Virus record (IMG/VR): IMGVR_UViG_3300024520_000050
Coordinates: 114,401 to 178,400 of that record
DNA: 64,000 nucleotides
Source: a virus
Reading direction: 5' to 3' (one strand)
The first letter of the stretch is position 1. Every line of letters begins with the position of its first letter. Below, one piece after another: positions 1 through 64,000 of the stretch. The translations under genes and the position numbers were made by a program. The notes beneath the pieces were generated by a model. It did not search any database. It was not told where the DNA came from and saw only the letters and a program-made list of their open reading frames with translations.

Positions 1-1526
1 TCTTCTAATCCTTCTGATGCTGTTACAAGTTCACTTCTTAAAAATAAATCATCTCCTAATTGCTCTACTAAAGTTTCAGCACTTTTCGTTTCAAATGTAG
101 GATTGCCATTTTCATCAGGCTCACCAGGAAGTTTAATCATACCATCTTTAGCATCAAAATTTTCATAATTAGCCGTTGTTGTATTCTCCCAACCTTTAGT
201 TTTATCATTTTTCTTAAAGAATATAACAGCTGAATTAGATTTATAATCTTCTCCTACTGCACCTAAACTTTGTAATTCACCTTCACCTTCAGGAATGTCA
301 GCTGTACCACCCCCTTCGCCACGATTAGTAGTACTCATAACAGAATTTACCAATGCATGATTATTATCTATAGTTGTATAAGAAAATCCATCAGTTTGTA
401 AGTCTGCAGTAACTCCCACTAAATCAGCTTCTGCATGAATATTTCTATATTTATCTATCATATCACTTTCTTGTGATTTTGTACCATCAACTCCATGACT
501 AGAAATAGAACTAGTATATGTCCTAACAACAGGTGGTCTTGATTCTGTGTCTGTTCCTGCTCCGTTATTTCCACTTTTAGCAGGTCTTTCTGCTTGATCA
601 GAATTTTGAGCCATTTTTTGTCTAGTAACATCTGTAGTGTGTAAATCAGTTTTTTCAGATTGACCATATGTAAATATAAGATCTTGAGTTTTCTGACGAG
701 CATAATCTATTGCTTCTTGTTCACTTTTACCTAATTTATACAATGCATGATCTTTTTGAAGTCTATAATATTGACTTCCTTCACTATCTTTAATAAATCC
801 ATCTAATGCACCTTTAATAATATGATCTACTTGAGTCCAATTATCTGAATCTTTTTTAGAATGTTTTTGCCAATATGCAACCCAATCAGGGACAGAAGTT
901 CCATCTGCTAATTTCTTATCAGGTAGTTTTGTAAAGTTAGGATCTTTTGCATACCATGACTTACCACTTATTGTTTTACCTATTTCATCGAATAATCTTT
1001 TAGCTGCTTGGGAATGATCCAAAGTTTTTTCCATTCCCCAATTACCAGTAAATTTACGAGCAGAACCATCATCTAAACGTAATGAACCACTTAAAGGATT
1101 ATAAGTTGGATCGCCAAAATAAGATACTGTACCATTTGCTGATTCTATTTTTTGTTTAATCATAATAGCTTCATCTGCATTTCTTTTAGCTTCAGATAAT
1201 ATTCTAAAATCTGTTTTTCCTGCCCATTCAGTTGCTAATGTTTGAAATTGATCTCTATTTATGCTAGAATAATCTCTATCAGCTGCATCAACCATTGATG
1301 ATACATCTGTACTAAAACCTTTTTCTAATTGTTGTGCTAACTCAAAATCATCATTATGATCACGAGTTTGTTTTAACATGGCTGCTTTACTTTTAGCTAT
1401 CATGTCTCTTAGTTCATTAGCGCGAGTATCCCTCGCGACAATGCCCTCTTTCATACTTGTTATGTCTTCGACATATGGAGTTACTTCACTTACTTTAGCT
1501 GATGTTACACCTTTAATTATTGCCAT
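1..1526 (-). CDS. Large hypothetical protein (>508 aa), truncated by the left edge; possibly virion-associated
   Basis: Manually translated open frame from ATG at 1526 (MAIIKGVTSAKVSEVTPYVEDITSMKEG...) with no stop before position 1. It is missing from the ORF track because it runs off the edge. The virion role is a guess. Confidence 0.75.
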   Translation of the reverse strand, partial: MAIIKGVTSAKVSEVTPYVEDITSMKEGIVARDTRANELRDMIAKSKAAMLKQTRDHNDDFELAQQLEKGFSTDVSSMVDAADRDYSSINRDQFQTLATEWAGKTDFRILSEAKRNADEAIMIKQKIESANGTVSYFGDPTYNPLSGSLRLDDGSARKFTGNWGMEKTLDHSQAAKRLFDEIGKTISGKSWYAKDPNFTKLPDKKLADGTSVPDWVAYWQKHSKKDSDNWTQVDHIIKGALDGFIKDSEGSQYYRLQKDHALYKLGKSEQEAIDYARQKTQDLIFTYGQSEKTDLHTTDVTRQKMAQNSDQAERPAKSGNNGAGTDTESRPPVVRTYTSSISSHGVDGTKSQESDMIDKYRNIHAEADLVGVTADLQTDGFSYTTIDNNHALVNSVMSTTNRGEGGGTADIPEGEGELQSLGAVGEDYKSNSAVIFFKKNDKTKGWENTTTANYENFDAKDGMIKLPGEPDENGNPTFETKSAETLVEQLGDDLFLRSELVTASEGLE

Positions 1527-1586
1527 TATTGTATATTATATAAAAAATAAAGTATTATTTTTGCTTAGTTACTATTTGTAACTTTA

Positions 1587-1594
1587 CAAATATA
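1587..1594 (-). promoter_or_regulatory. Bacteroidota-type -7 promoter element (TATATTTG)
   Basis: Matches TAnnTTTG upstream of the 1526 start. The same 13-mer TTACAAATATAAT (+ strand) recurs at about 36914-36926, upstream of an HNH gene. Confidence 0.4.
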
Positions 1595-1654
1595 ATACTT
1601 TACCTTATAATTATCGAAACAATAGCTTAAAAACGTACGAATCCTTTACTTAGC

Positions 1655-2230
1655 CTAAGTTGACTTAATAATAGGTGTGTTTCGCCTTGTATATTCGCTA
1701 AGAAAGTTTTGTGCAATCTCCACCATTGATGAAGTATGCCTATCTCCTTTAAATTTATTTACTTGATCACATACAACTTGTACGTTGTCCATTGTGTATC
1801 CACCACTTGGAGCTATTTGATCCAATGATGGACTATGTGGATGTACTCGTTTATATTCTGATCTCCGTGAATAAGGTTTAATAAAGAAAGATGTTGTTGT
1901 GATTTCACACATTCCATTCTTTAATTTATTAATTACCCATTCTTCTGTTAAGTCAAAATCATTTCCTCGTGCTTTAGCTCGTGCTTTAGCTCCTGCAATT
2001 AATGTTCTAGCTCTATACTTAATTGGATTTGCTAGAGCCCATATTTCCATCTTCTTACGTCGTTTTTCTCTCTTTTGATCTTGTACTATTAAATCATCTA
2101 CATAACGCTTAATACTAGCTTTAGATCGTCTCCTAAGACCTGCAAAGTTAATAATTTGCTGTATCTCTACGATTGTTGCTGATATGTATGCACTCTTTAT
2201 GATTTCTTTTGTCTTTTTACAATATCTCAT
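1655..2230 (-). CDS. HNH-like (His-Me finger) endonuclease, putative free-standing homing endonuclease
   Basis: AKARAK...FDLT..W, C, SPSLDQI..SGGYTMDNVQVVC..VNKFK pattern. Confidence 0.7.
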   Translation of the reverse strand: MRYCKKTKEIIKSAYISATIVEIQQIINFAGLRRRSKASIKRYVDDLIVQDQKREKRRKKMEIWALANPIKYRARTLIAGAKARAKARGNDFDLTEEWVINKLKNGMCEITTTSFFIKPYSRRSEYKRVHPHSPSLDQIAPSGGYTMDNVQVVCDQVNKFKGDRHTSSMVEIAQNFLSEYTRRNTPIIKST

Positions 2231-2263
2231 ATTATATTTATGAGTTAGACAATATTCGTTATT

Positions 2264-2740
2264 TTATTTTCCTGTACTTCCGAATCCACCTTCACGATCT
2301 GAATTATATTTTAATTCTTCTACTTCTATCCAATCAGTTTGTTCAACTTTAGTTGCAAACACTTGACCTACTCTATCTCCTATTTCATAAGGGAAATCAT
2401 GATATGTCAATTTGTATTCGTCATTTCTTTTTTCATGGAAAGCTTTAATAATTCCACTAGGAATACATGTAAATCTCATTTGATATTCACCAGGATAATC
2501 TGCATCACCTTGGCCTGGACTATTGTTCATAACCCAATTAGTTTTAGTTAAACTACTTCTTGGTACTAATTCTAGTTTATAATCATCAGGTAACTTAGCT
2601 GCAAAACCTAATTTGCAATATACTTTACTTGGTGATTTATATTCTATTTCAGTCACAACCACATCAAAACCACAAGCTAACTTAGTTGCTTTTGTTGGTA
2701 TTTTAAATAGAGGGTGTAATCTTTTAAATTCAATTTTCAT
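2264..2740 (-). CDS. dut: dUTPase (trimeric)
   Basis: Motifs GFDV, PRSS, GQGDADYPGE, GDRVGQ and C-terminal REGGFGSTG. Confidence 0.95.
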   Translation of the reverse strand: MKIEFKRLHPLFKIPTKATKLACGFDVVVTEIEYKSPSKVYCKLGFAAKLPDDYKLELVPRSSLTKTNWVMNNSPGQGDADYPGEYQMRFTCIPSGIIKAFHEKRNDEYKLTYHDFPYEIGDRVGQVFATKVEQTDWIEVEELKYNSDREGGFGSTGK

Positions 2741-3363
2741 TATTTTGTATTATTATAAAATTCAACTAAAAATTCATCCATATAAGTACTTGGTATTTTC
2801 AATCTATATTTTAGATCGTTACAAGCAACTCTAAAATTATATTTAGTATTACTAACATGCCAATTACCAGGACCTATGTTATTATTAGATAATAGTAGTC
2901 TTGTACCATTATTTTTATTGATTAACAACCATGGAATCCATTTATCTTCTAACATTGCATCGCCAATTAATGTAATAGCTAACTTAACTTTTACTTTATC
3001 CATAGTCTTCAATAAGTCTATAATTTGACGTGAGTATTCACTCATATCTCTACTATTTACATTCTTAAGTAATAAAGCAAATTCATTTGGATTATATATA
3101 TTAGATTGACCTATTTTACGATATTGATTATCTTCTACTGATGTATAAGATTTAGGATAATTAAATATCCCACCCCTCCATGTCTTTGTAATGATTCTAG
3201 TTACATCAGGACTATATTTAATAGTCCATTTCATTTTCAAATCATCTAACATCTTTTTAACAGTAGTCTTATTATATGCTCCTGTAAAAGCACCATGTAA
3301 CCAAATTAATTGATCATCTTCAAACCAATCTTCAGTTAACTTTTGTTTCTGTTTATTTATCAT
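2740..3363 (-). CDS. Hypothetical protein with possible BRCT-like N-terminus
   Basis: IWLHGAFTGAYNKTTVKKMLDDLKMKWTIKYSPDVTRIIT resembles the BRCT pattern (hhhTG.f...r..l..li...G.k....vs..t..li). Confidence 0.4.
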   Translation of the reverse strand: MINKQKQKLTEDWFEDDQLIWLHGAFTGAYNKTTVKKMLDDLKMKWTIKYSPDVTRIITKTWRGGIFNYPKSYTSVEDNQYRKIGQSNIYNPNEFALLLKNVNSRDMSEYSRQIIDLLKTMDKVKVKLAITLIGDAMLEDKWIPWLLINKNNGTRLLLSNNNIGPGNWHVSNTKYNFRVACNDLKYRLKIPSTYMDEFLVEFYNNTK

Positions 3364-3749
3364 AGTACATTTTGCTCAACTAATAATTCTCGTATTTTTA
3401 TCCAATCAACATAAGGTCTATGATCATCATCTCCTTGTAATAATGGACATCCTAATGCCGCATCATCAATATAAAGACTACCATAACATTTTGGACTCTC
3501 TGTCCACTTCCATTGCATTGGGTTTCGTTGTACTCCACTTAATTTAATATCATTATCTTTAAACCATTGTACTGCATCTTGTAAATACATAATACCATCC
3601 TTATTAGATCGCATTGTAAACAAAAGTAAATGATGTCCTGCTTCTACTAATTCTTGGAGTACTTCAACAGAATTAGGAATAGTTATACTTACTGATAATG
3701 GCTTGGTATGCTTTACACACGTTCCATCCATATCTACACATATATACAT
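3360..3749 (-). CDS. HAD-superfamily phosphatase-like protein
   Basis: Motif I DMDGT, motif II FTMRS, motif IV YIDD. Confidence 0.8.
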   Translation of the reverse strand: MYICVDMDGTCVKHTKPLSVSITIPNSVEVLQELVEAGHHLLLFTMRSNKDGIMYLQDAVQWFKDNDIKLSGVQRNPMQWKWTESPKCYGSLYIDDAALGCPLLQGDDDHRPYVDWIKIRELLVEQNVL

Positions 3750-3753
3750 ATAT

Positions 3754-3939
3754 TTATTTTAATTTAACTACATATTCGGTTGGTCTAGCTAATATTGTAC
3801 GATTAGCCGTATGTTCTATTCTAAATCCACGAGGTGTGAATGCCTTGACTATTCCTTTTTGTAAACTTCTAATTCTTGGGGCAATAAAAGTAACAGTATC
3901 ACCTATTACTACTTCTTGTCCTATTGCATCTTTATTCAT
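3754..3939 (-). CDS. Small hypothetical protein (SH3/KOW-like)
   Basis: ORF in a contiguous operon; DAIGQEVVIGDTV start is typical of phage SH3-like proteins. Confidence 0.5.
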   Translation of the reverse strand: MNKDAIGQEVVIGDTVTFIAPRIRSLQKGIVKAFTPRGFRIEHTANRTILARPTEYVVKLK

Positions 3940-4069
3940 TTTCTTTTGTTATTTTTACTATTCCAATACTATCAAAAAATATGTGTGTTGCTTCATCTTT
4001 ATTATCCGCTTCTATTTCAATCCAATATCTATCCTCTCCTACGTAATAATGTACTATAAATGTTTTCAT
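3932..4069 (-). CDS. Small hypothetical protein (45 aa)
   Basis: Manually translated MKTFIVHYYVGEDRYWIEIEADNKDEA...; fills the gap with overlapping start/stop. Confidence 0.6.
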   Translation of the reverse strand: MKTFIVHYYVGEDRYWIEIEADNKDEATHIFFDSIGIVKITKENE

Positions 4070-4638
4070 TATCCATAATGTTTATTCCTATCATCAATAC
4101 TACATCCAATAATGTCATTATCTAATAACATCAGTAAACACGATATAGCATGTGCTAGGTGATTTAAATTTGATTCTACATCAATGTCTTCATTCAATAA
4201 ATATCGATTGATATGACGTTGTGCAGCATCGGTATACGTTGTTTTATTTGCTCCTTTTGAGAAGTTATATGCATTGTATTTCTTAGCTCCGTAACTAAAT
4301 ACGTTTGCTACTTCTACAATTGCATTCTGTGGAATTAGAGAAAGACGAGGTTTTTCAACCCCATCTTTACTATATTCTTTCATTGCTTTTTCTTCAGGAG
4401 GATTCTCATCTAGGAATTTACTTAAAGAGTCAGTTGTAATAGTAGTTGTAAAATCATGCGTATTCGCACCAACCTTAAGTATTTGCTCTACGGTTACTTT
4501 TACTTCATCTCCCAAACGATCGAAAGTTAAAGTTCCATACACTTCATCAGTATTTATTACTTCTCCATTCCCGTAAACGGTTTGTACCCATTCTCCTTTT
4601 TTAATAGTGAATTCCTCACCATCTAATCTTATTTTCAT
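4069..4638 (-). CDS. dATP/dGTP diphosphohydrolase-domain protein (DUF5664)
   Basis: KPRLSLIP, V..VF.YGAKKY...NF.KG, AAQRH, DVESNLNHLAHA. Confidence 0.85.
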   Translation of the reverse strand: MKIRLDGEEFTIKKGEWVQTVYGNGEVINTDEVYGTLTFDRLGDEVKVTVEQILKVGANTHDFTTTITTDSLSKFLDENPPEEKAMKEYSKDGVEKPRLSLIPQNAIVEVANVFSYGAKKYNAYNFSKGANKTTYTDAAQRHINRYLLNEDIDVESNLNHLAHAISCLLMLLDNDIIGCSIDDRNKHYG

Positions 4639-5315
4639 GCTGATATTAATTCATCAGTAAATCTTAATGTTTCTTGTTCGACGTAATACTTACTATCAAA
4701 TTCTTGTCTTGCCATGACATCAATAGTACTACTGTCTGTTATATTAAATTTATCTATAAGTCTATTCAACATCTCATCACTTCTGAGAAGAATATGAATA
4801 GAATCATCAAACTCATCTAATTTTGTTTCAGGATTCCACGCAGTATAAATAGCTTGAACTGTAGAGTTATTAACAATTGACTTACGTTCTTGCTCTTGAT
4901 ACATTTCACTATAATTAGATTCAATCATTTTTATAACCCGTTGTTTAATGGTTACTTTAAATCTAATTACTGCTATATTTGAATTAATATCTTGGTATTG
5001 ATAACAATCGATAAATCGTTTATGATCTCTCAATACGTCTAATTGATATTTAAATCGTGGATTTCTTGTATCACAAGTGATAAAGAATATAAAATTAGGT
5101 TCTTCTTGTTCAACTTCTGCATTGATACTATAATCTTTAATGTTTTCATCATCAACATAAACATTCAACGGTTTAAAAGTTTCAGCCAAATTAGGCTCTA
5201 ACTTCTGAACTGCTTCCTGAATAGCTAATGGAAAATATAAAGACTGTTCAATAAAGAAAATGTACTTTGCAAACTTAGTTAAGTCTACATTTTTAATATC
5301 TGTATTTATTGTCAT
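4635..5315 (-). CDS. Hypothetical protein
   Basis: 226-aa ORF overlapping its neighbours by 4 nt; no motif recognised. Confidence 0.6.
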   Translation of the reverse strand: MTINTDIKNVDLTKFAKYIFFIEQSLYFPLAIQEAVQKLEPNLAETFKPLNVYVDDENIKDYSINAEVEQEEPNFIFFITCDTRNPRFKYQLDVLRDHKRFIDCYQYQDINSNIAVIRFKVTIKQRVIKMIESNYSEMYQEQERKSIVNNSTVQAIYTAWNPETKLDEFDDSIHILLRSDEMLNRLIDKFNITDSSTIDVMARQEFDSKYYVEQETLRFTDELISA

Positions 5316-5321
5316 TAATTC

Positions 5322-6092
5322 TTAGAAATTTAATTCTGAAAACTTTATTGGTTTCGGTGTTACCAAGCTCTCATTATGTGTCAGAATCCAACTCAATCTG
5401 AATCCTTCTTCGAGCTTTTTAATACCTTCTTCAATACCATAACGATCAACAAATAATTGAGTACAGACTTGTTTCATTTCCTCTTCTGTTGTCAAGTTTT
5501 TAAGTACATCATAAGTACTCACATCTCCCATTCCTTCCACTCCTTTGTAGTTCTCTTTCGGACTACCTTTTAACAATTGTGCATACGTTTGGAAATATCC
5601 AGTTGCATGTATTTTATTCTTACTAGTTAATGATATTTTTCCAGGATATCTAATAACTGTTGTTTTATTCGTCTTTATGTTATAATATATTCCTGGTGTA
5701 GCAAGATAGTCTCTATCATTTGCACACATTATAACATTATTTAATCTTGTAGCTAATATAGAAATAACGTCATCATTTTCCACACCCAAATAAGTTGTTG
5801 CTTTAAATGTAGAATTTATCTCACGAAAGCAATCGCTTAGGTAAGGTAAATAACTAGCTATTAATGCTTTCTTTTCAGGTGTACGACGTTGCCCTTTATA
5901 CTCATGACTTACCGCTATATCATTTCTAAAGTTACTATTACTATCCTCTGAGATGAAATTAAATTCATCTGTTTGAAACTGCTTGCATAGACTACCAAGA
6001 TGTTCATAAATAGTCTCTCGGCAATTCTTCTTGTTTCCATGTATAAAAGCCATTGAACTACTATCTATAGCTAATCTTGTTGTCTCTAACAT
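5322..6092 (-). CDS. 5'-3' exonuclease / RNase H (T7 gp6/PolA N-terminal family)
   Basis: AIDSS, YKGQR, ENDDVI, NDRDY, H3TH ENYKGVEGMG. Confidence 0.85.
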   Translation of the reverse strand: MLETTRLAIDSSSMAFIHGNKKNCRETIYEHLGSLCKQFQTDEFNFISEDSNSNFRNDIAVSHEYKGQRRTPEKKALIASYLPYLSDCFREINSTFKATTYLGVENDDVISILATRLNNVIMCANDRDYLATPGIYYNIKTNKTTVIRYPGKISLTSKNKIHATGYFQTYAQLLKGSPKENYKGVEGMGDVSTYDVLKNLTTEEEMKQVCTQLFVDRYGIEEGIKKLEEGFRLSWILTHNESLVTPKPIKFSELNF

Positions 6093-6721
6093 AAAAATTG
6101 TTTTACTGTTGTTACTTTATATTTTAATTTAGAATCACCTTTGGTCCACTTAACCTTTCCGGTTTTGCGGTCCAATGTTGTCTTCTTGTACACACTTTCC
6201 ACGATCATAGACCTTGGTGTGAATGTCTTCAAAAACAGTGTCTCTTTCTTCGGTTTAGTTGCATAAGGTATAACCTTTTGCACATAAATATTGAATCGTT
6301 GACACATTAATGACTGACGATCAGGGAATGTAGCTGAACTAGTAAGTCCGCGCCCAAACGCTCCCTTGACATCAATGTATATAACACCTCTATTGTTATT
6401 ACAATAAAAGAAAGGGCGACCTTCATAGCCGCCCTTCTTATCATGATAGAGTTTCTTATATGCTTTCTTGTTAAACTTAAATATAAAGTCTGGTGTATAA
6501 TTTCGTTTCTTGGTAAGTATAAATCTTTCTTTCTTTTGTTTGGTTTTCAATTGTGCTACACGCGCGGAGCGCACTTCATTAGTAATCAAATATGTTTTCT
6601 TTTCAGACCATATCCAATCTATATAACCTTGGTCATATAATTCAACCAACCAATCATAGAAGTATCTTTCTTCATCAGAATCGAAATTAAAGTTTATTTT
6701 ACTCTGTAATTTATTATTCAT
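6086..6721 (-). CDS. PD-(D/E)xK endonuclease, possible Holliday junction resolvase
   Basis: FDSDEE, YTPDF, IDVKG. Confidence 0.7.
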   Translation of the reverse strand: MNNKLQSKINFNFDSDEERYFYDWLVELYDQGYIDWIWSEKKTYLITNEVRSARVAQLKTKQKKERFILTKKRNYTPDFIFKFNKKAYKKLYHDKKGGYEGRPFFYCNNNRGVIYIDVKGAFGRGLTSSATFPDRQSLMCQRFNIYVQKVIPYATKPKKETLFLKTFTPRSMIVESVYKKTTLDRKTGKVKWTKGDSKLKYKVTTVKQFLC

Positions 6722-7835
6722 AATCTCTTACCGCGATACCAACAGCTTCAAGTGGTACTTTCTTATTTGAAAGTTTACGATACTCAACCGTAATCATTTG
6801 TCCTTTGACTTTGTCATCGAACTCGGCTGCCCATTTTTCACGTTGAGCACTTGTACCTTTCAATTTTACATGGAATTTTTCGCCGTCTTTAGTCTCACAA
6901 ATTAATGTAGACTGTAGAGCCATCTTACCTTTATTCCAGTAATGATCAATACACTTGAATTCATCAGTTACACGTGGTTTTATTTTCTTTTTACCAGATG
7001 TTCTGAAGCCAAAATCATACATAGAATTAGGGTCACAAAAGATAGTCCCTTCAAAACCTAACTCAAGTGATTCTTTATGGAATGCTATCAACTCTGCATG
7101 AGTATTAATAGGTGTTCCAACATCAACTTTAATGTTAGGTAAATTACTTACATCTAATGCAAGTAATAAACTACGACGTTGAGTGAATGTTAATCCGGGG
7201 ATTGCTATATCATAAATATGATACTCCAATTTTTCATTTGGATCATTACTCTTAACCATACTACCAATGTCTTGTAATGCTACTCCATGCAAATACAATT
7301 CACCATCGAATGTTTCATCCAATTGTTTATCATGCATTTCTGTAACAGAATCAAGAATATGTTGTAGATTAAATATTTTACCTTCACGAGATTTGTTTCT
7401 CACGAGGCCATTATAACGTTCAGCAAAGTTTCTACAACCATCATACTTTCTCTGTGCAAATCCAGGTTTAAATGGACCACTAGCTTCTTTATAAGGATTC
7501 AATAACATCGGCATGTCACTCAAATCCTTAAATGTATTGTACGTAGTAGATTTAACATAAGCTAAATTCAACTTATATCCTTTAGCAAACAATTTGGTAT
7601 GACGACTAACAAGCTCTTTCTCAGCTTGTTGCTTTGCTGTTGTAGCATTCTTCCTACCTAAATTCTTTCCTTCTCTAACTACGACTTTACTAGTCTTAGA
7701 ATTAACTTCATTGCCCACTGTTCCTGTTTCAGTGAACATAGTGTATTCATTTATACCCTTTGTCTTACGAGTATACATTTGCACATAGACTTCCTTTCCA
7801 GGTTTAGCCTTTCTATATAATTTTTTTAACTTCAT
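6714..7835 (-). CDS. lig: ATP-dependent DNA ligase (copy 1)
   Basis: Motif I QRKYDGCR, FDGELY, YDI, FEGTI, KIKP, OB fold. Confidence 0.9.
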   Translation of the reverse strand: MKLKKLYRKAKPGKEVYVQMYTRKTKGINEYTMFTETGTVGNEVNSKTSKVVVREGKNLGRKNATTAKQQAEKELVSRHTKLFAKGYKLNLAYVKSTTYNTFKDLSDMPMLLNPYKEASGPFKPGFAQRKYDGCRNFAERYNGLVRNKSREGKIFNLQHILDSVTEMHDKQLDETFDGELYLHGVALQDIGSMVKSNDPNEKLEYHIYDIAIPGLTFTQRRSLLLALDVSNLPNIKVDVGTPINTHAELIAFHKESLELGFEGTIFCDPNSMYDFGFRTSGKKKIKPRVTDEFKCIDHYWNKGKMALQSTLICETKDGEKFHVKLKGTSAQREKWAAEFDDKVKGQMITVEYRKLSNKKVPLEAVGIAVRDYE

Positions 7836-7854
7836 ATTATATTGTTTTTAATAA

Positions 7855-7886
7855 TAAAAAAGCCGATACAAATTAATGTATCGGCT
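7855..7886 (-). terminator. Rho-independent terminator
   Basis: AGCCGATACA/TGTATCGGCT 10-bp stem with a U-run on the minus strand. Confidence 0.75.
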
Positions 7887-7905
7887 ATGTTTCAATTGAG
7901 TTATA

Positions 7906-8190
7906 TTATTCACCCGGTGGATGATTTTCACTCTCTTTAATCTTTACGATTTTCCCAGTACTTACGTCCTTAATAGGATAAACTCTTTCGAATTCTGTAT
8001 CTCCTTCAATTACATATTTATACTCGGATTTTTGTAGAACAATACCTTGAAAGTATTCTCCACTTTGATCTTCTATAACTATTAACCAACGTGAATCACC
8101 TAAATCTTCTTGATATGCTAATTTAAGCACATCTGATTCTCCAGTAATTATTTTATTAATATAGTTATCATTAAGTTCTATCTTATTCAT
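7906..8190 (-). CDS. Hypothetical protein
   Basis: ORF in operon. Confidence 0.55.
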   Translation of the reverse strand: MNKIELNDNYINKIITGESDVLKLAYQEDLGDSRWLIVIEDQSGEYFQGIVLQKSEYKYVIEGDTEFERVYPIKDVSTGKIVKIKESENHPPGE

Positions 8191-8498
8191 TACGTTACGA
8201 TTGCTAAAATAGATTCCGCAAGGCTAATAAGTTCAACACGCATTTCTTCTTTCTTTTCATCAGTTAAATTAATCTCTGATTTTAGAATATCGGTAAGAAT
8301 GTCTAATTTTTCTTTCTTCAATCCTATGGCTGCAGCACGAACACGAATTAAACTAAATTCATGATTCATTCTTTCAGCTAATTCTTGCATTGTTGGAAGC
8401 TGTTCTTTTGTTTCCCCTTGTACAGGTCCTTCTACTTCAGGTTGAGGTTGTGCTGTAGTTAACGGCATCTCTTTGATTTTGTCGTCTGACATTTTCAA
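8190..8498 (-). CDS. Hypothetical protein (coiled coil)
   Basis: ORF in operon. Confidence 0.55.
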   Translation of the reverse strand: MKMSDDKIKEMPLTTAQPQPEVEGPVQGETKEQLPTMQELAERMNHEFSLIRVRAAAIGLKKEKLDILTDILKSEINLTDEKKEEMRVELISLAESILAIVT

Positions 8499-9453
8499 TT
8501 ATTGTTTTGGTATTAATTAGTCCCATTCCTTGACAGAATTCAGCTACATCTTTATAGATCCAGATGTTTTCTGTAGGAAGTATTATATTGTTTATTTGGT
8601 CTTCTTCAGCAAATTTAGTTGACATTTCAATTCCTGTTGGATCATTATCATATAAATAATAGATGTTTCTAAATCTTGATTTTAAATCCTTCATTATATG
8701 CGATGGAATACGAATACTTTCACTCTGAGGAGCTACTGCATTATAACCCATTTCCCACATACATAGCATATCTTTACCACCACTAACTATATACAAATCA
8801 TCACCAAAATGAGGAAGTTGCTTATAACCAAAGATGTTATTAATGCAAGTATTAGATTTCCATTTATTATAATCAGAATATGGTTGATATAATTTAACCT
8901 TATTAGATTTATTAAACGAATACATATAACATGGATCTGTAGATTTATATCTATATTTCAATTTAAAACTAACTGATCCAGCATTAGACATATATGAATT
9001 TACTGGTCTAGCTACTTTACTTACATTTTCAATTGTAATATGATATTGTTTCCAATAGTCAATATCATCTTGATTCCAATTCCTTAGTTTAATTTTAAAA
9101 TTAACACTTGGCTTCTTGTATTTCTTTTTTACTGAAACATCTCTTTGAGGTTTCAATACTTTCGAAACAGCATTTAATACCATATCATTATTAATTCTAA
9201 TCATTGCTTCATAGAAATTACAATCATGAATCCACATGACATATTTGAAACAATCAAAGTTGGCGTCTATTCCTCGGGCTCTATCTACAAAGATGTATTT
9301 TTGTCCATACCATTTAAAGAAACATGTTCCATTTCCATCTTGGCGCATAGGATTTTTATACATTGCTTTATTATCAGTTAGATGTTCACCCCAATAGTGT
9401 TCCATTATCTGCTTTTCTGTCGTTACTGACAGAATATCTTGTTTTAAAATCAT
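8437..9453 (-). CDS. dnaG: DNA primase (TOPRIM)
   Basis: NPMRQD..TC N-terminal region; TOPRIM YIVSGGKD...YYLYDND; KDVAE. Confidence 0.85.
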   Translation of the reverse strand: MILKQDILSVTTEKQIMEHYWGEHLTDNKAMYKNPMRQDGNGTCFFKWYGQKYIFVDRARGIDANFDCFKYVMWIHDCNFYEAMIRINNDMVLNAVSKVLKPQRDVSVKKKYKKPSVNFKIKLRNWNQDDIDYWKQYHITIENVSKVARPVNSYMSNAGSVSFKLKYRYKSTDPCYMYSFNKSNKVKLYQPYSDYNKWKSNTCINNIFGYKQLPHFGDDLYIVSGGKDMLCMWEMGYNAVAPQSESIRIPSHIMKDLKSRFRNIYYLYDNDPTGIEMSTKFAEEDQINNIILPTENIWIYKDVAEFCQGMGLINTKTIIENVRRQNQRDAVNYSTTST

Positions 9454-9613
9454 TCATTCCGTTCTATTATGTCCACACTTTTGATTATCTTAATTCTCTA
9501 CTGAATAGTTTCTCAAGATACAAAAGAAATTATACTACAGTGTAATATAATTTCTTTGCGTCTTTATACAAAACAATGGGATTCCTTTACGTAGTCCCAT
9601 TGTTTCTTATCAT

Positions 9614-10681
9614 CTAAAATGGTACGTCATCATTTGTTGGCTCCTCAACTTTAGTTTCACCTTCACTTGGAAGATCATCTATTGTTACTTCTTGGAAACT
9701 TAATGAATTACCCCAGAAAGATTTCCATGGATACTCTTCATGAGTCAAGTGCTCTACAGCTTTCTTGCTCAATTTAGATTCTCCCAATTTACTTCCTGCT
9801 ACTATAACATCATCATAGTTATTAGTACGATCAGTTATACGGAATGTTGCTTCAAATCCAACAGGAAATACTGTAAATGGAGCTAAAACATCGTGATAGA
9901 TTTTATCACCATCTTGGTTAGGACGTACTCCTAAGAATAATCCTAATGGGTTGTTGGCTCCATCTTTAGTAAAATACTCTTTACCTTCAAAGTCTTGACC
10001 GCTATCAGCCATTAACATGTTTAATGCAGTATACTCACCGTTGAAAATATTATCGATTACTTCAGTTGGATCTTCGCCCAATACAAAATCATCAAGACGA
10101 GTTGATTTAGCATCATCTTCATCAATGCGGTGTCTGTCCAAAGTAGACATTCTAAATACCAAATCATATAAAGCTACTTCTCCTTGACGAGCAACACGTG
10201 CTGTAGCAGCATTAATACGACGTAGAGGATCTTTTTCTGAATAAGCAGAATCTTCAGCCTGAGCCTTCAATACTTGCTTCTCCATTGATGCTTTACCTGA
10301 TAAAAGGATCCATCCATTTTGATTATGCGCATCGATAATTTGTGTTTTACCAGATGTCTTTCCAACCACTGGACGGTTAGAAATGTAGATTTTATAATCT
10401 ACGAATACTTCATCACTATAAACTGGTTGTTTAAGTTTCAATGTAGTATTTGGGTTAAATTTACAAAGCAATGAAACAACGCGATAGTCATTCTCTTTAA
10501 TTACACGAAGGTAATTAGGTTCTTTAACATCGTATTGTGCAGGGATCTCTTTAATTCTACGCAAGTCATCTGCGTTAGGATTAAACATGATTGGAGTTGC
10601 ATATACTCCACCTGTAAATGTTGCTTTATAATTGATTTGTGCTCTTTCTGAACTTTCTTTAGTTCTGTTAGTTGATCTCAT
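9614..10681 (-). CDS. Single-stranded DNA-binding protein (putative)
   Basis: Acidic C-terminal tail ending DDVPF; position in the replication module. Confidence 0.65.
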   Translation of the reverse strand: MRSTNRTKESSERAQINYKATFTGGVYATPIMFNPNADDLRRIKEIPAQYDVKEPNYLRVIKENDYRVVSLLCKFNPNTTLKLKQPVYSDEVFVDYKIYISNRPVVGKTSGKTQIIDAHNQNGWILLSGKASMEKQVLKAQAEDSAYSEKDPLRRINAATARVARQGEVALYDLVFRMSTLDRHRIDEDDAKSTRLDDFVLGEDPTEVIDNIFNGEYTALNMLMADSGQDFEGKEYFTKDGANNPLGLFLGVRPNQDGDKIYHDVLAPFTVFPVGFEATFRITDRTNNYDDVIVAGSKLGESKLSKKAVEHLTHEEYPWKSFWGNSLSFQEVTIDDLPSEGETKVEEPTNDDVPF

Positions 10682-10730
10682 TAATATAATTATTATATAT
10701 CAATAATCTTCGTTATTTTTAATTTTATCT

Positions 10731-11246
10731 CTACTGTTGTACAATGTCAACAGTCTCTCCTTTGTTGAATTCTACTTCAACGTCAATTGTATCATCAGTT
10801 GATACGTTAGGCATATGATTCAATACATATGCTCCAGTTAATCCATCAATACCTGTGATATTAAATTCATTTGATTCTGTATTTGATACTTCAAATAAGT
10901 TACAAATTGTATTATGAATATCAGTACTTTTCACACAACGTGTTGCTGTGTGGATTTGATAACTTTTGTGTTGTTTTTTAGGTCCTTTTACTGTAATATC
11001 TTTTACAATACCAATAACTGAATCATATTCAACATCTTCAGTTTGTGAAATGTTGTATTCAGGAAACATAATTAAACGATTAGCAGCATCGCTTACACCT
11101 AAAACTTCCATAGCTTTACGATTAAGTTTAATTGTTGGACGTTTGCCGTCTACAACTGGAAGTGTAGTTAATACAGGTTCGTTCGGATACTTGTCTTGTT
11201 GAACGATAGTTATTGTTTCTGATTTTACTCTAGTTAAATCTAACAT
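10731..11246 (-). CDS. Hypothetical protein
   Basis: ORF between SSB and the RecT-like gene. Confidence 0.55.
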   Translation of the reverse strand: MLDLTRVKSETITIVQQDKYPNEPVLTTLPVVDGKRPTIKLNRKAMEVLGVSDAANRLIMFPEYNISQTEDVEYDSVIGIVKDITVKGPKKQHKSYQIHTATRCVKSTDIHNTICNLFEVSNTESNEFNITGIDGLTGAYVLNHMPNVSTDDTIDVEVEFNKGETVDIVQQ

Positions 11247-11287
11247 TAATGTTTTATTTAAATAATTTATAGTTGTTTGTTATTTTT

Positions 11288-11995
11288 TTAATTAATTGGA
11301 ATAGCATCGTTATTTGCGTCAATATCATACTCAGCTCTAGTAAACTCTACTACTTCATGGGTATCATATAATCCACCAATTACATCTGATGCAACTCCTC
11401 TCGCTCCACGTACTACACATCGTGCATACATCATGAAACGAGGTAATTTCTTCCAATTATCCTTACCTGTCCATTTTGCTTTAACAGCATCTGACCAATA
11501 GAAAGAATAATCTGAAGATATAGTCTTCTGCATATCTTTAAAGTATCTAGAAAATCTTATAGTTGTTACAAATTCAGGATGATCGTTAACTTTAACTTGT
11601 TCATCTTTATACGCAACATTACCTTCTGGATCTTTATAGTATTTGAAAACACCTTCTTCATCCGCTGGTAAGATTTTACCATCTTCTCCTCGTAAATAAG
11701 CAGGAGTTCTCTTCATTACAGGTTCCATATCTTTAATCAATTCAACTCCAATTCCTGCTTTTGCAAGAAGTCCTGGAATAACTGATGATTTTAAAGCTAC
11801 ATTGCCTTGAATTAAATGCATAGAGTTAACTGCTGTTAAAGGATCCATACCTAACTGGGCACCTTTATTTACAATTACTACTACGTCTTCTGCTTTTTTA
11901 ATACCAGCTGGTATTAAATTCTTGTCAATCATTATTTGTGCGCGTTGGAACATGTCGTCCGTATCGATTACAATTAATTGCTTGTCTTTATTCAC
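11288..11995 (-). CDS. RecT/Red-beta-like ssDNA annealing protein
   Basis: KGAQLGMDPLTAVNSMHLIQG; W.K.PR.MMYARC...GAR...SDVIGGLY. Confidence 0.8.
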   Translation of the reverse strand: MNKDKQLIVIDTDDMFQRAQIMIDKNLIPAGIKKAEDVVVIVNKGAQLGMDPLTAVNSMHLIQGNVALKSSVIPGLLAKAGIGVELIKDMEPVMKRTPAYLRGEDGKILPADEEGVFKYYKDPEGNVAYKDEQVKVNDHPEFVTTIRFSRYFKDMQKTISSDYSFYWSDAVKAKWTGKDNWKKLPRFMMYARCVVRGARGVASDVIGGLYDTHEVVEFTRAEYDIDANNDAIPIN

Positions 11996-12027
11996 TTAAT
12001 TTAATTTATCATAGTGATAAATATTCG

Positions 12028-12867
12028 TTATTTTTTAATACATCTTCCTGTATTCTTAAACTGATCGCAATAATCTTCAAATTCAACTAAATCAATTTCG
12101 ACAAAGTCAAAATACTTTAAGTTATTTAACATCGGTATAATTTGATCTGGTATTCCTTCTCTATTCTTCACTATATGCCAGTATATGAAGTCAATATCTT
12201 CACCCTTGTGTTCCAATCTAATTGGAAAGTTGTGGTCTGTATAGGACTTTAAATTCAATTTGCTGGGCATGTGAGTGAACATTATATAATCTGAATACTG
12301 CTCCATACTTGAAGCACCAAATAAATCACTTGAATTAGGATATTGCATACTTGGAATTTGTATTCTTTCTGGTTTTTTAATCTCTCTATTCATTTGAGAA
12401 AGTAAAATGAAAAATACACTTCCTCCTTCATATGAAATCTTCTTCTTCACACCATTTAATGTTGCCATTAATTGATCAATCTTATCTTTTTGATTATCAC
12501 CTTTAATAATAACAGCATGATCAATTTCTACAACTAAGTACTCACCGTCCTTACATAATTCTTTCCAATAATAATATACAGTTTCACCAATAACTTTGTG
12601 AGTTTGTGGTTCTTCTACATATAATAAAGGATAATCAAATAATTGACTATGAAACTTATTGAATACATATTCCATCCTACTTGCCGCTAACGGATGTTCA
12701 CTTGAATACAGTTCTTGTAATGTGATTTTACTCATATTAGCAATCTCTCTACCAATTGTTTTTTGCGCTAACATTTCAAAGTTAAAACTTAATCCTATGC
12801 TCTTTTGACCAGCATCTATTAAATTCTTATGAATACTATTTGATATTCTTTTACTCAATGTTGATTT
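12028..12867 (-). CDS. dnaB: DnaB-like replicative helicase, exon 2
   Basis: Begins KST (completing Walker A), FNFEM, EIDHA (Walker B), LSQMNR, DLFGASSMEQ, KNREG. Confidence 0.9.
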   Translation of the reverse strand, partial: KSTLSKRISNSIHKNLIDAGQKSIGLSFNFEMLAQKTIGREIANMSKITLQELYSSEHPLAASRMEYVFNKFHSQLFDYPLLYVEEPQTHKVIGETVYYYWKELCKDGEYLVVEIDHAVIIKGDNQKDKIDQLMATLNGVKKKISYEGGSVFFILLSQMNREIKKPERIQIPSMQYPNSSDLFGASSMEQYSDYIMFTHMPSKLNLKSYTDHNFPIRLEHKGEDIDFIYWHIVKNREGIPDQIIPMLNNLKYFDFVEIDLVEFEDYCDQFKNTGRCIKK

Positions 12868-13983
12868 CAAATTGTTATTATCTATGAGCTTTTTATCTCA
12901 TACTCTGGAAGTTTCCCTCATTTTCATCAGTTGGTCAATTCCAACTCAGTTTAGCGTACATTTTCATCTACTAGAGATGGTGGATACTCTTGGATCTATT
13001 ATATTCTGTTTCCAGTTTCAAGACCTACGCGTTACGGTACTTAATAGTTGTTAATCTATTAAGTTACCACGGTATTAGGATGCTAAACCCTTCACCGTAT
13101 TTACCCACTAATAATTTGGAAAATCGCTTTTCCAAGCGGCAAATCCATTTTGTTTAAATATTTTATACCTTATTAATTTTCTTTCTAAATAAACAGTAGA
13201 ATGATCATACATTAATCCTAGTAGCTTTGCAGCTTTAATACCAGACCAACGAACCATTTCTACATCAGTTCCTTTCTTTTTTGAATAATTTCTTTTTTCA
13301 TTAAGAAAATTACATATTGCGTCTAACATATACTTATTAGAAACTATATTAATTACAAGAGATCGTTTCCCTTCTTTATTTGTATTACCAAAAGTGATAC
13401 AACCATCCCCATCAAAATAACCTCTAATAAAATCTATTTTAAGATTCTTAGGTATGTTCGGAATAGAATTAATTGACCATGTCTTATTAGGGACACAACC
13501 CAAAGAAATTAAATCTTGACTTATCTGCTTACATCTTATACTAAGTCTGTAAGCATTTAATTTAGATCTATATGTAATCTTACAATCACTACCTAAGAAT
13601 TTTTTAAAATTTTCAATATGTGTTTTATCAGATTCTTTTAAGGTTAGATTAATTTTATTCCCTGTTGGACTTACGTAACCATCAGCATATAAAAATCCTA
13701 ACCAATAAGCTTTTTCTTCAGTATCAATTTTTGAAAAGATATTCTTTTTTAATCCTAATTGTTGATTTTGTTTATTTATAACAACTATACCATTCTTTTT
13801 TAAGTATTTTGATATAGTTGCGCGGCTAACAGGATATTGCTTACTAAGTGAGGAGCAACTCTCACCGTCTTCATATCCTTTAATTATAGCTTTTCCAATT
13901 TTTAATTCATTTATTTTTCCCATAATTTAATATAGGTATAATATTTAAACAGAACGTTACAATCATTTATTAATTGTACCATT
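12868..13983 (-). mobile_element. Group I intron (1116 nt) in the helicase Walker A motif
   Basis: The 5' exon ends in U and the intron ends in G. Splicing gives SGLSGAG|KST. Core elements: UACGGUGAA...AAUACCGUG, P7 GCGUA/UACGC, P9 hairpins. Confidence 0.9.
13108..13923 (-). CDS. Intron-encoded LAGLIDADG homing endonuclease
   Basis: YWLGFLYADG and FIRGYFDGDG motifs, N-terminal HTH. Confidence 0.95.
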   Translation of the reverse strand: MGKINELKIGKAIIKGYEDGESCSSLSKQYPVSRATISKYLKKNGIVVINKQNQQLGLKKNIFSKIDTEEKAYWLGFLYADGYVSPTGNKINLTLKESDKTHIENFKKFLGSDCKITYRSKLNAYRLSIRCKQISQDLISLGCVPNKTWSINSIPNIPKNLKIDFIRGYFDGDGCITFGNTNKEGKRSLVINIVSNKYMLDAICNFLNEKRNYSKKKGTDVEMVRWSGIKAAKLLGLMYDHSTVYLERKLIRYKIFKQNGFAAWKSDFPNY

Positions 13984-14214
13984 ACCCGCACCAGATAAAC
14001 CACTTAGGGTCAGTATGGTGTTAGGTTCTAACATTAAAGCTTTATTCAATCGTTCATAACATGTATTAAGGAAGACTATTTCACCATTAGCTCTCTTACG
14101 TATATACTCTTTATTCTGCATTACTGCTTGAGCTTGAGTCATTATACGTGGTAACCCTAAAGGTTTATTCTTAAGAGAGTTTAATTTTTCTTTTAGTTCC
14201 TTGTGTGTCCCCAT
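13984..14214 (-). CDS. dnaB: DnaB-like replicative helicase, exon 1
   Basis: Ends ILTLSGLSGAG. The spliced product would be 356 aa. Confidence 0.9.
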
Positions 14215-14743
14215 TATTATGAATATTCATTGCTATCTTATATTCGTTTGATTCCATACTTCTTTCAATCATTGCATCAACGTTAGAAGTATTATTTAAC
14301 CAGGCTTCTAAACCCTGCATGAATTCTAATTTATTGTCACTTACTTGTGAAGCTTTAACTCTAAACCAGACTTCGTATCTTACTGCGTTTTGTACAGCTT
14401 CCATATTGTACGATTCCTCTATCAATGTTTGGATACGTTTCTTTATTCTTGTCTTATTACCACTTCTAAGATTACGTCCATCTATACTTAGATGTGCTCC
14501 TGCATTAGTAGGAAATTCAACTCGAATAAGATCGTACCATTCCTCAAGACTTTTACTCTTGTTCTCTGTAATTGATATTGATTCAGCTGTAGTATTTAAA
14601 TCACAATTAATTGTAATTGGATAACACTCACCTATCAAGTTTGCTTTTGTATACAATATGAATTTATTATCACCTTGAGGTTCTATTATAGATTGTTTTA
14701 CCAATTCATTCAGAAACTCTTCAGTACATACTAATTTACTCAA
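14171..14743 (-). CDS. Hypothetical protein, possible replication initiator/loader
   Basis: Directly upstream of the helicase; FMQGLEAWLN motif; function inferred from position only. Confidence 0.4.
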   Translation of the reverse strand: MSKLVCTEEFLNELVKQSIIEPQGDNKFILYTKANLIGECYPITINCDLNTTAESISITENKSKSLEEWYDLIRVEFPTNAGAHLSIDGRNLRSGNKTRIKKRIQTLIEESYNMEAVQNAVRYEVWFRVKASQVSDNKLEFMQGLEAWLNNTSNVDAMIERSMESNEYKIAMNIHNNGDTQGTKRKIKLS

Positions 14744-14863
14744 TTTATTAAATTTATTGTTTATATTATTAGTTTGTTTGATTGCGTTTCAGTAACTTAA
14801 TATACGCAATTTTATTGAGTTTGGCCTACTAAGATAGTTAATCTTGTAATCATAACTCATTGA

Positions 14864-15160
14864 TTATGAATATTTTTTCCAAAGCTGCTCAAAATCTTTA
14901 TGATTTCTTATGATTCTAAGCATACCCCATTCTTCAAATTCACTTAACGCAAATATAGCTTCATTTCCTGCATTGTCAGATGTCTTATATTCCTTACAAA
15001 AAGGCCATCTCAATTCCATATACATATAAAATTTAACATCAAGTAAACTATACTTAGCTCTCATTAATTGAAACCCTAATTTATAGTGTTTGTTATCAAT
15101 GAGATGCTTCAAGTTTTCTCGTTCACTTAGTGTGAACTTCTTTAATTGTGGATATATCAT
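14864..15160 (-). CDS. Hypothetical protein
   Basis: ORF in operon. Confidence 0.5.
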   Translation of the reverse strand: MIYPQLKKFTLSERENLKHLIDNKHYKLGFQLMRAKYSLLDVKFYMYMELRWPFCKEYKTSDNAGNEAIFALSEFEEWGMLRIIRNHKDFEQLWKKYS

Positions 15161-15172
15161 AATCTTTTGTTT

Positions 15173-15529
15173 TTATTTCCCGTCCAATATCCATTTATAT
15201 GTTTGTTCATATGCATAAGTCATACCTTTACGTCTAGCTTTTGTTATAGTAAAACTATTAATAAACGAATAAAAATTACTAAATTTACGTTTACCTTTAA
15301 AATATTTCTCACAAAAATACTGAGGTTCATCGCAATCAAACCAACTACTCTTATACTTCTTAAACTGAACATACATCCATTCTTCAGCAGTAGTTCGACC
15401 AACACCATGTATACTTCTTAACAGTTTAAAAGCAATATGCCAATTAACTGGATCATTAGTATTTATGAATGTCAATAACTTTTGTTCTACATCTTTAGTT
15501 ATTGGACTAAAATCGAATCCTTGTTTCAT
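15173..15529 (-). CDS. Hypothetical protein
   Basis: ORF in operon. Confidence 0.5.
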   Translation of the reverse strand: MKQGFDFSPITKDVEQKLLTFINTNDPVNWHIAFKLLRSIHGVGRTTAEEWMYVQFKKYKSSWFDCDEPQYFCEKYFKGKRKFSNFYSFINSFTITKARRKGMTYAYEQTYKWILDGK

Positions 15530-15540
15530 TTTTAATTAAT

Positions 15541-15900
15541 TTATGGATCATCACAACAAGGTGCCGTAGGAAACTCTGTAGCTTCTGTATTGCTTACGTA
15601 TTTTTCAATCCATCCGCCATCTCCTTCGTTAAAATAACAAACTCCCCAATAACTGGGTGTATGTGGTAATTCATCAAGCTCATTACTTTCTACAAGTTCT
15701 ACAATTAATTTTTGTAAATCTGGCCAATTATTATGCAATGTACACTTCCAACATAAAGGAGGATGTTTCTTTTTTAACATGTATAAGAGTTGATATTTAT
15801 ACTTTATATCCATTTCAGATACCAAGTTAATTGCTAACTTAGTAAAGATTAAATCATCAGACTTAACCAACTCCATCAGTGATGTTGTTGTTTTATTCAT
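15541..15900 (-). CDS. Hypothetical protein
   Basis: ORF in operon. Confidence 0.5.
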   Translation of the reverse strand: MNKTTTSLMELVKSDDLIFTKLAINLVSEMDIKYKYQLLYMLKKKHPPLCWKCTLHNNWPDLQKLIVELVESNELDELPHTPSYWGVCYFNEGDGGWIEKYVSNTEATEFPTAPCCDDP

Positions 15901-15901
15901 A

Positions 15902-17842
15902 TTAAAATAAACTATAGTTAAAATCTACAATAGAATTAATTATCTTATTTGCCTCACGTGTATAATAGTTATAGTTAATATCCCATTCTTCTTGCTCTAC
16001 AAATTTATTTAAAATACTCACTTTGTATGCTCTTCCTTTTTGAGGATTAGCTTCCATTTGAGATTCACTACCACAATCATATCGCTTAACAAAATGACCA
16101 CCAATCTTATTACTAATATAATATCGATTAGTTTTTTGTAAAACTGTTTCAGTAATCACTCCATCTTTTACTTCTTTAAGAAGCATTTTAGGCATTCCTT
16201 TAACTGTTTTCTTAGTCTTTTTTGCTAAACAAAAATCAAATATTCCATGGTTTTTTATCTTACCATAATCTCCTGTAGTTAAATGATTTTCAATCGTTTC
16301 TCTAATAGGAATTCCATCAGTGAAATATCTAGATACAGCAATTGATACTACTCTTTTAGAATGATCTTTATGATATTGTAATTCTCCTTTCATCTCTTTA
16401 TCTATCTCAAAAGTACCTTTATACTTAATCTTACCATTTGTATAGACAGCTGCATAGTTATTTACATCTCTAGTAATTAACTTACTATAATGCGAATCCT
16501 CTAGTTCTAACTTTGTCAAATCCTCCCACCACTTTACAATAGCGTGCATTTCATCTAATTTATCTTTATGAATTTTTATTACAATACCATCTGTATTAGC
16601 TTGTAACACAGTAGCTATGTTTGCAAATTTCTCTGCTAACATCGTCAATAATAATTGTCCATTGATAGTAATTGACATAGTAAATTTAGGATCATATAAA
16701 TAACTATATTGGTCATTACTTTTGCCGTATGTACCATTTAATGCCAATTTTAAACCAGCATCAATAACCTTATCTCCACTCTTCTTAGCCGCTCTCCTTG
16801 TATTATAAATCTCTTCATAAATTTCACAGAATACTTCTCCCAAATGTTCAGGATATAAATTATTTTTAATACTCAAATTAGGGTAATAAGAAGCAACATC
16901 CCAATCAATTAAATGATATTCTTCATCAGCTTCGTAAACTCCAGGTGCACAATTACCATGAATACCACCAAGACCATATACATACTCAAGTCCTTTATGT
17001 ATCACTTTAAGGTCTTTAAATACACCTTTAGTTTCTGTGATTGTTTTATTCTTCAAAAATGATAACAAATCATTGAACTCCTTAGATTCAAATTCAACAT
17101 AGTCAAATATACATTCACCTAAGTCAATTTCTGGACGGTAAGTACGTTGATCTCTCAATTGAGCCCAAGTTAAATTTTGTTTCTCACATATAATCTTAGC
17201 AAATATTTCTGATCCTATCTTAGGATCATTTGCGTTAAGTAGTGATAGTCCATATTGTTTTGATATTTTCTTTCTTAATTCAATTTTACCTATACATTCT
17301 AAATATAACTGGTGAGTAGCTAGTACATCATTAAAGTTATACTCCATTGTAGGTTTAATCTGACCTTCAGTAAGCATGTGGTCATGTGCAAATGGTAAGT
17401 CTTGAATATTCTTCCATCTTATTGCAAACTCACACCATTTCAAACCAACCATCTTAGCACGATTATTAAAATGATTAATTAGAAATAAATCTAACTGTGG
17501 AACTCTAGTATTCTTTGGAGAAATACTACAGAATTCACTTCCGATAATCTTGTTTGCAATTGTCTTAATTATTTTAGCTTTCTCATCTCCAGTTTTATTT
17601 TTAAACTGATATGGTTTAGTTAAAATTTTATGGATGACGGGGTAATCGAATCCAATATTATTGAATCCAATCATCCCTTTCATCTCATCGCTTAATGTGA
17701 ATTTAACAAACTCACTTAAATCATCTTGCCATTCACATACAACAAAATCACGTCTTTCATGTGTATCTATATTATAATAAATACAACTAAAAAAGTTACC
17801 AAAAGTCTCGATATCATATACCCAAACTTTTCTATTGACCAA
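15902..17842 (-). CDS. polB: Family B DNA polymerase with 3'-5' exonuclease domain
   Basis: Exo I YDIET, Exo II FNNIGFD; motif A DVASYYP, motif B KLALNGTYG, motif C NTDG. Confidence 0.95.
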   Translation of the reverse strand: MVNRKVWVYDIETFGNFFSCIYYNIDTHERRDFVVCEWQDDLSEFVKFTLSDEMKGMIGFNNIGFDYPVIHKILTKPYQFKNKTGDEKAKIIKTIANKIIGSEFCSISPKNTRVPQLDLFLINHFNNRAKMVGLKWCEFAIRWKNIQDLPFAHDHMLTEGQIKPTMEYNFNDVLATHQLYLECIGKIELRKKISKQYGLSLLNANDPKIGSEIFAKIICEKQNLTWAQLRDQRTYRPEIDLGECIFDYVEFESKEFNDLLSFLKNKTITETKGVFKDLKVIHKGLEYVYGLGGIHGNCAPGVYEADEEYHLIDWDVASYYPNLSIKNNLYPEHLGEVFCEIYEEIYNTRRAAKKSGDKVIDAGLKLALNGTYGKSNDQYSYLYDPKFTMSITINGQLLLTMLAEKFANIATVLQANTDGIVIKIHKDKLDEMHAIVKWWEDLTKLELEDSHYSKLITRDVNNYAAVYTNGKIKYKGTFEIDKEMKGELQYHKDHSKRVVSIAVSRYFTDGIPIRETIENHLTTGDYGKIKNHGIFDFCLAKKTKKTVKGMPKMLLKEVKDGVITETVLQKTNRYYISNKIGGHFVKRYDCGSESQMEANPQKGRAYKVSILNKFVEQEEWDINYNYYTREANKIINSIVDFNYSLF

Positions 17843-18251
17843 GACGTGTTAATTTAATACCTTTCATATTTGTTATGCTAATGGTATTTCTAATATCTAC
17901 ACTTTTCCATTGATCATTTTGATCTTGAAATAATAAGTAACCGCTTTCATTTCTGAAATCATTACCACGCTTGTAGTATTCAGTTTTATTTTCTCCTTGG
18001 TGTTGTTTTATTACTCTTGCAATTACTTGAGAATGACCTGGACCATTAATCTCACTTAATTTTAAATCAGCGATTTCATCCATAGCAGTTTGTAGTTGAG
18101 CTAATTCAGTTTCTCGATTGGGTAATTTGTTATATTCAATCTTGACAAATTCTCCAATGTTCAATTGCTCGACAATGTCAAACAAATTTTTATGCGTTGT
18201 ACCATACTCAGTAGTATGATGATTATCTAATACTTGCTTAATTTTATTCAT
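17832..18251 (-). CDS. Hypothetical protein
   Basis: ORF in operon. Confidence 0.55.
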   Translation of the reverse strand: MNKIKQVLDNHHTTEYGTTHKNLFDIVEQLNIGEFVKIEYNKLPNRETELAQLQTAMDEIADLKLSEINGPGHSQVIARVIKQHQGENKTEYYKRGNDFRNESGYLLFQDQNDQWKSVDIRNTISITNMKGIKLTRLGQ

Positions 18252-19077
18252 CTTCTTTCTTATTTAATCTAGTTAATATAAGTTCATCCATTTCTTTATC
18301 ATTAATGAAAACGGACTCATTTTGTTTTCTTTCTTGTTTTTCTCTATACTTTCTTTTATGAGTAATCCTATCATACTGTCTTGACGACATACTATCATAT
18401 GTAGTAAACTCAACTAATTGAGATCTACGCATACTTTCCGAAGGATTTAAACATTTAAGGACTCTAATATTTCGCATTGTAGTCCAATTTGTTTCCCACC
18501 CAAAACCATCTGTTATGAATCTAACTTTCCATCGTTCATAAGAGAATATACTTGGTCGCCAGATTCCTCTGTCCTGTTGTACAAATCTAATAATATAATA
18601 ATCATCATATTCATTTAATACAGTACCAATTCTCTTTATAGAATTTTGATGCTTCTTACGATATTTAGCGAGGACTTTTACCATTTTTCCAAATTCATTC
18701 AATTCATCTTTTCTTAATTTAATAAGATCTCGATATAATCTTCTACAATAAATACTTGGCTTCTTGGTTTTTGTACCTTTAAAGAAATTAATTAATCTAT
18801 TATATTTAATTATACGTTGTTTAGATTCTTCATTATATTCCTTCTCATCTTCTGGTTTAAGTTTCTCATCATAAAGATAATACGAATCGCCACTTCTAAT
18901 CTTTTCAAGTAGAATAGCTTCTCCTTCATAGTCTACTTCTTCCTGATAATCAGTATAAATATCAACATGATTATTCTTTGTTAGAGTTGTGTTTATTTTT
19001 ACTTTTCTTCTCATACTTCTTGTCAAGTCCGTGAAAATGCTGCATTGACTCATTGCATTGTTGTTGATACTTGCCAA
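18244..19077 (-). CDS. Hypothetical basic protein
   Basis: 277-aa ORF in operon. Confidence 0.55.
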   Translation of the reverse strand: MASINNNAMSQCSIFTDLTRSMRRKVKINTTLTKNNHVDIYTDYQEEVDYEGEAILLEKIRSGDSYYLYDEKLKPEDEKEYNEESKQRIIKYNRLINFFKGTKTKKPSIYCRRLYRDLIKLRKDELNEFGKMVKVLAKYRKKHQNSIKRIGTVLNEYDDYYIIRFVQQDRGIWRPSIFSYERWKVRFITDGFGWETNWTTMRNIRVLKCLNPSESMRRSQLVEFTTYDSMSSRQYDRITHKRKYREKQERKQNESVFINDKEMDELILTRLNKKEDE

Positions 19078-19477
19078 TTAGTATACTTCCCCACAACTTG
19101 TAGAAATTAATATCTAATAGGTGTTGTCCTAATGTTCGAGCTGTTTTCTTAGGAATCTTGTCAAATGAACGTTCATTCATCATAGCACAAATCAATGCGT
19201 CAGTAGCACTTTCTTCCATACTCCTTACAACATCATTATAACTACCTACATTTCCTATATGTAATGGATATTTAATCATTACCCCTTTCATTAAACACTC
19301 TTCCCCTGTAATCGTTAGCATTAATTCACCTTTGATATTTGGTTTAAATTGTATTAACTCGAGGGATAACAAACTGTCAACTACTTTTTTCCAATTGTCG
19401 GTCAATTCATAGTCTTTCCCGGCTCGAACAATTAACAAGCATGCTTGCTGCATATCCGATAATTCAAAATTATTCAT
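18971..19477 (-). CDS. Hypothetical protein (possible winged-helix N-terminus)
   Basis: ORF in operon. Confidence 0.5.
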   Translation of the reverse strand: MNNFELSDMQQACLLIVRAGKDYELTDNWKKVVDSLLSLELIQFKPNIKGELMLTITGEECLMKGVMIKYPLHIGNVGSYNDVVRSMEESATDALICAMMNERSFDKIPKKTARTLGQHLLDINFYKLWGSILIGKYQQQCNESMQHFHGLDKKYEKKSKNKHNSNKE

Positions 19478-20207
19478 TATTTTCTGATATTAAGTTAATT
19501 AATCCTGGACTAAGCTTAATATGATCGTTATTTCTCATCCATTTAATATATCTACTTTCATTAATAATTAAATCAGTAATGGTACGACCCATGTGCTTTC
19601 CAAATTTCATTGTGTATTCTGGATTACTTATTGTTGCTCCAGATAGATCATCATATGACAAAATATAATCTTGCCACGGATATCTTTGCTTATTTAATAA
19701 TTTAAGTATATCAACACATGCTATAACATCATTCTTTGCATCATGTGCATTTAAATCCTTTCCAATTAAATATTTATGTACACATTCTAATGTAAGTCGA
19801 TCTAATGATTTAAGTATTTCACTTGGTATTACATTTTTAATAATGTAAAATAAGTCAATAAACTTTGTATTCTTTAAATTCAAATTGACATTATTTCGTG
19901 TAAATAAACTAAGCATCAACGGTACATCATATTTGCAAATATTATATCCACATAAATATTCACTTTGTTCGAATAAGTTAGTTACAGGTTTAACAAGATT
20001 GAGAAAGATTGGTTTATCTTCTACATCTTCTTTTGATATACCATGTACATTACTTGCTGCTTCTGGGATGACCATTTGAGGATTAATCAAACTATCAATT
20101 GTACGCTTTTTCTTATAGTTAACTGCATAAATAGATACAATACCAATAGTATCTATTTTTAATCCAGTTGTTTCTAAATCGAAATACGTTATGTTTTCTT
20201 TTTTCAT
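19470..20207 (-). CDS. DEDDh 3'-5' exonuclease (DnaQ-like) with ExoX-like C-terminal domain
   Basis: FDLETTG, GYNICKYD, AHDAKNDV; C-terminal MKFGKHMG...YIKWM. Confidence 0.9.
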   Translation of the reverse strand: MKKENITYFDLETTGLKIDTIGIVSIYAVNYKKKRTIDSLINPQMVIPEAASNVHGISKEDVEDKPIFLNLVKPVTNLFEQSEYLCGYNICKYDVPLMLSLFTRNNVNLNLKNTKFIDLFYIIKNVIPSEILKSLDRLTLECVHKYLIGKDLNAHDAKNDVIACVDILKLLNKQRYPWQDYILSYDDLSGATISNPEYTMKFGKHMGRTITDLIINESRYIKWMRNNDHIKLSPGLINLISENNE

Positions 20208-20911
20208 ATTTTATATGTTTTAGGTATTTCAAAATCCTTTAAATTATGTTTTTTTGGTGGAGTTTTCTCTGCAACATATCCATCATTTTCATCACGAACA
20301 ATTTGTAGTTCGGCTGAACCAAATCCTGCAATAAAACTATCACAAGCTTCTAAATTAGTAATATTGCGATTATATGACTCTTCTCCAAGTTTTAATCTAA
20401 TTAAATTATTACGTACATATTTATATGCTGTACCTAAATTTTTAAATCGATAAATTCTATTAGTCATATCAGGATCAGTACTACCTTGAAAACTGTAACA
20501 TATTGAATGTCCTATTTCCTTGCCATCATCTTTAATATACTTGCAATTCCAAAACTTAACTTCATTTTCTTCATTTGCAATTACATGTCCTTGATGGCCA
20601 TTTTCTAGAAAGTTAACATCTTCCCTTAATAACAAACGTAATTCATATAAACAATGTTGTTTTCTTTTAAACAACTGTAACTGTTCACGACTTGTAGTCT
20701 GTTCTTTAGTTAAAGTAAGTACATGAGTTGTATTCCGTCTATCCCATATTAATTTCAATTCAGTATTGAAATCTGGAGCACGACCAACCTTCAGTGTATC
20801 CTTTATAATTTGTAAATAGGTTTCTAATGTAGCTCTAATAATAACTTCATCATAACCTTCTGCGTAATAAACTTTTCCATTGTACTCATACCTATAAATC
20901 TTAGGTCTCAT
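20204..20911 (-). CDS. Hypothetical protein
   Basis: ORF in operon. Confidence 0.55.
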   Translation of the reverse strand: MRPKIYRYEYNGKVYYAEGYDEVIIRATLETYLQIIKDTLKVGRAPDFNTELKLIWDRRNTTHVLTLTKEQTTSREQLQLFKRKQHCLYELRLLLREDVNFLENGHQGHVIANEENEVKFWNCKYIKDDGKEIGHSICYSFQGSTDPDMTNRIYRFKNLGTAYKYVRNNLIRLKLGEESYNRNITNLEACDSFIAGFGSAELQIVRDENDGYVAEKTPPKKHNLKDFEIPKTYKI

Positions 20912-20963
20912 ATTATAAATTTTTAGTTAAAAATCGGTGAATATCACCTTCTTCAATTTTAAT

Positions 20964-21299
20964 TTAACTAACTTTATAATCTGCAATGAAATAAATATAA
21001 TCATCTGCATCTGGTCTACGATGGCTTTTGCTTTTTTCACTTAATCTAAATGGAATTGTTAAACCTACAATGAGTTCATCATTACCAATTATTGTACGTT
21101 CTCGACAAACATCAACTTTAACATCAGTTAAGGAATTAACTAAATCAGCTACACTTTGATATCCAATACTCGAATTAATATTTTCTGCACTTTGTACAAG
21201 TTTAATAAATTGATTCTTAGATATTGTTTTCTTATTATAAATACCATCACTAAACATATTAGCACTATTTATTAGTACTATCTTTTTGTAAATCTTCAT
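20964..21299 (-). CDS. DUF1874 / AcrIII-1 (STIV B116-like) family protein, His-to-Tyr variant
   Basis: LINSANM, S.IG[Y]QSVADLVNSL...CR, IPFRL align with the family pattern (L.Na...m, SaIGH.sta.l...L....NR, RL), recalled from memory. Confidence 0.7.
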   Translation of the reverse strand: MKIYKKIVLINSANMFSDGIYNKKTISKNQFIKLVQSAENINSSIGYQSVADLVNSLTDVKVDVCRERTIIGNDELIVGLTIPFRLSEKSKSHRRPDADDYIYFIADYKVS

Positions 21300-21618
21300 A
21301 TATCTCCTCTAGTTCGTTATAAAAATTATTTGTATCCTCAACATGCTTCTCCTTCAATCCTTCGGCTATTTTAAGAGATAAATCAAGATAACTACTTTTA
21401 ATCTTACGTAAATTATAAAATTCTATGTCAGATTGTTCATCTTGTTTAGCAAAAAAATAATCACCTGATTTGATTATAGGTAACCACATATTAATACGTT
21501 TTGATGGTACGTTTTCTCCCCAAAGCATGCATCGTGTACTTCCACCATCTCTAAATCTATATAACCAATGACTACCAAATAACTGATCTAACCGACTTCT
21601 TCTTTCTTTCTCTGTCAT
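21265..21618 (-). CDS. Hypothetical protein
   Basis: ORF in operon. Confidence 0.5.
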   Translation of the reverse strand: MTEKERRSRLDQLFGSHWLYRFRDGGSTRCMLWGENVPSKRINMWLPIIKSGDYFFAKQDEQSDIEFYNLRKIKSSYLDLSLKIAEGLKEKHVEDTNNFYNELEEIYEDLQKDSTNK

Positions 21619-21932
21619 AATTCTTTTAATTTTTTAAGTACATCATCCATTACACATTCTAATTCCAAACCTCTAAACATTTGTCTACCCAATTCAGGAT
21701 ATGATTTTTTAATTTGCATTAAGTTATTAATTGCATCTGCAGTACATGTTTCTTTTGGTAATGCAAATATTCGATTATATTCAAATAAACTAATTAACGT
21801 ACGTTGTGCTTTTTGAAAACTATAATGTCTATTATCATATATATGATAATACATTAATGGCTTCTTTACTCCATGATAACTAAAGAAGGTGTACTTATCC
21901 AGTACACCTTCTAATATTTCTAATTCATCCAT
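21615..21932 (-). CDS. Hypothetical protein
   Basis: ORF in operon. Confidence 0.5.
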   Translation of the reverse strand: MDELEILEGVLDKYTFFSYHGVKKPLMYYHIYDNRHYSFQKAQRTLISLFEYNRIFALPKETCTADAINNLMQIKKSYPELGRQMFRGLELECVMDDVLKKLKEL

Positions 21933-21936
21933 TTAA

Positions 21937-23199
21937 TTACATTCTATTTAAAAGTAATTTACCAATTTCTATATCAGCCATAATACCATGTAATTGAATT
22001 TTATCTGTTGCCATTATTTCTAGTCCCATATCTAAACGAAGATCATTAGGAATACCAGAAGTTTTCAAGAAAGCTTTCATGTTATTCATTTGTTTCTTAG
22101 ACAATTTACCATTCAATTCATCTGTACAGTAATATAATAAACGAGTGGTAATAACATTTAAAATATCAACTCTAAGATTACTACCTGTTGCAAAAGGAGT
22201 TATCACTTTCCTTTTAATAAATGCAGGAAAATCTTCAGCATTCAATAACTCTTCTGGTGTTACTAATTTAACTAAGTCATTATTAATAAATGTGGCAAAT
22301 TGAGTTGCTGTAATTTTATCCAACACTCCTTCACCCATAATATTAACCATACCTAAATTCTCTTTTAAATCAGAAAATATACGAATTGTATTTGCAAAAT
22401 ATTCAATTGATCTAGGAGTAGTAAGTTCGCCTGTTTTAATCGTCTCTGGGTTAGCTAATACAAAATTAACCACACGTTCATCGATATCATGATTTAATGC
22501 CCATTTAGCCCATAATTTAGCTTCAAACTCCATAGACATATGAAACATGCGAGTTAATTGTGCATCATCTAATTCAGTGATAGAATAATTTCCTCCACCA
22601 GGATTCGCTGTTAAAATAATACTCCATTTTGGTGGCAATGTCCATGAATCTAATCCACCATCTTGAAGTAATTGCATAATACCATTAATAATACGTTTAC
22701 CCGCACGATTAAAATCATCAATTACAAAGAACCCTTCTTCGGGATCACCTAAATCTACATTAGGTACAAATTGTGGTGGAGATACAATCATTTGATTAGC
22801 TTTATGCATATCTCTTTCCCAACCATTATTGAGATAAGATCCTACAAGATCCTTATCAACTAACTTACTCTTGATAACTTCACCTGATTCATTCTTCAAA
22901 TTAACCCAAGCACCTGTACCTGGCATTCCAAGTAAGTCACCCATTTCTTCAAATTGTGCTGGAGCAATTGACTTAAATCCAATTCCTTTTTCCTTTGCAA
23001 TTTGTTCTGGGATACTTGTCTTACCAATACCGTGTTTTCCCCAAATACATATTGATACTTTCTTTCCACTCTTGGAAGTCTCTGTTACTAAATTAGAAGT
23101 ATGAACATGCTCCATTACATCTTTAATCATATCTGCTGGTAACATCATACCATGATAATCATAATTAATCTGCTTTCCTTTTTTTGCTGTATCAGCCAT
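21937..23199 (-). CDS. MoxR-like AAA+ ATPase
   Basis: Walker A GKHGIGKT, EMGDLLGMP, Walker B VIDDFNRA, TANP, TPRS. Confidence 0.9.
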   Translation of the reverse strand: MADTAKKGKQINYDYHGMMLPADMIKDVMEHVHTSNLVTETSKSGKKVSICIWGKHGIGKTSIPEQIAKEKGIGFKSIAPAQFEEMGDLLGMPGTGAWVNLKNESGEVIKSKLVDKDLVGSYLNNGWERDMHKANQMIVSPPQFVPNVDLGDPEEGFFVIDDFNRAGKRIINGIMQLLQDGGLDSWTLPPKWSIILTANPGGGNYSITELDDAQLTRMFHMSMEFEAKLWAKWALNHDIDERVVNFVLANPETIKTGELTTPRSIEYFANTIRIFSDLKENLGMVNIMGEGVLDKITATQFATFINNDLVKLVTPEELLNAEDFPAFIKRKVITPFATGSNLRVDILNVITTRLLYYCTDELNGKLSKKQMNNMKAFLKTSGIPNDLRLDMGLEIMATDKIQLHGIMADIEIGKLLLNRM

Positions 23200-23233
23200 T
23201 TTATTTATTTATTTATATTAATTCTTATAATAA

Positions 23234-24697
23234 TTAAAAATCCATTTTAATTTTAATTCCTTGAAAATCTTCCATGTCCTCTGCAGAACGTCCTTGATTC
23301 TTACTAATTAACCACATAATTGGACAATTACATTTAGGTGGTTGAGGTGCTTCACCATCAGTAAAATATATTAAGCAATCAGGTTTATATATTTCATTAG
23401 CATAATTAATAGGTGGATCAAATGATGTTCCTCCTCTTCCTGTTACTTCTCCTGGAAACTTACCTTTATAATCCCATATTTTACCAACATCATAATCACA
23501 TTCTATAATTTGCACCTCTGCTTCTGATTTATGTATCCAGTGGATCTCACTAAAGAATTCAGCTAATGATTCATTATCCACAGAACCTGATGTATCAATT
23601 GCAACTAGAACCTTACATTCTGTCTTAATCTTTGTACCAGGAAATGTACCGAATCGTTTACTTCTTCTCTTCAATGTAGTTTCAATAAATGATTTCTCAC
23701 CATTGGCAGCAAACTGTCTCAATTGTCTTTTCCAATTAACACTTGGTCTTAAACTTGCAATTAAATCATCAAGATATTGTAATAATCCAGCAGGCATTTT
23801 ACCTCTCCAGTTACTATTACTTTTAGTTTGTGATCGATCTAATTTCTTAACAACCTCACTAACAGTACTATCTACCCATGAATTAGCAAATTCCTTTTGA
23901 CCTTTATTCAATTTAGAAATATCTCCCCATGTTGAATGCATTGTTCGATTATTTTCTTGAGACATAAACTTAGCTAAGTTCTTCTGTGAACTATTCAACT
24001 TACCCCAATTTGGATTATTTTCTAATCCATTTCCTTCATTGCCACCTTGTTGATTACCTTGCTGACCATCTTGTTGATCGCTTTGTTGATTACCTTGCTG
24101 ATTTTGATTACCAGAACCACTTTTTGATTTATCACTTTTTCCACCTTTGGGATTAAGTGTTTGTCTAATCTTTTCTGATTCCTTAATCAATACTGAATAG
24201 TAATAATCAGTTGTTTGATGATTATCAGATCCTGTCCATTCAGGAGTAATGTTAGGAAAGAAATGTGGATAATTCTCTAATAAGGCTAATGTTGGGCGCA
24301 TCTTCTCAGGTATCTTATTCAATAGAATACATTGATGTACAACAAAATCTACTGCTGCATTTGCAAGAGTTTTATTACCATATTTACCCCAATTAAAAAT
24401 GTGCTTAAATAGAATATGTAATATCTCATGTTTTATTACCCAATATTTTGCATTTAAATAATCCTCTGATTTTAAACCTTTATCTCCTCTAATCGTTTCA
24501 GTCCAGAATTTATTATTTACTGCTAAACTCAGCAGATTAGTAGTTGGATTCATACAAATAGCTGCAGTTTGTACAGCATGTTCTCCATCAGTAACTTCTC
24601 TATTTAAATGATTAAAGAAATGCCCATAAAATGATTCTTTAATAATCAATTGTATAGCCGTCTTTTGAATATCCTCTAATACTTCATAATTTGTCAT
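23234..24697 (-). CDS. vWA-domain protein with N-terminal HExxH metallopeptidase-like domain (DUF2201-type)
   Basis: HEILH; Q/G-rich linker; MIDAS DTSGS, GGTSF, TDG. Confidence 0.9.
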   Translation of the reverse strand: MTNYEVLEDIQKTAIQLIIKESFYGHFFNHLNREVTDGEHAVQTAAICMNPTTNLLSLAVNNKFWTETIRGDKGLKSEDYLNAKYWVIKHEILHILFKHIFNWGKYGNKTLANAAVDFVVHQCILLNKIPEKMRPTLALLENYPHFFPNITPEWTGSDNHQTTDYYYSVLIKESEKIRQTLNPKGGKSDKSKSGSGNQNQQGNQQSDQQDGQQGNQQGGNEGNGLENNPNWGKLNSSQKNLAKFMSQENNRTMHSTWGDISKLNKGQKEFANSWVDSTVSEVVKKLDRSQTKSNSNWRGKMPAGLLQYLDDLIASLRPSVNWKRQLRQFAANGEKSFIETTLKRRSKRFGTFPGTKIKTECKVLVAIDTSGSVDNESLAEFFSEIHWIHKSEAEVQIIECDYDVGKIWDYKGKFPGEVTGRGGTSFDPPINYANEIYKPDCLIYFTDGEAPQPPKCNCPIMWLISKNQGRSAEDMEDFQGIKIKMDF

Positions 24698-24725
24698 TTA
24701 CTTCTTTTGTTTAATTAATTATATT

Positions 24726-24754
24726 AAAAAAGGTGTACCGCAATGGCACACCTT
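24726..24754 (-). terminator. Rho-independent terminator
   Basis: AAGGTGTGCC-ATTGC-GGTACACCTT followed by a U-run. Confidence 0.7.
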
Positions 24755-24758
24755 TAAT

Positions 24759-25349
24759 TTATACATTTTTCAATTTTTCATGTCGGTAGAATCGATGTCT
24801 ACGTTTTGTATAAAAATTACACATTGAATGACATCCTCTGTCAGGAGGGTTTTTAAATGATTCAAAATATAAAACATCATTAGGAAGTTTATATTTATCA
24901 TCAATGTATCCTACATTACATGCATAGGCAATATCATATAGCTCTCGATCTTTTGGGTCATCCCAATTGAAATACTGCTTTAATTTGCCTGATTTTAATA
25001 ATTTTATAGATCGTGAGTTATTAAGTGAAGGGGTGTTATAATACTTCCGCCAACTACACTTTTTATGTCTGAATCTATTGTACATTGTTTGAATTACAAA
25101 GTAAACATCCGCCTTAGAATTTTCACTTGTTAAAGTAGATGATTGTGTTTTAATATATTTTATAAAACTAATCATGTTCCTCATGTTACCTAATCCATAA
25201 TCTAATGTAGGTATTTCGACACCTACTGCGATTGGTAACATTACTTCAATTGTTCCTATTAATTCACGCGTTATCGGTTCTGATGAAAGTGTTCCACCTT
25301 GAGGAAGCGATGTAAACGACATGACAAATAATAAAAAGAAGTTTCTCAT
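24759..25349 (-). CDS. SleB-like cell wall hydrolase (putative), with signal peptide
   Basis: Likely start MRNFFLLFVMS; V..VIQTMYNR, YF..W, LYF, terminal HRFY. Confidence 0.55.
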   Translation of the reverse strand: MRNFFLLFVMSFTSLPQGGTLSSEPITRELIGTIEVMLPIAVGVEIPTLDYGLGNMRNMISFIKYIKTQSSTLTSENSKADVYFVIQTMYNRFRHKKCSWRKYYNTPSLNNSRSIKLLKSGKLKQYFNWDDPKDRELYDIAYACNVGYIDDKYKLPNDVLYFESFKNPPDRGCHSMCNFYTKRRHRFYRHEKLKNV

Positions 25350-25422
25350 TTTTGCTGTTTTCGTTAACAATATTATTTGGTTGAAACCATAAAGATCCAA
25401 CTAAATATTTTATACGACGTAT

Positions 25423-26454
25423 CTATGAAGGTAATTGTTCAACATAATATTTATCACCTTTATCCGCAACTCTAATATTGAGTATGTCTTCGAATGGTTG
25501 TAAATCAAGTTCTTGACCACTTTTTTTAATATTTTTAAATAAATACTCTACATTATCTCGTAAATGCCACGATCTACTATTGTATGCATCTCTTCTATCA
25601 ATACAAGCTCTTAAATCTGGTTTGCGTACAAATATTTTATCATACATAGCTATTCTAGTCTCTGCAGCTATGGAAGTATCATAAAAACATGCTACTAATT
25701 TAGATAACATAGATTCTACATTACCTTTTTTAATCATCATAATTCCAAGATTCCAAGTAGTTTCTCCGCATAACAATCGATATAAATTATCCCAATCATA
25801 TACAGCTAAATCATCACGTACATCTTCTTTAACTTCCCAATCATATACAACTTGTTGTAAATCAATTTCATTGATTAAGGTCATACTTCTATCCTTCAAT
25901 GCATTTAATTCATTTTCTTCTATTTGAGAATGATTACATTTAACTTGATAATCAGCTTCCCAATGATTCGTTAGTCGTTTTTTTATTGCTTTTTCTTCAT
26001 GCGACATCATATGATCATACTCATCTCTAGCATAATATGTTTGAAACATAAATGATACCATCTGGGGATCACGATACATTTGATCTTGAACAAATGTATA
26101 TGCAACTTCATTTTTTCGTTCACTAAAGTATTCTCCTGCAGGTACCGTCCACCATTTAATTATTTCAAATGGACTACGTGCATTATCATAACGATTTGTA
26201 GTTATTCCTTGTTTAATTATTAAACAATTAGCTTCTTCTGCTTTAAATACTTGTGTTGCTCCTACATCTTTAATCCATTTTCTTAATGGAAGTTTCTTAA
26301 TTCTACAATTTGGAAATACATAAATTTTACTACTAGCATTTATATTAGAAATATCTACAATAGATTTACCTTTATGTTTTGGGTTCTTATCTTGTAGTCT
26401 ATCACTATAAATACCAAGTAAATATGTAACATCCGTTTCTTCTATTTTTATCAT
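25423..26454 (-). CDS. Hypothetical protein with possible BRCT-like segment
   Basis: KIYVFPNCRIKKLPLRKWIKDVGATQVFKAEEANCLII. Confidence 0.5.
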   Translation of the reverse strand: MIKIEETDVTYLLGIYSDRLQDKNPKHKGKSIVDISNINASSKIYVFPNCRIKKLPLRKWIKDVGATQVFKAEEANCLIIKQGITTNRYDNARSPFEIIKWWTVPAGEYFSERKNEVAYTFVQDQMYRDPQMVSFMFQTYYARDEYDHMMSHEEKAIKKRLTNHWEADYQVKCNHSQIEENELNALKDRSMTLINEIDLQQVVYDWEVKEDVRDDLAVYDWDNLYRLLCGETTWNLGIMMIKKGNVESMLSKLVACFYDTSIAAETRIAMYDKIFVRKPDLRACIDRRDAYNSRSWHLRDNVEYLFKNIKKSGQELDLQPFEDILNIRVADKGDKYYVEQLPS

Positions 26455-27335
26455 CTTATAATTTTAAATCCTAATTTCAACAATCCTCGAGTTAAATCTT
26501 CATCATTTTCAGTCTTCATTAATTCAGAAAACAACAATTCTGGTTTTTTTAATTTAATTGCCTGACATTCAACAACATCATAATAAATATTATTATAGTT
26601 AGGCATATGAATAGCATCTTCAAAACCCGCTTCATACATATTAACTTGTGCTACTTTATGATGTTGTGTATCATCTGACAATAACCTACTTAAAAATAAA
26701 TTATATATTGCATCATAGTTTACATATTCAGGTATTAATTTTGCAATATTATCCATTAATGGCATAGCATCTGAATTAAACACTTTAGATATAAACTTAT
26801 GTTGTAGGAATTTATCTTTCAATCCTTCCCATGTATTCAACATCAATACATTTCCATCCCTGGTTTGAGTATCATTTAATATCAAAAAGTCACGAAAGTA
26901 ATGTGTAGTTCTACCATTTGGCTCAATGCATGTAATATTATCTAATGTATACGAACTATCTTCTTCCTGTTTTAACTTTTGATATCTATTATAACTCATT
27001 GCATATGGATTACGTTTAATTGTATTAAATCCAAATAATTTTACAATACTTTCAGTCAATGTAATAAAGAATTCTTCACGTACTTCATCCATGATTGTTT
27101 GATCTTCCCATATTTCTAAGTTCAATAAAGAAGCTAAACATTGTGTATATGCTATTTTCTCTAGAAATCTTGTTGTTGGAATACTTAAATAGTGTTCTTT
27201 AAACATTATAAACTTAAGATTCTCAGCTTCTAAATCAAACAATTCATGAAATGGGATACTTAAATCTATTTCAATATCATTATGAAGTGGTATCCCATCA
27301 TTTAAATCCACTTCGCTTATTTTAATCTTCTTCAT
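26451..27335 (-). CDS. Hypothetical protein
   Basis: 294-aa ORF in operon. Confidence 0.55.
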   Translation of the reverse strand: MKKIKISEVDLNDGIPLHNDIEIDLSIPFHELFDLEAENLKFIMFKEHYLSIPTTRFLEKIAYTQCLASLLNLEIWEDQTIMDEVREEFFITLTESIVKLFGFNTIKRNPYAMSYNRYQKLKQEEDSSYTLDNITCIEPNGRTTHYFRDFLILNDTQTRDGNVLMLNTWEGLKDKFLQHKFISKVFNSDAMPLMDNIAKLIPEYVNYDAIYNLFLSRLLSDDTQHHKVAQVNMYEAGFEDAIHMPNYNNIYYDVVECQAIKLKKPELLFSELMKTENDEDLTRGLLKLGFKIIR

Positions 27336-27657
27336 TTTCTATAATTTTATAAGGTATTCCTTTAGGTATTTCTATATGACAACCAATCATTTCAACATAG
27401 TCAATATCATCAAGCAATATCATAGTATTTTTAAAATAATAAATGAGTAGTACTCTATTTTTAATTTCGAAGAAAACATCGTATTTATTACATTTAATAA
27501 AATGATCAGTTACTTGATTATCAGCACTGTTAGTTGCTAATATCTTTACTACAAGATCTGCAGAATTATTTTCAACAATTTCCAAATCATCGACTGTAAC
27601 ATCAATTTCAATGGAATCAAAATACTCTTTATTTAATGTCTTTATTGTCTCTATCAT
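27322..27657 (-). CDS. Hypothetical protein
   Basis: ORF in operon. Confidence 0.5.
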   Translation of the reverse strand: MIETIKTLNKEYFDSIEIDVTVDDLEIVENNSADLVVKILATNSADNQVTDHFIKCNKYDVFFEIKNRVLLIYYFKNTMILLDDIDYVEMIGCHIEIPKGIPYKIIENEED

Positions 27658-27662
27658 TCATC

Positions 27663-28178
27663 TTATTCTAATTCTTCATCGTTAATTAAATATACATTTG
27701 CTGTGTCACCTACGCGCCCAGCTAAGTATTGATATTCGTGTTCTCCTCCTTCAAAGGAAATAATTTCAATTCTATCACCTTCATTAAAAGGATGACTTAC
27801 ACCAAGATCCCAACCACCTACAGTAACTATATTTCCTAATTCATATCTCCAACATTGTCCTGGTATATCATCAGAATGTAATTGATGTGAATCTTTACTA
27901 TCATAAGTAGCTAGATAAATTTCTTCATCAGTTTTGTGATCTGGTACCATAGCTAATTCAACTAATTTATTATGAGTAGTTAAAGCAAATGCTGGATCTA
28001 CACTTAGAGTATCAAAGAATCTTAAGAAGTTATTCTCATACTCTTCTTTGAGATCAATTAACTGTTCAATTCTTTCATTGACTAACTGACCATTAGAAGC
28101 CATTTTCATAATCTTTTCAATTTCTTCCTCAATATTTAAATAAGTTTGAAAGTCTAATAATTCAAATTTAATCTGCAT
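27663..28178 (-). CDS. Hypothetical protein
   Basis: ORF in operon. Confidence 0.5.
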   Translation of the reverse strand: MQIKFELLDFQTYLNIEEEIEKIMKMASNGQLVNERIEQLIDLKEEYENNFLRFFDTLSVDPAFALTTHNKLVELAMVPDHKTDEEIYLATYDSKDSHQLHSDDIPGQCWRYELGNIVTVGGWDLGVSHPFNEGDRIEIISFEGGEHEYQYLAGRVGDTANVYLINDEELE

Positions 28179-28494
28179 GTGTAATTTTTCTTTTTTCGTT
28201 TTGAAAATATTTTATCTTCTTATTGCATTCACTTAGGAAATGCACAATACATTCTACTTCTGTATCAAATACTTCTAGAGATTCCCATTGCCAACTATCA
28301 TAAGGCCTCATAGAAATTCCTGTAGCATAAGGAGTACCATCCTTTTTTAATTTGTAAAATTGCTGGCTACTATATCTACCTTTAATCTTTTGAAATACAC
28401 CTTCAGTAGGATACATTACTCGTTTATTCCAATCAGTACAACAAACCCAATACGTTTGTGTTTGATCATTTTCATTATAAAATTCTATTTTCAT
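28168..28494 (-). CDS. Hypothetical protein
   Basis: ORF in operon. Confidence 0.5.
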   Translation of the reverse strand: MKIEFYNENDQTQTYWVCCTDWNKRVMYPTEGVFQKIKGRYSSQQFYKLKKDGTPYATGISMRPYDSWQWESLEVFDTEVECIVHFLSECNKKIKYFQNEKRKITHAD

Positions 28495-28603
28495 TTTGTC
28501 ATTATTTTATTGTTTTAAAGGATCTTCTTTTCATAAGTGATACTTCCATTAGACCAATGTATTTTCATGCCTTGTGGCGTCATAGGACCAAGTTTAACTG
28601 CTG

Positions 28604-29923
28604 TTACTTTTTTAATTCTGTCTGTATTATATGCTGGAAGTCCTTTGAAGAGACTGATAACTTCTTGTTTGAATCCTTCTTTGGTTTGGATTTCTTCTTT
28701 TTCTTCGTCTTTCCAGATTTTCCAGAGTTTGTCGAATTGTTTATTCTTTCGCTTAAATCGTTTTCTTCCAGGATACATGGTTCAGTTTTTAATATGTTAA
28801 GTACACCATTAACATCACGAAGGTGTTTAATACACCATTGTTCTAATTGAGCCATGGATTTAGGCATACATTTAATTTCAGGAAGTACAATTTTAATATC
28901 ATAAAATCTAGTTAAGAATGTAATTACCATATCTCTTGTTGGTGCTTTAAATTCACATTTCAAGTCAACTCTACCTGCACGAATAAGTGCTGGATCTAAG
29001 CTTTCTATGTGATTAGTAGTTAATATAATCATAACATCATTCTTAGCTAATACACCACTTAAGAAGTTAATAAATGCATCAAATTTAACACCTGACTTGT
29101 TAATTCTCTTACGTCCTTTAAATACCAAATCAATATCTTCAATTAATATCATTGAATTTGGTTCTACACAATCAAATGCATTCTTTAAATCATCAAGATC
29201 TGAAATATCACTTAAATCTAAATAATAAATATTCATTCCATATTTATACGCAATAGATGCTGATATTGATGATTTACCTGTACCTGGAAGACCATAATAT
29301 AAATGAGTTAAACTTGTAGATATTTTCTTATCTTTTAATAACGCATTATCATCTTTCCAGGTATCAATTGAGTTTAAAATACTTTCTTTAATGTCTTTAT
29401 TCAATACAATATCCTCAATATTTTTTGGATAATACTTTTTATGTTCTTTCCAATAATGAGTCCAAGTATGAATAATTAACTTATCTTCTTCGGACTTATC
29501 TGATACATATGATTCTCCTACAGTTCTAAGTAAATCATTAATAATAGTCTTATTAACTACTGTTTTTAATGTATAAGTACCTTGTTCTCTTGTGCTATAA
29601 TTATCATCTGATGCTTCTACACTCTTACTTATATGTATTGGATGGCTTTCAAACCAAATAAAAAATGAATCATTTCGTGGTTCATATTTAGGTTCATCGT
29701 CATCATAATGTGCATACGATACTCCTACATTTTGAAACTTATCATGATGATTATTAAGCAACCATTCATTAAATTGATTATAAATTAATTTATTATCTTT
29801 CAATGTAACTTCATAAATTGCTTTATTCTTTGAAGCATTAAACAAAGCTTTGCCAGCCCATAATGTTAATACAGGTGCTTGAGCTTTCAACTGCTTCCCA
29901 ATAAATTCTAGTATTTTACTCAT
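28604..29923 (-). CDS. BCS1-like AAA+ ATPase
   Basis: YGLPGTGKS, LIEDID, TTNHIESLDPALIRAGRVD. Confidence 0.9.
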   Translation of the reverse strand: MSKILEFIGKQLKAQAPVLTLWAGKALFNASKNKAIYEVTLKDNKLIYNQFNEWLLNNHHDKFQNVGVSYAHYDDDEPKYEPRNDSFFIWFESHPIHISKSVEASDDNYSTREQGTYTLKTVVNKTIINDLLRTVGESYVSDKSEEDKLIIHTWTHYWKEHKKYYPKNIEDIVLNKDIKESILNSIDTWKDDNALLKDKKISTSLTHLYYGLPGTGKSSISASIAYKYGMNIYYLDLSDISDLDDLKNAFDCVEPNSMILIEDIDLVFKGRKRINKSGVKFDAFINFLSGVLAKNDVMIILTTNHIESLDPALIRAGRVDLKCEFKAPTRDMVITFLTRFYDIKIVLPEIKCMPKSMAQLEQWCIKHLRDVNGVLNILKTEPCILEENDLSERINNSTNSGKSGKTKKKKKSKPKKDSNKKLSVSSKDFQHIIQTELKK

Positions 29924-29952
29924 TGTATATTTTTAAATATTAATAATTAGTT

Positions 29953-30627
29953 TTAAAGATCAATAAACCTAGGAATGAATCCACCTTGAATACATCCTAC
30001 GATAGGTACCATTTGATCTCCTGCTTGATCTGCACCAAGACTCATTAAAGATTGATACCATGTTTTACGATTATTAGCTAAACTAGGTTCAACCATCACA
30101 TGATATCCACCTCTAGTTTCAATTACTGTTAATGCCTCCTTCCCGACAACATCTACACATTGTCCAATAAGTTCATCATTCTTGAAATCAAAATCAAAAT
30201 CTACATAAACTGTACGACTTTTACTCCTTTGAATACAAGATAATACTTCTGCATGTGGATTGAATCCTTTATTATTCGTTTTCAACATGTGTGCTAACTT
30301 TCCAATACTATCAAATGTAGCTGAACGTATATCACGTGGATTAGGATTAATATATGTAACTAAAGCTTGCTGAGGAACTTGTTGTCTTCCTTTGAGGAAG
30401 TAATTTCCTTCTTTAACTTCTAATGCATATAACTTCTGTAACAATCTCTCTTTATTACTAGTAAACCGTTTTAATTGTGTTTTATCATTACTTTTTACAA
30501 GTTCCGGACAATATTTCTTCCTGGCGAACAAGGAGCAATAAAACTTTTCATTATCTTCTAATTCAGGTAACCATTCAATGAATCTCTCTAATTGAGGTCC
30601 ATCGGCTACAATTGTATATGTGCTCAT
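29953..30627 (-). CDS. Conserved phage protein, possible AEP-superfamily fold
   Basis: VDFDFD and ETRGGYH resemble AEP motifs I and II. Confidence 0.45.
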   Translation of the reverse strand: MSTYTIVADGPQLERFIEWLPELEDNEKFYCSLFARKKYCPELVKSNDKTQLKRFTSNKERLLQKLYALEVKEGNYFLKGRQQVPQQALVTYINPNPRDIRSATFDSIGKLAHMLKTNNKGFNPHAEVLSCIQRSKSRTVYVDFDFDFKNDELIGQCVDVVGKEALTVIETRGGYHVMVEPSLANNRKTWYQSLMSLGADQAGDQMVPIVGCIQGGFIPRFIDL

Positions 30628-31514
30628 TTTTCATTCTTTATTATTTGTTTTTGAATATGTTCCATCCATTGTTCTTTAGATTCCCATTTATTCTCACACC
30701 ATTCACTTAGTATCTCATTCAATATTTCAGTATCTGTAAATACTCTTGGTTTAGGATCCATCTTCTCTGACTCTTCATAAGTAACTGATTCAATACTTTC
30801 TACCCAATATAATCGATCTCCACGATCTTGCTTAGAACTATCTATTTCAGCATTTATAGTAACATCATAATATTTATTACCAATCTTCACATAAACACTA
30901 GCTTCTTCCTGGGCAAATCCTTGACCGCATTCAAAGTAATCATAACCAACATCTTTAAAGTATTCTTCAATTTGTTCTGGATGTTTTAACATGTCTTCAT
31001 CTTCAAATAAATCCCAATCATCAAATAAATATTGCTCAGTAGGAGTATCTACATAATTATCTTTAATTTCTTGCGCTATACGTTGTTCGCGATCGTATTC
31101 AATCTTCAACTTATCATGAATTATTTGCACTTCTTCTAATGTTTTATTACCTAAAGATCTAGTATCCATATAACTATAGCTACCAGATGGTTTCTTATCT
31201 GAATATCTATCATCATATTTGATAATATTAACTAATAATTCACTTCTTGAATCTTTTCTATCTTTATGAATAGCTCCAATATCTGTTGCTCCTTTATCAA
31301 TAAAATATTGGCCACATGATTGACACAAATGTGCATTTACTTGACCTTCTATTGATGCAAATGCAATATCTGTATCATTAGTATCTTCATATTTAATTTT
31401 ACAGTTTTTACATTTTGTATCTTTTACTTTAGAACCTCGTATTCTTAACCACGCTTCTTTTGTTGTAAAGTTTAATTTAACTGTCTTTACATTATATTTA
31501 TCTAATTTATTCAT
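30624..31514 (-). CDS. Hypothetical protein with zinc-finger (CxxC...HxCxxC)
   Basis: CKNC...HLCQSC. Confidence 0.5.
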   Translation of the reverse strand: MNKLDKYNVKTVKLNFTTKEAWLRIRGSKVKDTKCKNCKIKYEDTNDTDIAFASIEGQVNAHLCQSCGQYFIDKGATDIGAIHKDRKDSRSELLVNIIKYDDRYSDKKPSGSYSYMDTRSLGNKTLEEVQIIHDKLKIEYDREQRIAQEIKDNYVDTPTEQYLFDDWDLFEDEDMLKHPEQIEEYFKDVGYDYFECGQGFAQEEASVYVKIGNKYYDVTINAEIDSSKQDRGDRLYWVESIESVTYEESEKMDPKPRVFTDTEILNEILSEWCENKWESKEQWMEHIQKQIIKNEK

Positions 31515-31517
31515 TCT

Positions 31518-31913
31518 TTATACATTTGTATAACATCTATATTTGTTGCCTTGTTCATCATAATATATTAAATCAACACCTGCCAGTGTACATTTAAATT
31601 GGAAATCACATTGTGGATCTTGAGGAGCATTTTCATACCATGATAATAAATAATGATCTTCTCCATACTCTTCTAATATTTTATCATAAATATTATCCTC
31701 ATCAAAATCTCTTTCCAACCAAGGAGCTAGTTTTCTATACTTATCTAATTCTGCTTTAATTATATCCCAATTATCCATATAATTATATGCATTTACTCCA
31801 GGTATAGATTCTCTTTCAAAGTGTTGTGTATCAGCATCTCCACCCATATATTCAACATCTAAAAAGAATTTACCTGAGTTAGATTCTTCTACTTTTTCAA
31901 ATTTCTTATTCAT
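31518..31913 (-). CDS. Hypothetical acidic protein
   Basis: ORF in operon. Confidence 0.5.
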   Translation of the reverse strand: MNKKFEKVEESNSGKFFLDVEYMGGDADTQHFERESIPGVNAYNYMDNWDIIKAELDKYRKLAPWLERDFDEDNIYDKILEEYGEDHYLLSWYENAPQDPQCDFQFKCTLAGVDLIYYDEQGNKYRCYTNV

Positions 31914-32395
31914 TAATAATCTATATCGATTAATACTTCTTCATTTTCTTCTGCTCCTAATTCAAATAATCTTACAGCAATTTCATCAATATCGTATTTT
32001 GAATTATCAAAATATTCTTTTGAGTTTGCTTCCCATGGTATATAACAACCACATCCTACTTCTCGAGTAATCTCTTTATATAATTCTTCATTAAAATCAC
32101 TACATGCTGAAAATACTTTTCTTGTAATTATCCTCACTTTATTTTTATTTTCTGTGCCTTAACAGCTTGCATTTCCTTTTTAATAGATTTACATCTATCT
32201 TCAAAACCTTTTACTAAGTCTGTCATTGGTGTTGGTTCGTTTTCTTCTCTGTTAGCATCTGCATCAAATACAAAATCAGAACCAAAAGTTATAAATCCAC
32301 GTCCTTGGATTGGTGTACTTTCAGTTCTGATTTCATTAAACAGATTGTATTCTTCTTCAGTGATAGGGCATACTATCTTACCACCGTAGTAGAAC

Positions 32396-32887
32396 TTATC
32401 TTTTACTCTTGTAATAATTATCATCGTTTCCTTTTGCGAATATTAATTCTAATACGTGTTTCTTTGGTATATAACATAATGATTTATGTTTCCTTGAACT
32501 AGAATGCGTACCACAATAACCTTCCTCAGATATGTATTTATTTAAATGTGAAAGATTTTTTGATTTTAACATGCCTTCAAGATCATTAAATGCCTTCCCT
32601 CCGTCATCTGTATAAAATGCAATTTCATACATCTCATCATCTTCACTAGCATGGAGCTTTGAATTATGACCTTCATAAAACATAGTACAGTTGATAGTAT
32701 TAAATACACCATTTATTTTCATACCATGTGAAAAGTATCTTGCATGACCATCAGCACCAGGATTTTGATCATGTCTTAAATCATCTAAATCTAAATCTAA
32801 TACTTTAATACCTTGACCTTCCATTAACTTAAAACATAAGTCTTGTTGATCATTAAGATATAACATTTCTAAATTTTCTTTCATCAT
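32396..32887 (-). CDS. Hypothetical protein
   Basis: ORF in operon. Confidence 0.5.
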   Translation of the reverse strand: MMKENLEMLYLNDQQDLCFKLMEGQGIKVLDLDLDDLRHDQNPGADGHARYFSHGMKINGVFNTINCTMFYEGHNSKLHASEDDEMYEIAFYTDDGGKAFNDLEGMLKSKNLSHLNKYISEEGYCGTHSSSRKHKSLCYIPKKHVLELIFAKGNDDNYYKSKR

Positions 32888-33588
32888 ATTTCAATTACGT
32901 GTTTACCTAATCCATCATAATAATTTAATGTCTTAGATTCTAAATATTTATCAAGTACGCCATCAATATGAGTATGACCCACATGTTGTGTATAACCTTC
33001 AATTTGATACTTATCAAGTTGACTAGGCCTTACCCAGAATATACCTGAATAAGGATCGTGTCCACCGTTAATCTTACCAATGTAATATAACTCATCCATT
33101 TGAGTACCATTGAGCAATTCACTCAATTCCATATTACCATCAAGTACATCTTGATATGCATCAGGATACCTCTCATTTAAAGCATCTGTAATAAATGTAG
33201 TTACACCAGCATGGGTAAATAAATGCACCTCATTGGTATCAGGATTTGTATATTGCCATGCATTTACATACATATCTTTGTGATGTTTCATCATTACATT
33301 AATACGTACAAAATATTCACTACTGAATCCACTACATTTTAATTTACTAACCCAATCGTTATAAAGATATTGCACATCATGATTTCCAAGTATTAATTCA
33401 ATCTTATCACCATATTTCTCTTTAATCTTAATGATCTTTTGAAATATACGAATTTGTGTTGATGGATGAATTGTGAATGAATCCCAATAATCGCCCCCAA
33501 ACACAACTTTATCGACTGCTTCTATTTCTTCATCCGTTGGAATGTAATTTGATTGCCCATGAGGGTCGAATATTGTTAGTATTTTCAT
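32884..33588 (-). CDS. Calcineurin-like metallophosphoesterase
   Basis: DPHG, GDYWD, GNHD, THAG, GHTH. Confidence 0.9.
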   Translation of the reverse strand: MKILTIFDPHGQSNYIPTDEEIEAVDKVVFGGDYWDSFTIHPSTQIRIFQKIIKIKEKYGDKIELILGNHDVQYLYNDWVSKLKCSGFSSEYFVRINVMMKHHKDMYVNAWQYTNPDTNEVHLFTHAGVTTFITDALNERYPDAYQDVLDGNMELSELLNGTQMDELYYIGKINGGHDPYSGIFWVRPSQLDKYQIEGYTQHVGHTHIDGVLDKYLESKTLNYYDGLGKHVIEI

Positions 33589-33592
33589 TGTT

Positions 33593-34003
33593 CTATTTTA
33601 AATTATACCATTTAATAAATTCAACTACACAGTAATAAACTGCTTCAAGTTTACTATTCATCTGTTTTGTGTATGTTTTTGTTGCCTCTGGACGATGCGG
33701 AAGATTCATAGATTCAGTGACTGTTTTACAACTTTCAATTAAATGTCGATCTCCAGAAGCATTTTGAACATTAATACCAGCGTATGTTTTCATCATTGAA
33801 AAAAAATGAACACATTCCATTGATTCAATTTTTTCAACTACTGGCATTATCCAATTCCATGAATTATGAAAGAATGTTTCTTCCAAATTTAATAACTCCG
33901 CTTCAACTTCCATTAAATCAGAATAATGAGTCTTCCAAACGTATTGTAAGTCTCCCATAAACTTAGCAATAAGTAAATTACTATCTTTTATTTCATCTTT
34001 CAT
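33593..34003 (-). CDS. Hypothetical phage protein (FH.SW.W.MPVVEKIE family)
   Basis: Motif FHNSWNWIMPVVEKIES; a paralog lies at the right window edge. Confidence 0.6.
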   Translation of the reverse strand: MKDEIKDSNLLIAKFMGDLQYVWKTHYSDLMEVEAELLNLEETFFHNSWNWIMPVVEKIESMECVHFFSMMKTYAGINVQNASGDRHLIESCKTVTESMNLPHRPEATKTYTKQMNSKLEAVYYCVVEFIKWYNLK

Positions 34004-34404
34004 TACTCTTCTATTTTTAAAATTTCTTCAATTTGTTCTTGAGATAACTCACCATCACCAAAATCTTCACAAGGTATAGCTGATGTACATGTTAATTTAC
34101 CATCAACCAACTCAATAATTATTCGTGTTGGATCTTGCCAATCTCCTCCTGCATCAAATTCAATTAGATCATCAGTTAGTCGAATGAATTCAACATTTTC
34201 CAAATCTACATCTTCTAAATTACCACCATGTTCTACTTCAGGCCAATTGTCCATACCATTAGTATTTTCTTCTAACCAGTCACATAATAATTGACTTGGC
34301 GTATCTTCTTCAGGATCATACGGATACCAACCCCAAGTACGCTCATTGATTTCTTTATCATTATTCATCCTTACAAGAATATAACTCTTAATTAATTCTA
34401 TCAT
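34003..34404 (-). CDS. Hypothetical acidic protein
   Basis: ORF in operon. Confidence 0.5.
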   Translation of the reverse strand: MIELIKSYILVRMNNDKEINERTWGWYPYDPEEDTPSQLLCDWLEENTNGMDNWPEVEHGGNLEDVDLENVEFIRLTDDLIEFDAGGDWQDPTRIIIELVDGKLTCTSAIPCEDFGDGELSQEQIEEILKIEE

Positions 34405-34872
34405 AATATTTATTTATGTTGCTAATATTGCAAATCGTCCATGTTTTTTAATCTCTTCACCATAAGTCTCAACTAACCATTTATTGGTTTTTGTCCATGA
34501 TTCATCGCCATATTCAATCCATGCTATGGAATGACTATAATGAGTAGTTACATCATGTTCTTGCATTTCTTGTTCTACATCTTCATTCCAATCACATGCA
34601 TCAAGAAGTACTATAAATTCTATTTCTTGTTTTTTACCTTTACTCATCTTATTCACTTTTACCAACCCAATCAGGTGGACATATAACTTCTAATTGTTCT
34701 ATTTTACCTTGTATAATATCATCAATACGATCTTGCATTTCTCTATACTTATTATACTCGTCCCACATAGGATCATTTGGTTGTGCTGCTTCCATATTCA
34801 TGTTAGCTCTCATAAACCCTAAAGCTTTTGATGTAGTGAATAACTCCTGTAATGGAGTGTTTTCATTAATTG

Positions 34873-35121
34873 TCATTTGTATTCTTTACTTACTTTTGCT
34901 AAAATTTGTTTTATTCCAAGTAACTTAAATGCAGTTACTCTATGTCTTCCATCTTTAATCATATAAACTCCATTCTCATTCAACTTAACTCGAATTGGAG
35001 GTAATCCTTCAATTCCATGTTCTCTAATAAAATCAATTAAAGATAATGTAGATGGATTCAATGGATATCTATCCACTTTAATATTACCAATATTAATTAA
35101 CTTTTCAATCGTTTTCATCAA
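34873..35121 (-). CDS. ParB/Srx-like N-terminal domain protein
   Basis: LPPIRV...IKDGRHRVTAFKLLG. Confidence 0.8.
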   Translation of the reverse strand: MMKTIEKLINIGNIKVDRYPLNPSTLSLIDFIREHGIEGLPPIRVKLNENGVYMIKDGRHRVTAFKLLGIKQILAKVSKEYK

Positions 35122-35375
35122 TTAAATGATCTGATAATTTCTTCTTTTTATTTCTTCTCTTGTCATTCTTTATCTCCAACATTTCCCAAAAAACAGTAAA
35201 TCCTACAGCTATATTACTATATCCTATATGTATCCATTTTTCTAAGATCATCAGAATATGATGATTCACCACATCATAGTACATGCAAATATCCATTGCA
35301 CATACTACTATTACCATAAAGAATAACATGAAAATTATCAAAGAGAAAAGGTTTAAAAAAATTAAGTTAGGTAAA

Positions 35376-35699
35376 TCAATACTCAACTATCATCTTATCG
35401 CAATAGTCATTACACCATGCAATAAATTGTTTACGAGGATAACTATCCTCATTTCCTTCTGTAAAAGGAATAAGTGTTATATTATAAGATGGATTCTTTT
35501 GTGCACGATGTGTGCTAATTCCACGACCTTTCTTCTTTCTAAATTGGTCTGCTAGACTACACGCTGCAATACCAATATGGACTACATTATTCTCATGTAG
35601 TATTCCTGTAATTGATACTCTACGTTGTTCTTCATTCCCTTTATGGTTTACAAAAGTCTTGTGTCCATAAAAATGAAATTTTTCATCATTGTTTGACAT
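35376..35699 (-). CDS. Hypothetical phage protein
   Basis: G.A.CS..DQF.KK.GR-type motif. Confidence 0.55.
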   Translation of the reverse strand: MSNNDEKFHFYGHKTFVNHKGNEEQRRVSITGILHENNVVHIGIAACSLADQFRKKKGRGISTHRAQKNPSYNITLIPFTEGNEDSYPRKQFIAWCNDYCDKMIVEY

Positions 35700-35717
35700 G
35701 ATTTTATATTTAATGTT

Positions 35718-35755
35718 TAAAAAATAAAAGAGCGATAGAATTAACTATCACTCTT
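35718..35755 (-). terminator. Rho-independent terminator
   Basis: AAGAGTGATAG/CTATCGCTCTT stem followed by a U-rich tail. Confidence 0.7.
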
Positions 35756-35764
35756 ATTGTATTG

Positions 35765-35837
35765 TCGCAGGAGAGAGACTCGAACTCTCGATTTTCGGCT
35801 TATGAAACCGGCGATTTAACCACTAATCTATCCTGCA
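35765..35837 (-). tRNA. tRNA with CAT anticodon (Met or Ile2)
   Basis: Cloverleaf; loop TT-CAT-AA; T-loop TTCGAGT. Confidence 0.85.
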
Positions 35838-36011
35838 AGATCCGTAAATAAGGAGAGTTTTAATAGAAACAACTATGGTGTGTTCCGCACTGTGCTCACC
35901 TTCTCAGGGTAATACTTATTTACTAGCTTAATTTATACCTCTAAGCGGACTATTGTACTTATTACTTAGACTTTTAGTTTAAACAAATCTCCTTTGATAA
36001 ATTAAACTTTG

Positions 36012-36087
36012 TCGTAAAGGTTGGACTCAAACCAACAATCTCATCCATTATGTTGAGGATGTGCCTTTTCCAGCAGACTACTTTACA
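36012..36087 (-). ncRNA. tRNA-like RNA with a 10-nt anticodon loop
   Basis: Acceptor TGTAAAG/CTTTACG, D arm, stem CATCC/GGATG around loop TCAACATAAT, T arm GTTGG-TTTGAGT-CCAAC. Confidence 0.75.
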
Positions 36088-36094
36088 ATTTCAG

Positions 36095-36168
36095 GGTGCT
36101 CATTGAGAATTGAACTCAAATTTCATGAACCACAATCATGTGTCCTAGCCATTTGGACGATGAGTACC
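36095..36168 (-). tRNA. trnH: tRNA-His(GTG) with encoded G-1
   Basis: CATGA-TTGTGGT-TCATG; G-1:C73. Confidence 0.9.
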
Positions 36169-36188
36169 ATTTAAACTTTTGTATTATA

Positions 36189-36911
36189 TTATAATTTAGA
36201 ATTTAATCCTAAAGTTTTTATCCATTTTCTAATTGCATTGTCAGAAACATTATATAGTTTACCAGTTTTAACATAACCAAGTGCTTTAATTTGATTAATT
36301 AATGTTATTGGATCAGGCAAGCTTTTAATGTACTCTTGTCTTTTAAACGTCACACTACAGGGTTTGCATCTTCTTGATGATCTATAAATTTCTATATTGC
36401 AATCTATACATCCCCTAGTGATCTTTTTAATCTTCTTTTTGATTTTTGTATTCTTATGATTTTTACCACAGTAACTATCAGTTTGAGCATGACAATTAGC
36501 GCAAAGTATTTGAAGATTCTCTATTCGATTATCATTATTAACTCCATTAATATGATGTAATTCTAAAGGAGCTGGTTTTCCAAACCACTCACTTAAATTA
36601 CAGTTTTCGCATTGTTTTTGTTTGAAATCTTCTTTAAACAATCTCCTTTTTAAATTTGTTCTAGAACAAGTACTATTTTTAACAAGATATACTTCTATTG
36701 GCTTCTTAATAGAGTTAGTGTTCGTGCCTCCCTTATTCCAACTTTGACCTTTAAAATGAGAAGTATTTAAACTATGTTCTTTAATTTTGTTATGAATTAG
36801 CTCATAACTACTTCCACTGAGTGTCATTCCTAATATCCTACACACTTGAGCAAGTGATATACTATTACTAATTGCGTTTTCAATTTCTTTTTTTGTAAAT
36901 TTATATTTCAT
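36189..36911 (-). CDS. HNH homing endonuclease (free-standing, between tRNAs)
   Basis: CENC, LELHHINGVNNDNRIENLQILCANCH, C-terminal HTH (YNVSDNAIRKW). Confidence 0.9.
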   Translation of the reverse strand: MKYKFTKKEIENAISNSISLAQVCRILGMTLSGSSYELIHNKIKEHSLNTSHFKGQSWNKGGTNTNSIKKPIEVYLVKNSTCSRTNLKRRLFKEDFKQKQCENCNLSEWFGKPAPLELHHINGVNNDNRIENLQILCANCHAQTDSYCGKNHKNTKIKKKIKKITRGCIDCNIEIYRSSRRCKPCSVTFKRQEYIKSLPDPITLINQIKALGYVKTGKLYNVSDNAIRKWIKTLGLNSKL

Positions 36912-36985
36912 AATTACAAATATAATGAATATAAATTAAAAAGGTAGAGTAATGAATACAAACTTGCAATCAACTCTACCTTTTG

Positions 36986-37059
36986 TATCTCTAGTAAGAT
37001 TCGAACTTACACTGAATATGGTCTAAACATATTGCCTCTACCAATTGGGCTATAGAGAT
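36986..37059 (-). tRNA. trnL: tRNA-Leu(TAG), short variable loop
   Basis: ATATG-TTTAGAC-CATAT; A73. Confidence 0.85.
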
Positions 37060-37077
37060 ATTCCTACCATTATAAGA

Positions 37078-37485
37078 TTACTTATCTTCTATGTCAAGTG
37101 AATAAATACCACTTAATTTATTTGGATCTAATGTCCAATTAGTACTAACTGATGTACTATTCATTATAGCTTTGCCATCTGTAATGTCATGAGAAACAAG
37201 ATTATCGCTACTATTAATAATATGAGTAGCTGGACTTCCAAAATTAAAATCACTATAATCATTACCATAATTAGTATAACCTGGAGAACCATACCACCAT
37301 CTATCCCAATTATGTGGAACATAAAATGGTCGTGTCCAATTAACTTTTTTAATCTTTGTATTAGGTAATAATTCCCAATCTTTCCAATCTGGTAGAATGC
37401 GTTTTATAGTTTTAATAAACATTGCTAAATTGCAAGCTTCGGGTAATAAGATTGTATTATTATCATAATCTAATTGTATTTTCAT
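37078..37485 (-). CDS. Hypothetical protein
   Basis: ORF between tRNAs. Confidence 0.5.
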   Translation of the reverse strand: MKIQLDYDNNTILLPEACNLAMFIKTIKRILPDWKDWELLPNTKIKKVNWTRPFYVPHNWDRWWYGSPGYTNYGNDYSDFNFGSPATHIINSSDNLVSHDITDGKAIMNSTSVSTNWTLDPNKLSGIYSLDIEDK

Positions 37486-37604
37486 TTGTTAGTTGTTAGG
37501 TATTAAAATGATTGTAGACCGGTGACACTTGGTTAAAACTTTAGTAAGTCTGTGGGCGGTATTATTCCCATCTTATAACAATCATTGTATTTTAATTATA
37601 TTAG

Positions 37605-37677
37605 AGCCTCCGGAGGAATTTGAATCCACAACTTTTACCTTACAAGGGTAACGCTCTACCAGTTGAGCTACGGAGGC
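37605..37677 (-). tRNA. trnT: tRNA-Thr(TGT)
   Basis: TTACC-CTTGTAA-GGTAA. Confidence 0.85.
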
Positions 37678-37853
37678 TTTTATTATTAAGTTTAAAAAAG
37701 GGATAAACTCCCCACAACTCTTTTTTATATGTCTTGTTGTAAACAAGTGCAGACATCTCATACTTCGTGCAAAACGCTTCGCTTTAAAGATAAGACATAA
37801 AATTAAGTAACATGTAACAAAAACTTTATTAGTCTTTATTACATGTTTGTATA

Positions 37854-38702
37854 TTATAGTAATGAATTAATGATCTCTGATCTAGAAAATATAGGAGTTT
37901 CCACAACTTCCCACTTACTTCTAATTTTTACTACATCCTTAAAGTACACAGTTGTAGGATTAACTTGCCAATCTCCATTCTCTAATTGAAAAGCTTCATT
38001 ATTCACCTTATCATCCACATATTGATTCTTTACAATCAAACTACCTCTCTTCTTAGAAAAATGCAAGTCATTCCAATTATGTCCTTTCTGAAAACACATT
38101 TCTTGCATATCAGAACCATTCTTTAAATGTAATTCTTTATGTGAATATAATGATTGTGCTAACATAGCAATACTGTTCTTCTCTGCATCACGTTGACGTG
38201 CTACAAAATAGTTATTTATATCACTTTGTGGTATTGAAAATGCACGTGAATCGAAGTTCGCTAATTTTGGTAAATATGTTTGTTGAACTAATGAAGTTTG
38301 AAGTTCAATGATTTCTGGTTCTTCAGCAAAGCATTTTAAAAACCTCAACTGATTAAATATACCAGTAGCTAAACTAGCACTTACACTAGTCATCTTCTGA
38401 ACATTATAATTAAACCATGCTTCAGTAGTTAACTTATCATAATCAGTAATTAAAATACTAATTTCATCTGATTGTGTATAAGCAGCTTTAGCTCCTTGAA
38501 TGTTTTCACATAAATAAATAGCGGTTTTCTGCATATCTTCAATTAAACCCTCATCAAAAGGTTTATTTAATCCTTTAGTATAAGAACTAAATTTTTTTCC
38601 ATCAATACGACAGATAACTGGAACATGTCTAGATAAATAATAACGATTTCTATTTTCGTAATATTCTTTCATTCTAGTCATTATAGGGCATTTTCTACTC
38701 AT
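37854..38702 (-). CDS. thg1: tRNA(His) guanylyltransferase Thg1-like protein
   Basis: RMKEYYE, RIDGKKFS, YTQSDEISI, FDSRAF. Confidence 0.92.
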   Translation of the reverse strand: MSRKCPIMTRMKEYYENRNRYYLSRHVPVICRIDGKKFSSYTKGLNKPFDEGLIEDMQKTAIYLCENIQGAKAAYTQSDEISILITDYDKLTTEAWFNYNVQKMTSVSASLATGIFNQLRFLKCFAEEPEIIELQTSLVQQTYLPKLANFDSRAFSIPQSDINNYFVARQRDAEKNSIAMLAQSLYSHKELHLKNGSDMQEMCFQKGHNWNDLHFSKKRGSLIVKNQYVDDKVNNEAFQLENGDWQVNPTTVYFKDVVKIRSKWEVVETPIFSRSEIINSLL

Positions 38703-38707
38703 AATAA

Positions 38708-39643
38708 TTATTTTTTAAATTTCCAAATAAAATTTTTATATTTCTTTCTTTCTCCTCTACAACATTTTGATATTGCAGATGCATTAAAATTTAACTGTTT
38801 CTTAATTTCTTGTCCACTGTTCCATGTTTTTATTAAATTATTATTAAGATCGTACTGACATATTACTTTCTTCATATCCTTCGGAATGTATAAATTTGAT
38901 TTCCTTAGATGATTCTTAATAGAATTTATAGCAACATTATATTTTTTAAATAATGCATATGCAGATTCCCCATTAACATAGTCTTGTTGTATTATTGTAA
39001 ATAATTTTTCAGATGTAAATACAGGTTGCTTATTTATATAAGGTGAATAATCCCATTTATACGCATAACAACTTGGATAATTATTTCCAATATATTCTAA
39101 AAATGTTTTAGATTCTCTTTTACGTATTCTAATATAAGGTAGATTATTCTCATTATAATTAATTCTAGCTTTGAATTGAATAAGTTGATTACATAAAAAT
39201 TGATTATCATTTACAGTAAAGCAATAAGTTGCTAATTTTATATCTTCACTTCTTTTATTTCTAGAATTTCTTAGTAAACAACCATCCCCAATATACCAAT
39301 ATAAGCAATGTATTTTATTTAATACTAGACATAATGGTATTATTTTTATTCTATTAATATACCACAAGTGGTATATTTTTGTAAATTCAGGAAGAGATCT
39401 TGTTCGGAATACATAACTAGTGTAAGTTTTATTAGTTCTTTTATCGTACACTTTTCTTTTTAAAGGTCCAAGTTCATATACTGTTCCTTTTGCAAATTCT
39501 AAAAAATTAGAACTAACAAATTCACAATGTTCTTTTTGAGATGAAGTGTAAGAAAAGTATGCATTTTTAGCTTTCTTAGCTTTGATAATACAACCATCTC
39601 CCAATAAACATCCTTCTAGTATCTCTTTTTGTTTTTGATTCAT
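38708..39643 (-). CDS. Free-standing LAGLIDADG homing endonuclease with C-terminal NUMOD1-like domain
   Basis: GCLLGDG, YWYIGDG; ICQYDLNNNLIKTWNS...ISKCCRGERKKYKNFIWKF. Confidence 0.9.
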   Translation of the reverse strand: MNQKQKEILEGCLLGDGCIIKAKKAKNAYFSYTSSQKEHCEFVSSNFLEFAKGTVYELGPLKRKVYDKRTNKTYTSYVFRTRSLPEFTKIYHLWYINRIKIIPLCLVLNKIHCLYWYIGDGCLLRNSRNKRSEDIKLATYCFTVNDNQFLCNQLIQFKARINYNENNLPYIRIRKRESKTFLEYIGNNYPSCYAYKWDYSPYINKQPVFTSEKLFTIIQQDYVNGESAYALFKKYNVAINSIKNHLRKSNLYIPKDMKKVICQYDLNNNLIKTWNSGQEIKKQLNFNASAISKCCRGERKKYKNFIWKFKK

Positions 39644-39724
39644 TTTAATATGTATAATTAGTATAGTATGAATGACTTTCCATAAATATACACATTATAT
39701 ATTAATTATACGAATCAAACAATA

Positions 39725-39775
39725 TTAATCATAGTTCTCTTTCATGCGTTGCATGATTGGACAATTCTTACTCAT
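39725..39775 (-). pseudogene. Orphaned original 5' end of thg1 (MSKNCPIMQRMKENYD*)
   Basis: Near-identical peptide to the current Thg1 N-terminus (MSRKCPIMTRMKEYYE); ATG overlaps the radical SAM stop. Confidence 0.8.
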
Positions 39776-40658
39776 GATTTATTGATTTAAAATATTCACT
39801 AATCGTATAATCATTCCAGTTATACTTTTCTTTACTTCTACTTGATCTACTAAATGTTTGTTCTACAGCATTAATATAAAATGAATGTTCTCCTTGATAG
39901 AATTTATTCCAATTATCATCAGAAAATAATCTACGTAGCTTTAGTTGTTCTAATGCTAAGTTATCAAAACTAGTAATATCAAATGTTTTAATGCAGTGAT
40001 TTATCCACCACTTCCATTGTTGATGATTTAAACTATCAATGTCTACTTGTCCGGTATTGGCGCCGAAGTCTTTTTCTCCGAGTATGAGTAACTTTTTTAC
40101 TCCTTTGTTGTGTAATTCAATTACATCATTGATAGTATCAATGCCCATAATTACATGAAATACAGTGTTCTCATAGTTAAGTATTTCATTAGGTACATTC
40201 CAAGTTAAACTACTACGATATGATATACCTAATCCTTTGATTAAATCCATATCGATACATTTTAATATGTCAAATATATCACGTTTAATATGACCTTGAT
40301 TAACTGTAAGATTGCATATGAAACCTTTAATTTTACACCAAAATAAAAAGAACATTAAATTATGAGTTAATTTATTACATCCAATAGCTAATTCAATACC
40401 TGGTGGAATACCCTTTAATTTAGCTTTCAACGCAGTGTAATCACATTCTAATCCATTCACCTTAGCCGACTCATGACAGAAGCTACATAGCACATAGGAA
40501 CCGTTATCTCGTTGCCCAAATGAACATTGATTAGATACTCGTATGTCGATATTTAAAGGATGATCTAATTTCATAGAACCTTCAAATTCTATAATTCGTG
40601 TACCAACATTATCAATTGTAATAGAACAATTTCCATTATTATATTTAACTAATTGCAT
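39768..40658 (-). CDS. Radical SAM protein
   Basis: Split CxxxCxxC-type cluster motif NQC...LCSFCHE; GIELAIG, NLTVN. Confidence 0.8.
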   Translation of the reverse strand: MQLVKYNNGNCSITIDNVGTRIIEFEGSMKLDHPLNIDIRVSNQCSFGQRDNGSYVLCSFCHESAKVNGLECDYTALKAKLKGIPPGIELAIGCNKLTHNLMFFLFWCKIKGFICNLTVNQGHIKRDIFDILKCIDMDLIKGLGISYRSSLTWNVPNEILNYENTVFHVIMGIDTINDVIELHNKGVKKLLILGEKDFGANTGQVDIDSLNHQQWKWWINHCIKTFDITSFDNLALEQLKLRRLFSDDNWNKFYQGEHSFYINAVEQTFSRSSRSKEKYNWNDYTISEYFKSINHE

Positions 40659-40668
40659 AGTTTAAAGT

Positions 40669-41169
40669 TTAATGATTATCATTATCTGTTTCTAATACTG
40701 AATTACTTGAGAATAAGAATGCTTTTACTAACTCTTTATCTTCAAATATATGATGAAGTTCTTCTCCGTCAACTGAACCATGATCTATTCCACCAGATTC
40801 CCATCCATAACTTTTATAAGTAACTGTCTTACCATTGTGTTCATATGATTTCATTTCATAGTTCATCATATCTTCTATATAAACAACAGATTTACATTGA
40901 GTAACTTCTTTGATACATTCTTCTAATGTACGAAAATGATCTTCTTCTTTATCATTAGACCAATCACGACAATAGATAGCTAAGTATGATGCTTTAGTGT
41001 CAAAATCATAATGATGATCTTGTTCCCACCCAAAATCTTGTGGATAAATGTTAATATCACCATTCTCATCAGGAGTTGGTATATTATTTAATGTATCATT
41101 TTCACTGATACTTATACTATGACAACTACTCGAGTTTGTCTCAAATACTCTTTTTCTTACTACTTTCAT
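40669..41169 (-). CDS. Radical-SAM-adjacent protein with N-terminal FETNSSS.H motif
   Basis: MKVVRKRVFETNSSSCHS; C-terminal FLF...S.L.TDNDN. Confidence 0.7.
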   Translation of the reverse strand: MKVVRKRVFETNSSSCHSISISENDTLNNIPTPDENGDINIYPQDFGWEQDHHYDFDTKASYLAIYCRDWSNDKEEDHFRTLEECIKEVTQCKSVVYIEDMMNYEMKSYEHNGKTVTYKSYGWESGGIDHGSVDGEELHHIFEDKELVKAFLFSSNSVLETDNDNH

Positions 41170-41195
41170 TAGTTAGTTTTATTTATTTTAGTTAG

Positions 41196-41588
41196 TTAAT
41201 TTAAACATAAATCAAGTATAAACCTTCTTTTTCGCTTATTCATATCAGTATTCGTTAATTGATAACTCAACGATCCAACTAAATGGGCATTTCTAATAGT
41301 AATTATACAACTATCTATTCCATAAACAACTATAAATAAACCATTTCTAGATAGTGATTCTACGCGATCTACTTTACGTTTTCCTAATTGTACATCACTA
41401 TCTGAAAGAATCATTAAAAACTGTTCATTCGATAAACAAGCATATAATGGATCATTAAAAATACCATAATTATTCTGCATTAGAGTAGTTACATTTAACA
41501 ATTCACGTGCTAGTTTTAAATGACCAGCATTTAAGAATTGTAATACTTTTTCATAGTAATTATCTACTTTTGCTTGATCTATATTCAT
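41196..41588 (-). CDS. Hypothetical protein
   Basis: ORF in operon. Confidence 0.5.
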   Translation of the reverse strand: MNIDQAKVDNYYEKVLQFLNAGHLKLARELLNVTTLMQNNYGIFNDPLYACLSNEQFLMILSDSDVQLGKRKVDRVESLSRNGLFIVVYGIDSCIITIRNAHLVGSLSYQLTNTDMNKRKRRFILDLCLN

Positions 41589-41633
41589 ATTGTTTTAGTT
41601 TAATTAGTTATATATAACTTGTTGATAATCAAG

Positions 41634-41938
41634 TACATCTGGAGGGACTCGAACCCTCACGGCCATTACGGCCAATGGATTTTCATACCACTATAGCTTT
41701 CACTACCAATTTAATGTTTTGTGGTCTGGACTATACCTCAATCTTATTAATGATTAATCATTAACTTAGACTACTCCCGTCTAGTCTCTACACCTTCAAT
41801 ATCTAATGATAAAGCTTGGCTCGGTATTGCCATTTAACAGGTTTCACCGAATTTGAGAGTATGCGCAATATTAAATTTCTTTAATAAGGCTCAAATTATC
41901 CATAAGTCCATCGCGTCTACCAGTTCCGCCACAGATGC
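41634..41938 (-). tRNA. trnL: tRNA-Leu(TAA) interrupted by a group I intron
   Basis: Exon 1 GCATCTG...ATGGACTT (41904-41938), exon 2 AAAATCCAT... (41634-41683); spliced loop CT-TAA-AA; long variable arm. Confidence 0.92.
41684..41903 (-). mobile_element. Group I intron (220 nt, ORF-less, trnL-type)
   Basis: AAATTCGGTGAAACC...GGCAATACCGAGCCAAG, GTAGAGACTAGACGGG, GGTATAGTCC; terminal G. Confidence 0.92.
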
Positions 41939-41941
41939 ATA

Positions 41942-42322
41942 TTATTTATCTCCAAAAAGTCGACCAAGTCTATTATATTCCACTCTTAATTGATTTAACT
42001 TTATAGCTTCTTGTTCTTCTTTCCATTCTTTTTGTTGAATCTTGCGTTTTTCAAACTCTTCATCAGTTTCTTCTTGATTATAGTATGCTATCATTTCAAG
42101 ATCTTCAAGTCCATCAATATCCCATGCATAAAATCGTATGTTAGTGCAACCTTTTTCTCTTGCTAATTTCAAGTAATCTAATAACATAGTGATATCAATT
42201 TCATCTTCGCAATCAATATCTAAACATCCTAATGGATTCTTTTCAAATGTTTTCTTTATCATAATATTTAATTTATTAAAAATGATATAATCGTTTTGTA
42301 AATTGTTGTATTTTGAACACAT
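41942..42322 (-). CDS. Hypothetical protein
   Basis: ORF between tRNAs. Confidence 0.5.
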   Translation of the reverse strand: MCSKYNNLQNDYIIFNKLNIMIKKTFEKNPLGCLDIDCEDEIDITMLLDYLKLAREKGCTNIRFYAWDIDGLEDLEMIAYYNQEETDEEFEKRKIQQKEWKEEQEAIKLNQLRVEYNRLGRLFGDK

Positions 42323-42408
42323 GTCATCTCAACAACTCGGTTCCCGTGGCGGGATAACAACTTCACAAACTTCTGTCTGTGGTAATAAATTATATCTAAG
42401 CATGCTTG

Positions 42409-42482
42409 TATTCCTGGTAAGATTCGAACTTACGACCTTCTCATCCGTAATGAGATGCTCTATCCAGCTGAGCTACAGAAAT
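42409..42482 (-). tRNA. trnR: tRNA-Arg(ACG)
   Basis: TCTCA-TTACGGA-TGAGA. Confidence 0.9.
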
Positions 42483-42830
42483 ATCCTTTAAATAAGAAAG
42501 TTCTTCTTTCTATTCTTTTTCTTTCTTGCTACATTATCTTTTATAATCATTTCACCATAATCTTCTGTTTTACAGACAACTTCATGAGGATATATTCTAC
42601 CTCTTGTCCATAAACTTATATAAGGGTTCATTCTTGGAAAGTAATTTTTCCATACTCCACCTTTCATTCTTCTATACCATACGAACTTTTCAAACATAAG
42701 GAAGAAGAATATCCATTTAAGTGGTACAATAATAAAATAATATAATAATTTAATTTTTATGTTCTTCATTTTAATTTTTAACTTATTAGTGTTAGATTAT
42801 CATAATTAATTGATAATCAGTATGTTACTG

Positions 42831-42903
42831 CACGCAATGAAAGACTCGAACTTCCAACCTGCAGTTTTGGAGACTGCTGCTCTACCAATTGAGCTAATCA
42901 CGT
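42831..42903 (-). tRNA. trnW: tRNA-Trp(CCA)
   Basis: GCAGT-CTCCAAA-ACTGC; G73. Confidence 0.9.
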
Positions 42904-42962
42904 ATAAATAGGTAGAGAGTCATTAAGACCCTCTTTCAGTTGCCGAAGCTTATACCTATTTG

Positions 42963-43036
42963 TAGCCCTACCTGGACTCGAACCAGGGACCTTTCGCGTA
43001 TCAGGCGAACGCTCTAACCAACTGAGCTATAAGACT
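42963..43036 (-). tRNA. trnI: tRNA-Ile(GAT)
   Basis: TTCGC-CTGATAC-GCGAA. Confidence 0.92.
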
Positions 43037-43041
43037 ATCTA

Positions 43042-43335
43042 TTAAAATTCTGTAAATTGACAATGACCGTAGTAACCAAATATTTTATTAATTACATCAC
43101 ATTCATTCTCATTAATTTCTGTAATCCTAATATCTCTTAGTAACTCTTTACCATTTTCATATTCTACTTCTTCATTAGTACCAACACTAAATTCAAATGA
43201 TTCTTCATGTTTTTCTAATCTATTCTTATATTGAATCCAGTTCTCTTCATTCATTGTTGTAAAACCTATAAAATCTGCTTCATCTGCCCAATTACCTTCC
43301 CATTTAACTAGGAAGTATTTCTCTTCTTTACTCAT
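43042..43335 (-). CDS. Hypothetical acidic protein
   Basis: ORF in operon. Confidence 0.5.
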   Translation of the reverse strand: MSKEEKYFLVKWEGNWADEADFIGFTTMNEENWIQYKNRLEKHEESFEFSVGTNEEVEYENGKELLRDIRITEINENECDVINKIFGYYGHCQFTEF

Positions 43336-43862
43336 TTCTTCTTTTTCTTTTTACCTATTATAATAGCAGTCCATGTGTTTCCACCTAATTTAGGAAATGA
43401 TGTGAATTCTGCTTGCCAAGTTAAATCTTGTTCATTAATACTATTAACAAATGATTTAATAATACCTGCTCCAGTTTCTTTACCTCTAGCCATATTACGT
43501 CCACCTTTGATTAATAAACTAATCTTTACTTGATTCTTCTTGTCAATAAACTTAGTTGCATTTTTAACTCGATAACTTATATCATTATCACTTATGTCTA
43601 AACCTAATTGAATTGTTTTCAATTTAGTTTTTGATTTAGGTTTGTTATCTTTCTGTCGCTTTTTAGCTTCAAACTTCTTCTTTTTGATGTCATAAATTTT
43701 GCAAATCGGCATATCTAGATCACCATTCATAAGAACTAAATCTAAATTTCTTTCTTTTGCATAATTCAACGCATATTGTGAACCACAAGGTTCAGTAAAA
43801 TCAAGTGTATCCACAATTAGGACCATATGATATAATTGTACTACTTCTTCGTTAATCTTCAA
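43332..43862 (-). CDS. infC: Translation initiation factor IF-3 (divergent)
   Basis: INEE, AL..A...NLDLV, PICKIYD; C domain K.I.L...I...D....K.A.KF..K...VK.SL. Confidence 0.85.
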   Translation of the reverse strand: MKINEEVVQLYHMVLIVDTLDFTEPCGSQYALNYAKERNLDLVLMNGDLDMPICKIYDIKKKKFEAKKRQKDNKPKSKTKLKTIQLGLDISDNDISYRVKNATKFIDKKNQVKISLLIKGGRNMARGKETGAGIIKSFVNSINEQDLTWQAEFTSFPKLGGNTWTAIIIGKKKKKK

Positions 43863-44059
43863 TCTTTTAATTCTTTTAAGTATTTATCTAAATGTGTATA
43901 ATATAATTCTAATGCTTTTTCTCTATTCTTAAATCCTGATCTTTCACTATTTACTTCAATAGTAAATCCTGTTTTCCAACATTGTAATTTAATACTGTTT
44001 GTTGGATCAGGTCTAAAGGAAGACCATTCTAATTCTTTTCTGTATTCTTCTTTTGTCAT
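43859..44059 (-). CDS. Mini protein resembling release factor domain 3 but lacking the GGQ loop
   Basis: LEWSSFR-PDPTNSIKLQCWKTGFTIEVNSERSGFKNREKAL aligns to RF1 LRIDTFR[..GGQ..][32 protein letters not shown]. Confidence 0.65.
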   Translation of the reverse strand: MTKEEYRKELEWSSFRPDPTNSIKLQCWKTGFTIEVNSERSGFKNREKALELYYTHLDKYLKELKD

Positions 44060-44409
44060 ATTTCATATATTAACTCTTTATTATTCTCCCAAAAGTTACA
44101 TTTTTTATCATTCAATATTCTTTCATAATGAGAACAATATTCAATGGTTTTTAACTTCTGTTCTTCTTCATCAAAAACTTCTTTAGTTTTATAAATAGAT
44201 TTCATGCAGTATACATATTCTTCTGTTTTATCACACCATACTTGAGTATGAACTGTATCGATATGACTATGAAATGTGACAAATCCTTTGTTAGAGTTAC
44301 TTTTAACTTTAAATTCTTTGGTTATTGTTGTCCATTCTTCTCCATTATGAAGAAAGAATGGAAACTTACCTTTGCTTGTTCTTTTCATAATTATTATTTC
44401 TGATGGCAC
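44056..44409 (-). CDS. Hypothetical protein
   Basis: ORF in operon; true start may be ATG near 44388. Confidence 0.5.
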   Translation of the reverse strand: MPSEIIIMKRTSKGKFPFFLHNGEEWTTITKEFKVKSNSNKGFVTFHSHIDTVHTQVWCDKTEEYVYCMKSIYKTKEVFDEEEQKLKTIEYCSHYERILNDKKCNFWENNKELIYEI

Positions 44410-44564
44410 ATCTACCCACCTAACTTATACTGGTTAAGAAAAGTTATTGATGGGGTAGAACAGGTAAAGCCACTAACATTCACCCTGTGTTGTAGCATTA
44501 CAGTAAGCCTAGCGGAACTTAACCATAGTTCATAATACTTATTCACATGCTCATAATTTAATAG

Positions 44565-44647
44565 TGGGACCGGTAGGATTCGAACCTACGTACTCCAAGA
44601 AGACTGGATTTACAGTCCAGCGCTTTTAACCACTCAGCCACGTTCCC
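44565..44647 (-). tRNA. trnY: tRNA-Tyr(GTA)
   Basis: CTGGA-CTGTAAA-TCCAG; long variable arm. Confidence 0.92.
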
Positions 44648-44665
44648 AATTTGTTTATTTAATAG

Positions 44666-44750
44666 CGGAAGATGAGAGATTCGAACTCCCGGTGAGTTAC
44701 CCCACGCTGGTTTTCAAGACCAGTGCATTAAACCACTCTGCCAATCTTCC
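44666..44750 (-). tRNA. trnS: tRNA-Ser(TGA)
   Basis: CTGGT-CTTGAAA-ACCAG; long variable arm, G73. Confidence 0.92.
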
Positions 44751-44760
44751 TATTTAATAG

Positions 44761-44847
44761 CGGAAAGTAGTAGATTCGAACTACTGGTGCAATTACTCAC
44801 ACGCCGGTTTAGCAAACCGGTACCTTAAGCCACTCAGCCAACTTTCC
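44761..44847 (-). tRNA. trnS: tRNA-Ser(GCT)
   Basis: CCGGT-TTGCTAA-ACCGG; long variable arm, G73. Confidence 0.92.
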
Positions 44848-44855
44848 TATTAAAG

Positions 44856-44939
44856 AGTACATAATCGGATTCGAACCGACGTGAGCTATTAACTAATGGT
44901 TTTGCAGACCATCCTATTCGGCCACTCTAGCATATGTAC
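44856..44939 (-). tRNA. trnC: tRNA-Cys(GCA) with an atypical long variable arm
   Basis: ATGGT-CTGCAAA-ACCAT; U73; 15-nt variable region. Confidence 0.88.
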
Positions 44940-45412
44940 TATGTAAAAAATTTATCCATTTCCAAGTGGAATACTTAGTAGAGCATCGAACATCTCCACA
45001 CCCTATTTAATACTAATTGATTGTCCGAGGTCGACTCTTCTTTATCAATTCTATATGTTTTAAGTATCTTACAATAAATATCATTCTCTTGGCAGAATTC
45101 TGAATCCCCTGCTTCCCTTTAACGTCTTCGGATGACATTGCTAGTTTGGTTCATTATTTATCTTCAGTAAATTTATATCTTAATAATTACTTATCTCTAA
45201 GTTCATATTCAAAATCATCTTTTGAAACTGTTTCGTTCCAATAATTAGATGTTCCATTACAGTGACCAATAGTAACTGTATTAGTAGTTTCTGCTTCAAT
45301 TTGAACTGTACATTTATCAGTTCCTGGTTGACTACAGTCAGTGATTACATATTCACCAACATCATCTTTAATGTCTTTACTCATAATTCATATTTAATTT
45401 AGTTAATAAAAG

Positions 45413-45485
45413 AGCGGGCATTCGGCCTCGAACCGAAAACCTTTGACTTGGAAGGACAATGCTCTACCAATTGAGCTATACCCGC
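45413..45485 (-). tRNA. trnG: tRNA-Gly(TCC)
   Basis: TTGTC-CTTCCAA-GTCAA; U73. Confidence 0.9.
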
Positions 45486-45494
45486 TTTAAAAAG

Positions 45495-45568
45495 CCGTCC
45501 ATGAGAGACTCGAACTCTCGATCCCCGCCGTGACAGGGCGGTATCCACTCCATCTGGACCGATGGACG
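45495..45568 (-). tRNA. trnD: tRNA-Asp(GTC)
   Basis: CCGCC-CTGTCAC-GGCGG; G73. Confidence 0.88.
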
Positions 45569-45571
45569 GTT

Positions 45572-45919
45572 TTATTTTGTTGTATGTAATTTATCCCATT
45601 CTAGTATCTTATCTAATAATTCATCATGTGTTATTGATGATTTCTTATTCTTACTAATGTTATCAGTATGAATCATTAATTTACAATTTGCTGGATGAGC
45701 TATATGTTTTGGATCAATCTTATTTTCAAATCCTTGTCTGACAGAGTACATATGATCTCTACTTACTCCTTTAAGATTTGGTTTTTTACTATTTGATGGA
45801 CTATACCATCCATGTTCTTTAATTAATTCAAAATTAAAAGCATCTGGATAATCTTTAAGTCCGAATATAAACTTACAATCTGCTTTATATTGTAAATACT
45901 TATCTTTACCTTTTCTCCG
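45572..45919 (-). pseudogene. 5'-truncated HNH-like endonuclease remnant
   Basis: Open frame ...GVSRDHMYSV...IAHPANCKLMIHTDNISK... with no start codon (in-frame TGA upstream). Confidence 0.7.
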
Positions 45920-45920
45920 A

Positions 45921-46268
45921 TGTAATATTAAAAAAGATATTATTCAATTCCATACTCGTAATGCTTCTAGTGTAAGAAGAGTTGGAACATGTAAAGAGTG
46001 TTTACGAATAAAAAATCTTAAACGTCGTACAGATCTTAAAATAAAAGCAATTAATTATCTAGGTGGTCAATGTCAAGATTGTAATCTTAAATTAAAAGAA
46101 ACTTATATTGAAGTATTTGACTTTCATCATCTTAATCCTAAAACTAAAAAATATGTTTGGGCTCAAATGAAAAAACAATCATGGTTAAATATAACTAAAG
46201 AACTCGATAAATGTGTTTGTTTATGTGCAAATTGTCATAGAATTAGACACGCTAAAGAACATAAATAA
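45921..46268 (+). pseudogene. 5'-truncated HNH endonuclease remnant
   Basis: CNIKK...CKEC...LGGQCQDC...FDFHHLNP...ELDKCVCLCANCHR..H; lacks start and first Cys of the N-terminal CxxC. Confidence 0.75.
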
Positions 46269-46879
46269 TCGTAAGAACGACCTTTGCTCTTACGATTATA
46301 TTTTTTCTTGTTCTTATGAACTTTTTTAACTGATTTGTACCCATGAGGATTGTCCTCAAGATACACCGTGCGATGAGCATTTCCCAATACTGCATCAATG
46401 TCAATGTTGGATTCAACAGTTATACTGTTTTCTTCCTTTAACTTTTTCTTAGTACTCTTTTTCATGATATTAAAATTAAGTTACCAATGAACTATAATTT
46501 CAACCACATCTTTGATTTCTTTAAATCCTTTGTACACACAAGATGTAGCAAAACATAATCCATCTTTAAAATATCGAGCTGTAATATAACAACGACCCAT
46601 CTTTTTGGCTTCGTCTTTATAATGAGCTTCACTTTTTTCAGCTTTCTGAATATATCCTTCAGCTGTTCTTGCAGGAGTAACTAAACCCTCTGCTATTTCA
46701 TTTAATCTGTCATTTAAGTCACACATATTGTAAATTAAGATTAATAAATTTAGTTAGTTTAACTTTGTTATGCTTGAATTAGATGAATTAAACATAAATA
46801 TAAGATAAATATATAACATAGGCTTAATAAACGCTCTTTAGGTTAAACGTTGTTCGCCGCCGAACATTATTCAACCTAT

Positions 46880-47224
46880 CTACAGCAATCTCTGTACGTC
46901 AGATACTTTTTGAATTGTTATACTACAAATTGTATGAATTCCATATTCTCCCGTTGGAGCAATGTCTTCACTAAACCAATCCATTAATTCTTCAGAAAGT
47001 TGTGGATACATGTTGCAAAGTTCTCCTTCACTGCCTTGTTCTCCATTTGGCCAATTATGATTATGCATTGAAGTTCCATCAGAAAATTGATATTTTGGAA
47101 ATTCATCAATTGCATTTGCTACTTCTTTTAAATCTTCTAATCTACCTTCATTAATTGTACTTATACTTGTAACATAATCAGCATCATTTGTATCAGCTAC
47201 AATTATTACTTGATATTCTTCCAT
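46880..47224 (-). CDS. Hypothetical acidic protein
   Basis: IVADTNDADYV...YGIHTI motif. Confidence 0.55.
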   Translation of the reverse strand: MEEYQVIIVADTNDADYVTSISTINEGRLEDLKEVANAIDEFPKYQFSDGTSMHNHNWPNGEQGSEGELCNMYPQLSEELMDWFSEDIAPTGEYGIHTICSITIQKVSDVQRLL

Positions 47225-47259
47225 CTTTCCTTGTTAAATCAAGAAATATTCATTTTATT

Positions 47260-47613
47260 TAGCACCATCTAATCACCCCAATCTCTACAAAGCTATTGCA
47301 AGCGATGCGAACTATCGGTTCTAGTTCATAAATGGTCACGATATAATAAATGCTTCCTTAAGACCTCAAGCCCTAAGCTGGAAATGTTCCACGTGCTTTT
47401 CCTTCTTTCTCACTTATTTACATCTTGCTGGTAACTCCTCAGTAGTAAACATATCTCTCTAATACCATATCAAGATTCTACTGGGTAATGTTATAAATAG
47501 TAGTTGAAGCGGTTGTCTTTACGATATCGACAATATATCAACATTCTTCTTTGGCCAAAGCCTTTGCTATTGTATCAGTTCACTGAATTACAATTACTAT
47601 AATTTCCATTACC
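47260..47613 (-). ncRNA. Candidate large structured ncRNA of unknown class
   Basis: No ORF, GC-enriched, several nested helices and one interleaved (pseudoknot) pair. Confidence 0.5.
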
Positions 47614-47854
47614 TTCTAATTAACCGTTGGAAAGGTTTCAACGCCCGTATTATTCTAAACCATTATCATTCACTTTATTCTTAGACTTATCAATTTCTAT
47701 ATTAACCTTAACAAGTTCATCAGTCATTCTAGTAATATCTGGATGTAAAGGATTACTATCTTCTAACCATTTCAATCCATTAATTAATTTACGTCTTTTA
47801 GTCCTAAGACCTATCATTCTTAATATTCCCATTTTGTTTATTTATTTTAGTTAG

Positions 47855-47941
47855 TGATTCAGGCAGGACTCGAACCTGCGAGGTCATGATTGACACTGGG
47901 GTAGAAACCCAGGACGCTATCCATCTACGTTCTACTGAACC
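47855..47941 (-). tRNA. trnR: tRNA-Arg(TCT) with an atypical long variable arm
   Basis: CTGGG-TTTCTAC-CCCAG; variable hairpin GTCA-ATCA-TGAC. Confidence 0.85.
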
Positions 47942-48017
47942 ATCTTATATTCATTGGAACTCACAATACAAATAAAAATATTATATTGTGGTATTCGAAA
48001 ACATATAAAATATTAAA

Positions 48018-48528
48018 ATGAATAATTGTAAAAAATTGTAGTAAAGAAACTAAAAATAAGAAATTTTGTTCTAGATCCTGTGCGGCAAGTTATAATAATA
48101 AAATATATATTAAACGTAAAATAACTAAAATTTGTACTGAATGTACAGATACTGTTAGAAACTATAGAAGTACTTTTTGTGAACTTCATTATCAAAAATC
48201 TTTAATTGATAAAAAAGAAGCATTGCTAAATAGAACGTTAGGTTATATCAGAAAAAAACGTAGTCATAATCATAGAGCTAGTTTACATGCTGATATTAGA
48301 GGTCATGCTAGAAGTTATTTTAAAGAATTAACTAAAGCTCCTTGTGCTAATTGTAATTATGATAAGCATGTACAATTATGTCATATAAAAGCAGTTAGTT
48401 CTTTTCCTGATTCTGCTTTAGTAAGAGAAGTTAATCACAAAGATAATATCATTCAATTATGTCCTAATTGCCATTGGGAGTTTGATAAAAGTGATTTGAC
48501 AATAAAAGATATACTATCAAATCACTAA
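48018..48528 (+). pseudogene. HNH endonuclease gene with a +1 frameshift in an A6 run
   Basis: ATG 48018; removing one A at 48030-48035 gives MNNCKNCSKETKNKKFCSRSC... in frame with the 48223-48528 HNH ORF (CANC, CHIK, LCPNCHWEFD). Confidence 0.8.
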
Positions 48529-48531
48529 TTT

Positions 48532-48563
48532 TTCAACGCTCTATCCTTTTGAGCTACGAAAGC
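48532..48563 (-). pseudogene. 5' half of a tRNA (acceptor strand plus D arm only)
   Basis: GCTTTCG-TA-GCTC-AAAAGGATA-GAGC, abutting the 3' end of the HNH gene; no 3' half found. Confidence 0.6.
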
Positions 48564-48786
48564 ATAATGAATCAATGAATAGATTCATTCCAATTATTTT
48601 TATTAGGTGTTTGTTCGTAAATTTGTATTTTAACATCTAAAGTTGTTCTAGCATCATCAATACAATCTATATACTCTTCTACAGTTTCACATTCTTTATG
48701 ATCACTTAACACATTCAATAGTTCACATGCAGCATTATATAATTCTTCTGCTGCTTCGAGTTTTAAGTCTTTCATTATTTTATTAT

Positions 48787-49308
48787 TCAATATCCTATAA
48801 TACCATCTTCTTTTAATTTAATATACATTGCTTGACGTCTAATGCCATAGTTTCTTGTCAATCTATGTCTATTAACAATAGTAAAATTTTTACAATCTTC
48901 ACTCATTTCAATAGCATTCATTTTAGAAGTACCTTGAATCATATTATCTTCATCTGATATATTTATAATTAATTCAGCTAATTCATTTAATGATTTAATA
49001 TTATTGACATATTGCCACATATCTAATTCTTCTTCTGGATCTAATTCTTCTTCATATTCAGTATCTTCTGGATGATAATATTTTAAAGCATATCCATCTC
49101 GAACACCATTATAATATGAACTTCCAAATTCACATTCCCAGTAAGTATCATCTAACACACAATGTAGTTTAATTTGCCAATATGTTATTTGCTTACCCAT
49201 ATCAGTGTCTGTCTGCTTAAGACTTACTACATTCCATCCTTCTTTGCAAGCAACATATTCATCATACAGACAATATTCTGTCATAACGTCATTTAATTCT
49301 TTACTCAT
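48787..49308 (-). CDS. Hypothetical protein
   Basis: ORF in operon. Confidence 0.5.
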   Translation of the reverse strand: MSKELNDVMTEYCLYDEYVACKEGWNVVSLKQTDTDMGKQITYWQIKLHCVLDDTYWECEFGSSYYNGVRDGYALKYYHPEDTEYEEELDPEEELDMWQYVNNIKSLNELAELIINISDEDNMIQGTSKMNAIEMSEDCKNFTIVNRHRLTRNYGIRRQAMYIKLKEDGIIGY

Positions 49309-50393
49309 TATTTATCTAATCTAAACCCATAGGCGACAGGAAATCTTGGTATTCCATCAAGCGTCCATTCAAAAAACCTTAGCTCTACAGTCTCTCCTAT
49401 ATAATCTTCTTTATTTTTAAGATAGTCCGCACGTTCTTCATGACTTGCTTTAAAGGATGCAGTAAATTCAACTGTATTACCCTCATCATTAATCATATTA
49501 CATAGTGCTTTACCCATTGTCGGACGACGTTCTTCTGGTATAATATCCAACAAAGTTGCAGTTCTATCAATAAAGTCTTTAAACTTCAATAAACTATCAC
49601 TTTTACCGTTTAATTTATATGAAGAATCTCCATGACGTATCATTGTACCTTCATAACCTTGTTCTAGGAACTTAGCATGATATTTCAACACTTCATCAAA
49701 TGTAGTAACTTTGTACGTTGGTACTAATTGTAGATTATGATCTTTATTTGTTTTATCTAAAGTAGAAACCAAATCCTGCAATATTTCATACCTTTTAATA
49801 AATGGATCGTCACTCACTAAATCATAAACATACCACTTAACATCCTCTGTCTCACCAGGTCTGTATTTCTTAATCAATTTCATATTATCCTGAAATGATT
49901 GACCAGCCGCATACAATTCGCCGTCGATTAAATAGGTCATATTACTAAGATCTTTTGTAATATGATCCATTGTATCGATTTCCTTATTGGTGCGACTAAA
50001 TAGTCTATTAATTGGTAAATCTGACCTTAGAATCGCCCTCATCCCATCTAACTTTGGCTGAATGTGGCAATTAGTCCAATCTATTTTATCAGCATGATCT
50101 TTATAACTTTTTGCCAACATTGGTTTGGTTACTTGAACATTCATAGCTTCACTTAAAGTTAAAAAGTATCCTTCACGTAATTTCTTAGTGAATTTACTTT
50201 CCATTTCTTTAATAGCTTGTTCGGGTCCAGTAGTTGCATTCTTCTTACCTGTATTCTTTGGCTTACATAATGATTTGTTAGTAACTTTCTTACCATCAAC
50301 TAATCCAGTTTCCTGTACTAATAAATCACCTTCAGTCCACATATTTAAGATACGAGGATTTCCCTTCGTATCTTTCTTGTATAATATTTTCAC
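49308..50393 (-). CDS. lig: ATP-dependent DNA ligase (copy 2)
   Basis: PMLA, QPKLDGMR, IDGELY, YVYD, GYEGTMIR, LLKFK, IPRFP. Confidence 0.92.
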   Translation of the reverse strand: MKILYKKDTKGNPRILNMWTEGDLLVQETGLVDGKKVTNKSLCKPKNTGKKNATTGPEQAIKEMESKFTKKLREGYFLTLSEAMNVQVTKPMLAKSYKDHADKIDWTNCHIQPKLDGMRAILRSDLPINRLFSRTNKEIDTMDHITKDLSNMTYLIDGELYAAGQSFQDNMKLIKKYRPGETEDVKWYVYDLVSDDPFIKRYEILQDLVSTLDKTNKDHNLQLVPTYKVTTFDEVLKYHAKFLEQGYEGTMIRHGDSSYKLNGKSDSLLKFKDFIDRTATLLDIIPEERRPTMGKALCNMINDEGNTVEFTASFKASHEERADYLKNKEDYIGETVELRFFEWTLDGIPRFPVAYGFRLDK

Positions 50394-50947
50394 TTATTAA
50401 TTCTTAAATTAATAATCTTAGTTAGTTTTACTTAGCCATGGAGTATTGTAGTAATCAGTCTGTTTTCTAGCTTTATATCCATACTTGACATCACCTGAAT
50501 AAGGATGTTTGACTTCTCTCCACTTTTTGTTAGCCCATTCATTATTTTCAATGATTAAATCAGCTTTCTTATACTTAATTATAAACTTACTTTTATAATA
50601 TCTATAATCATTAACAGCTACACAGAATAATACTGGATTCTTATTGAATAAATTAATTGAACATGCTGCTTTCTGTAGATACATTAAATGGTTTAAATCA
50701 TTTTTCATTTTTAGATTCCATAATTTCATATAGAAAAATACTTATTTCATCAAATGAATTCCAAAGAAGTGCGGTTACTATTTCATCTTTATCAAATTTA
50801 ATATTAGTACCTTCTATCATATTATCTTCATTACGAGCAGTTAATATTATATCACCTTTTTCAAGTGATGTCTTATCTTTAGTAAGTTGTTGTTTTACAC
50901 CAAGATTTATTAATGCTGTTACTATGTTGTCATACTTTTCTTTCTTT

Positions 50948-51244
50948 TCAACCATTATCTTTATTTAATTTTTCCATTAATATACAACCAAATTCTTCAT
51001 TTGTTTGTAATAAATATCTACTTGATGTTGTTCTCATTTCTTTAACAGATTCAAAATCATGAGATGGATTACCAGACACTTTAATTCTATCTTTTTGATT
51101 ACCAATATCTACAACACCAATTAATCTACCATCAGTTGTATTAAAAGTATGAGCAGGATTTATACAAAATCCATTATCGTCACTATAATTTAATAGTCTC
51201 TGTTTATTCTTCCAATACTTACAACCTTTACATTTCATAATCAT
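50948..51244 (-). CDS. Hypothetical Cys-containing protein
   Basis: CKGCKYW...GFC...FGC. Confidence 0.5.
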   Translation of the reverse strand: MIMKCKGCKYWKNKQRLLNYSDDNGFCINPAHTFNTTDGRLIGVVDIGNQKDRIKVSGNPSHDFESVKEMRTTSSRYLLQTNEEFGCILMEKLNKDNG

Positions 51245-51265
51245 AATTTATTTAGTTTAGTTAAT

Positions 51266-51296
51266 TAAAAAGAGTGTAGATTAATTTCTACACTCT
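51266..51296 (-). terminator. Rho-independent terminator
   Basis: AGAGTGTAGA/TCTACACTCT 10-bp stem with a U-run. Confidence 0.7.
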
Positions 51297-51329
51297 CCGT
51301 ACGATTATGTACTAATCGAGAATATTTTG

Positions 51330-51402
51330 CGCCCCAGGTAGGGTATGATCCTACATCCTTCAGCTTAACAGGCTGACGCTCAGCCAATTGAGCTACTGAG
51401 GC
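51330..51402 (-). tRNA. trnN: tRNA-Asn(GTT)
   Basis: TCAGC-CTGTTAA-GCTGA; atypical T-loop ATCATAC. Confidence 0.85.
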
Positions 51403-51554
51403 AACAAGTATGGACTCCAATCTAGGAATCCATAACTCTAATTTAAAATACGCTGTTTGGTCCTATCAGTGGACACTTACATGTGTTACTTCACAATCCA
51501 AACCTTGTGCCCTTATCTATCTAGGATTTTCCGCTACTTTAAATATCTTTAATG

Positions 51555-51628
51555 TGAGAGTACCAAGATTCGAACTTGGGACCTTCTATATGTAAAACAG
51601 ATGCTCTAAACCGCTGAGCTATACTCCC
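51555..51628 (-). tRNA. trnV: tRNA-Val(TAC)
   Basis: TCTGT-TTTACAT-ATAGA. Confidence 0.9.
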
Positions 51629-51822
51629 TTAATATCATCTAAATGTTAATAATTCTAATTTTTCTAATGCTTCTTTTACTGTTATTTCAATAAATCCTGG
51701 AGTCATAATAGGACGTTTACCGTCTTCCATCATTGCATTTAATTCTTCAATCCATTTACCTTTAACAATAATCAAACCTTGTTCAATCAGGTAAGCTTCA
51801 AAACCTGTAAATTTTGTATCAC

Positions 51823-52146
51823 TCATATTCTATTATTTAAAACTCGTTCTACCATTCCTTTAAACATTTCTTTTGCTACTAAATGAGTATTATCTGATAT
51901 ATATAAATCCCATATATTAGATGCTGCTTTAGACTCTTCTTCAATTGAATCATACTCATTAACACTCATCAATTTATAAATACTAATTGTAGGATTTATA
52001 TTTAATTTAGCATTCATTTCACCTTTGATATATGATCGTGCTTCAAAATTTAATCCTGCAATATCTAAACGTAATTCACTCTCTTCTATATCCCATATAA
52101 GATGTTTAACCCAATTACGTGTTGGTTTAATGTTTGGTTCTCTCAT
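51823..52146 (-). CDS. Hypothetical protein
   Basis: ORF in operon. Confidence 0.5.
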   Translation of the reverse strand: MREPNIKPTRNWVKHLIWDIEESELRLDIAGLNFEARSYIKGEMNAKLNINPTISIYKLMSVNEYDSIEEESKAASNIWDLYISDNTHLVAKEMFKGMVERVLNNRI

Positions 52147-52171
52147 TGTATGATTGTTTGTTTATAAATAG

Positions 52172-52400
52172 TGACTCGGGTAGGATTCGAACCTACGATC
52201 CTCTGATTAATCTTTGGTTAATCTTTTGACTAACCCTTGTGGAAATGACAGGTTTCGAACCTGCATCAATGGTATTTGATTCACAATAGTCAAATTCTTG
52301 CGAATATCAACTGTTCGGGTTTTATTATATTTCCCGAAGCGTCTTCCAATTCCGCCACATTTCCAAAGTCAGATGCTTTAGCCAACTAAGCTACCGAGTC
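52172..52400 (-). tRNA. trnK: tRNA-Lys(TTT) split in the anticodon by a ~155-nt insertion
   Basis: 5' half GACTCGG...TCTGA-CTTT (52365-52400); 3' half TTAA-TCAGA...CCGAGTC-A (52172-52210). Confidence 0.85.
52240..52364 (-). ncRNA. Nested tRNA-like element lacking a canonical anticodon
   Basis: Acceptor GGAAATG/CATTTCC-A, Leu-like D arm, TTCGGG/CCCGAA around a 13-nt A/U loop, ~50-nt variable region, T arm GCAGG-TTCGAAA-CCTGT. Confidence 0.8.
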
Positions 52401-52823
52401 ATTAACTTACCCATGTACATTAGGTAAGTTACATATACATTATCTTTAAGAATAAGATAACTAGATTAATTTGAGGTTCCTTGGTTTGTTGAACCTTGCG
52501 TGCAATCTTACATCACATAAATACTAACGATTTCATCGTGTCGCCACCTCCTTGAATCTACCTCAAGGTTAGAACCAGTTCTTTGCTGGAATTTGTAACT
52601 TCTTTATATTTCTTTTTCAATTGTGACAAGATTAACTTCAATTATTTGAACATAATTATCTTCTTTTACTTCTTCTAAAGTCATATCAACTAAACTCCAA
52701 TCTTCTTTCTCAATTGCTTTATTAGCTAATTCTTCAGTCATAAATAGATTATTTCTTTCAAATATCGGCATTTCCCATTCACACCACACTTTATATATTA
52801 TCATATTATATTGTTTTAATTAG

Positions 52824-52896
52824 TGGTACTACAGGGATTCGAACCCCAGACTCTCTGATCTTCAATCAGAAGCTCTACCAGCTGAGCTATAGTACC
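52824..52896 (-). tRNA. trnF: tRNA-Phe(GAA)
   Basis: TCTGA-TTGAAGA-TCAGA. Confidence 0.92.
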
Positions 52897-52990
52897 AAAA
52901 TGAATAAGTGTAATCCTGTTGTATTACTTGCTCTCCTTTAATATATCACTAATTCCAAATGTAAGAGACCTATTCATTATATTAATTTAG

Positions 52991-53086
52991 TTTCGGAAAC
53001 CAGATTCGAACTGATACTTGTCTCATAAATAAACGACTAGTAAACGTTTATCAATTATGAGTGCCTCTCCATTGGGCTATTCCGAA
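52991..53086 (-). ncRNA. tRNA-like RNA with a 14-bp extended anticodon arm
   Basis: Acceptor TTCGGAA/TTCCGAA, D arm, CTCATAA-(TTG)-ATAAACG-loop-CGTTTAT-TTATGAG, T arm ATCAG-TTCGAAT-CTGGT. Confidence 0.8.
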
Positions 53087-53139
53087 ATATACTCTCCCTG
53101 ATCATATATCCTAGATTCAGGGAGAGTTTTGTGACTAAT

Positions 53140-53278
53140 CGTATTCAATAAGTTTTTGGCTTAAAATCATTTGCTCGACCAAAGAGCTTCACGTCCTTTT
53201 ATACTAGTTCTTGAGGACGTGACGGGATTCGAACCCGCTCCTTTGATTATTGACTTACTGACTTTCGTCGATGAATCT
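53140..53278 (-). ncRNA. Circularly permuted tRNA mimic, YrlA-type Y RNA candidate
   Basis: Order T arm, acceptor-like stem closed by a loop, D arm; GACGAAAG matches the bacterial Y RNA GNCGAAN(0-1)G motif; ends can pair. Confidence 0.7.
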
Positions 53279-53366
53279 CATACTAAAGCTTGACTCGCAA
53301 CACTAAATGTTAAAATTACTAGTGTGTTAATCTAAGGCTAAAGCTAGAGTCATTTTTATTATTATC

Positions 53367-54155
53367 TTATTTAGAATGTAAGTATGCTAATACTTTTTCT
53401 CCTAAGTTACTTTCTTCTACTGGTACAACATTTGCTCTTCCTAAGGCTTCAATAACAGCACAGTACAAATTATCATATCTTTTCAAAATTACAGCACGTT
53501 CCATTAAACTCAATTCACCTGAGAATTTCTGTGTAGTATATTTACCAATATTTACCTGCTTAGATGTCTCACCTTTGATTGGAGCTCTATTACCTTCACT
53601 AGCATGAGGATCATTCAAAATAAATGATTCTTTAATTGTAGTTTTAGCAAATCCTTCTTCAATAGGTGTTTGATATACTCCATCAGTTCCAGTATAAGAA
53701 TCATCAGTTGTTTCCTTCCATAATTCAGTTGCTGAACGAACAGGTAAAATAGGGTATAATCCTTTCAACTTAGTATTATCCAATGTAGTTTTCAATCTTA
53801 ACAATTCTAATGAGCTATAAGTCCCCCATACTTTATCTTCTACAATTAGTTCTGCAGTTACTCTACCCGATGCATTGGTCTTCTCAATTGAAAATGCAAT
53901 ATTCATAAAATCACGAACTGATTCTTCCATCCAATCTAATTGCTGCCTAACTGTTGATTGCATATGAGTATAACCACGTTTGGTTGGTTCATCAGCATAT
54001 CCATCAAGTGGATCGTAAGTTCTACGTTCACCACGGAAAATTCCTTGGTTATTCTTAAACTTTTTCATCATATCTCCCAAACTGTTTTTAAAAGTTGTCT
54101 CTTTCTTCTCTCTTAGTCCTAAGAATGTACTTAGATTCTGTTTTGTTTTTTCCAT
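53367..54155 (-). CDS. Uncharacterised conserved protein directly upstream of the Y RNA candidate
   Basis: 262 aa; F.G.RRTY.P, EK.NA....A.L.V, LL.L...L......LPV, G..T...FSG, AL..AN, G..V..YL pattern; function unknown. Confidence 0.65.
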   Translation of the reverse strand: MEKTKQNLSTFLGLREKKETTFKNSLGDMMKKFKNNQGIFRGERRTYDPLDGYADEPTKRGYTHMQSTVRQQLDWMEESVRDFMNIAFSIEKTNASGRVTAELIVEDKVWGTYSSLELLRLKTTLDNTKLKGLYPILPVRSATELWKETTDDSYTGTDGVYQTPIEEGFAKTTIKESFILNDPHASEGNRAPIKGETSKQVNIGKYTTQKFSGELSLMERAVILKRYDNLYCAVIEALGRANVVPVEESNLGEKVLAYLHSK

Positions 54156-54163
54156 TATTCTTG

Positions 54164-54442
54164 TTAGTTATTTATTTTAAATTTTTTAATATCCCAATCT
54201 TTCATATCTTTATCTCTACTATTCTTAATGTAATCATCAAGATCTTTAGCTTCTTTTTCAATTAAATCCCCATCTCTATTCATATGTTTGCATAATAAAA
54301 CATGTTGTTTATATTCTTCCATTTGTGATTGAAGAACTGCTTTATTAGCACCTTCTTTACTTTTATGTAAACTCATTGTCATCCAATTACCTTCGTAAAT
54401 ACAAGGTAAATACATTGCACCATATACTATATTTATATTCAT
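54164..54442 (-). CDS. Hypothetical protein, paralog of 60136-60384
   Basis: Shared IVY.A.Y....E....T.SLH.sKEGA.KA. Confidence 0.55.
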   Translation of the reverse strand: MNINIVYGAMYLPCIYEGNWMTMSLHKSKEGANKAVLQSQMEEYKQHVLLCKHMNRDGDLIEKEAKDLDDYIKNSRDKDMKDWDIKKFKINN

Positions 54443-54514
54443 CTTTAATATTTTATTAACCTATTAATTGTTCATCAATACTTTTAAGCATTAACTCAAG
54501 TTCATAAAGTCTAT

Positions 54515-54551
54515 TTAATAATTCAGGTTTATTATAAACCTGAATTATTAA
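54515..54551. repeat. Perfect 18-bp inverted repeat with 1-nt spacer
   Basis: TTAATAATTCAGGTTTAT-T-ATAAACCTGAATTATTAA. Confidence 0.9.
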
Positions 54552-54842
54552 TTTTTCAATCTCCAGTAATATCTGTCGTCTCTTCCAATTTAGTGCTACT
54601 CTCTTTATTAGATTCATGATCATTTAATTTAAAAATCAACACTTATTCTTAATATAATAGGTATCATATATTCTTCATCACATTCTTCACAGTAAAATCC
54701 TACTTCATAAGGTTTATTAACTATTGGATAAAATAAATAATTTGATTCCAAATCGATATGCATTGGTTTATTGCAAGATTTACATTCCTTTGTGATTACA
54801 ATTGGAAGATAAAATCTTTTTACTCCTAATTCATATTCTTCT

Positions 54843-55148
54843 TTAACTTGTTGATTCATTTATATTTAATTTAATATATAATTCCTCATAAATAGGCATT
54901 TCACAATCTACAAGATTAACTCCATCTATTTTAGTCCATTGACCTTCGGGTGTTTTAATCCAATTAGTTTCACAACCAAACCATACTACTTCACCATCTT
55001 TCTTCTCTAATCTTTCAATTTGATATGGATTAGCAGCGAATTCTTTTTGATCTGGTTCTCCGTAAGGATATTCACATTCAAATACTTCAGATTTTCTCAT
55101 GGTTTTCATCTTATTCAACTTCTTAGTTTCTAATTGTAGTTCTTCCAT
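54843..55148 (-). CDS. Hypothetical protein
   Basis: ORF in operon. Confidence 0.5.
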   Translation of the reverse strand: MEELQLETKKLNKMKTMRKSEVFECEYPYGEPDQKEFAANPYQIERLEKKDGEVVWFGCETNWIKTPEGQWTKIDGVNLVDCEMPIYEELYIKLNINESTS

Positions 55149-55171
55149 TTTTGTTTTCTTTAAGTTATTAA

Positions 55172-55726
55172 TTAATCATAGTAACACCTTACAGTAGCAT
55201 ATATTTTCATAAATGTATTAAATATAGCACGTATATTTTCTGCTCCTACAGGATTTGCTGAATGTACTTTTATTTCAGAAGATAAGAATATTTTATTGTC
55301 AATACAATAATCAGTTAACCATTTAGCACAGTCCATACCAGAAGGTTGTAATACTCTATTCTTCCTTTGTTTACGCTTCTTATTTTTATCCTTATCAGCT
55401 ATTATTTCACCTAAATCATGATCAAAAGAAATACGTTCAGGTAATCCTCTTGTTTTAATAATATCAGAGAATTCATCTAAAGTAGTTACAAGAACCCAAT
55501 CTTTTAGTAAATATAATTCACCAAAACCATTGATTTTACGTAAGTATTCAATACTTCTTATAGGATGTCTTTCATCATCTAAGAATAAGTTATAATTTCC
55601 TATATTATCCAGTTCCTTTTCAAAATACTCAATTCTCTTCAAGTATTCAGGTTTACTAGAATGACGACATTCTTTAAGACTTTTAATCTTTTGTTCTAAT
55701 ACATAGATTTCATCCATCATCTTCAA
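55172..55726 (-). CDS. Cyclic-phosphate-processing receiver (cREC-type) domain protein
   Basis: LFLDDER.P, W.LV....EF, ISFDHDLG, SGMDCAKWL, VHSANPVG..NI. Confidence 0.85.
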   Translation of the reverse strand: MKMMDEIYVLEQKIKSLKECRHSSKPEYLKRIEYFEKELDNIGNYNLFLDDERHPIRSIEYLRKINGFGELYLLKDWVLVTTLDEFSDIIKTRGLPERISFDHDLGEIIADKDKNKKRKQRKNRVLQPSGMDCAKWLTDYCIDNKIFLSSEIKVHSANPVGAENIRAIFNTFMKIYATVRCYYD

Positions 55727-55981
55727 ATTTAAATTGTTCAGGTATTATTTCTGCTGGAATATGTGTTCCTTGAATAGTCTTTACTAATTCAATCTTTCCA
55801 TCTATAGATTCGTAAATATCTTTCCATATTTCATCTGATTGTGGACGAGGAGGATATTCTAGAGTAACTCCTATACTTCTTCTACGTGAAATTATTTCTA
55901 ACTTTCCGTCAATTAGGTTTATACTTACTATTGTTGGTGCTGGTATTGTATACATTTAGTTATTATTTAGTTATTAATTAG

Positions 55982-56054
55982 TCGGGATTGCAGGGCTCGA
56001 ACCTGCGGCTTCTACGTCCCAAACGTAGCACTCTACCAACTGAGCTAAATCCCG
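55982..56054 (-). tRNA. trnP: tRNA-Pro(TGG)
   Basis: CTACG-TTTGGGA-CGTAG; C1-G72, A73. Confidence 0.92.
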
Positions 56055-56076
56055 ATGAGTGTTTCCACTCTATATT

Positions 56077-56754
56077 TTATAAATTATCATTCCAAGTTGC
56101 ACCTGGCCAATAACGTCCTTTATTCGCATTTATCGGTGCCATAATGAATGTTCTACTCTGCATTACACCTGCTATAAAAGTTCTTACATTATACTCATCT
56201 CTCCACCATTTACTTGGGCTTTGATTAAGAAATTCATAACCACTTCGTTCATATTTAATCATCATTGTGGTTTTACCTTCTCCAAATAATAATCCAGAAG
56301 TGTTCTCAGCCCAATTTAATTTAACAATTGGATTAATGATAGTTTTAAATACATCTAAATGAGTGTTATTTCCACCTACTATAAAGCATTGATAACTATT
56401 AAATGCAACATGAGTTGGTGTATCCAAATTATTAATAGTTCCACCTTGACTAATTAAAGTTAAATATCGTTGATGTTCTGCTTGGAAATCAACGGAAACA
56501 GTAAAGTCAATGTAAAAGAATACACTATCAACACCACTTGAATCAATATTCAATGAATTAGCTTGATAGTTAACTATACCTTTTAACTCATGCTCATAAG
56601 TCGTATTATACGGTATATAAACACCTGTGTTAATGTAATAAGCAATACTATCTACAGATGTAGAATTAGTATTATTTGGTTGTATGTCATTCTTTTCACA
56701 TCCAATAGATGTAAATATCACTAAACTTAGTAATAATAAAAATAGATTTTTCAT
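56077..56754 (-). CDS. Putative lipoprotein
   Basis: Signal peptide II MKNLFLLLLSLVIFTSIG-C. Confidence 0.7.
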   Translation of the reverse strand: MKNLFLLLLSLVIFTSIGCEKNDIQPNNTNSTSVDSIAYYINTGVYIPYNTTYEHELKGIVNYQANSLNIDSSGVDSVFFYIDFTVSVDFQAEHQRYLTLISQGGTINNLDTPTHVAFNSYQCFIVGGNNTHLDVFKTIINPIVKLNWAENTSGLLFGEGKTTMMIKYERSGYEFLNQSPSKWWRDEYNVRTFIAGVMQSRTFIMAPINANKGRYWPGATWNDNL

Positions 56755-57025
56755 TGTTTATAATTTAAATTGATAATTAAAATTGATCTAATACTTCTTT
56801 AACTTCGCACATTCCTCTTTCACCAGTTTCAATATTGTGAAACTTACGTGATGAAATGAAAAAGTCAATTCTAGCACCATCTTGTTTTCTAATGATGCGT
56901 TTGCAATAATCAGTAATCTTTTCCAACATAAAGTCGTCATTATTATTGATTAATTCGATTAGTTCTTTGTTATATTTTTCTCTATTAAGAGCTTTAATTC
57001 TTTTACTCATGATAATTAAGTTTTG

Positions 57026-57097
57026 TGGTCCTGGGTAGATTCGAACTACCGACTGCCTGGTTATGAGTCAGATCTTCTACCGCTGAAGTACAGGACC
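57026..57097 (-). tRNA. tRNA with CAT anticodon (elongator Met or Ile2)
   Basis: TCTGA-CTCATAA-CCAGG. Confidence 0.85.
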
Positions 57098-57349
57098 ATC
57101 TCTATTTCAATTTATGTATCTTATTCATATCAACATTACTATCATTATATTCACTGTTGATTTGTTTCTTTACTATTTCAGCTGATTTCTTATAACCTAA
57201 TAATTGACCATCAACAATAGTTCTTCTCTTTTGAAAATCAATATTGATAGGTTTATTTGTACGCATTCTTTCATTAAACTCTTCGTCTAATATTTCTTTT
57301 TTCTTAGTAAATTCAAGAATCTTAGCTAATATTAATCTTAATATTTCTT

Positions 57350-57670
57350 TCATTTTATATATTTTAATGCACTTTCTAATCCTTTTTCGAAAGCTTGTTT
57401 ATATGTTTTATCAATGTTAGTAAGGCTATCCATTTCTCCATCAATATTATATAAATCAACAGTATATCTTTTACCATCTCCTGTTTTAATTGGACTGACA
57501 ATAACATCGAGACCATATTCCGTTCTTAACCAGGTTTGTATATCTGATCTACGATATGTATGAATATTATAACCATTCTTTCCTTTAATCATTCCTGAAA
57601 AAGGTATTGCATGATTTATTAAATCTCTATATTTTTCTGCCAATTCGTATGAAACTACATCATCTTTCAT
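57350..57670 (-). CDS. Hypothetical protein, tandem paralog 1
   Basis: Shared v...lA..., q.WLR...l.v, TY..A.E.gl..aL. Confidence 0.65.
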   Translation of the reverse strand: MKDDVVSYELAEKYRDLINHAIPFSGMIKGKNGYNIHTYRRSDIQTWLRTEYGLDVIVSPIKTGDGKRYTVDLYNIDGEMDSLTNIDKTYKQAFEKGLESALKYIK

Positions 57671-58065
57671 TTTATATATTTAAGTGTCATTTCAAGTGCT
57701 TCTTCCAAAGCTAATTCATAAGTTACATGTGAATCACCAGATATTCTAGTTTGCATTCTATTCTTAATATTCAACTTTTTCATCTTCCAATTGAATAATG
57801 TCATACTACCAGATAATTTATTACGTTGGACTGGATAAACTTCAATATATAATTTATGTTTAGTTCGTATCCAACTTGCTAATTTAGATTGAAGAGGTAA
57901 TGATACAAGAATTGGATGTTTATTTCTATAACCACCAAGTACATATTGACCTTTTTCTTTATTAGCATATCTATTTGTAAATGCTTTTGTATTATAAGCT
58001 ACTTCACATGGCCAATCAAAATCAAGTTCTTTAGCTATTTTCGCTGTCACTATCGTTATTTCCAT
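57667..58065 (-). CDS. Hypothetical protein, tandem paralog 2
   Basis: AKIAKELDFD, PLQSKLASWIR, TYELALEEAL. Confidence 0.65.
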   Translation of the reverse strand: MEITIVTAKIAKELDFDWPCEVAYNTKAFTNRYANKEKGQYVLGGYRNKHPILVSLPLQSKLASWIRTKHKLYIEVYPVQRNKLSGSMTLFNWKMKKLNIKNRMQTRISGDSHVTYELALEEALEMTLKYIK

Positions 58066-58549
58066 CTTTAAGTTGATTTAATCCATAAATTAATCCTTCT
58101 TCAAAGGCTTCTTCATATGTGTAAGTTAATTTATAATAATCCCATTTCTTTTCAAGTGAACCTAATTCTTTACTAACAAACCAATTATCATCTTTAATAG
58201 TAAATCTTTTACTATCTTTTCCATTTATATACAATATACGTGAATTTAAAATATCAAAATTTAGTAATAATGATATTTCTAATTTTTGACTTCTCAACCA
58301 ATCTTGTAATTCTCCTTGTAATGGGGCAGCTATAAAATCTGCATCTGGATGATGAGAATTATACTTATATTTAATAGCTCTTTTATCATCAGGAAGAACA
58401 TCATAGAAAGTTTCATTTATATCTTCAAAATTGTCAAATAATATTCTTTCTTTATATGCTGATGGATAGTAATATCCTTCTGTAGCTTCATCAAAACCAA
58501 CTTCTTTTGCTAATTTAGCTGTATCATAATTTATTATATCCATTTTCAA
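58031..58549 (-). CDS. Hypothetical protein, tandem paralog 3
   Basis: AKLAKEVGFDE, APLQGELQDWLR, TYEEAFEEGL. Confidence 0.65.
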   Translation of the reverse strand: MKMDIINYDTAKLAKEVGFDEATEGYYYPSAYKERILFDNFEDINETFYDVLPDDKRAIKYKYNSHHPDADFIAAPLQGELQDWLRSQKLEISLLLNFDILNSRILYINGKDSKRFTIKDDNWFVSKELGSLEKKWDYYKLTYTYEEAFEEGLIYGLNQLKDGNNDSDSENS

Positions 58550-59001
58550 ATAATATTTAATTGTTTTAATACTTTCTTCAATTCACTCTTATTTTTAGGG
58601 TTTCCTTCGAATAATATACTTTGTTCTGTACTATCTAATTCAACTCCTCTATGACCTCTAATGGTAACATAAGGAAAAGAGTGCCATAATCTTAAACTAA
58701 CCATCGTCCAACAAGGTAATTCTCCAGAAACATCAGTTTTCTTAAACCGCCAAACTCCTTCATCTGTAAAGTTAAAACTTTCAATATCTTCTCTATCTAA
58801 GTATTTAACTCTAATCATCTCATTTTCTATGTCTTCTTCAATATGCTCTAAATCATCTATTTTATCTACAGTATAATTATGCCATTCTGTTTCTCCAAAT
58901 TGCGGATGTCTAGGATGAACAATAGCATATTCCAGCTCATATTCAAATCCTACATGAAATTCTTCAATTGTAGGTTCGTAGTATTTAGTTTGCATATTCA
59001 T
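58546..59001 (-). CDS. Hypothetical phage protein
   Basis: YYEPTIEEFHVGFEYE, RVKYLDREDIES, KNKSELKKVLKQL. Confidence 0.6.
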   Translation of the reverse strand: MNMQTKYYEPTIEEFHVGFEYELEYAIVHPRHPQFGETEWHNYTVDKIDDLEHIEEDIENEMIRVKYLDREDIESFNFTDEGVWRFKKTDVSGELPCWTMVSLRLWHSFPYVTIRGHRGVELDSTEQSILFEGNPKNKSELKKVLKQLNII

Positions 59002-59189
59002 TTACTTCTTTTGACCAGCAATTATTCTTCTTTCTATCTAGATTCCTTACCTTTATTTCATTTTCAATATCTTCTTTTATAGTAATAAGATTAGTTCCTG
59101 TTACTCTAAAAGAATCATCAATATCATCAATTGTATAGTTAACTTCAAATGTTCTCATAATAATTAGTTTAATGTTAATAAAAATATTG

Positions 59190-59261
59190 TTGGCCTACAA
59201 GGACTCGAACCTTGAATGACTACACCAAAAGCAGTTGTGTTACCAATTACACCATAGGCCA
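59190..59261 (-). tRNA. trnQ: tRNA-Gln(TTG)
   Basis: ACTGC-TTTTGGT-GTAGT; U1-A72. Confidence 0.9.
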
Positions 59262-59274
59262 ATCTGTAAGTATA

Positions 59275-59649
59275 TTACTTACTAAACCAAACAACATGCG
59301 TACATGTATCTGGTATATTATTTAAAAATTCTTGAGAATGATTCCACTGATGAAGACAAATCTCTATTTCTTTATTATATCTAATATCATCAAACATATC
59401 AATTGCAGGATAAGCAGCAATTTGATTAGGGCCAATTTTATTAGCTAAAACCCAAGTTTTAAACTCATTGAGAGGTTTAATATTACATTCCCAATCTGCA
59501 TCAATATTATATACATGCCATAAATTAGCATCAATAATAGCTTCTGCAGTCATGTGACCATAAGCTACAGCAAGATCTTCTTGCTCATTGAGATAACGTT
59601 TTATCTCAGTTATTGTAAATGTTGTTTGACTCATTTTATTTGTTTTATT
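59275..59649 (-). CDS. Hypothetical protein
   Basis: Likely start MNKTNKMSQ within track ORF 59275..59730. Confidence 0.45.
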   Translation of the reverse strand, partial: NKTNKMSQTTFTITEIKRYLNEQEDLAVAYGHMTAEAIIDANLWHVYNIDADWECNIKPLNEFKTWVLANKIGPNQIAAYPAIDMFDDIRYNKEIEICLHQWNHSQEFLNNIPDTCTHVVWFSK

Positions 59650-60135
59650 CATTATTATTGTAATTATCAAATCTATCAAATTCTTCCGCAAATGTTCTCC
59701 AATCACAATATAAAGTTGCTGCAAATGCACATAAGGTTAATACAATAAGTGCCATGCCAACTCCACCTAATCCAGGTAACCATGAATCCATTGTATTGCA
59801 AATATTATTTCCTTGGGAACCTAGTATAAAAGATACTAGAATTATAATGTTATATTTCATTTTTTATGTTTTTTAATTTGATAATTATAATGATTTATGC
59901 TTAAATATACAACTTTATGTTGAATAATGTGCAATAAGTACGTCAAGTGATGACTTTTCTAAGCTATTTCCACATATTGGACAGTAGTTGATTTTAATCT
60001 CTTCGCTATATCCATCTACAGGTAATGTATCCAATATAGTCTCTTTGAAACTATGTCGTAAAAATAATTTATCCTTATTTATTGTTAGATAAGCTGATTG
60101 GCTTAAATCTTTTCCTTCTTTACAATATTCACACA

Positions 60136-60384
60136 TTATTCTAATATTTTTACCTCTTTAATATACCAATCTTGGTTATCGTCCCATTTATATCGTTTAC
60201 TATAATCAGGATCTCTAGCTTTCCAATATGCTACACTCTCATCGTATTCTCCTTTAACTTCCATTTTGTGTAATTCAATTGCTTTTGCAGCACCTTCTTT
60301 AGTCCAATGTAAGCTTAATGTAGCATAACTACTTTCGTGGATCATTCCGTTATATAATGCTTTATATACTATATCATTCTTCAT
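60136..60384 (-). CDS. Hypothetical protein, paralog of 54164-54442
   Basis: See paralog. Confidence 0.55.
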   Translation of the reverse strand: MKNDIVYKALYNGMIHESSYATLSLHWTKEGAAKAIELHKMEVKGEYDESVAYWKARDPDYSKRYKWDDNQDWYIKEVKILE

Positions 60385-60671
60385 TGTCTTCTATTTAATT
60401 CATTGTTAAATATATTCAACCATTTTACTTTACCACCTAAATAACCATTTGGTATTTTAGTTCTACTATTGCCATTCAAACAATTAATACAATTACTAAT
60501 GTGAGATGATGTCATTTTATTGACTGATATTTGTTGTCTTTTAGCTGTAACCCAAATGTGATTCTCAATTAAACTTTTGAATTCAATTTGTAAATAATCT
60601 AAAACATGAGTTTCAGGTTTCATCCAATCTTCTATTCGTATTTCATCTATACGAGGTATTTCTATTGTCAT
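60381..60671 (-). CDS. Hypothetical phage protein
   Basis: W.T.....I....M...H..N.I..L motif. Confidence 0.55.
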   Translation of the reverse strand: MTIEIPRIDEIRIEDWMKPETHVLDYLQIEFKSLIENHIWVTAKRQQISVNKMTSSHISNCINCLNGNSRTKIPNGYLGGKVKWLNIFNNELNRRQ

Positions 60672-60929
60672 ATTCCTATTCTTTGATTCCCTTCAACAAC
60701 CGCAACAGCTCCTCCAGGTATTTGTTCTAAAATCTTTGTTATCCAAGTAGCATCACAATAACTTGTAATATTATTATCAATACGTCTATAAGTGATTAAT
60801 TTAGACCAAGTTCCTGTACTAAGATTAAAACTATTATCTGAAACACGGACAACCATAGCTTTAAATGATTCTTTTTCGCTAAATTTAAAATGGATAATTA
60901 CAACATCTCCTTTTTTTGGTATTTTCATA

Positions 60930-61367
60930 TTATATGGTTTGTAGATGATGTAATCTTTTTAAATTATCATCAGTTAGATATTGTTCTGCTTCTTTTGGAA
61001 AGTACTTAATTTGATGCATATCATTTTCCCATCCTTCGAAACATTTTTCAATAAATACATTTAAGAATTCTGCCAATATATATTTATCTTCGATATCGTC
61101 AATTATATTTACTAATTCTAATTGACCTGGGCGAAGGCGTCCAAAACGCATCATTGTTATTAAATTTCTAACAGGTATAGAAGCACTTAGAACACGTCTT
61201 GATACTTTCATTTCAAGTTGCTTAATTACTTCTGATTCTTCTTTTGTTTTAATACTATTCAAGTGCACATCACAAATTTTATTAAATGCATCTCTTTGAT
61301 TATCAGTATAAGAATCATACAAACCAGAAGCTTTAAATACTCTAAATATTGTTTTTAATAAACTCAT
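60930..61367 (-). CDS. Hypothetical protein
   Basis: ORF in operon. Confidence 0.5.
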   Translation of the reverse strand: MSLLKTIFRVFKASGLYDSYTDNQRDAFNKICDVHLNSIKTKEESEVIKQLEMKVSRRVLSASIPVRNLITMMRFGRLRPGQLELVNIIDDIEDKYILAEFLNVFIEKCFEGWENDMHQIKYFPKEAEQYLTDDNLKRLHHLQTI

Positions 61368-61629
61368 GGTTCGTTTTTATGTCGTTTTACAATTACATTA
61401 ACACCATCATAACCTGTTTCCTTGGTATACTTCTTCTTAATACGTTGTTGAGTTGACCAATATGCTTTCCAATATGATGGTTCATTGGATACTTCTTCTA
61501 TATATAATGGATTCTTCTTTGCTTTAGGAATAAATACCATTGCTAAAAATTTAAACATATCATTTAAGTTTTAGGATTAAAAAATACTTGCGGTTCGGAT
61601 TATCAGATTCCAACCCCGCAAGTCACTAA

Positions 61630-62148
61630 TTATATTTTTATAACTTTAGGATAAATCTTATACCAAGTAAATGCCCAATGAAGAGTCATATCACTACGGT
61701 AATCATTACCATATACTTTCTTTAAATAAACATCATCAGCATGATAACCATATTGAATCATATAACCATCAACTATGCTAGCATGTGTTGTAACTCCCCA
61801 ATGTGGATTATGAAATGTACATTTATATATGTATTCATTTTTACTTACCTTTTGAAATGAAGCTGTAAATGCTTCAGTAGGATAATCATTAACTGGTCTT
61901 ACAACATATTTACTACCTTGACGAGAAATCATCCATTCAGAATACTTCTCTTCTGTCTCAGTATATGTATTACCATCATAAGTAAGTGTGCGGGTAACAG
62001 CTAATGACCAGATACCTTCAATATCATCTAAATTTTTAGACATATCAAAGTAATCAATTTCATCCATTATTTCGTTGTCTGTCATGATCGATTGACCATA
62101 ACTCATGCTGATTAGCATGGTGAATAATAACATTAATAAATTTTTCAT
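61630..62148 (-). CDS. Putative secreted/periplasmic protein
   Basis: Signal peptide MKNLLMLLFTMLISMSYG-Q; DDIEGIW. Confidence 0.65.
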   Translation of the reverse strand: MKNLLMLLFTMLISMSYGQSIMTDNEIMDEIDYFDMSKNLDDIEGIWSLAVTRTLTYDGNTYTETEEKYSEWMISRQGSKYVVRPVNDYPTEAFTASFQKVSKNEYIYKCTFHNPHWGVTTHASIVDGYMIQYGYHADDVYLKKVYGNDYRSDMTLHWAFTWYKIYPKVIKI

Positions 62149-62237
62149 GATTTGTTATTTTAATTGTTAATAATTAAATTTATAAATAGATTCTGCAGGG
62201 CTGTCTACCTTCATCGGTGCATGATCATGCTTCGAAT

Positions 62238-63173
62238 CTATATTTGCAGTTGTTTAACTAGTTTATACGTATGTTTTGGGTCTAGTTGTTTCATTATACT
62301 ATAACTAATATCCGCACAAGGAAGTGTAAGATGAACCACTTTAGTCTGAACATCTTTACATTTTGTAATATTATATATTACAACAGCATAATCAAAAGCT
62401 TTATGTACAAACTGTATAATAAATAAATCATCTGTACCATCATCACGTGTATAAACTACATTAGTAGGATAATCAGGCGTTAATGCTTTAATCTTTGCTT
62501 TAAGTTTCTTTATTTCTTCAAAGCACTTCTTACCTCTTTCTTTACATCTAAGTGATTCATTAGCATATAATTCAGCATGTTCCTTCCAATCAGTTAATTT
62601 AATATTTTTACATCCAATTTCTAATTGTAACTTTTCTAATTCTGTTAGTTTATTTGGCATAATCATTTCATTTTGTAAGTAATTAATTTCATAATCTATA
62701 ACTTTTAATATCGATTCTATAAATCCAGCATTAAACATAGATTTACCCATTTTAGGTATTCCTGGTATCGTAGATATTTTATGTTGAGTTCCGCCAAAAT
62801 CCATATTGAAGAGTATCATATCCTTCAAACTTTGTATTGGCATATGAAATGATGCATCAACATCATGATCTACACCTATCATAGAATCTTTATTGATTCC
62901 AATTAAATTGGGCATAGATGATTCCATTGGACTATGGTTTGTCCATTCAATTATCCTATAAACATTTGGAAGTACAACCCAATGATTATCAAAAACTTTT
63001 GTTATTAGCTCTTTTCCTGGTGATCTATTACATTGCATTTCATATAATATTGCACATTCAAATGGATCTACTTGAGGTGGGAATTTTATATCAAACATAA
63101 CTTCTCTAAACCACCAAAGGGATGGTTCTTGAAGAAGAATTAAATCACAATCAACATATGTTCTATCATTCAT
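62238..63173 (-). CDS. Hypothetical protein
   Basis: 311-aa ORF. Confidence 0.5.
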   Translation of the reverse strand: MNDRTYVDCDLILLQEPSLWWFREVMFDIKFPPQVDPFECAILYEMQCNRSPGKELITKVFDNHWVVLPNVYRIIEWTNHSPMESSMPNLIGINKDSMIGVDHDVDASFHMPIQSLKDMILFNMDFGGTQHKISTIPGIPKMGKSMFNAGFIESILKVIDYEINYLQNEMIMPNKLTELEKLQLEIGCKNIKLTDWKEHAELYANESLRCKERGKKCFEEIKKLKAKIKALTPDYPTNVVYTRDDGTDDLFIIQFVHKAFDYAVVIYNITKCKDVQTKVVHLTLPCADISYSIMKQLDPKHTYKLVKQLQI

Positions 63174-63336
63174 AATTTTTTAGTTTTAATTTTAGTGTGA
63201 GTTCTACTCTTTCTAAATCCATAATATTGCATAGATATAATCTGATGCATTTTACCTTTATGGGTAATAAAAGAATTTACACTATATTTATTAGCTTGTT
63301 TATTTGGAAGATATATAGTAGCCATGATTTTTTAGT

Positions 63337-63777
63337 TTAGTTTGATAATATTTCTTTAACAATAGTAGATGCTAATTTAGCATCAGCGTTAGGAAATTCA
63401 TCACGTACAAATTTCATTACTTTACCCATATCTTTCATGGACGTAGCTTCAAGATCAATAATGGCCCAATTGATTTGTTGACGCAAATCTTCTTCACTCA
63501 TTTGATCAGGTAAGAATTCATTAATAATATCAATTTCTTCCTTTTCAGGATCAGCTAAATCAAATCTAGATTGAGCAATATAAATATCAAATGAATCCTG
63601 ACGTTCTTTGACCATCTTCGAAAGTGCTTTCTCACGCATTTCTTCAGTTACTTGATTACCACTTGTAGCTAATAACATAAATTGTGCTTTGATAGCACGT
63701 AATGTACGTTTACGAGCAACATCTCCAGCTTTCATAGCATTGAGTAGCTCGGTATTAATTTTTATTGTTAAGTCCAT
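63337..63777 (-). CDS. GatB/YqeY domain protein
   Basis: AMKAGD....TLR.IKA, K.VKER.DS...Y....R.DLA..E..EI..I..FLP.Q.SEE.L, MKDMGKVM, DAKLAS..VK..L. Confidence 0.9.
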   Translation of the reverse strand: MDLTIKINTELLNAMKAGDVARKRTLRAIKAQFMLLATSGNQVTEEMREKALSKMVKERQDSFDIYIAQSRFDLADPEKEEIDIINEFLPDQMSEEDLRQQINWAIIDLEATSMKDMGKVMKFVRDEFPNADAKLASTIVKEILSN

Positions 63778-64000
63778 TGTCGTGTTAGGTTTAATATTTA
63801 TAGCTTTTAAATATTGTGTAATAAAATCAGCAGTTACTCGATATGTACATTGTAATAATGATTCTCCATGATTACAACAATCATCACATTCGATATTTAA
63901 TTCTTCATGTTTAATCCACATTGAACCATGAAAATCTAATAATTGTGCTGATAATTCTTTCATTGATTCAAGCTTTTCAAGAACTGGTATTAACCAATTC

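Follow-up and report, generated by a model that had tools for sequence, protein, structure and literature searches.

A homologue of release factor domain 3 lacking the GGQ loop, encoded in overlap with an IF3 gene inside a phage tRNA island

The gene cassette and the surrounding tRNA island

The window (the whole stretch of DNA analysed, 64 kb in length) corresponds to the final part of a 178.4-kb IMG/VR record that was rated complete by CheckV and belongs to a phage with a G+C content of 31%. The gene of interest, whose product is referred to as P0001, occupies positions 43859..44059 on the minus strand, exactly as given in the initial annotation, and according to the sequence and the ORF list it consists of 66 codons with an ATG start and a TGA stop. 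All 20 tRNA genes identified in the window by ARAGORN and every ORF of at least 150 aa are situated on the same strand. The stretch was detected in four seawater DNA runs only, two of which were possibly its source, and none of the listed sequencing runs holding it were RNA runs. The contigs from the seawater runs that covered the 66-aa gene showed no differences and were therefore uninformative on selection.

The gene resembling a release factor (RF) is the second of four genes, each overlapping the next by 4 nt. The first gene of this cassette (44056..44409, minus strand) encodes a Cys/His-rich protein of 117 aa, or 110 aa when counted from the first ATG, and the sequence ATGA contains both its TGA stop and the ATG with which the RF-like gene begins. 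This ORF could not be assigned to any known family, as no match was obtained in Pfam, NCBIfam, PADLOC, or the Atlas, and its single-sequence fold was unusable (pLDDT 46). The third gene (43332..43862, minus strand) encodes a full-length phage IF3 of 176 aa and apparently starts at a TTG that runs into the TGA stop of the preceding RF-like gene (TTGA). The Pfam domains IF3_N and IF3_C were found at E about 1e-11, the TIGR00168 model (infC) scored 84.1 bits against a cut-off of 60 and covered profile positions 13–170 of 170, and phrog_9787 matched at E 1.2e-23; judged from these profiles, the protein is a genuine and complete two-domain IF3. The last gene (43042..43335, minus strand) encodes an acidic protein of 97 aa assigned to phrog_27815 (E 2.2e-6) and overlaps the IF3 stop by 4 nt. 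The cassette is flanked directly upstream by a block of tRNA-Tyr, tRNA-Ser, tRNA-Ser, and tRNA-Cys genes (44564..44939, minus strand) and directly downstream by the genes for tRNA-Trp and tRNA-Ile (42830..43036, minus strand), all predicted by ARAGORN. Additionally, the same program reported two unusual tRNA-like sequences outside the window, in the genome's structural half (G000:C1:24590-24663 and 10328-10419), one with a two-base anticodon and the other a 92-nt tRNA-Ala(CGC), which may be false positives.

When considering other functions related to termination and rescue, no codon-reading (PCRF) domain and no RtcB match were found across the 178-kb genome, so that the features of a PrfH-RtcB pair (domain 2/4 and an adjacent RtcB) were not observed. 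Likewise, the whole genome contained no Pth and no suppressor tRNA, and reading its stop codons as recoded gave no clear increase in open frames, while no PADLOC family matched the 66-aa protein or its neighbours. Three candidate explanations gained no support from these searches, namely a split release factor with the 117-aa ORF as its codon-reading domain (no PCRF match and no family or Atlas match), a link to stop-codon recoding or suppression (no suppressor tRNA and no open-frame gain in the whole genome), and a defence link (no PADLOC matches).

Homology to release factor domain 3 and the missing loop

The sole Pfam hit of the 66-aa protein was RF-1 (PF00472; E 1.1e-3, 19.3 bits), with residues 23–60 aligned to profile positions 34–72, a match confined to the region C-terminal to the GGQ position. 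RF-1 was the sole or top hit for P0001 and for each of its two relatives, P0002 and P0003, which are described below (E 1.1e-3, 5.7e-6, and 1.3e-5 for the three members). Although the Pfam gathering score of 35 bits was not reached by P0001 (19.3) or by the relatives (26.7 and 25.5), the E-values, at 1e-3 to 6e-6, remain significant, and as a sequence match the similarity exceeds chance. The top NCBIfam matches of the family were prfA, prfB, and prfH. When the three-sequence profile was compared to the PDB, release factors accounted for 29 of the 30 matches, and the lone exception was placed last (E 0.99).

The alignments with RF1 showed a single gap. Using hhalign, the three-member family matched RF1 domain-3 segments at 97.6% (E 2.6e-12), a profile comparison with the RF-1 domain having been named beforehand as a test of the proposed homology; residues 8–61 were aligned to RF1 columns 10–72 with one 9-column gap. 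The MAFFT alignment with four RF1 domain-3 segments likewise contained a single 9-column gap, situated exactly over S-G-x-G-G-Q-x-V-N. In both alignments, the segment ELEWSSFRP pairs with the RF1 strand preceding the GGQ loop, and SIKLQCWKTGFTIEVNSERSGFKNREKAL pairs with the two strands and the helix start that follow it. Gapped tblastn alignments spanning residues 9–63 were also obtained against metagenomic RF1 genes reading D-L-K-W-D-F-F-R-S-G-G-K-G-G-Q-N-V-N. Gly-Gly-Gln is absent from the entire 66-aa protein, and the 9-column gap spans the motif in all three members. The identity to RF1 domain 3 is 27–35%, the exact string F-K-N-R-E-K-A-L is common to the 66-aa protein and Saccharibacteria-type RF1, and two of the three members carry another residue in place of the Gln of the R-S-Q motif. 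The by-eye alignment on both sides of the catalytic loop and the loss of the SGAGGQHVN segment, both proposed from the sequence in the initial annotation, were thus reproduced by independent programs. Its description of the protein as similar to RF1/ArfB holds for the RF1/RF2-type domain 3 only. The ArfB model matched P0003 alone (E 0.014), ArfB required 97 residues to align with 63 of our model in the structural comparison, and both ArfB and ICT1 carry an inserted helix between strands 2 and 3 that is absent from the 66-aa protein.

The predicted structure agrees with the alignments. The AlphaFold2 model of the 66-aa protein (pLDDT 84.9, pTM 0.73) consists of a short helix, three strands, and a long helix, with the chain ending two residues past the latter; the predicted elements are a helix at residues 3–7, strands at 10–15, 22–27, and 32–36, and a helix at 42–64. 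Among the Foldseek rows shown for the PDB, 49 of 50 were RF-family chains, with a query-normalised TM of up to 0.81, a likeness to be read with the caveat that the model may lean on learned RF structures. An exhaustive structural comparison with approximately 48,000 chains placed five release factors first, i.e., RF1 (1zbt, Z 9.1), PrfH (Z 8.5), mtRF1 (Z 8.5), RF1 (6osk, Z 8.4), and RF2 (Z 7.8), in agreement with the fold expected when AlphaFold was suggested as a check. Model residues 1–66 span 75 residues of RF1 (6osk 213–287) and of mtRF1 (8oir 291–365), which corresponds to the same nine-residue difference as the sequence gap.

Compared to cellular release factors, the 66-aa protein shares the fold and strand order of RF1 domain 3 (then of RF2, PrfH, and mtRF1), while it lacks domains 1, 2, and 4 and the nine GGQ-bearing residues. 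In RF2, the catalytic loop comprises residues 245–258, with GGQ at 250–252 (PMC6742477). Since the corresponding stretch has lost nine residues here, peptidyl-tRNA hydrolysis is not expected. The prediction that the 66-aa protein is a catalytically dead homologue of RF domain 3 is therefore well supported by sequence, profile, and fold evidence alike, as is the earlier proposal of a mimic from which the GGQ loop was cleanly removed.

Relatives and GGQ-less proteins of other phages

The search for relatives covered 5.8 billion proteins by word index and 1.84 billion cluster representatives by a full phmmer scan. Only two relatives were recovered from the approximately 5.8 billion proteins, namely P0002 (68 aa, 82% identity) and P0003 (68 aa, 44%). 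Both lack GGQ and show the same gap as P0001, and each independently matches RF-1 and prfA best. The residues invariant in the three members include the core hydrophobics, P17 in the new turn, and, at the junction of strand 3 and the long helix, E39, S41, and K44–L50. In release factors, this junction loop and the GGQ loop together form the catalytic site (Kogure et al., PMC3950681). The net charge varies from about −3 to +8 across the three members by hand count; P0001 and P0002 are about neutral to acidic and P0003 is strongly basic.

No longer or fused relatives were found at E <= 1e-3. The IMG/VR scans returned no relatives, whether the query was the protein itself, the alignment of the family, the neighbouring IF3, or a DNA pattern for K-N-R-E-K-A-L, and the scans of metagenomes and GTDB genomes returned only ordinary GGQ-bearing RF1 or RF2 genes. 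When P0001 and P0003 were compared to cultured phages by tblastn, only chance matches or bacterial RF1 in contaminant contigs were obtained, and the matches H1 (antisense to an annotated gene) as well as H2 and H5 (both full RF1) were dismissed. The records MT835815.1 and MT835821.1 (“Bacteriophage sp.”, human faeces) contain a full-length bacterial prfA with typical bacterial neighbours and look like bacterial contigs filed as phage.

Stand-alone RF domains without GGQ are already known from other phages. In the ESM Atlas, many clusters of viral proteins of 69–75 aa are labelled as release-factor family. The Acinetobacter phages Acj9 (gp145), ZZ1 (gp148), AB1I1M-1, 133 (gp133), and Berthold (gp248) encode proteins of 76–78 aa that lack GGQ and are annotated as “RF-1 domain peptide chain release factor” or “putative peptidyl-tRNA hydrolase”, names that imply an activity these sequences probably lack. 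Like the 66-aa gene, four of these five are located in or beside tRNA arrays. In Berthold (L063:422-496) and AB1I1M-1 (L026:556-627), a tRNA with a CUA anticodon, which is of the amber-suppressor type and was called Pyl by ARAGORN, lies within approximately 1 kb upstream of the GGQ-less gene and has no counterpart in our phage. A tblastn search with the ZZ1 protein returned 138 phage records, and among those without GGQ were gp037 of Pseudomonas phage 73 and three Vibrio phage proteins. In the retrieved loci, the nine GGQ-less genes are situated at L024:2549-2779, L025:1501-1731, L026:1489-1722, L062:1177-1407, L063:1183-1419, L057:1195-1689, L058:1489-1737, L059:1495-1905, and L060:1489-1833, and most of the nine proteins carry a Trp in the replaced loop. 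Acj9 gp145, ZZ1 gp148, Berthold gp248, Pseudomonas phage 73 gp037, and Vibrio phage 249E41-1 P0254 are examples of phrog_20323 and its kin, each a stand-alone domain 3 without GGQ; phrog_20323 was matched by P0001 (E 1.5e-3) and P0002 (E 4.8e-5) and not by P0003.

Annotated GGQ-less “RF-1 domain” mini-proteins of Acinetobacter, Pseudomonas, and Vibrio phages are thus a known kind, from which the 66-aa family is set apart by a loop that is deleted rather than replaced, by a closer relationship to cellular RF1, and by its coupling to IF3. The other phage mini-proteins measure 76–164 aa, keep a loop of near-normal or greater length made of other residues, often including Trp, are only 9–26% identical to the 66-aa family, and have no IF3 neighbour. 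Because the hhalign match to RF1 (97.6%, with 27–35% identity) exceeds that to three Acinetobacter members (86%) and the identity to the phage mini-proteins, the sequences suggest a separate origin of the 66-aa family from a cellular prfA-type gene. Our literature search found no published work on GGQ-less RF-domain mini-proteins of phages. Phages are absent from the main survey of release-factor diversity (PMC6514570), and a study of mycobacterial tRNA arrays listed an RF-1 domain gene among the core genes of these arrays (PMC5966550). The gene for gp135 of the Mycobacterium prophage prophiT49-2 encodes a short RF-1 protein of 97 aa (L061:1513-1806) inside a phage tRNA array, as here, directly before an RtcB-like RNA ligase; in contrast to P0001, it keeps GGQ and is paired with RtcB in the manner of PrfH, whereas RtcB is missing from our phage.

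Proposed role and alternative explanations

The combination of lost chemistry, a retained domain body and junction loop, and a gene that travels with IF3 and tRNAs points to a binder of the translation machinery. The 9-residue deletion puts a tight Pro-containing turn where the GGQ loop would be and leaves the strand-3/helix junction (E-R/K-S-x-x-K-N-R-E-K-A-L) in place along with the three strands and the long helix. In the mechanism that we propose, the RF-like gene would be co-expressed with the phage IF3 through the stop/start overlap inside the tRNA island, and its product would act on the host translation machinery through binding and not catalysis. The retained domain-3 surface may dock where release and rescue factors place this domain, i.e., on the large subunit at the A-site side of the peptidyl-transferase centre, or it may compete for something else that recognises the same surface. 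The outcome would be a damping of host termination or rescue that favours phage translation. That the protein is a maintained, stand-alone, dead RF1-type domain 3, coupled to IF3 and binding the host translation machinery, is a reading in which we place an even measure of confidence and doubt.

Known proteins offer both precedents and a counterpoint for ribosome binding. ArfB/YaeJ, mitochondrial ICT1, and C12orf65 (mtRF-R) also consist of domain 3 without the codon-reading domains, but their GGQ is intact and they depend for binding on a basic C-terminal tail or a partner (PMC3950681). For the isolated GGQ domain of ArfB/YaeJ, with its tail removed, ribosome binding was below detection (PMC3950681). 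Of the roles suggested in the initial annotation (a block of the A site or of rescue factors, or titration of PrmC or a host defence sensor), this weakens the simplest, an A-site block. The 66-aa protein contains neither a basic C-terminal tail nor the inserted helix of ArfB and ICT1, and from its sequence it would have no tail or codon-reading domain to serve as an anchor; a common rRNA-binding surface is also not obvious in a family of such variable charge, and this speaks against ribosome binding. On the other hand, plant PrfB3 and mitoribosomal MRPS35 have lost the catalytic motif and persist in a non-catalytic capacity, either stabilising RNA or serving as a structural part of the ribosome (PMC5897788, PMC6514570). 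Both are large multi-domain eukaryotic proteins in comparison to the 66-aa phage protein, and MRPS35 and the inactive baeRF-1 families have been proposed as A-site occupants (PMC6514570).

The structural ranking also brings up a role away from the ribosome, in which the loop-free alpha-beta-beta-beta-alpha (dsRBD-like) module may bind structured RNA such as the phage tRNAs, their precursors, or a transcript end. Ranked after the release factors were the dsRBDs of Dicer, DCL4, and Staufen together with the hibernation factors HPF and RaiA, at Z 6–7.4, which is below the RF matches and in a range (Z 6–7) common among small alpha/beta folds. In InterPro, one RF-1 domain protein of a Vibrio phage is assigned to IPR014720, a dsRBD-type entry, and the gene lies amid tRNA genes; the strongly basic P0003 would suit such a function, whereas the neutral to acidic character of P0001 and P0002 is unusual for dsRBDs. 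A precedent is provided by PrfB3, a GGQ-less plant RF2 homologue that binds and stabilises the petB 3′ end (PMC5897788). The sequence similarity of our family is, however, specific to release factors, with no match to a dsRBD sequence family, and we regard RNA binding off the ribosome as rather unlikely. A retained domain surface with the chemistry removed could also describe a decoy for a reader of RF domain 3, such as PrmC, domain 2/4 of the release factor itself (the docking surface of the closed form), or a component of a host defence or toxin system directed at release factors, as sensor or as attacker. The location would fit, as counter-defence genes are frequent in phage tRNA islands; yet no PADLOC family was assigned to the protein or its neighbours, no defence system known to us acts on RF domain 3, and PrmC engages the GGQ loop segment in the RF1-PrmC structure, so its main handle is the very loop deleted here. 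Taken together, a decoy function seems decidedly doubtful.

The cassette itself could be read as encoding an accessory subunit that binds the phage IF3 or one of the other two cassette products, of 117 and 97 aa, and alters how IF3 handles the 30S subunit after termination and recycling. The stop/start overlaps linking the four genes, namely ATGA, TTGA, and a third one that is also 4 nt long, suggest coupled, stoichiometric expression, and the IF3 appears genuine and complete, but adjacency alone is weak evidence, and the other phage GGQ-less mini-proteins have neither an IF3 neighbour nor a shared neighbour family, which leaves this proposal a slim chance. Slimmer still is the chance that the gene is a decaying remnant of a captured prfA with no present function. 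The rarity of the family (three sequences in approximately 5.8 billion), the sub-threshold Pfam score, and the loss of the R-S-Q Gln in two of three members would be consistent with decay, but the gene has a clean start and stop and is coupled to both neighbours, no flanking traces of RF domains 1, 2, or 4 were found, and the fold is predicted with confidence. Since length, deletion, and fold are preserved at 44% identity, a decaying fragment is unlikely, and the family sequences argue for a maintained mini-protein and not debris. A broader version of the favoured binding role would extend it to several unrelated phage lineages (that of our phage, T4-like phages, Pseudomonas siphoviruses, and Vibrio phages), which would have independently converted a host RF catalytic domain into a non-catalytic trans-acting factor interfering with release or rescue on host ribosomes; here, together with IF3, it would redirect ribosomes between termination, recycling, and re-initiation. 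We consider this generalisation unlikely, although less so than the decoy.

Release factors are indispensable and have been examined in depth, but an entire class of phage proteins made from their catalytic domain without GGQ appears to be unstudied, and the database labels “release factor” and “peptidyl-tRNA hydrolase” attached to these proteins are probably wrong. The 66-aa family is a new and rare member of this kind, loop-deleted, coupled to IF3, and of likely independent origin. It is the most stripped-down example among those compared and therefore marks out the smallest surface to which the function can be ascribed, while the coupling to a phage IF3 provides a concrete link to translation control during infection. 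If such proteins do modulate termination or rescue, they would represent natural small inhibitors of that step and tools for its study.

Follow-up and report, generated by a model that had tools for sequence, protein, structure and literature searches.

A phage tRNA-Lys(UUU) gene split at the anticodon by an insert that begins with a tRNA-Leu-like RNA element

The only lysine tRNA gene of a 178-kb phage is interrupted within its anticodon by a 155-nt insert that starts with a full-size tRNA-Leu-like element and ends with a short trailer. The gene lies in the window analyzed here, a 64-kb stretch of DNA that represents the last part of an IMG/VR virus record of 178.4 kb (GC content 31%; complete according to CheckV). 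The insert is located in the anticodon loop, folds like a tRNA and has one end that coincides with the end of the inner tRNA, and the split gene joins the tRNA-shaped introns of phages, a known but unexplained kind. Judged from its sequence, it is an unusual variant: the inner RNA is full-size, tRNA-Leu-like and a member of a wider family, and the tRNA-like part comes first with the trailer after it. Lak megaphage tRNAs with 'enigmatic' introns, one of which 'may encode a tRNA', have been described (Devoto et al. 2019, PMC6784885), and a 2026 survey noted jumbo-phage tRNA introns that 'could encode another tRNA' (PMC13037316), both without a mechanism. In our literature searches we found no mechanism for tRNA-shaped phage introns and no demonstration of removal and rejoining for any member. 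A first-pass annotation had correctly pointed to the Lak precedent. It had also suggested a new class of non-self-splicing tRNA intron; the lack of a group I match agrees with a non-self-splicing intron, but the class is not wholly new because the kind is already in print.

Like every tRNA gene of the phage, the split gene is on the minus strand. With introns allowed, ARAGORN called tRNA-Lys(ttt) at c[52171,52400] and placed a 155-nt intron between ...ACTTT and TAATC. The 5′ exon (52365-52400, minus strand) contains the acceptor strand GACUCGG, the D arm, the anticodon stem strand UCUGA and CUUU. The 3′ exon (52172-52209, minus strand) continues with UAA, UCAGA, the variable loop, the T arm GUAGG-UUCGAAU-CCUAC, CCGAGUC and A73, followed by C74 at 52171. 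As anticipated at first pass, the outer halves are close to ideal: the acceptor, D, anticodon and T stems are all perfect, and joining of the exons gives the loop CUUUUAA with one redundant U. Because of this redundancy the junction is at 34/35 or 35/36, and the boundaries of the insert (52210-52364, minus strand), placed by ARAGORN, RNAfold and exon alignment, can be shifted by one U. No gap arises at the junction when the joined exons are aligned with the uninterrupted tRNA-Lys genes of a related phage (L015) and of a bacterium (L038). Among 25 tRNA or tRNA-like genes it is the sole Lys tRNA, not only in the window but in the whole 178-kb genome, and AAA is the most used codon of the phage. 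A misassembly can be ruled out since four further assemblies, from different samples, show 100% identity over the 550 bases around the split gene. An 8-bp hairpin (AACUUACC...GGUAAGUU) at 52401-52432 (minus strand) ends 3 nt upstream of the tRNA-Lys 5′ end.

The inner tRNA-Leu-like element occupies bases 1-125 of the insert (52240-52364, minus strand). It scored 35.4 bits with the Rfam tRNA model (gathering score 29, E=0.001 in the 64-kb window), and the match begins at intron base 1, in line with the earlier claim that the insert starts exactly with its own acceptor stem. This stem, GGAAAUG/CAUUUCC, is followed by the D arm UG-GCGG-AAUUGGAAG-ACGC, a stem UCGGG/CCCGA with a 13-nt A/U loop in the place of the anticodon loop, two hairpins, one of them GCAA-capped, the T arm GCAGG-UUCGAAA-CCUGU and A73. 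The Rfam match assigns about 47 nt to the variable region. The assignment is based on the Rfam tRNA score, the fold, a family alignment (A2) with its covariation, and a model (R1) built from the family described below. RNAfold of the insert returned the inner cloverleaf, the two extra hairpins and a hairpin in the trailer, GGUUAGUC/GAUUAACC, as first noted (z=-4.1; 0 of 200 shuffles folded equally well). By sequence and fold, the trailer (52210-52239, minus strand) is 30 nt long and reads CAAG-(GGUUAGUC AAAA GAUUAACC)-AAAGAU with the 8-bp hairpin at 52216-52235; its CCAAAG (52212-52217) could base-pair with CUUU|GG of the 5′ junction. Thus, the insert is flush with the inner element at its 5′ end, where G+1 directly follows the exon U, and not at its 3′ end. 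The 13-nt inner loop (AAAUAUAAUAAAA) departs from the 7-nt loop with U33 and a purine at 37 of a decoding tRNA, and ARAGORN did not call the inner element as a tRNA. All checked details of the first-pass description of the locus were correct.

Established intron classes do not account for the insert. In the region 51800-53300 the group I model RF00028 gave no match at E<=10; the P3-P9 core and the terminal G are both missing, as had been claimed before, and the intron ends with ...AAAGAU or, in the alternative register, with ...AAAGA. The positive control for this search was a match of 59.1 bits in the tRNA-Leu(UAA) gene of the same phage (41633-41938, minus strand). That gene harbors a genuine 220-nt group I intron, matched by RF00028 over 41703-41913, which was absent from a first pass over the whole window at the gathering threshold. 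A bulge-helix-bulge intron, defined by two 3-nt bulges with a 4-bp helix between them at the splice sites, is rejected because the insertion site is 34/35 or 35/36 instead of the canonical 37/38. Moreover, the sole exon-intron helix, CUUUGG/CCAAAG, has a 5-nt bulge on the 3′ side and none on the 5′ side, and the second split gene presented below lacks this helix. The hint of an EndA endonuclease in the phage, a PF01974 match of only 13.2 bits (E=0.014), was unconfirmed by hmmscan and is probably spurious. A target-site duplication was rejected on sequence.

A JGI metagenome-contig scan with two exon anchors separated by a gap of 130-160 nt returned the contig Ga0209186_1005799 (L036), which is 7.8 kb long, has a GC content of 27% and was assembled from six samples. 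In its tRNA-Lys(UUU) gene, located at c[732,957], a 152-nt insert interrupts the same position, CUUU|...|UAA, again with a homologous tRNA-like element first. This inner element has the acceptor GGAAAAG/CUUUUCC, the identical D loop AAUUGGAAG, the T arm GUAGG/CCUAC and G73, and its trailer (CAUAUAACGU) comprises only 10 nt. Between the two genes, 52/75 exon positions and 84/162 insert positions are identical. Despite this divergence (31% in the exons) both outer cloverleaves are perfect, and the inner stems differ by compensatory changes at acceptor pair 6:67, D-stem pairs 10:25 and 11:24 and T-stem pair 50:64. We take the diverged second copy at the same site as a sign of selection keeping the inner and outer folds, and the pairs kept by compensatory changes argue against a dead gene. 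Only the top half of the inner tRNA is conserved; the CUUUGG/CCAAAG pairing and the whole central region of the insert are not, and the two trailers have no structure in common. The sole difference in a population variant of L036 is one extra base in the inner D loop, a site at which real tRNAs also differ in length. No proteins common to the L036 contig and our phage were detectable. The contig carries a Dda/RecD-type helicase, for which there were no close relatives in the protein collection. Copies at the same site would fit long conservation as well as site-specific spread, and the two split genes could stem from separate recent insertions instead of long conservation.

Of the empty and filled sites that the first-pass annotation had proposed to look for among related phages, the empty ones were found. 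Related phages carry uninterrupted tRNA-Lys genes, and blastn against GenBank phages matched the outer halves only, e.g. in the intact tRNA-Lys of LR745206.1. The second filled site is that of L036, a contig from an unrelated phage. The tRNA arrays on contigs with homologues of the neighboring DUF7873 protein (60-64% identity) contained no split Lys gene.

The D arm of the inner element equals that of the phage's own tRNA-Leu(UAA) at 19 of 21 positions and is also close to that of E. coli tRNA-Leu. When IMG/VR was scanned for the D loop AAUUGGAAG followed by a T loop 70-100 nt later, 62 matches were obtained. Fifteen of them have a fully paired 7-bp acceptor and 5-bp T stem, an outcome with a chance of about 8 in a million per match. 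They belong to a family, here called family X, of elements of 123-146 nt that share the top half and differ greatly in the bottom half: a 7-bp acceptor, UG, a GCGR-AAUUGGAAG-ACGC D arm, a variable bottom of 70-100 nt, a T arm of the RYAGG-UUCRA type and usually A73 followed by C. Alignment A2, covariation and tails place the inner element in family X and thereby tie the locus to a wider family of free-standing tRNA-Leu-like phage RNAs. In the alignment of 11 members, 99.4% of the cells are paired, and both bases change at 11 of 15 pairs; the paired fraction is partly by construction because acceptor and T-stem pairing was the criterion by which the nine IMG/VR members had been selected, while the D stem and the two tRNA-nested copies that complete the set were not chosen by pairing. 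In 10 of the 11 members, including one with an A:U double change, the base before +1 can pair with base 73. Thus, the acceptor may extend to 8 bp, with the RNase P cut one base earlier, which would account for the redundant U.

Most members of family X are free-standing, some of them within tRNA clusters. One 129-nt member with a 9-bp stem of its own (1606-1734, minus strand, of IMGVR_UViG_3300043436_001494, L052) is nested in a group I intron (1522-1951, minus strand; 72 bits), where it occupies a peripheral loop between the P7 and P3′ strands; a homing-endonuclease-like ORF of 256 aa upstream of it ends where the ribozyme core begins. An element at 1691-1819 (minus strand) of L054 has a body nearly identical to that of the L052 member, and their acceptors, AGUCAGG/CCUGACU and GUGUGAG/CUCACAC, are wholly different and each fully paired. 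In L089, the acceptor 5′ strand of L054 is found on a different body, and the 3′ strand differs by one base and is still fully paired. From these three cases the modules of family X look shuffled. Model R1 detected no other copy in the genome of our phage. Exact-pattern scans of IMG/VR were empty for the inner T arm plus acceptor, for the exons with a 130-160-nt gap, for the inner 5′ part and for the junction plus D loop, and the inner pattern gave only chance matches in coding sequence of GTDB genomes.

How might such an insert be removed? All 23 of 23 phage tRNA genes (window 35764-59261, minus strand) carry N73 and C74 followed by A or U, i.e. only the first C of CCA, and this uniform signature points to one shared 3′-end pathway. 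The inner element ends with A73-C-A-A and its L036 counterpart with G73-C-A-U. As its tail is the same as in the 23 tRNA genes, the inner element should enter the same 3′-end pathway. A U at -1, the G1-C72 pair and A73 give the inner element a standard RNase P site at its 5′ side. Cuts by RNase P and RNase Z produce a 3′-OH and a 5′-phosphate, which can be joined directly by an ATP-dependent RNA ligase without end healing. The phage encodes an Rnl2-like ligase (genome 7224-8282; PF09414, 51-52 bits) whose sole PDB relative is T4 Rnl2. The earlier idea of phage-encoded RNA ligases stands for this enzyme and not for RtcB or Rnl1, which were not found in the phage genome; the same applies to an AAA_33-type kinase. 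Two further genes are mentioned as context only. A protein with a cRec (cyclic-phosphate-processing receiver) domain (55172-55726, minus strand; PF20274, 71.7 bits) is encoded 3 kb from the locus, and a Thg1-like 3′-5′ nucleotidyltransferase of the tRNA 5′-end repair family (38229-38678, minus strand; PF04446, 94.7 bits) is encoded in the middle of the tRNA region. The cRec domain is predicted to act in RNA end-healing through processing of cyclic phosphate ends (PMC7824862). T-arm hairpins or tRNA-like elements also occur just after the stop codons of protein genes on the genome minus strand near 732, 7096, 10349, 24611, 26050 and 30387, all outside the window; one of them immediately follows the Rnl2-like ligase gene. 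These elements may serve as signals for processing or stabilization.

The reading that we favor, with a probability of roughly 0.45 and hence tentatively, is that of a working nested gene: RNase P and tRNA 3′-end enzymes would release the inner RNA and the Rnl2-like ligase would rejoin the halves. The anatomy, conservation, family membership and enzyme inventory are observed, and from them we infer every cleavage and the ligation as follows. RNase P would cut 5′ of the inner G+1, or one base earlier, leaving a 3′-OH on the 5′ exon. Processing of the tRNA 3′ end would cut after the inner A73 or C74, and the leftover 30-nt trailer would be removed by a further nuclease. The halves, held together by the outer cloverleaf, would then be sealed by an ATP-dependent ligase, with the phage Rnl2-like enzyme as the candidate. 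Once released, the inner RNA probably serves a function of its own and might itself act as a Leu-type tRNA mimic. In favor of a working gene are the intact outer tRNA, colinear with uninterrupted tRNA-Lys, and the tRNA-shaped introns of the Lak-A1 megaphage. AAA as the commonest codon together with a sole Lys tRNA also counts for it; however, the argument that the phage needs its only Lys tRNA is weak because tRNAs for Glu and Ala are missing from the phage genome. Against it count the distance of about 160 kb between the ligase gene and the split gene and the uninterrupted tRNA-Lys genes of relatives.

The proposal made at first pass that tRNA-processing enzymes excise the insert is thus plausible for the inner element, which has the features of an RNase P and 3′-end substrate, but not for the trailer. 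With 10-30 nt left between the inner element and the 3′ exon, RNase P and 3′-end processing alone cannot define the 3′ splice site, and a plain 'RNase P plus RNase Z' model is incomplete. Since the trailers share no structure and differ in length, no known tRNA enzyme explains the 3′ cut. Another nuclease is needed, or a rule read from the outer tRNA. If the 8-bp trailer hairpin stacked on CUUU/AAAG, the resulting helix of 12 bp could pass for an acceptor/T stack and would place an RNase Z-type cut immediately ahead of UUAA. We do not rely on this idea because L036 has no equivalent.

A broader version of the model is possible, though in our view rather doubtful: autonomous tRNA-Leu-like genes of family X would nest both in tRNA anticodon loops and in a group I intron and, when in a tRNA, would be excised by RNase P and 3′-end enzymes with a phage ligase resealing the exons. 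If true, it would illustrate how one RNA gene can house another, smaller one. To our knowledge, bacterial and phage tRNA introns are held to be self-splicing ribozymes. Removal by ordinary tRNA-trimming enzymes plus a ligase would be a new splicing route, the third for tRNAs, protein- and RNase P-dependent, and the bacterial world would have its first tRNA intron that is not a ribozyme.

The same observations can be read differently. The tRNA-Leu-like RNA might be the product that matters, with the tRNA-Lys body as a carrier that gives transcription, folding and stability, or with halves that are never rejoined, so that no working tRNA-Lys is made. Engineered RNAs placed in the anticodon arm of tRNA-Lys accumulate stably, the trailer has no known removal route, and the phage also does without Glu and Ala tRNAs. 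In addition, family X behaves like a gene in its own right, being mostly free-standing and also riding in the peripheral loop of a group I intron. The anticodon bases would be dispensable in a pure carrier; yet both split genes keep exactly CUUU and UAA beside the insert and a full cloverleaf despite 31% exon divergence, and we regard this reading as unlikely. Inactivation of the gene by a mobile or duplicated tRNA-like sequence that inserted into it would be compatible with the intact tRNA-Lys of relatives and with the fact that no splicing machinery was identified. Such an insertional pseudogene should hardly have outer and inner structures without decay, a sequence unchanged across five assemblies and, in L036, the same site filled by a diverged homologue with its pairing kept, so that we consider it very unlikely.

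Still a little less credit is due to a new self-splicing or self-cleaving ribozyme that uses the tRNA-like fold as a scaffold and has its ends joined by host RtcB or a phage ligase. The RNA is structured and has a GNRA-capped hairpin, and pairing of both exon ends with sequences close to the 3′ end is possible in this copy. No Rfam ribozyme family matched, however, the terminal G is missing, and neither the exon pairings nor the central region are conserved in L036, where only the tRNA top half is. The lowest rank is taken by the evasion of anticodon nucleases, which the first-pass annotation had raised: the split would hide tRNA-Lys from PrrC- or PARIS-type nucleases until maturation, or the inner RNA would be a decoy. 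Both nested cases concern tRNA-Lys(UUU), a tRNA known to be attacked by nucleases, and the phage has RNA-repair-type genes (Rnl2-like, cRec and Thg1-like). Nevertheless, the Lak tRNA-shaped introns are in other tRNAs (Thr, Tyr/Ser), the mature tRNA would be exposed again once spliced, and no nuclease or inhibitor gene is linked to the locus. Nothing ties the split gene to PrrC or PARIS, and we consider the suggestion very unlikely.

The proposed working nested gene can be compared with several known systems. We re-found two genes with tRNA-shaped introns in Lak-A1 (L008, MK250016.1), at c[2332,2518] and c[9984,10148], and their inserts look paralogous. As in our phage, the anticodon loop of a tRNA is interrupted by a tRNA-shaped insert devoid of a ribozyme core. 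The Lak-A1 inserts consist of a hairpin leader, AUUAAA and a tRNA-like element ending 0-2 nt from the 3′ exon (1 nt in the Thr gene), so that the tRNA-like part comes last in the insert, the mirror image of the arrangement with a tRNA-like 5′ part and a trailer. The inner elements are not homologous; only ours has a tRNA-Leu-type D arm and a full-size body of 125 nt, and in contrast to Lak phages our phage has 178 kb and reading frames that are open under the standard code.

Group I introns of the tRNA-Leu(UAA) type share the anticodon-loop location and the U before the 5′ splice site, whereas the present insert has no P3-P9 core or terminal G and only 155 nt. Archaeal and eukaryal tRNA introns (EndA/Sen with RtcB or Trl1) depend on proteins for removal and ligation, as proposed here; in contrast, the site here is 34/35 or 35/36 instead of 37/38, a bulge-helix-bulge is missing, and EndA and RtcB were not found in the phage. 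In MALAT1-mascRNA and mitochondrial tRNA punctuation, a tRNA-like fold is a built-in cleavage signal for RNase P/Z, as it would be in our phage. Unlike in our proposal, nothing is rejoined after release. T4 Pnkp and Rnl1 are phage enzymes that rejoin a tRNA-Lys broken in the anticodon loop, similar to the ligation envisaged here. They repair PrrC damage with 2′,3′-cyclic phosphate and 5′-OH ends, whereas our case is an encoded insert in a phage in which no Rnl1 or AAA_33-type kinase was found.

Further tRNA-like elements surround the locus. A tRNA-like gene at window 52990-53086 (minus strand; Rfam tRNA 33.4 bits) has a 30-nt 'anticodon' loop that holds the 7-bp hairpin AUAAACG/CGUUUAU. It is probably another non-decoding mimic because the Ile(UAU) call by ARAGORN has U37. 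The DUF7873 protein encoded nearby (53367-54155, minus strand) is conserved beside tRNA arrays in many phages and is 36% identical to a Lak protein. Its confident structural model (pLDDT 90.6) had no informative PDB match (Foldseek TM ~0.13; best VIA-align Z 6.1, to helical proteins). At 53142-53261 (minus strand) there is a circularly permuted tRNA-like RNA with a weak match to YrlA (Y RNA-like; 29 bits versus a gathering score of 69). A TROVE/Ro60 gene was not found in the whole phage genome, and the related phages L013, L015 and L026 carry Ro60 beside their tRNA arrays. Inside tRNA arrays of two of these, at 8445-8579 (+) of L026 and 7218-7341 (+) of L015, we observed another tRNA-like RNA. 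The two copies are homologous to each other and have an acceptor and a T arm, no Leu-type D arm and the tail A-CAA.

What the first reader, a model, noticed from the sequence alone, without database searches (positions are those of the whole stretch)
52172..55726. Putative tRNA-mimic and RNA-repair locus
Seen: within 3.6 kb lie the split tRNA-Lys, two anticodon-less tRNA-like RNAs, a Y RNA candidate, a conserved unknown 262-aa protein directly upstream of the RNAs, and a cyclic-phosphate-processing receiver gene. Thg1, a calcineurin-like phosphoesterase, a HAD phosphatase, a second ligase and YqeY lie elsewhere in the window. Knowledge: Y RNA/Ro60 systems and cREC domains are linked to RNA repair. 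Inference: a counter-defence system against tRNA-cleaving immunity that uses decoy RNAs plus end-healing enzymes, with the 262-aa protein a candidate RNA-binding partner.
Basis: inference. Interest (0 to 1): 0.75.

Follow-up and report, generated by a model that had tools for sequence, protein, structure and literature searches.

The report
tRNA-mimic RNA paired with DUF7873
Part of this phage stretch is a real, conserved pairing of an unknown protein gene (DUF7873) with a folded RNA that looks like a tRNA turned inside out, but the wider 'RNA-repair counter-defence system' drawn around it is not supported.

Summary
Most of the listed pieces exist: a tRNA-Lys(UUU) split by a 155-nt tRNA-shaped insert, a second anticodon-less tRNA look-alike, a Y-RNA-like element, a 262-aa conserved protein (Pfam DUF7873) and a cREC gene. 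The calcineurin-like and HAD phosphatases were not found.

Only three pieces travel together. These are the DUF7873 gene, a ~260-nt structured RNA directly after it (window 53352-53091, minus strand) and the tRNA look-alike that follows (53086-52991). The RNA has a 5' domain of AGCNUU hexamer repeats, a long bulged stem, a circularly permuted tRNA mimic of the YrlA type, and a 3' hairpin with a conserved loop.

A covariance model of the mimic hits once, just downstream of the gene, in 27 distinct viral loci and in 14 of 19 bacterial loci. A model of the 5' domain hits exactly the 9 of 151 Cytophagales genomes that carry this gene subfamily.

cREC, Ro60/TROVE and RtcB do not co-occur with the module. 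In bacteria it sits among housekeeping genes. So it is probably a Ro60-independent Y-RNA-like particle, not a dedicated anti-defence cassette.

This scan has reported the DUF7873-RNA pair before on other DNA (227 notes, at least 139 genomes). I found no paper describing it.

The parts
53367..54155 (-). DUF7873 protein gene (262 aa)
   Evidence: Pfam PF25283, E 2.5e-36. 187 homologues of about 255 aa. AF2 model with pLDDT 89 shows a three-helix bundle with beta hairpins and has no clear PDB or BFVD match. No fused forms found.
53269..53352 (-). 5' domain of the RNA: stem P1 (53352-53347 with 53296-53291) encloses AGCNUU hexamer repeats, a variable hairpin and UUAGUGUUG. More repeats follow P1.
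   Evidence: Alignment A8 of 36 loci. P1 has a different sequence in most loci: cognate strands form 5 bp or more in 84%, against 27% for non-cognate pairs. Sequence model R2 hits only next to this gene subfamily.
53134..53283 (-). Long bulged stem. P4 is about 53276-53270 with 53140-53134, and P3 is 53260-53253 with 53153-46. GACGAAAG (53269-53262) lies in the internal loop. The stem carries the tRNA-like head.
   Evidence: P3 reaches 6 bp or more in 34 of 37 loci, with differing sequences. P4 was read by eye. The GAAAG motif was read. RNAfold z-score of the whole RNA is -3.4.
53153..53249 (-). Circularly permuted tRNA mimic, in this order: anticodon-stem 3' strand, variable loop, T arm (53238-53222), 7-bp acceptor stem closed by a loop (53221-53190), D arm (53187-53173), anticodon-stem 5' strand.
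   Evidence: Model R1 scores 70.4 bits here. On 27 sequences 94% of cells pair, 19 of 21 pairs show changes on both sides, and 0 of 500 shuffles reach this. Rfam YrlA scores 29 bits, below threshold.
53091..53127 (-). 3' hairpin: 11-bp GC-rich stem with loop AUCUAGGAUAUAUGA
   Evidence: A stem of 8-14 bp, different in each locus, keeps an AGGAUA-type loop in 34 of the 37 loci. Eleven to fourteen of these hairpins, depending on how strictly a run is counted, are followed by a U run.
52991..53086 (-). Pseudo-tRNA without a usable anticodon loop. It has normal acceptor, D and T arms, and the anticodon arm is replaced by a long helix.
   Evidence: Rfam tRNA 33.4 bits. A counterpart follows the Y-like RNA in about 36 of 39 loci, bacterial ones included, by my reading of the sequences; a script delimited 26 of them. 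Among those 26 the D arm is nearest Leu or Ser tRNAs in 16, and the last base printed (the discriminator, where the script's limits are right) is A in 24. Two rows are suspect: L006, a nearby ordinary tRNA, and L017.
52171..52400 (-). tRNA-Lys(UUU) split in the anticodon loop. The 5' exon runs to about 52365. The insert is a tRNA-Leu-like pseudo-tRNA (52364-52240) plus a trailer hairpin (52239 to about 52206). The 3' exon starts at about 52205.
   Evidence: ARAGORN -i, Rfam and fold. It is the only tRNA-Lys in the genome. The same DNA is present in runs X3 and X4. It is not part of the conserved module: no other locus fetched has a nested tRNA.
55172..55726 (-). cREC_REC domain gene; a neighbour, not a component of the module
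   Evidence: PF20274, E 8e-20. Not near DUF7873 elsewhere. Present in 1 of 5 DUF7873 phage genomes.

Best explanation
The 3.6-kb span is not one system. Its conserved core is a three-part module: the DUF7873 gene, a structured RNA of about 260 nt that starts about 15 nt after the stop codon, and a pseudo-tRNA of the Leu/Ser (class II) type.

Shown:
- The three parts are inherited together in phages and in Bacteroidota chromosomes.
- The RNA fold is under selection: four stems of a permuted tRNA, two outer stems, a 5' stem and a 3' hairpin all covary.

Inferred:
- The RNA and the protein form a particle that does not need Ro60.
- The protein binds the repeated AGCNUU elements and/or the bulged stem.
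- The tRNA-shaped head engages tRNA-handling enzymes such as RNase P, the CCA-adding enzyme and modification enzymes, as shown for YrlA.
- The RNA's 3' end is set either by the terminator-like hairpin or by RNase P cutting at the pseudo-tRNA or tRNA that follows.

The likely job is RNA or tRNA surveillance or processing. The phage has placed the module inside its tRNA gene cluster. The split tRNA-Lys and the cREC gene are separate features of the same tRNA-rich region.
For: - R1 gives one hit of 45 bits or more per locus, always just downstream of DUF7873 on the same strand, in 27 distinct loci: the window, 24 IMG/VR loci and two Vibrio phages. The Vibrio phages share only 27% protein identity with the window's protein and were not in the seed. 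The best background hit scores 35 bits.
- 14 of 19 GTDB loci have the hit. Two more carry the RNA with a large repeat insert, seen by eye. The other three end within about 100 bases after the gene or inside it.
- Lak-A2 keeps both gene and RNA, 360 kb apart.
- R2, the 5' domain model, gives strong hits in exactly the 9 of 151 Cytophagales genomes that hold the window-type gene. Each hit lies 28-111 nt after the gene.
- Covariation supports the fold.
- YrlA scores below threshold but recurs at the same place: 29-46 bits in 5 loci.
- There is no TROVE in the phage. TROVE is unlinked, or not found, in bacterial carriers.
- Where no pseudo-tRNA follows (L012, L014, L016), the hairpin is followed by a U run. 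In the Vibrio phages a true tRNA-Lys follows instead.
Against: - No transcript, binding or processing data exist. No RNA run holds this DNA.
- The protein has no recognisable RNA-binding fold or motif.
- Adjacency could reflect co-transcription only.
- An earlier check within this scan (e1-2703945) put the protein-binds-RNA reading at about 22 in 100.
- In several Cytophagales genomes of the other DUF7873 subfamily, the listed R1 hits lie 76-150 kb from the gene.
Confidence: 0.55

Rival explanations
1. The whole span is one counter-defence system against tRNA-cleaving immunity: decoy tRNA-like RNAs plus end-healing enzymes (cREC, phosphatases, ligases, Thg1), with DUF7873 as the RNA-binding partner.
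For: - The module lies inside a 20-tRNA cluster.
- In the Vibrio phages it is followed by tRNA-Lys(UUU), a known nuclease target.
- cREC is predicted to process cyclic phosphates (PMC7824862).
- The genome encodes an Rnl2-type RNA ligase.
Against: - The components do not co-occur.
- There is no RtcB, Rnl1 or Ro60.
- The phosphatases were not found.
- Bacterial copies sit among housekeeping genes without tRNAs.
- Nothing matches PADLOC.
Confidence: 0.1
2. The RNA is a true Y RNA that works with the host's Ro60/Rsr. DUF7873 is an accessory or an unrelated neighbour.
For: - The window RNA has GACGAAAG, which fits the GNCGAAN0-1G motif proposed for Rsr binding (PMC4201824; sequence).
- TROVE genes exist in 3 of 5 Cytophagales carriers.
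- R1 also hits 1.7 kb downstream of a TROVE gene in G001.
Against: - In 2 of 5 carriers no TROVE was found.
- The motif is only partly kept in relatives (GAUGAAAG, UUUGAAAG).
- YrlA scores stay well under the gathering score.
- The linkage is to DUF7873, not to TROVE.
Confidence: 0.15
3. There is no particle. The structured RNA is a cis-acting 3' element that stabilises or processes the DUF7873 transcript, or punctuates the tRNA-cluster transcript. The pseudo-tRNA is only an RNase P/Z cutting signal.
For: - The RNA starts about 15 nt after the stop codon.
- It is followed by a terminator-like hairpin.
- The middle of the pseudo-tRNA is hypervariable, with total lengths of 71-159 nt, as expected if only its shape matters.
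Against: - Gene and RNA are unlinked in Lak-A2.
- Tandem arrays of three RNA units stand apart from the gene in a Cytophagales chromosome.
- A fold this elaborate and this well conserved exceeds what a processing signal needs.
Confidence: 0.15

Closest known systems
YrlA-class bacterial and phage Y RNAs with Ro60/Rsr (Rfam RF02553; Chen et al. 2014, PMC4201824; Wang et al. 2018, bioRxiv 10.1101/312249)
   Same: Both have a long stem formed by distant 5' and 3' segments, with an internal-loop motif. The stem is topped by a tRNA mimic in the order T arm, loop-closed acceptor stem, D arm. Both are encoded next to a protein partner gene on the same strand, in bacteria and in phages.
   Different: The partner gene is DUF7873, not a TROVE protein. 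Rfam scores are 29-46 bits against a gathering score of 69. This RNA adds a 5' hexamer-repeat domain, a 3' hairpin with a conserved loop and a linked pseudo-tRNA. The mimic here keeps a full anticodon-stem equivalent.
Small stable tRNA-like RNAs in phage tRNA clusters (T4 species 1 and 2, RNA C and D). From my own knowledge; not checked here.
   Same: Non-decoding stable RNAs encoded among phage tRNA genes and processed together with them.
   Different: No conserved protein partner or permuted topology is known for the T4 RNAs. No sequence comparison was made here.
MALAT1-mascRNA type 3'-end formation by a downstream tRNA-like element. From my own knowledge.
   Same: A tRNA-shaped element directly after a non-coding RNA could let RNase P set that RNA's 3' end. 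In the Vibrio phages a true tRNA takes this position.
   Different: That case is eukaryotic. Here a terminator-like hairpin often lies between the two RNAs, so the pseudo-tRNA may be a separate product. Untested.
Split and permuted tRNA genes of Nanoarchaeum and Cyanidioschyzon, and group I introns in bacterial tRNA anticodon loops
   Same: A tRNA gene is interrupted in the anticodon loop.
   Different: The insert here is itself a tRNA-shaped RNA of 125 nt plus a 30-nt hairpin. It is too short for a group I intron and does not end in G. No splicing endonuclease gene was found.

Membership tests
YrlA / Y RNA (Rfam RF02553) | Score at or above the Rfam gathering threshold (69 bits) | tested here: not met
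   29 bits in the window; 34-46 bits in 4 relatives.
YrlA / Y RNA (Rfam RF02553) | tRNA-like domain in the order T arm, closed acceptor stem, D arm | tested here: met
   R1 model; 94% of cells paired; 19 of 21 pairs covary.
YrlA / Y RNA (Rfam RF02553) | Encoded within about 4 kb of a Ro60/TROVE gene on the same strand (criterion of Chen et al. 2014) | tested here: not met
   No TROVE in the 178-kb genome. TROVE is unlinked or not found in bacterial carriers.
YrlA / Y RNA (Rfam RF02553) | GNCGAAN0-1G motif near the 5' side of the stem | tested here: met
   GACGAAAG at 53269-53262. Relatives keep only GAAAG.
Ro60-Y RNA or Rtc RNA-repair operon | Presence of RtcB/RtcA or Ro60 with the RNA | tested here: not met
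   PF01139 and PF05731 are absent from the genome. RtcA was not searched.
T4-type tRNA repair (Pnkp + Rnl1) | Rnl1 ligase and a kinase-phosphatase | tested here: inconclusive
   PF09511 gave no match, but it matched no control genome either. An Rnl2-type ligase is present at genome 7536-8141. Kinase was not searched. PF00149 and PF13419 are absent.
Canonical decoding tRNA (for 53086-52991 and 52364-52240) | 7-nt anticodon loop on a 5-bp stem | tested here: not met
   The Rfam alignments need 32-nt and 13-nt inserts in place of the loop. Standard ARAGORN does not call either element.
Group I intron (for the tRNA-Lys insert) | Match to the group I model, and a terminal G | tested here: not met
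   No Intron_gpI hit at E up to 5 in 52000-53500. The insert ends in A or U.
cREC-centred RNA-end processing system (Iyer et al. 2021, PMC7824862) | Operon linkage of cREC to an RNA ligase | tested here: not met
   The immediate neighbours are small ORFs with no Pfam, PHROG or PADLOC match. The nearest ligase-like gene is 5 kb away.

The most novel reading that the evidence does not exclude
DUF7873 assembles as an oligomer on the hexamer-period AGCNUU repeats of the RNA, much as TRAP binds spaced UAG/GAG triplets. This would make a Ro60-independent particle with two tRNA look-alikes: the permuted head and a class II pseudo-tRNA with discriminator A. Leucyl-tRNA synthetase might charge that pseudo-tRNA, because it does not read the anticodon. 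In the phage the particle would help mature or protect the tRNA cluster. That could include the nested tRNA-Lys, whose insert would be cut out by RNase P and RNase Z and whose halves would be rejoined by the phage's Rnl2-type ligase.
Probability: 0.1. Interest if true: 0.85.

Novelty: new variant of a known kind. Interest (0 to 1): 0.62.

Why it matters
Y RNAs are known only as partners of Ro60. An RNA with the same inside-out tRNA head, inherited with a different and wholly uncharacterised protein in phages and bacteria, suggests that tRNA mimicry is used by a second kind of RNA-protein particle. The module occurs in cultured Vibrio phages and in a cultured Xanthocytophaga strain, so it can be tested directly. 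For this window, the result also separates a real conserved unit from neighbours that merely lie close by.

Tried and rejected
- Near-identity DNA search of the span against GenBank phages found no match.
- Fold searches of the DUF7873 model gave nothing convincing. This covers Foldseek against PDB and BFVD, and VIA-align wide, where the best Z of 6.1 was to helical bundles.
- A profile search against PDB sequences gave nothing.
- The ESM Atlas gave only unnamed clusters.
- PHROGs, PADLOC and NCBIfam gave no family for DUF7873.
- A search for longer, fused forms found none.
- No RNA holder is listed for this DNA, so expression could not be examined.
- The laid DNA contigs showed no insert-less tRNA-Lys allele.
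- The other long 'introns' called by ARAGORN in related loci turned out to be tandem tRNAs, not nested ones.
- I considered a kissing interaction between the 3' hairpin loop (AGGA) and the CCUC at the acceptor end. I dropped it because L025 and L028 lack the complement (read).
- The sigma-70 promoter scan was at chance level.
- R1 used alone on whole bacterial genomes is not specific. It scores tandem arrays of identical tRNA genes at 50-66 bits.
- Burroughs and Aravind 2016 (PMC5062991) is not held, so it could not be read.
Full report
**Where the window lies.** The window is the last 64 kb of a 178.4-kb seawater virus contig that CheckV rates as complete. All genes in the region lie on the minus strand. 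ARAGORN finds 20 ordinary tRNAs in the window.

**Checking the observation.**
- Rfam at gathering thresholds adds two odd tRNA hits: 52364-52240 (35.4 bits) and 53086-52991 (33.4 bits).
- With relaxed thresholds it also shows a full-length YrlA match of 29 bits at 53261-53142, well under the family's 69 bits.
- Reading the minus strand, the first odd hit lies inside a tRNA-Lys(UUU). Its two halves are otherwise normal.
- This is the only tRNA-Lys in the genome.
- Contigs from independent seawater runs carry the same insert-bearing DNA, so it is not an assembly error.
- The 262-aa ORF is Pfam DUF7873 and the 184-aa ORF is cREC_REC.
- Thg1, IF3, YqeY and two ATP-dependent DNA-ligase-like genes are present.
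- No calcineurin-like or HAD phosphatase was found among 60 ORFs scanned, nor by PF00149 or PF13419 over the whole genome.

**What travels together.** DUF7873 has 187 homologues of about 255 aa.
- I fetched 28 viral loci, three GenBank phage loci and 19 bacterial genome loci.
- In nearly all of them a T-arm-like motif sits 130-160 nt after the stop codon.
- The downstream DNA aligns in blocks.
- tblastn of the window's other proteins against the viral loci found no cREC and none of the small ORFs of the flagged span near DUF7873. Only three unrelated genes from elsewhere in the window each matched one or two loci.
- cREC is present in 1 of 5 DUF7873 phage genomes.
- The phage has no TROVE and no RtcB.

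**The RNA head.** I aligned 16 sequences of the tRNA-like part and wrote its structure as a four-way junction. The order is anticodon-stem 3' strand, 5-nt variable loop, T arm, 7-bp acceptor stem closed by a loop, two bases, D arm, one base, anticodon-stem 5' strand.
- On the seed, 91% of cells pair and 19 of 21 pairs change on both sides.
- On 27 sequences aligned by the model, 94% of cells pair and no shuffle or slid register comes close.
- Model R1 gives one strong hit (45-93 bits) just after the gene in 27 distinct loci: the window, 24 IMG/VR loci and two Vibrio phages. The Vibrio phages share only 27% protein identity and were not in the seed. The next best hits score 35 bits or less.
- L022 scores only 20 bits and appears to carry a large insert.
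- Lak-A2 has no hit near its gene but has one of 61.5 bits 360 kb away.
- Among the 19 bacterial loci, 14 have the hit. Two more (L035, L037) have the RNA with a long tandem-repeat insert in the acceptor loop. The remaining three end within about 100 bases after the gene or inside it.
- Rfam YrlA scores 34-46 bits at the same place in four of five loci tested.

**The rest of the RNA.**
- *Outer stems.* Outside the head, stem P3 (CA...UG or UA...UA at its base) and stem P4 enclose an internal loop with GAAAG. The window reads GACGAAAG, which fits the motif that Chen et al. proposed for Rsr binding. P3 reaches 6 bp or more in 34 of 37 loci, with different sequences.
- *5' domain.* Upstream lies stem P1, which differs in almost every locus. 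It encloses three to five AGCNUU repeats, a variable hairpin and UUAGUGUUG. Two or three more repeats follow P1, and similar UUAGC/UAAG words lie between the head and P3.
- *Repeat pairing.* Cognate pairs of the two main repeat tracts form more stable duplexes than non-cognate pairs (-8.75 against -6.96 kcal/mol; better than the median in 28 of 36). That pairing crosses P1, so it would be a pseudoknot or an alternative state. I could not decide between RNA-RNA pairing and a repeated protein-binding site.
- *3' hairpin.* In 34 of the 37 loci the RNA ends in an 8-14-bp hairpin whose stem differs in every locus and whose loop keeps GAAGGAUAUUGA or UAGGAUAUAUGA. Some of these hairpins are followed by a U run.
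- *Stability.* The window RNA folds more stably than its shuffles (z = -3.4).

**The pseudo-tRNA.**
- After the hairpin, about 36 of 39 loci have a tRNA-shaped RNA by my reading of the sequences. It has normal acceptor, D and T arms. Its middle varies freely, giving total lengths of 71-159 nt.
- A script delimited 26 of these. The D arm is closest to Leu or Ser tRNAs in 16. The last base printed is A in 24. The delimitation is suspect in two rows: L006, where it took a nearby ordinary tRNA, and L017.
- The window's 53086-52991 is this element.
- Where it is missing (L012, L014, L016), a U run follows the hairpin. In the Vibrio phages a true tRNA-Lys takes its place.
- The insert inside the window's tRNA-Lys has the same Leu-like 5' half (GUGGCGGAAUUGG...). 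It therefore looks like a second copy of this kind of element that landed in, or was built into, the tRNA-Lys gene. No other locus fetched shows such nesting.

**A specific test of linkage.**
- In 151 Cytophagales genomes, 25 hold DUF7873. They fall into two subfamilies by Pfam score.
- A sequence-only model of the 5' domain (R2) gives strong hits (38-63 bits) in exactly nine genomes. These are the nine with the window-type subfamily, and each hit lies 28-111 nt after the gene. The other 142 genomes give at most 23 bits.
- The other subfamily has R1 hits next to the gene in at least seven genomes. Elsewhere it has tandem arrays of two or three RNA units about 500 nt apart and unlinked to the gene.
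- R1 alone is not specific in whole genomes, because tandem identical tRNA genes mimic a permuted tRNA.

**Context in bacteria.**
- In Xanthocytophaga flavus and in a Cyclobacteriaceae chromosome the pair sits between an oxidoreductase, an alpha-amylase, an exosortase, a LuxR-type regulator and similar genes. No tRNAs or phage genes are nearby.
- TROVE genes exist in 3 of 5 carriers but on other contigs or far away. In G001 an R1 hit lies 1.7 kb after a TROVE gene and is probably an ordinary YrlA.
- The two systems can therefore coexist.

**The protein.**
- The AF2 model is confident (pLDDT 89). It shows three long helices with beta hairpins inserted.
- No convincing structural or sequence relative was found.
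- No family name came from PHROGs, PADLOC or NCBIfam, and no fused forms were found.
- Its role is therefore inferred only from linkage.

**Reading.**
- The gene-RNA-pseudo-tRNA module is real, and I found no paper describing it.
- I think it most likely forms a Ro60-independent, Y-RNA-like particle. The best-explanation section gives the odds.
- The 'counter-defence with end-healing enzymes' frame is not supported by co-occurrence or by gene content.
- *The split tRNA-Lys.* The chemistry of one maturation route is coherent. RNase P would leave a 3'-OH exactly at the end of the 5' exon. An ATP-dependent Rnl2-type ligase is encoded in the genome. However, a 30-nt trailer must also be removed, and nothing was tested. 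I put a working tRNA-Lys at roughly 0.3, and a recently disrupted gene at about the same or a little higher.

**Earlier work in this scan.** The DUF7873-RNA pair has been reported many times on other DNA (227 notes in at least 139 genomes). I came to it independently, before I saw those notes.

Noticed in passing
   Followed up: no
whole genome: The phage tRNA set covers most amino acids. It has no tRNA-Glu and no normal tRNA-Ala(UGC), and it has tRNA-Lys only in the split form.
   Followed up: partly
L005 1792-2217; L009 2710-3050: Sub-threshold full-length tmRNA matches (34.5 and 29.2 bits against a gathering score of 47) at the head of the tRNA clusters of two related phages.
   Followed up: no
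L029 10809-11088: Group I intron above the Rfam threshold (76 bits) in a DUF7873-bearing phage.
   Followed up: no
L035 about 6920-7200; L037 about 2430 to the end: The loop that closes the acceptor stem of the permuted tRNA carries hundreds of bases of short tandem repeats (GGAATTA units; GATGGTT-type units). The loop therefore tolerates very large inserts.
   Followed up: no
L058 (G067:C1:2738000-2740400): Three tandem copies, about 520 nt each, of a unit made of repeat domain, permuted tRNA, tRNA-like element and terminator. They lie 136 kb from the genome's DUF7873 gene.
   Followed up: partly
window 6714-7835 and 49308-50393; genome 7536-8141: Two ATP-dependent DNA-ligase-like genes lie in the window. 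A separate Rnl2-type RNA ligase lies outside it.
   Followed up: no
window 52823-52970 (-): Weak match (23.9 bits against a gathering score of 81) to the DUF2693 RNA motif. It overlaps tRNA-Phe and the spacer before it.
   Followed up: no
L002 2982-3107: Vibrio phage K479 has a 126-nt element annotated as tRNA (Rfam 37.4 bits) with a long insert, about 700 nt upstream of its DUF7873 gene.
   Followed up: no
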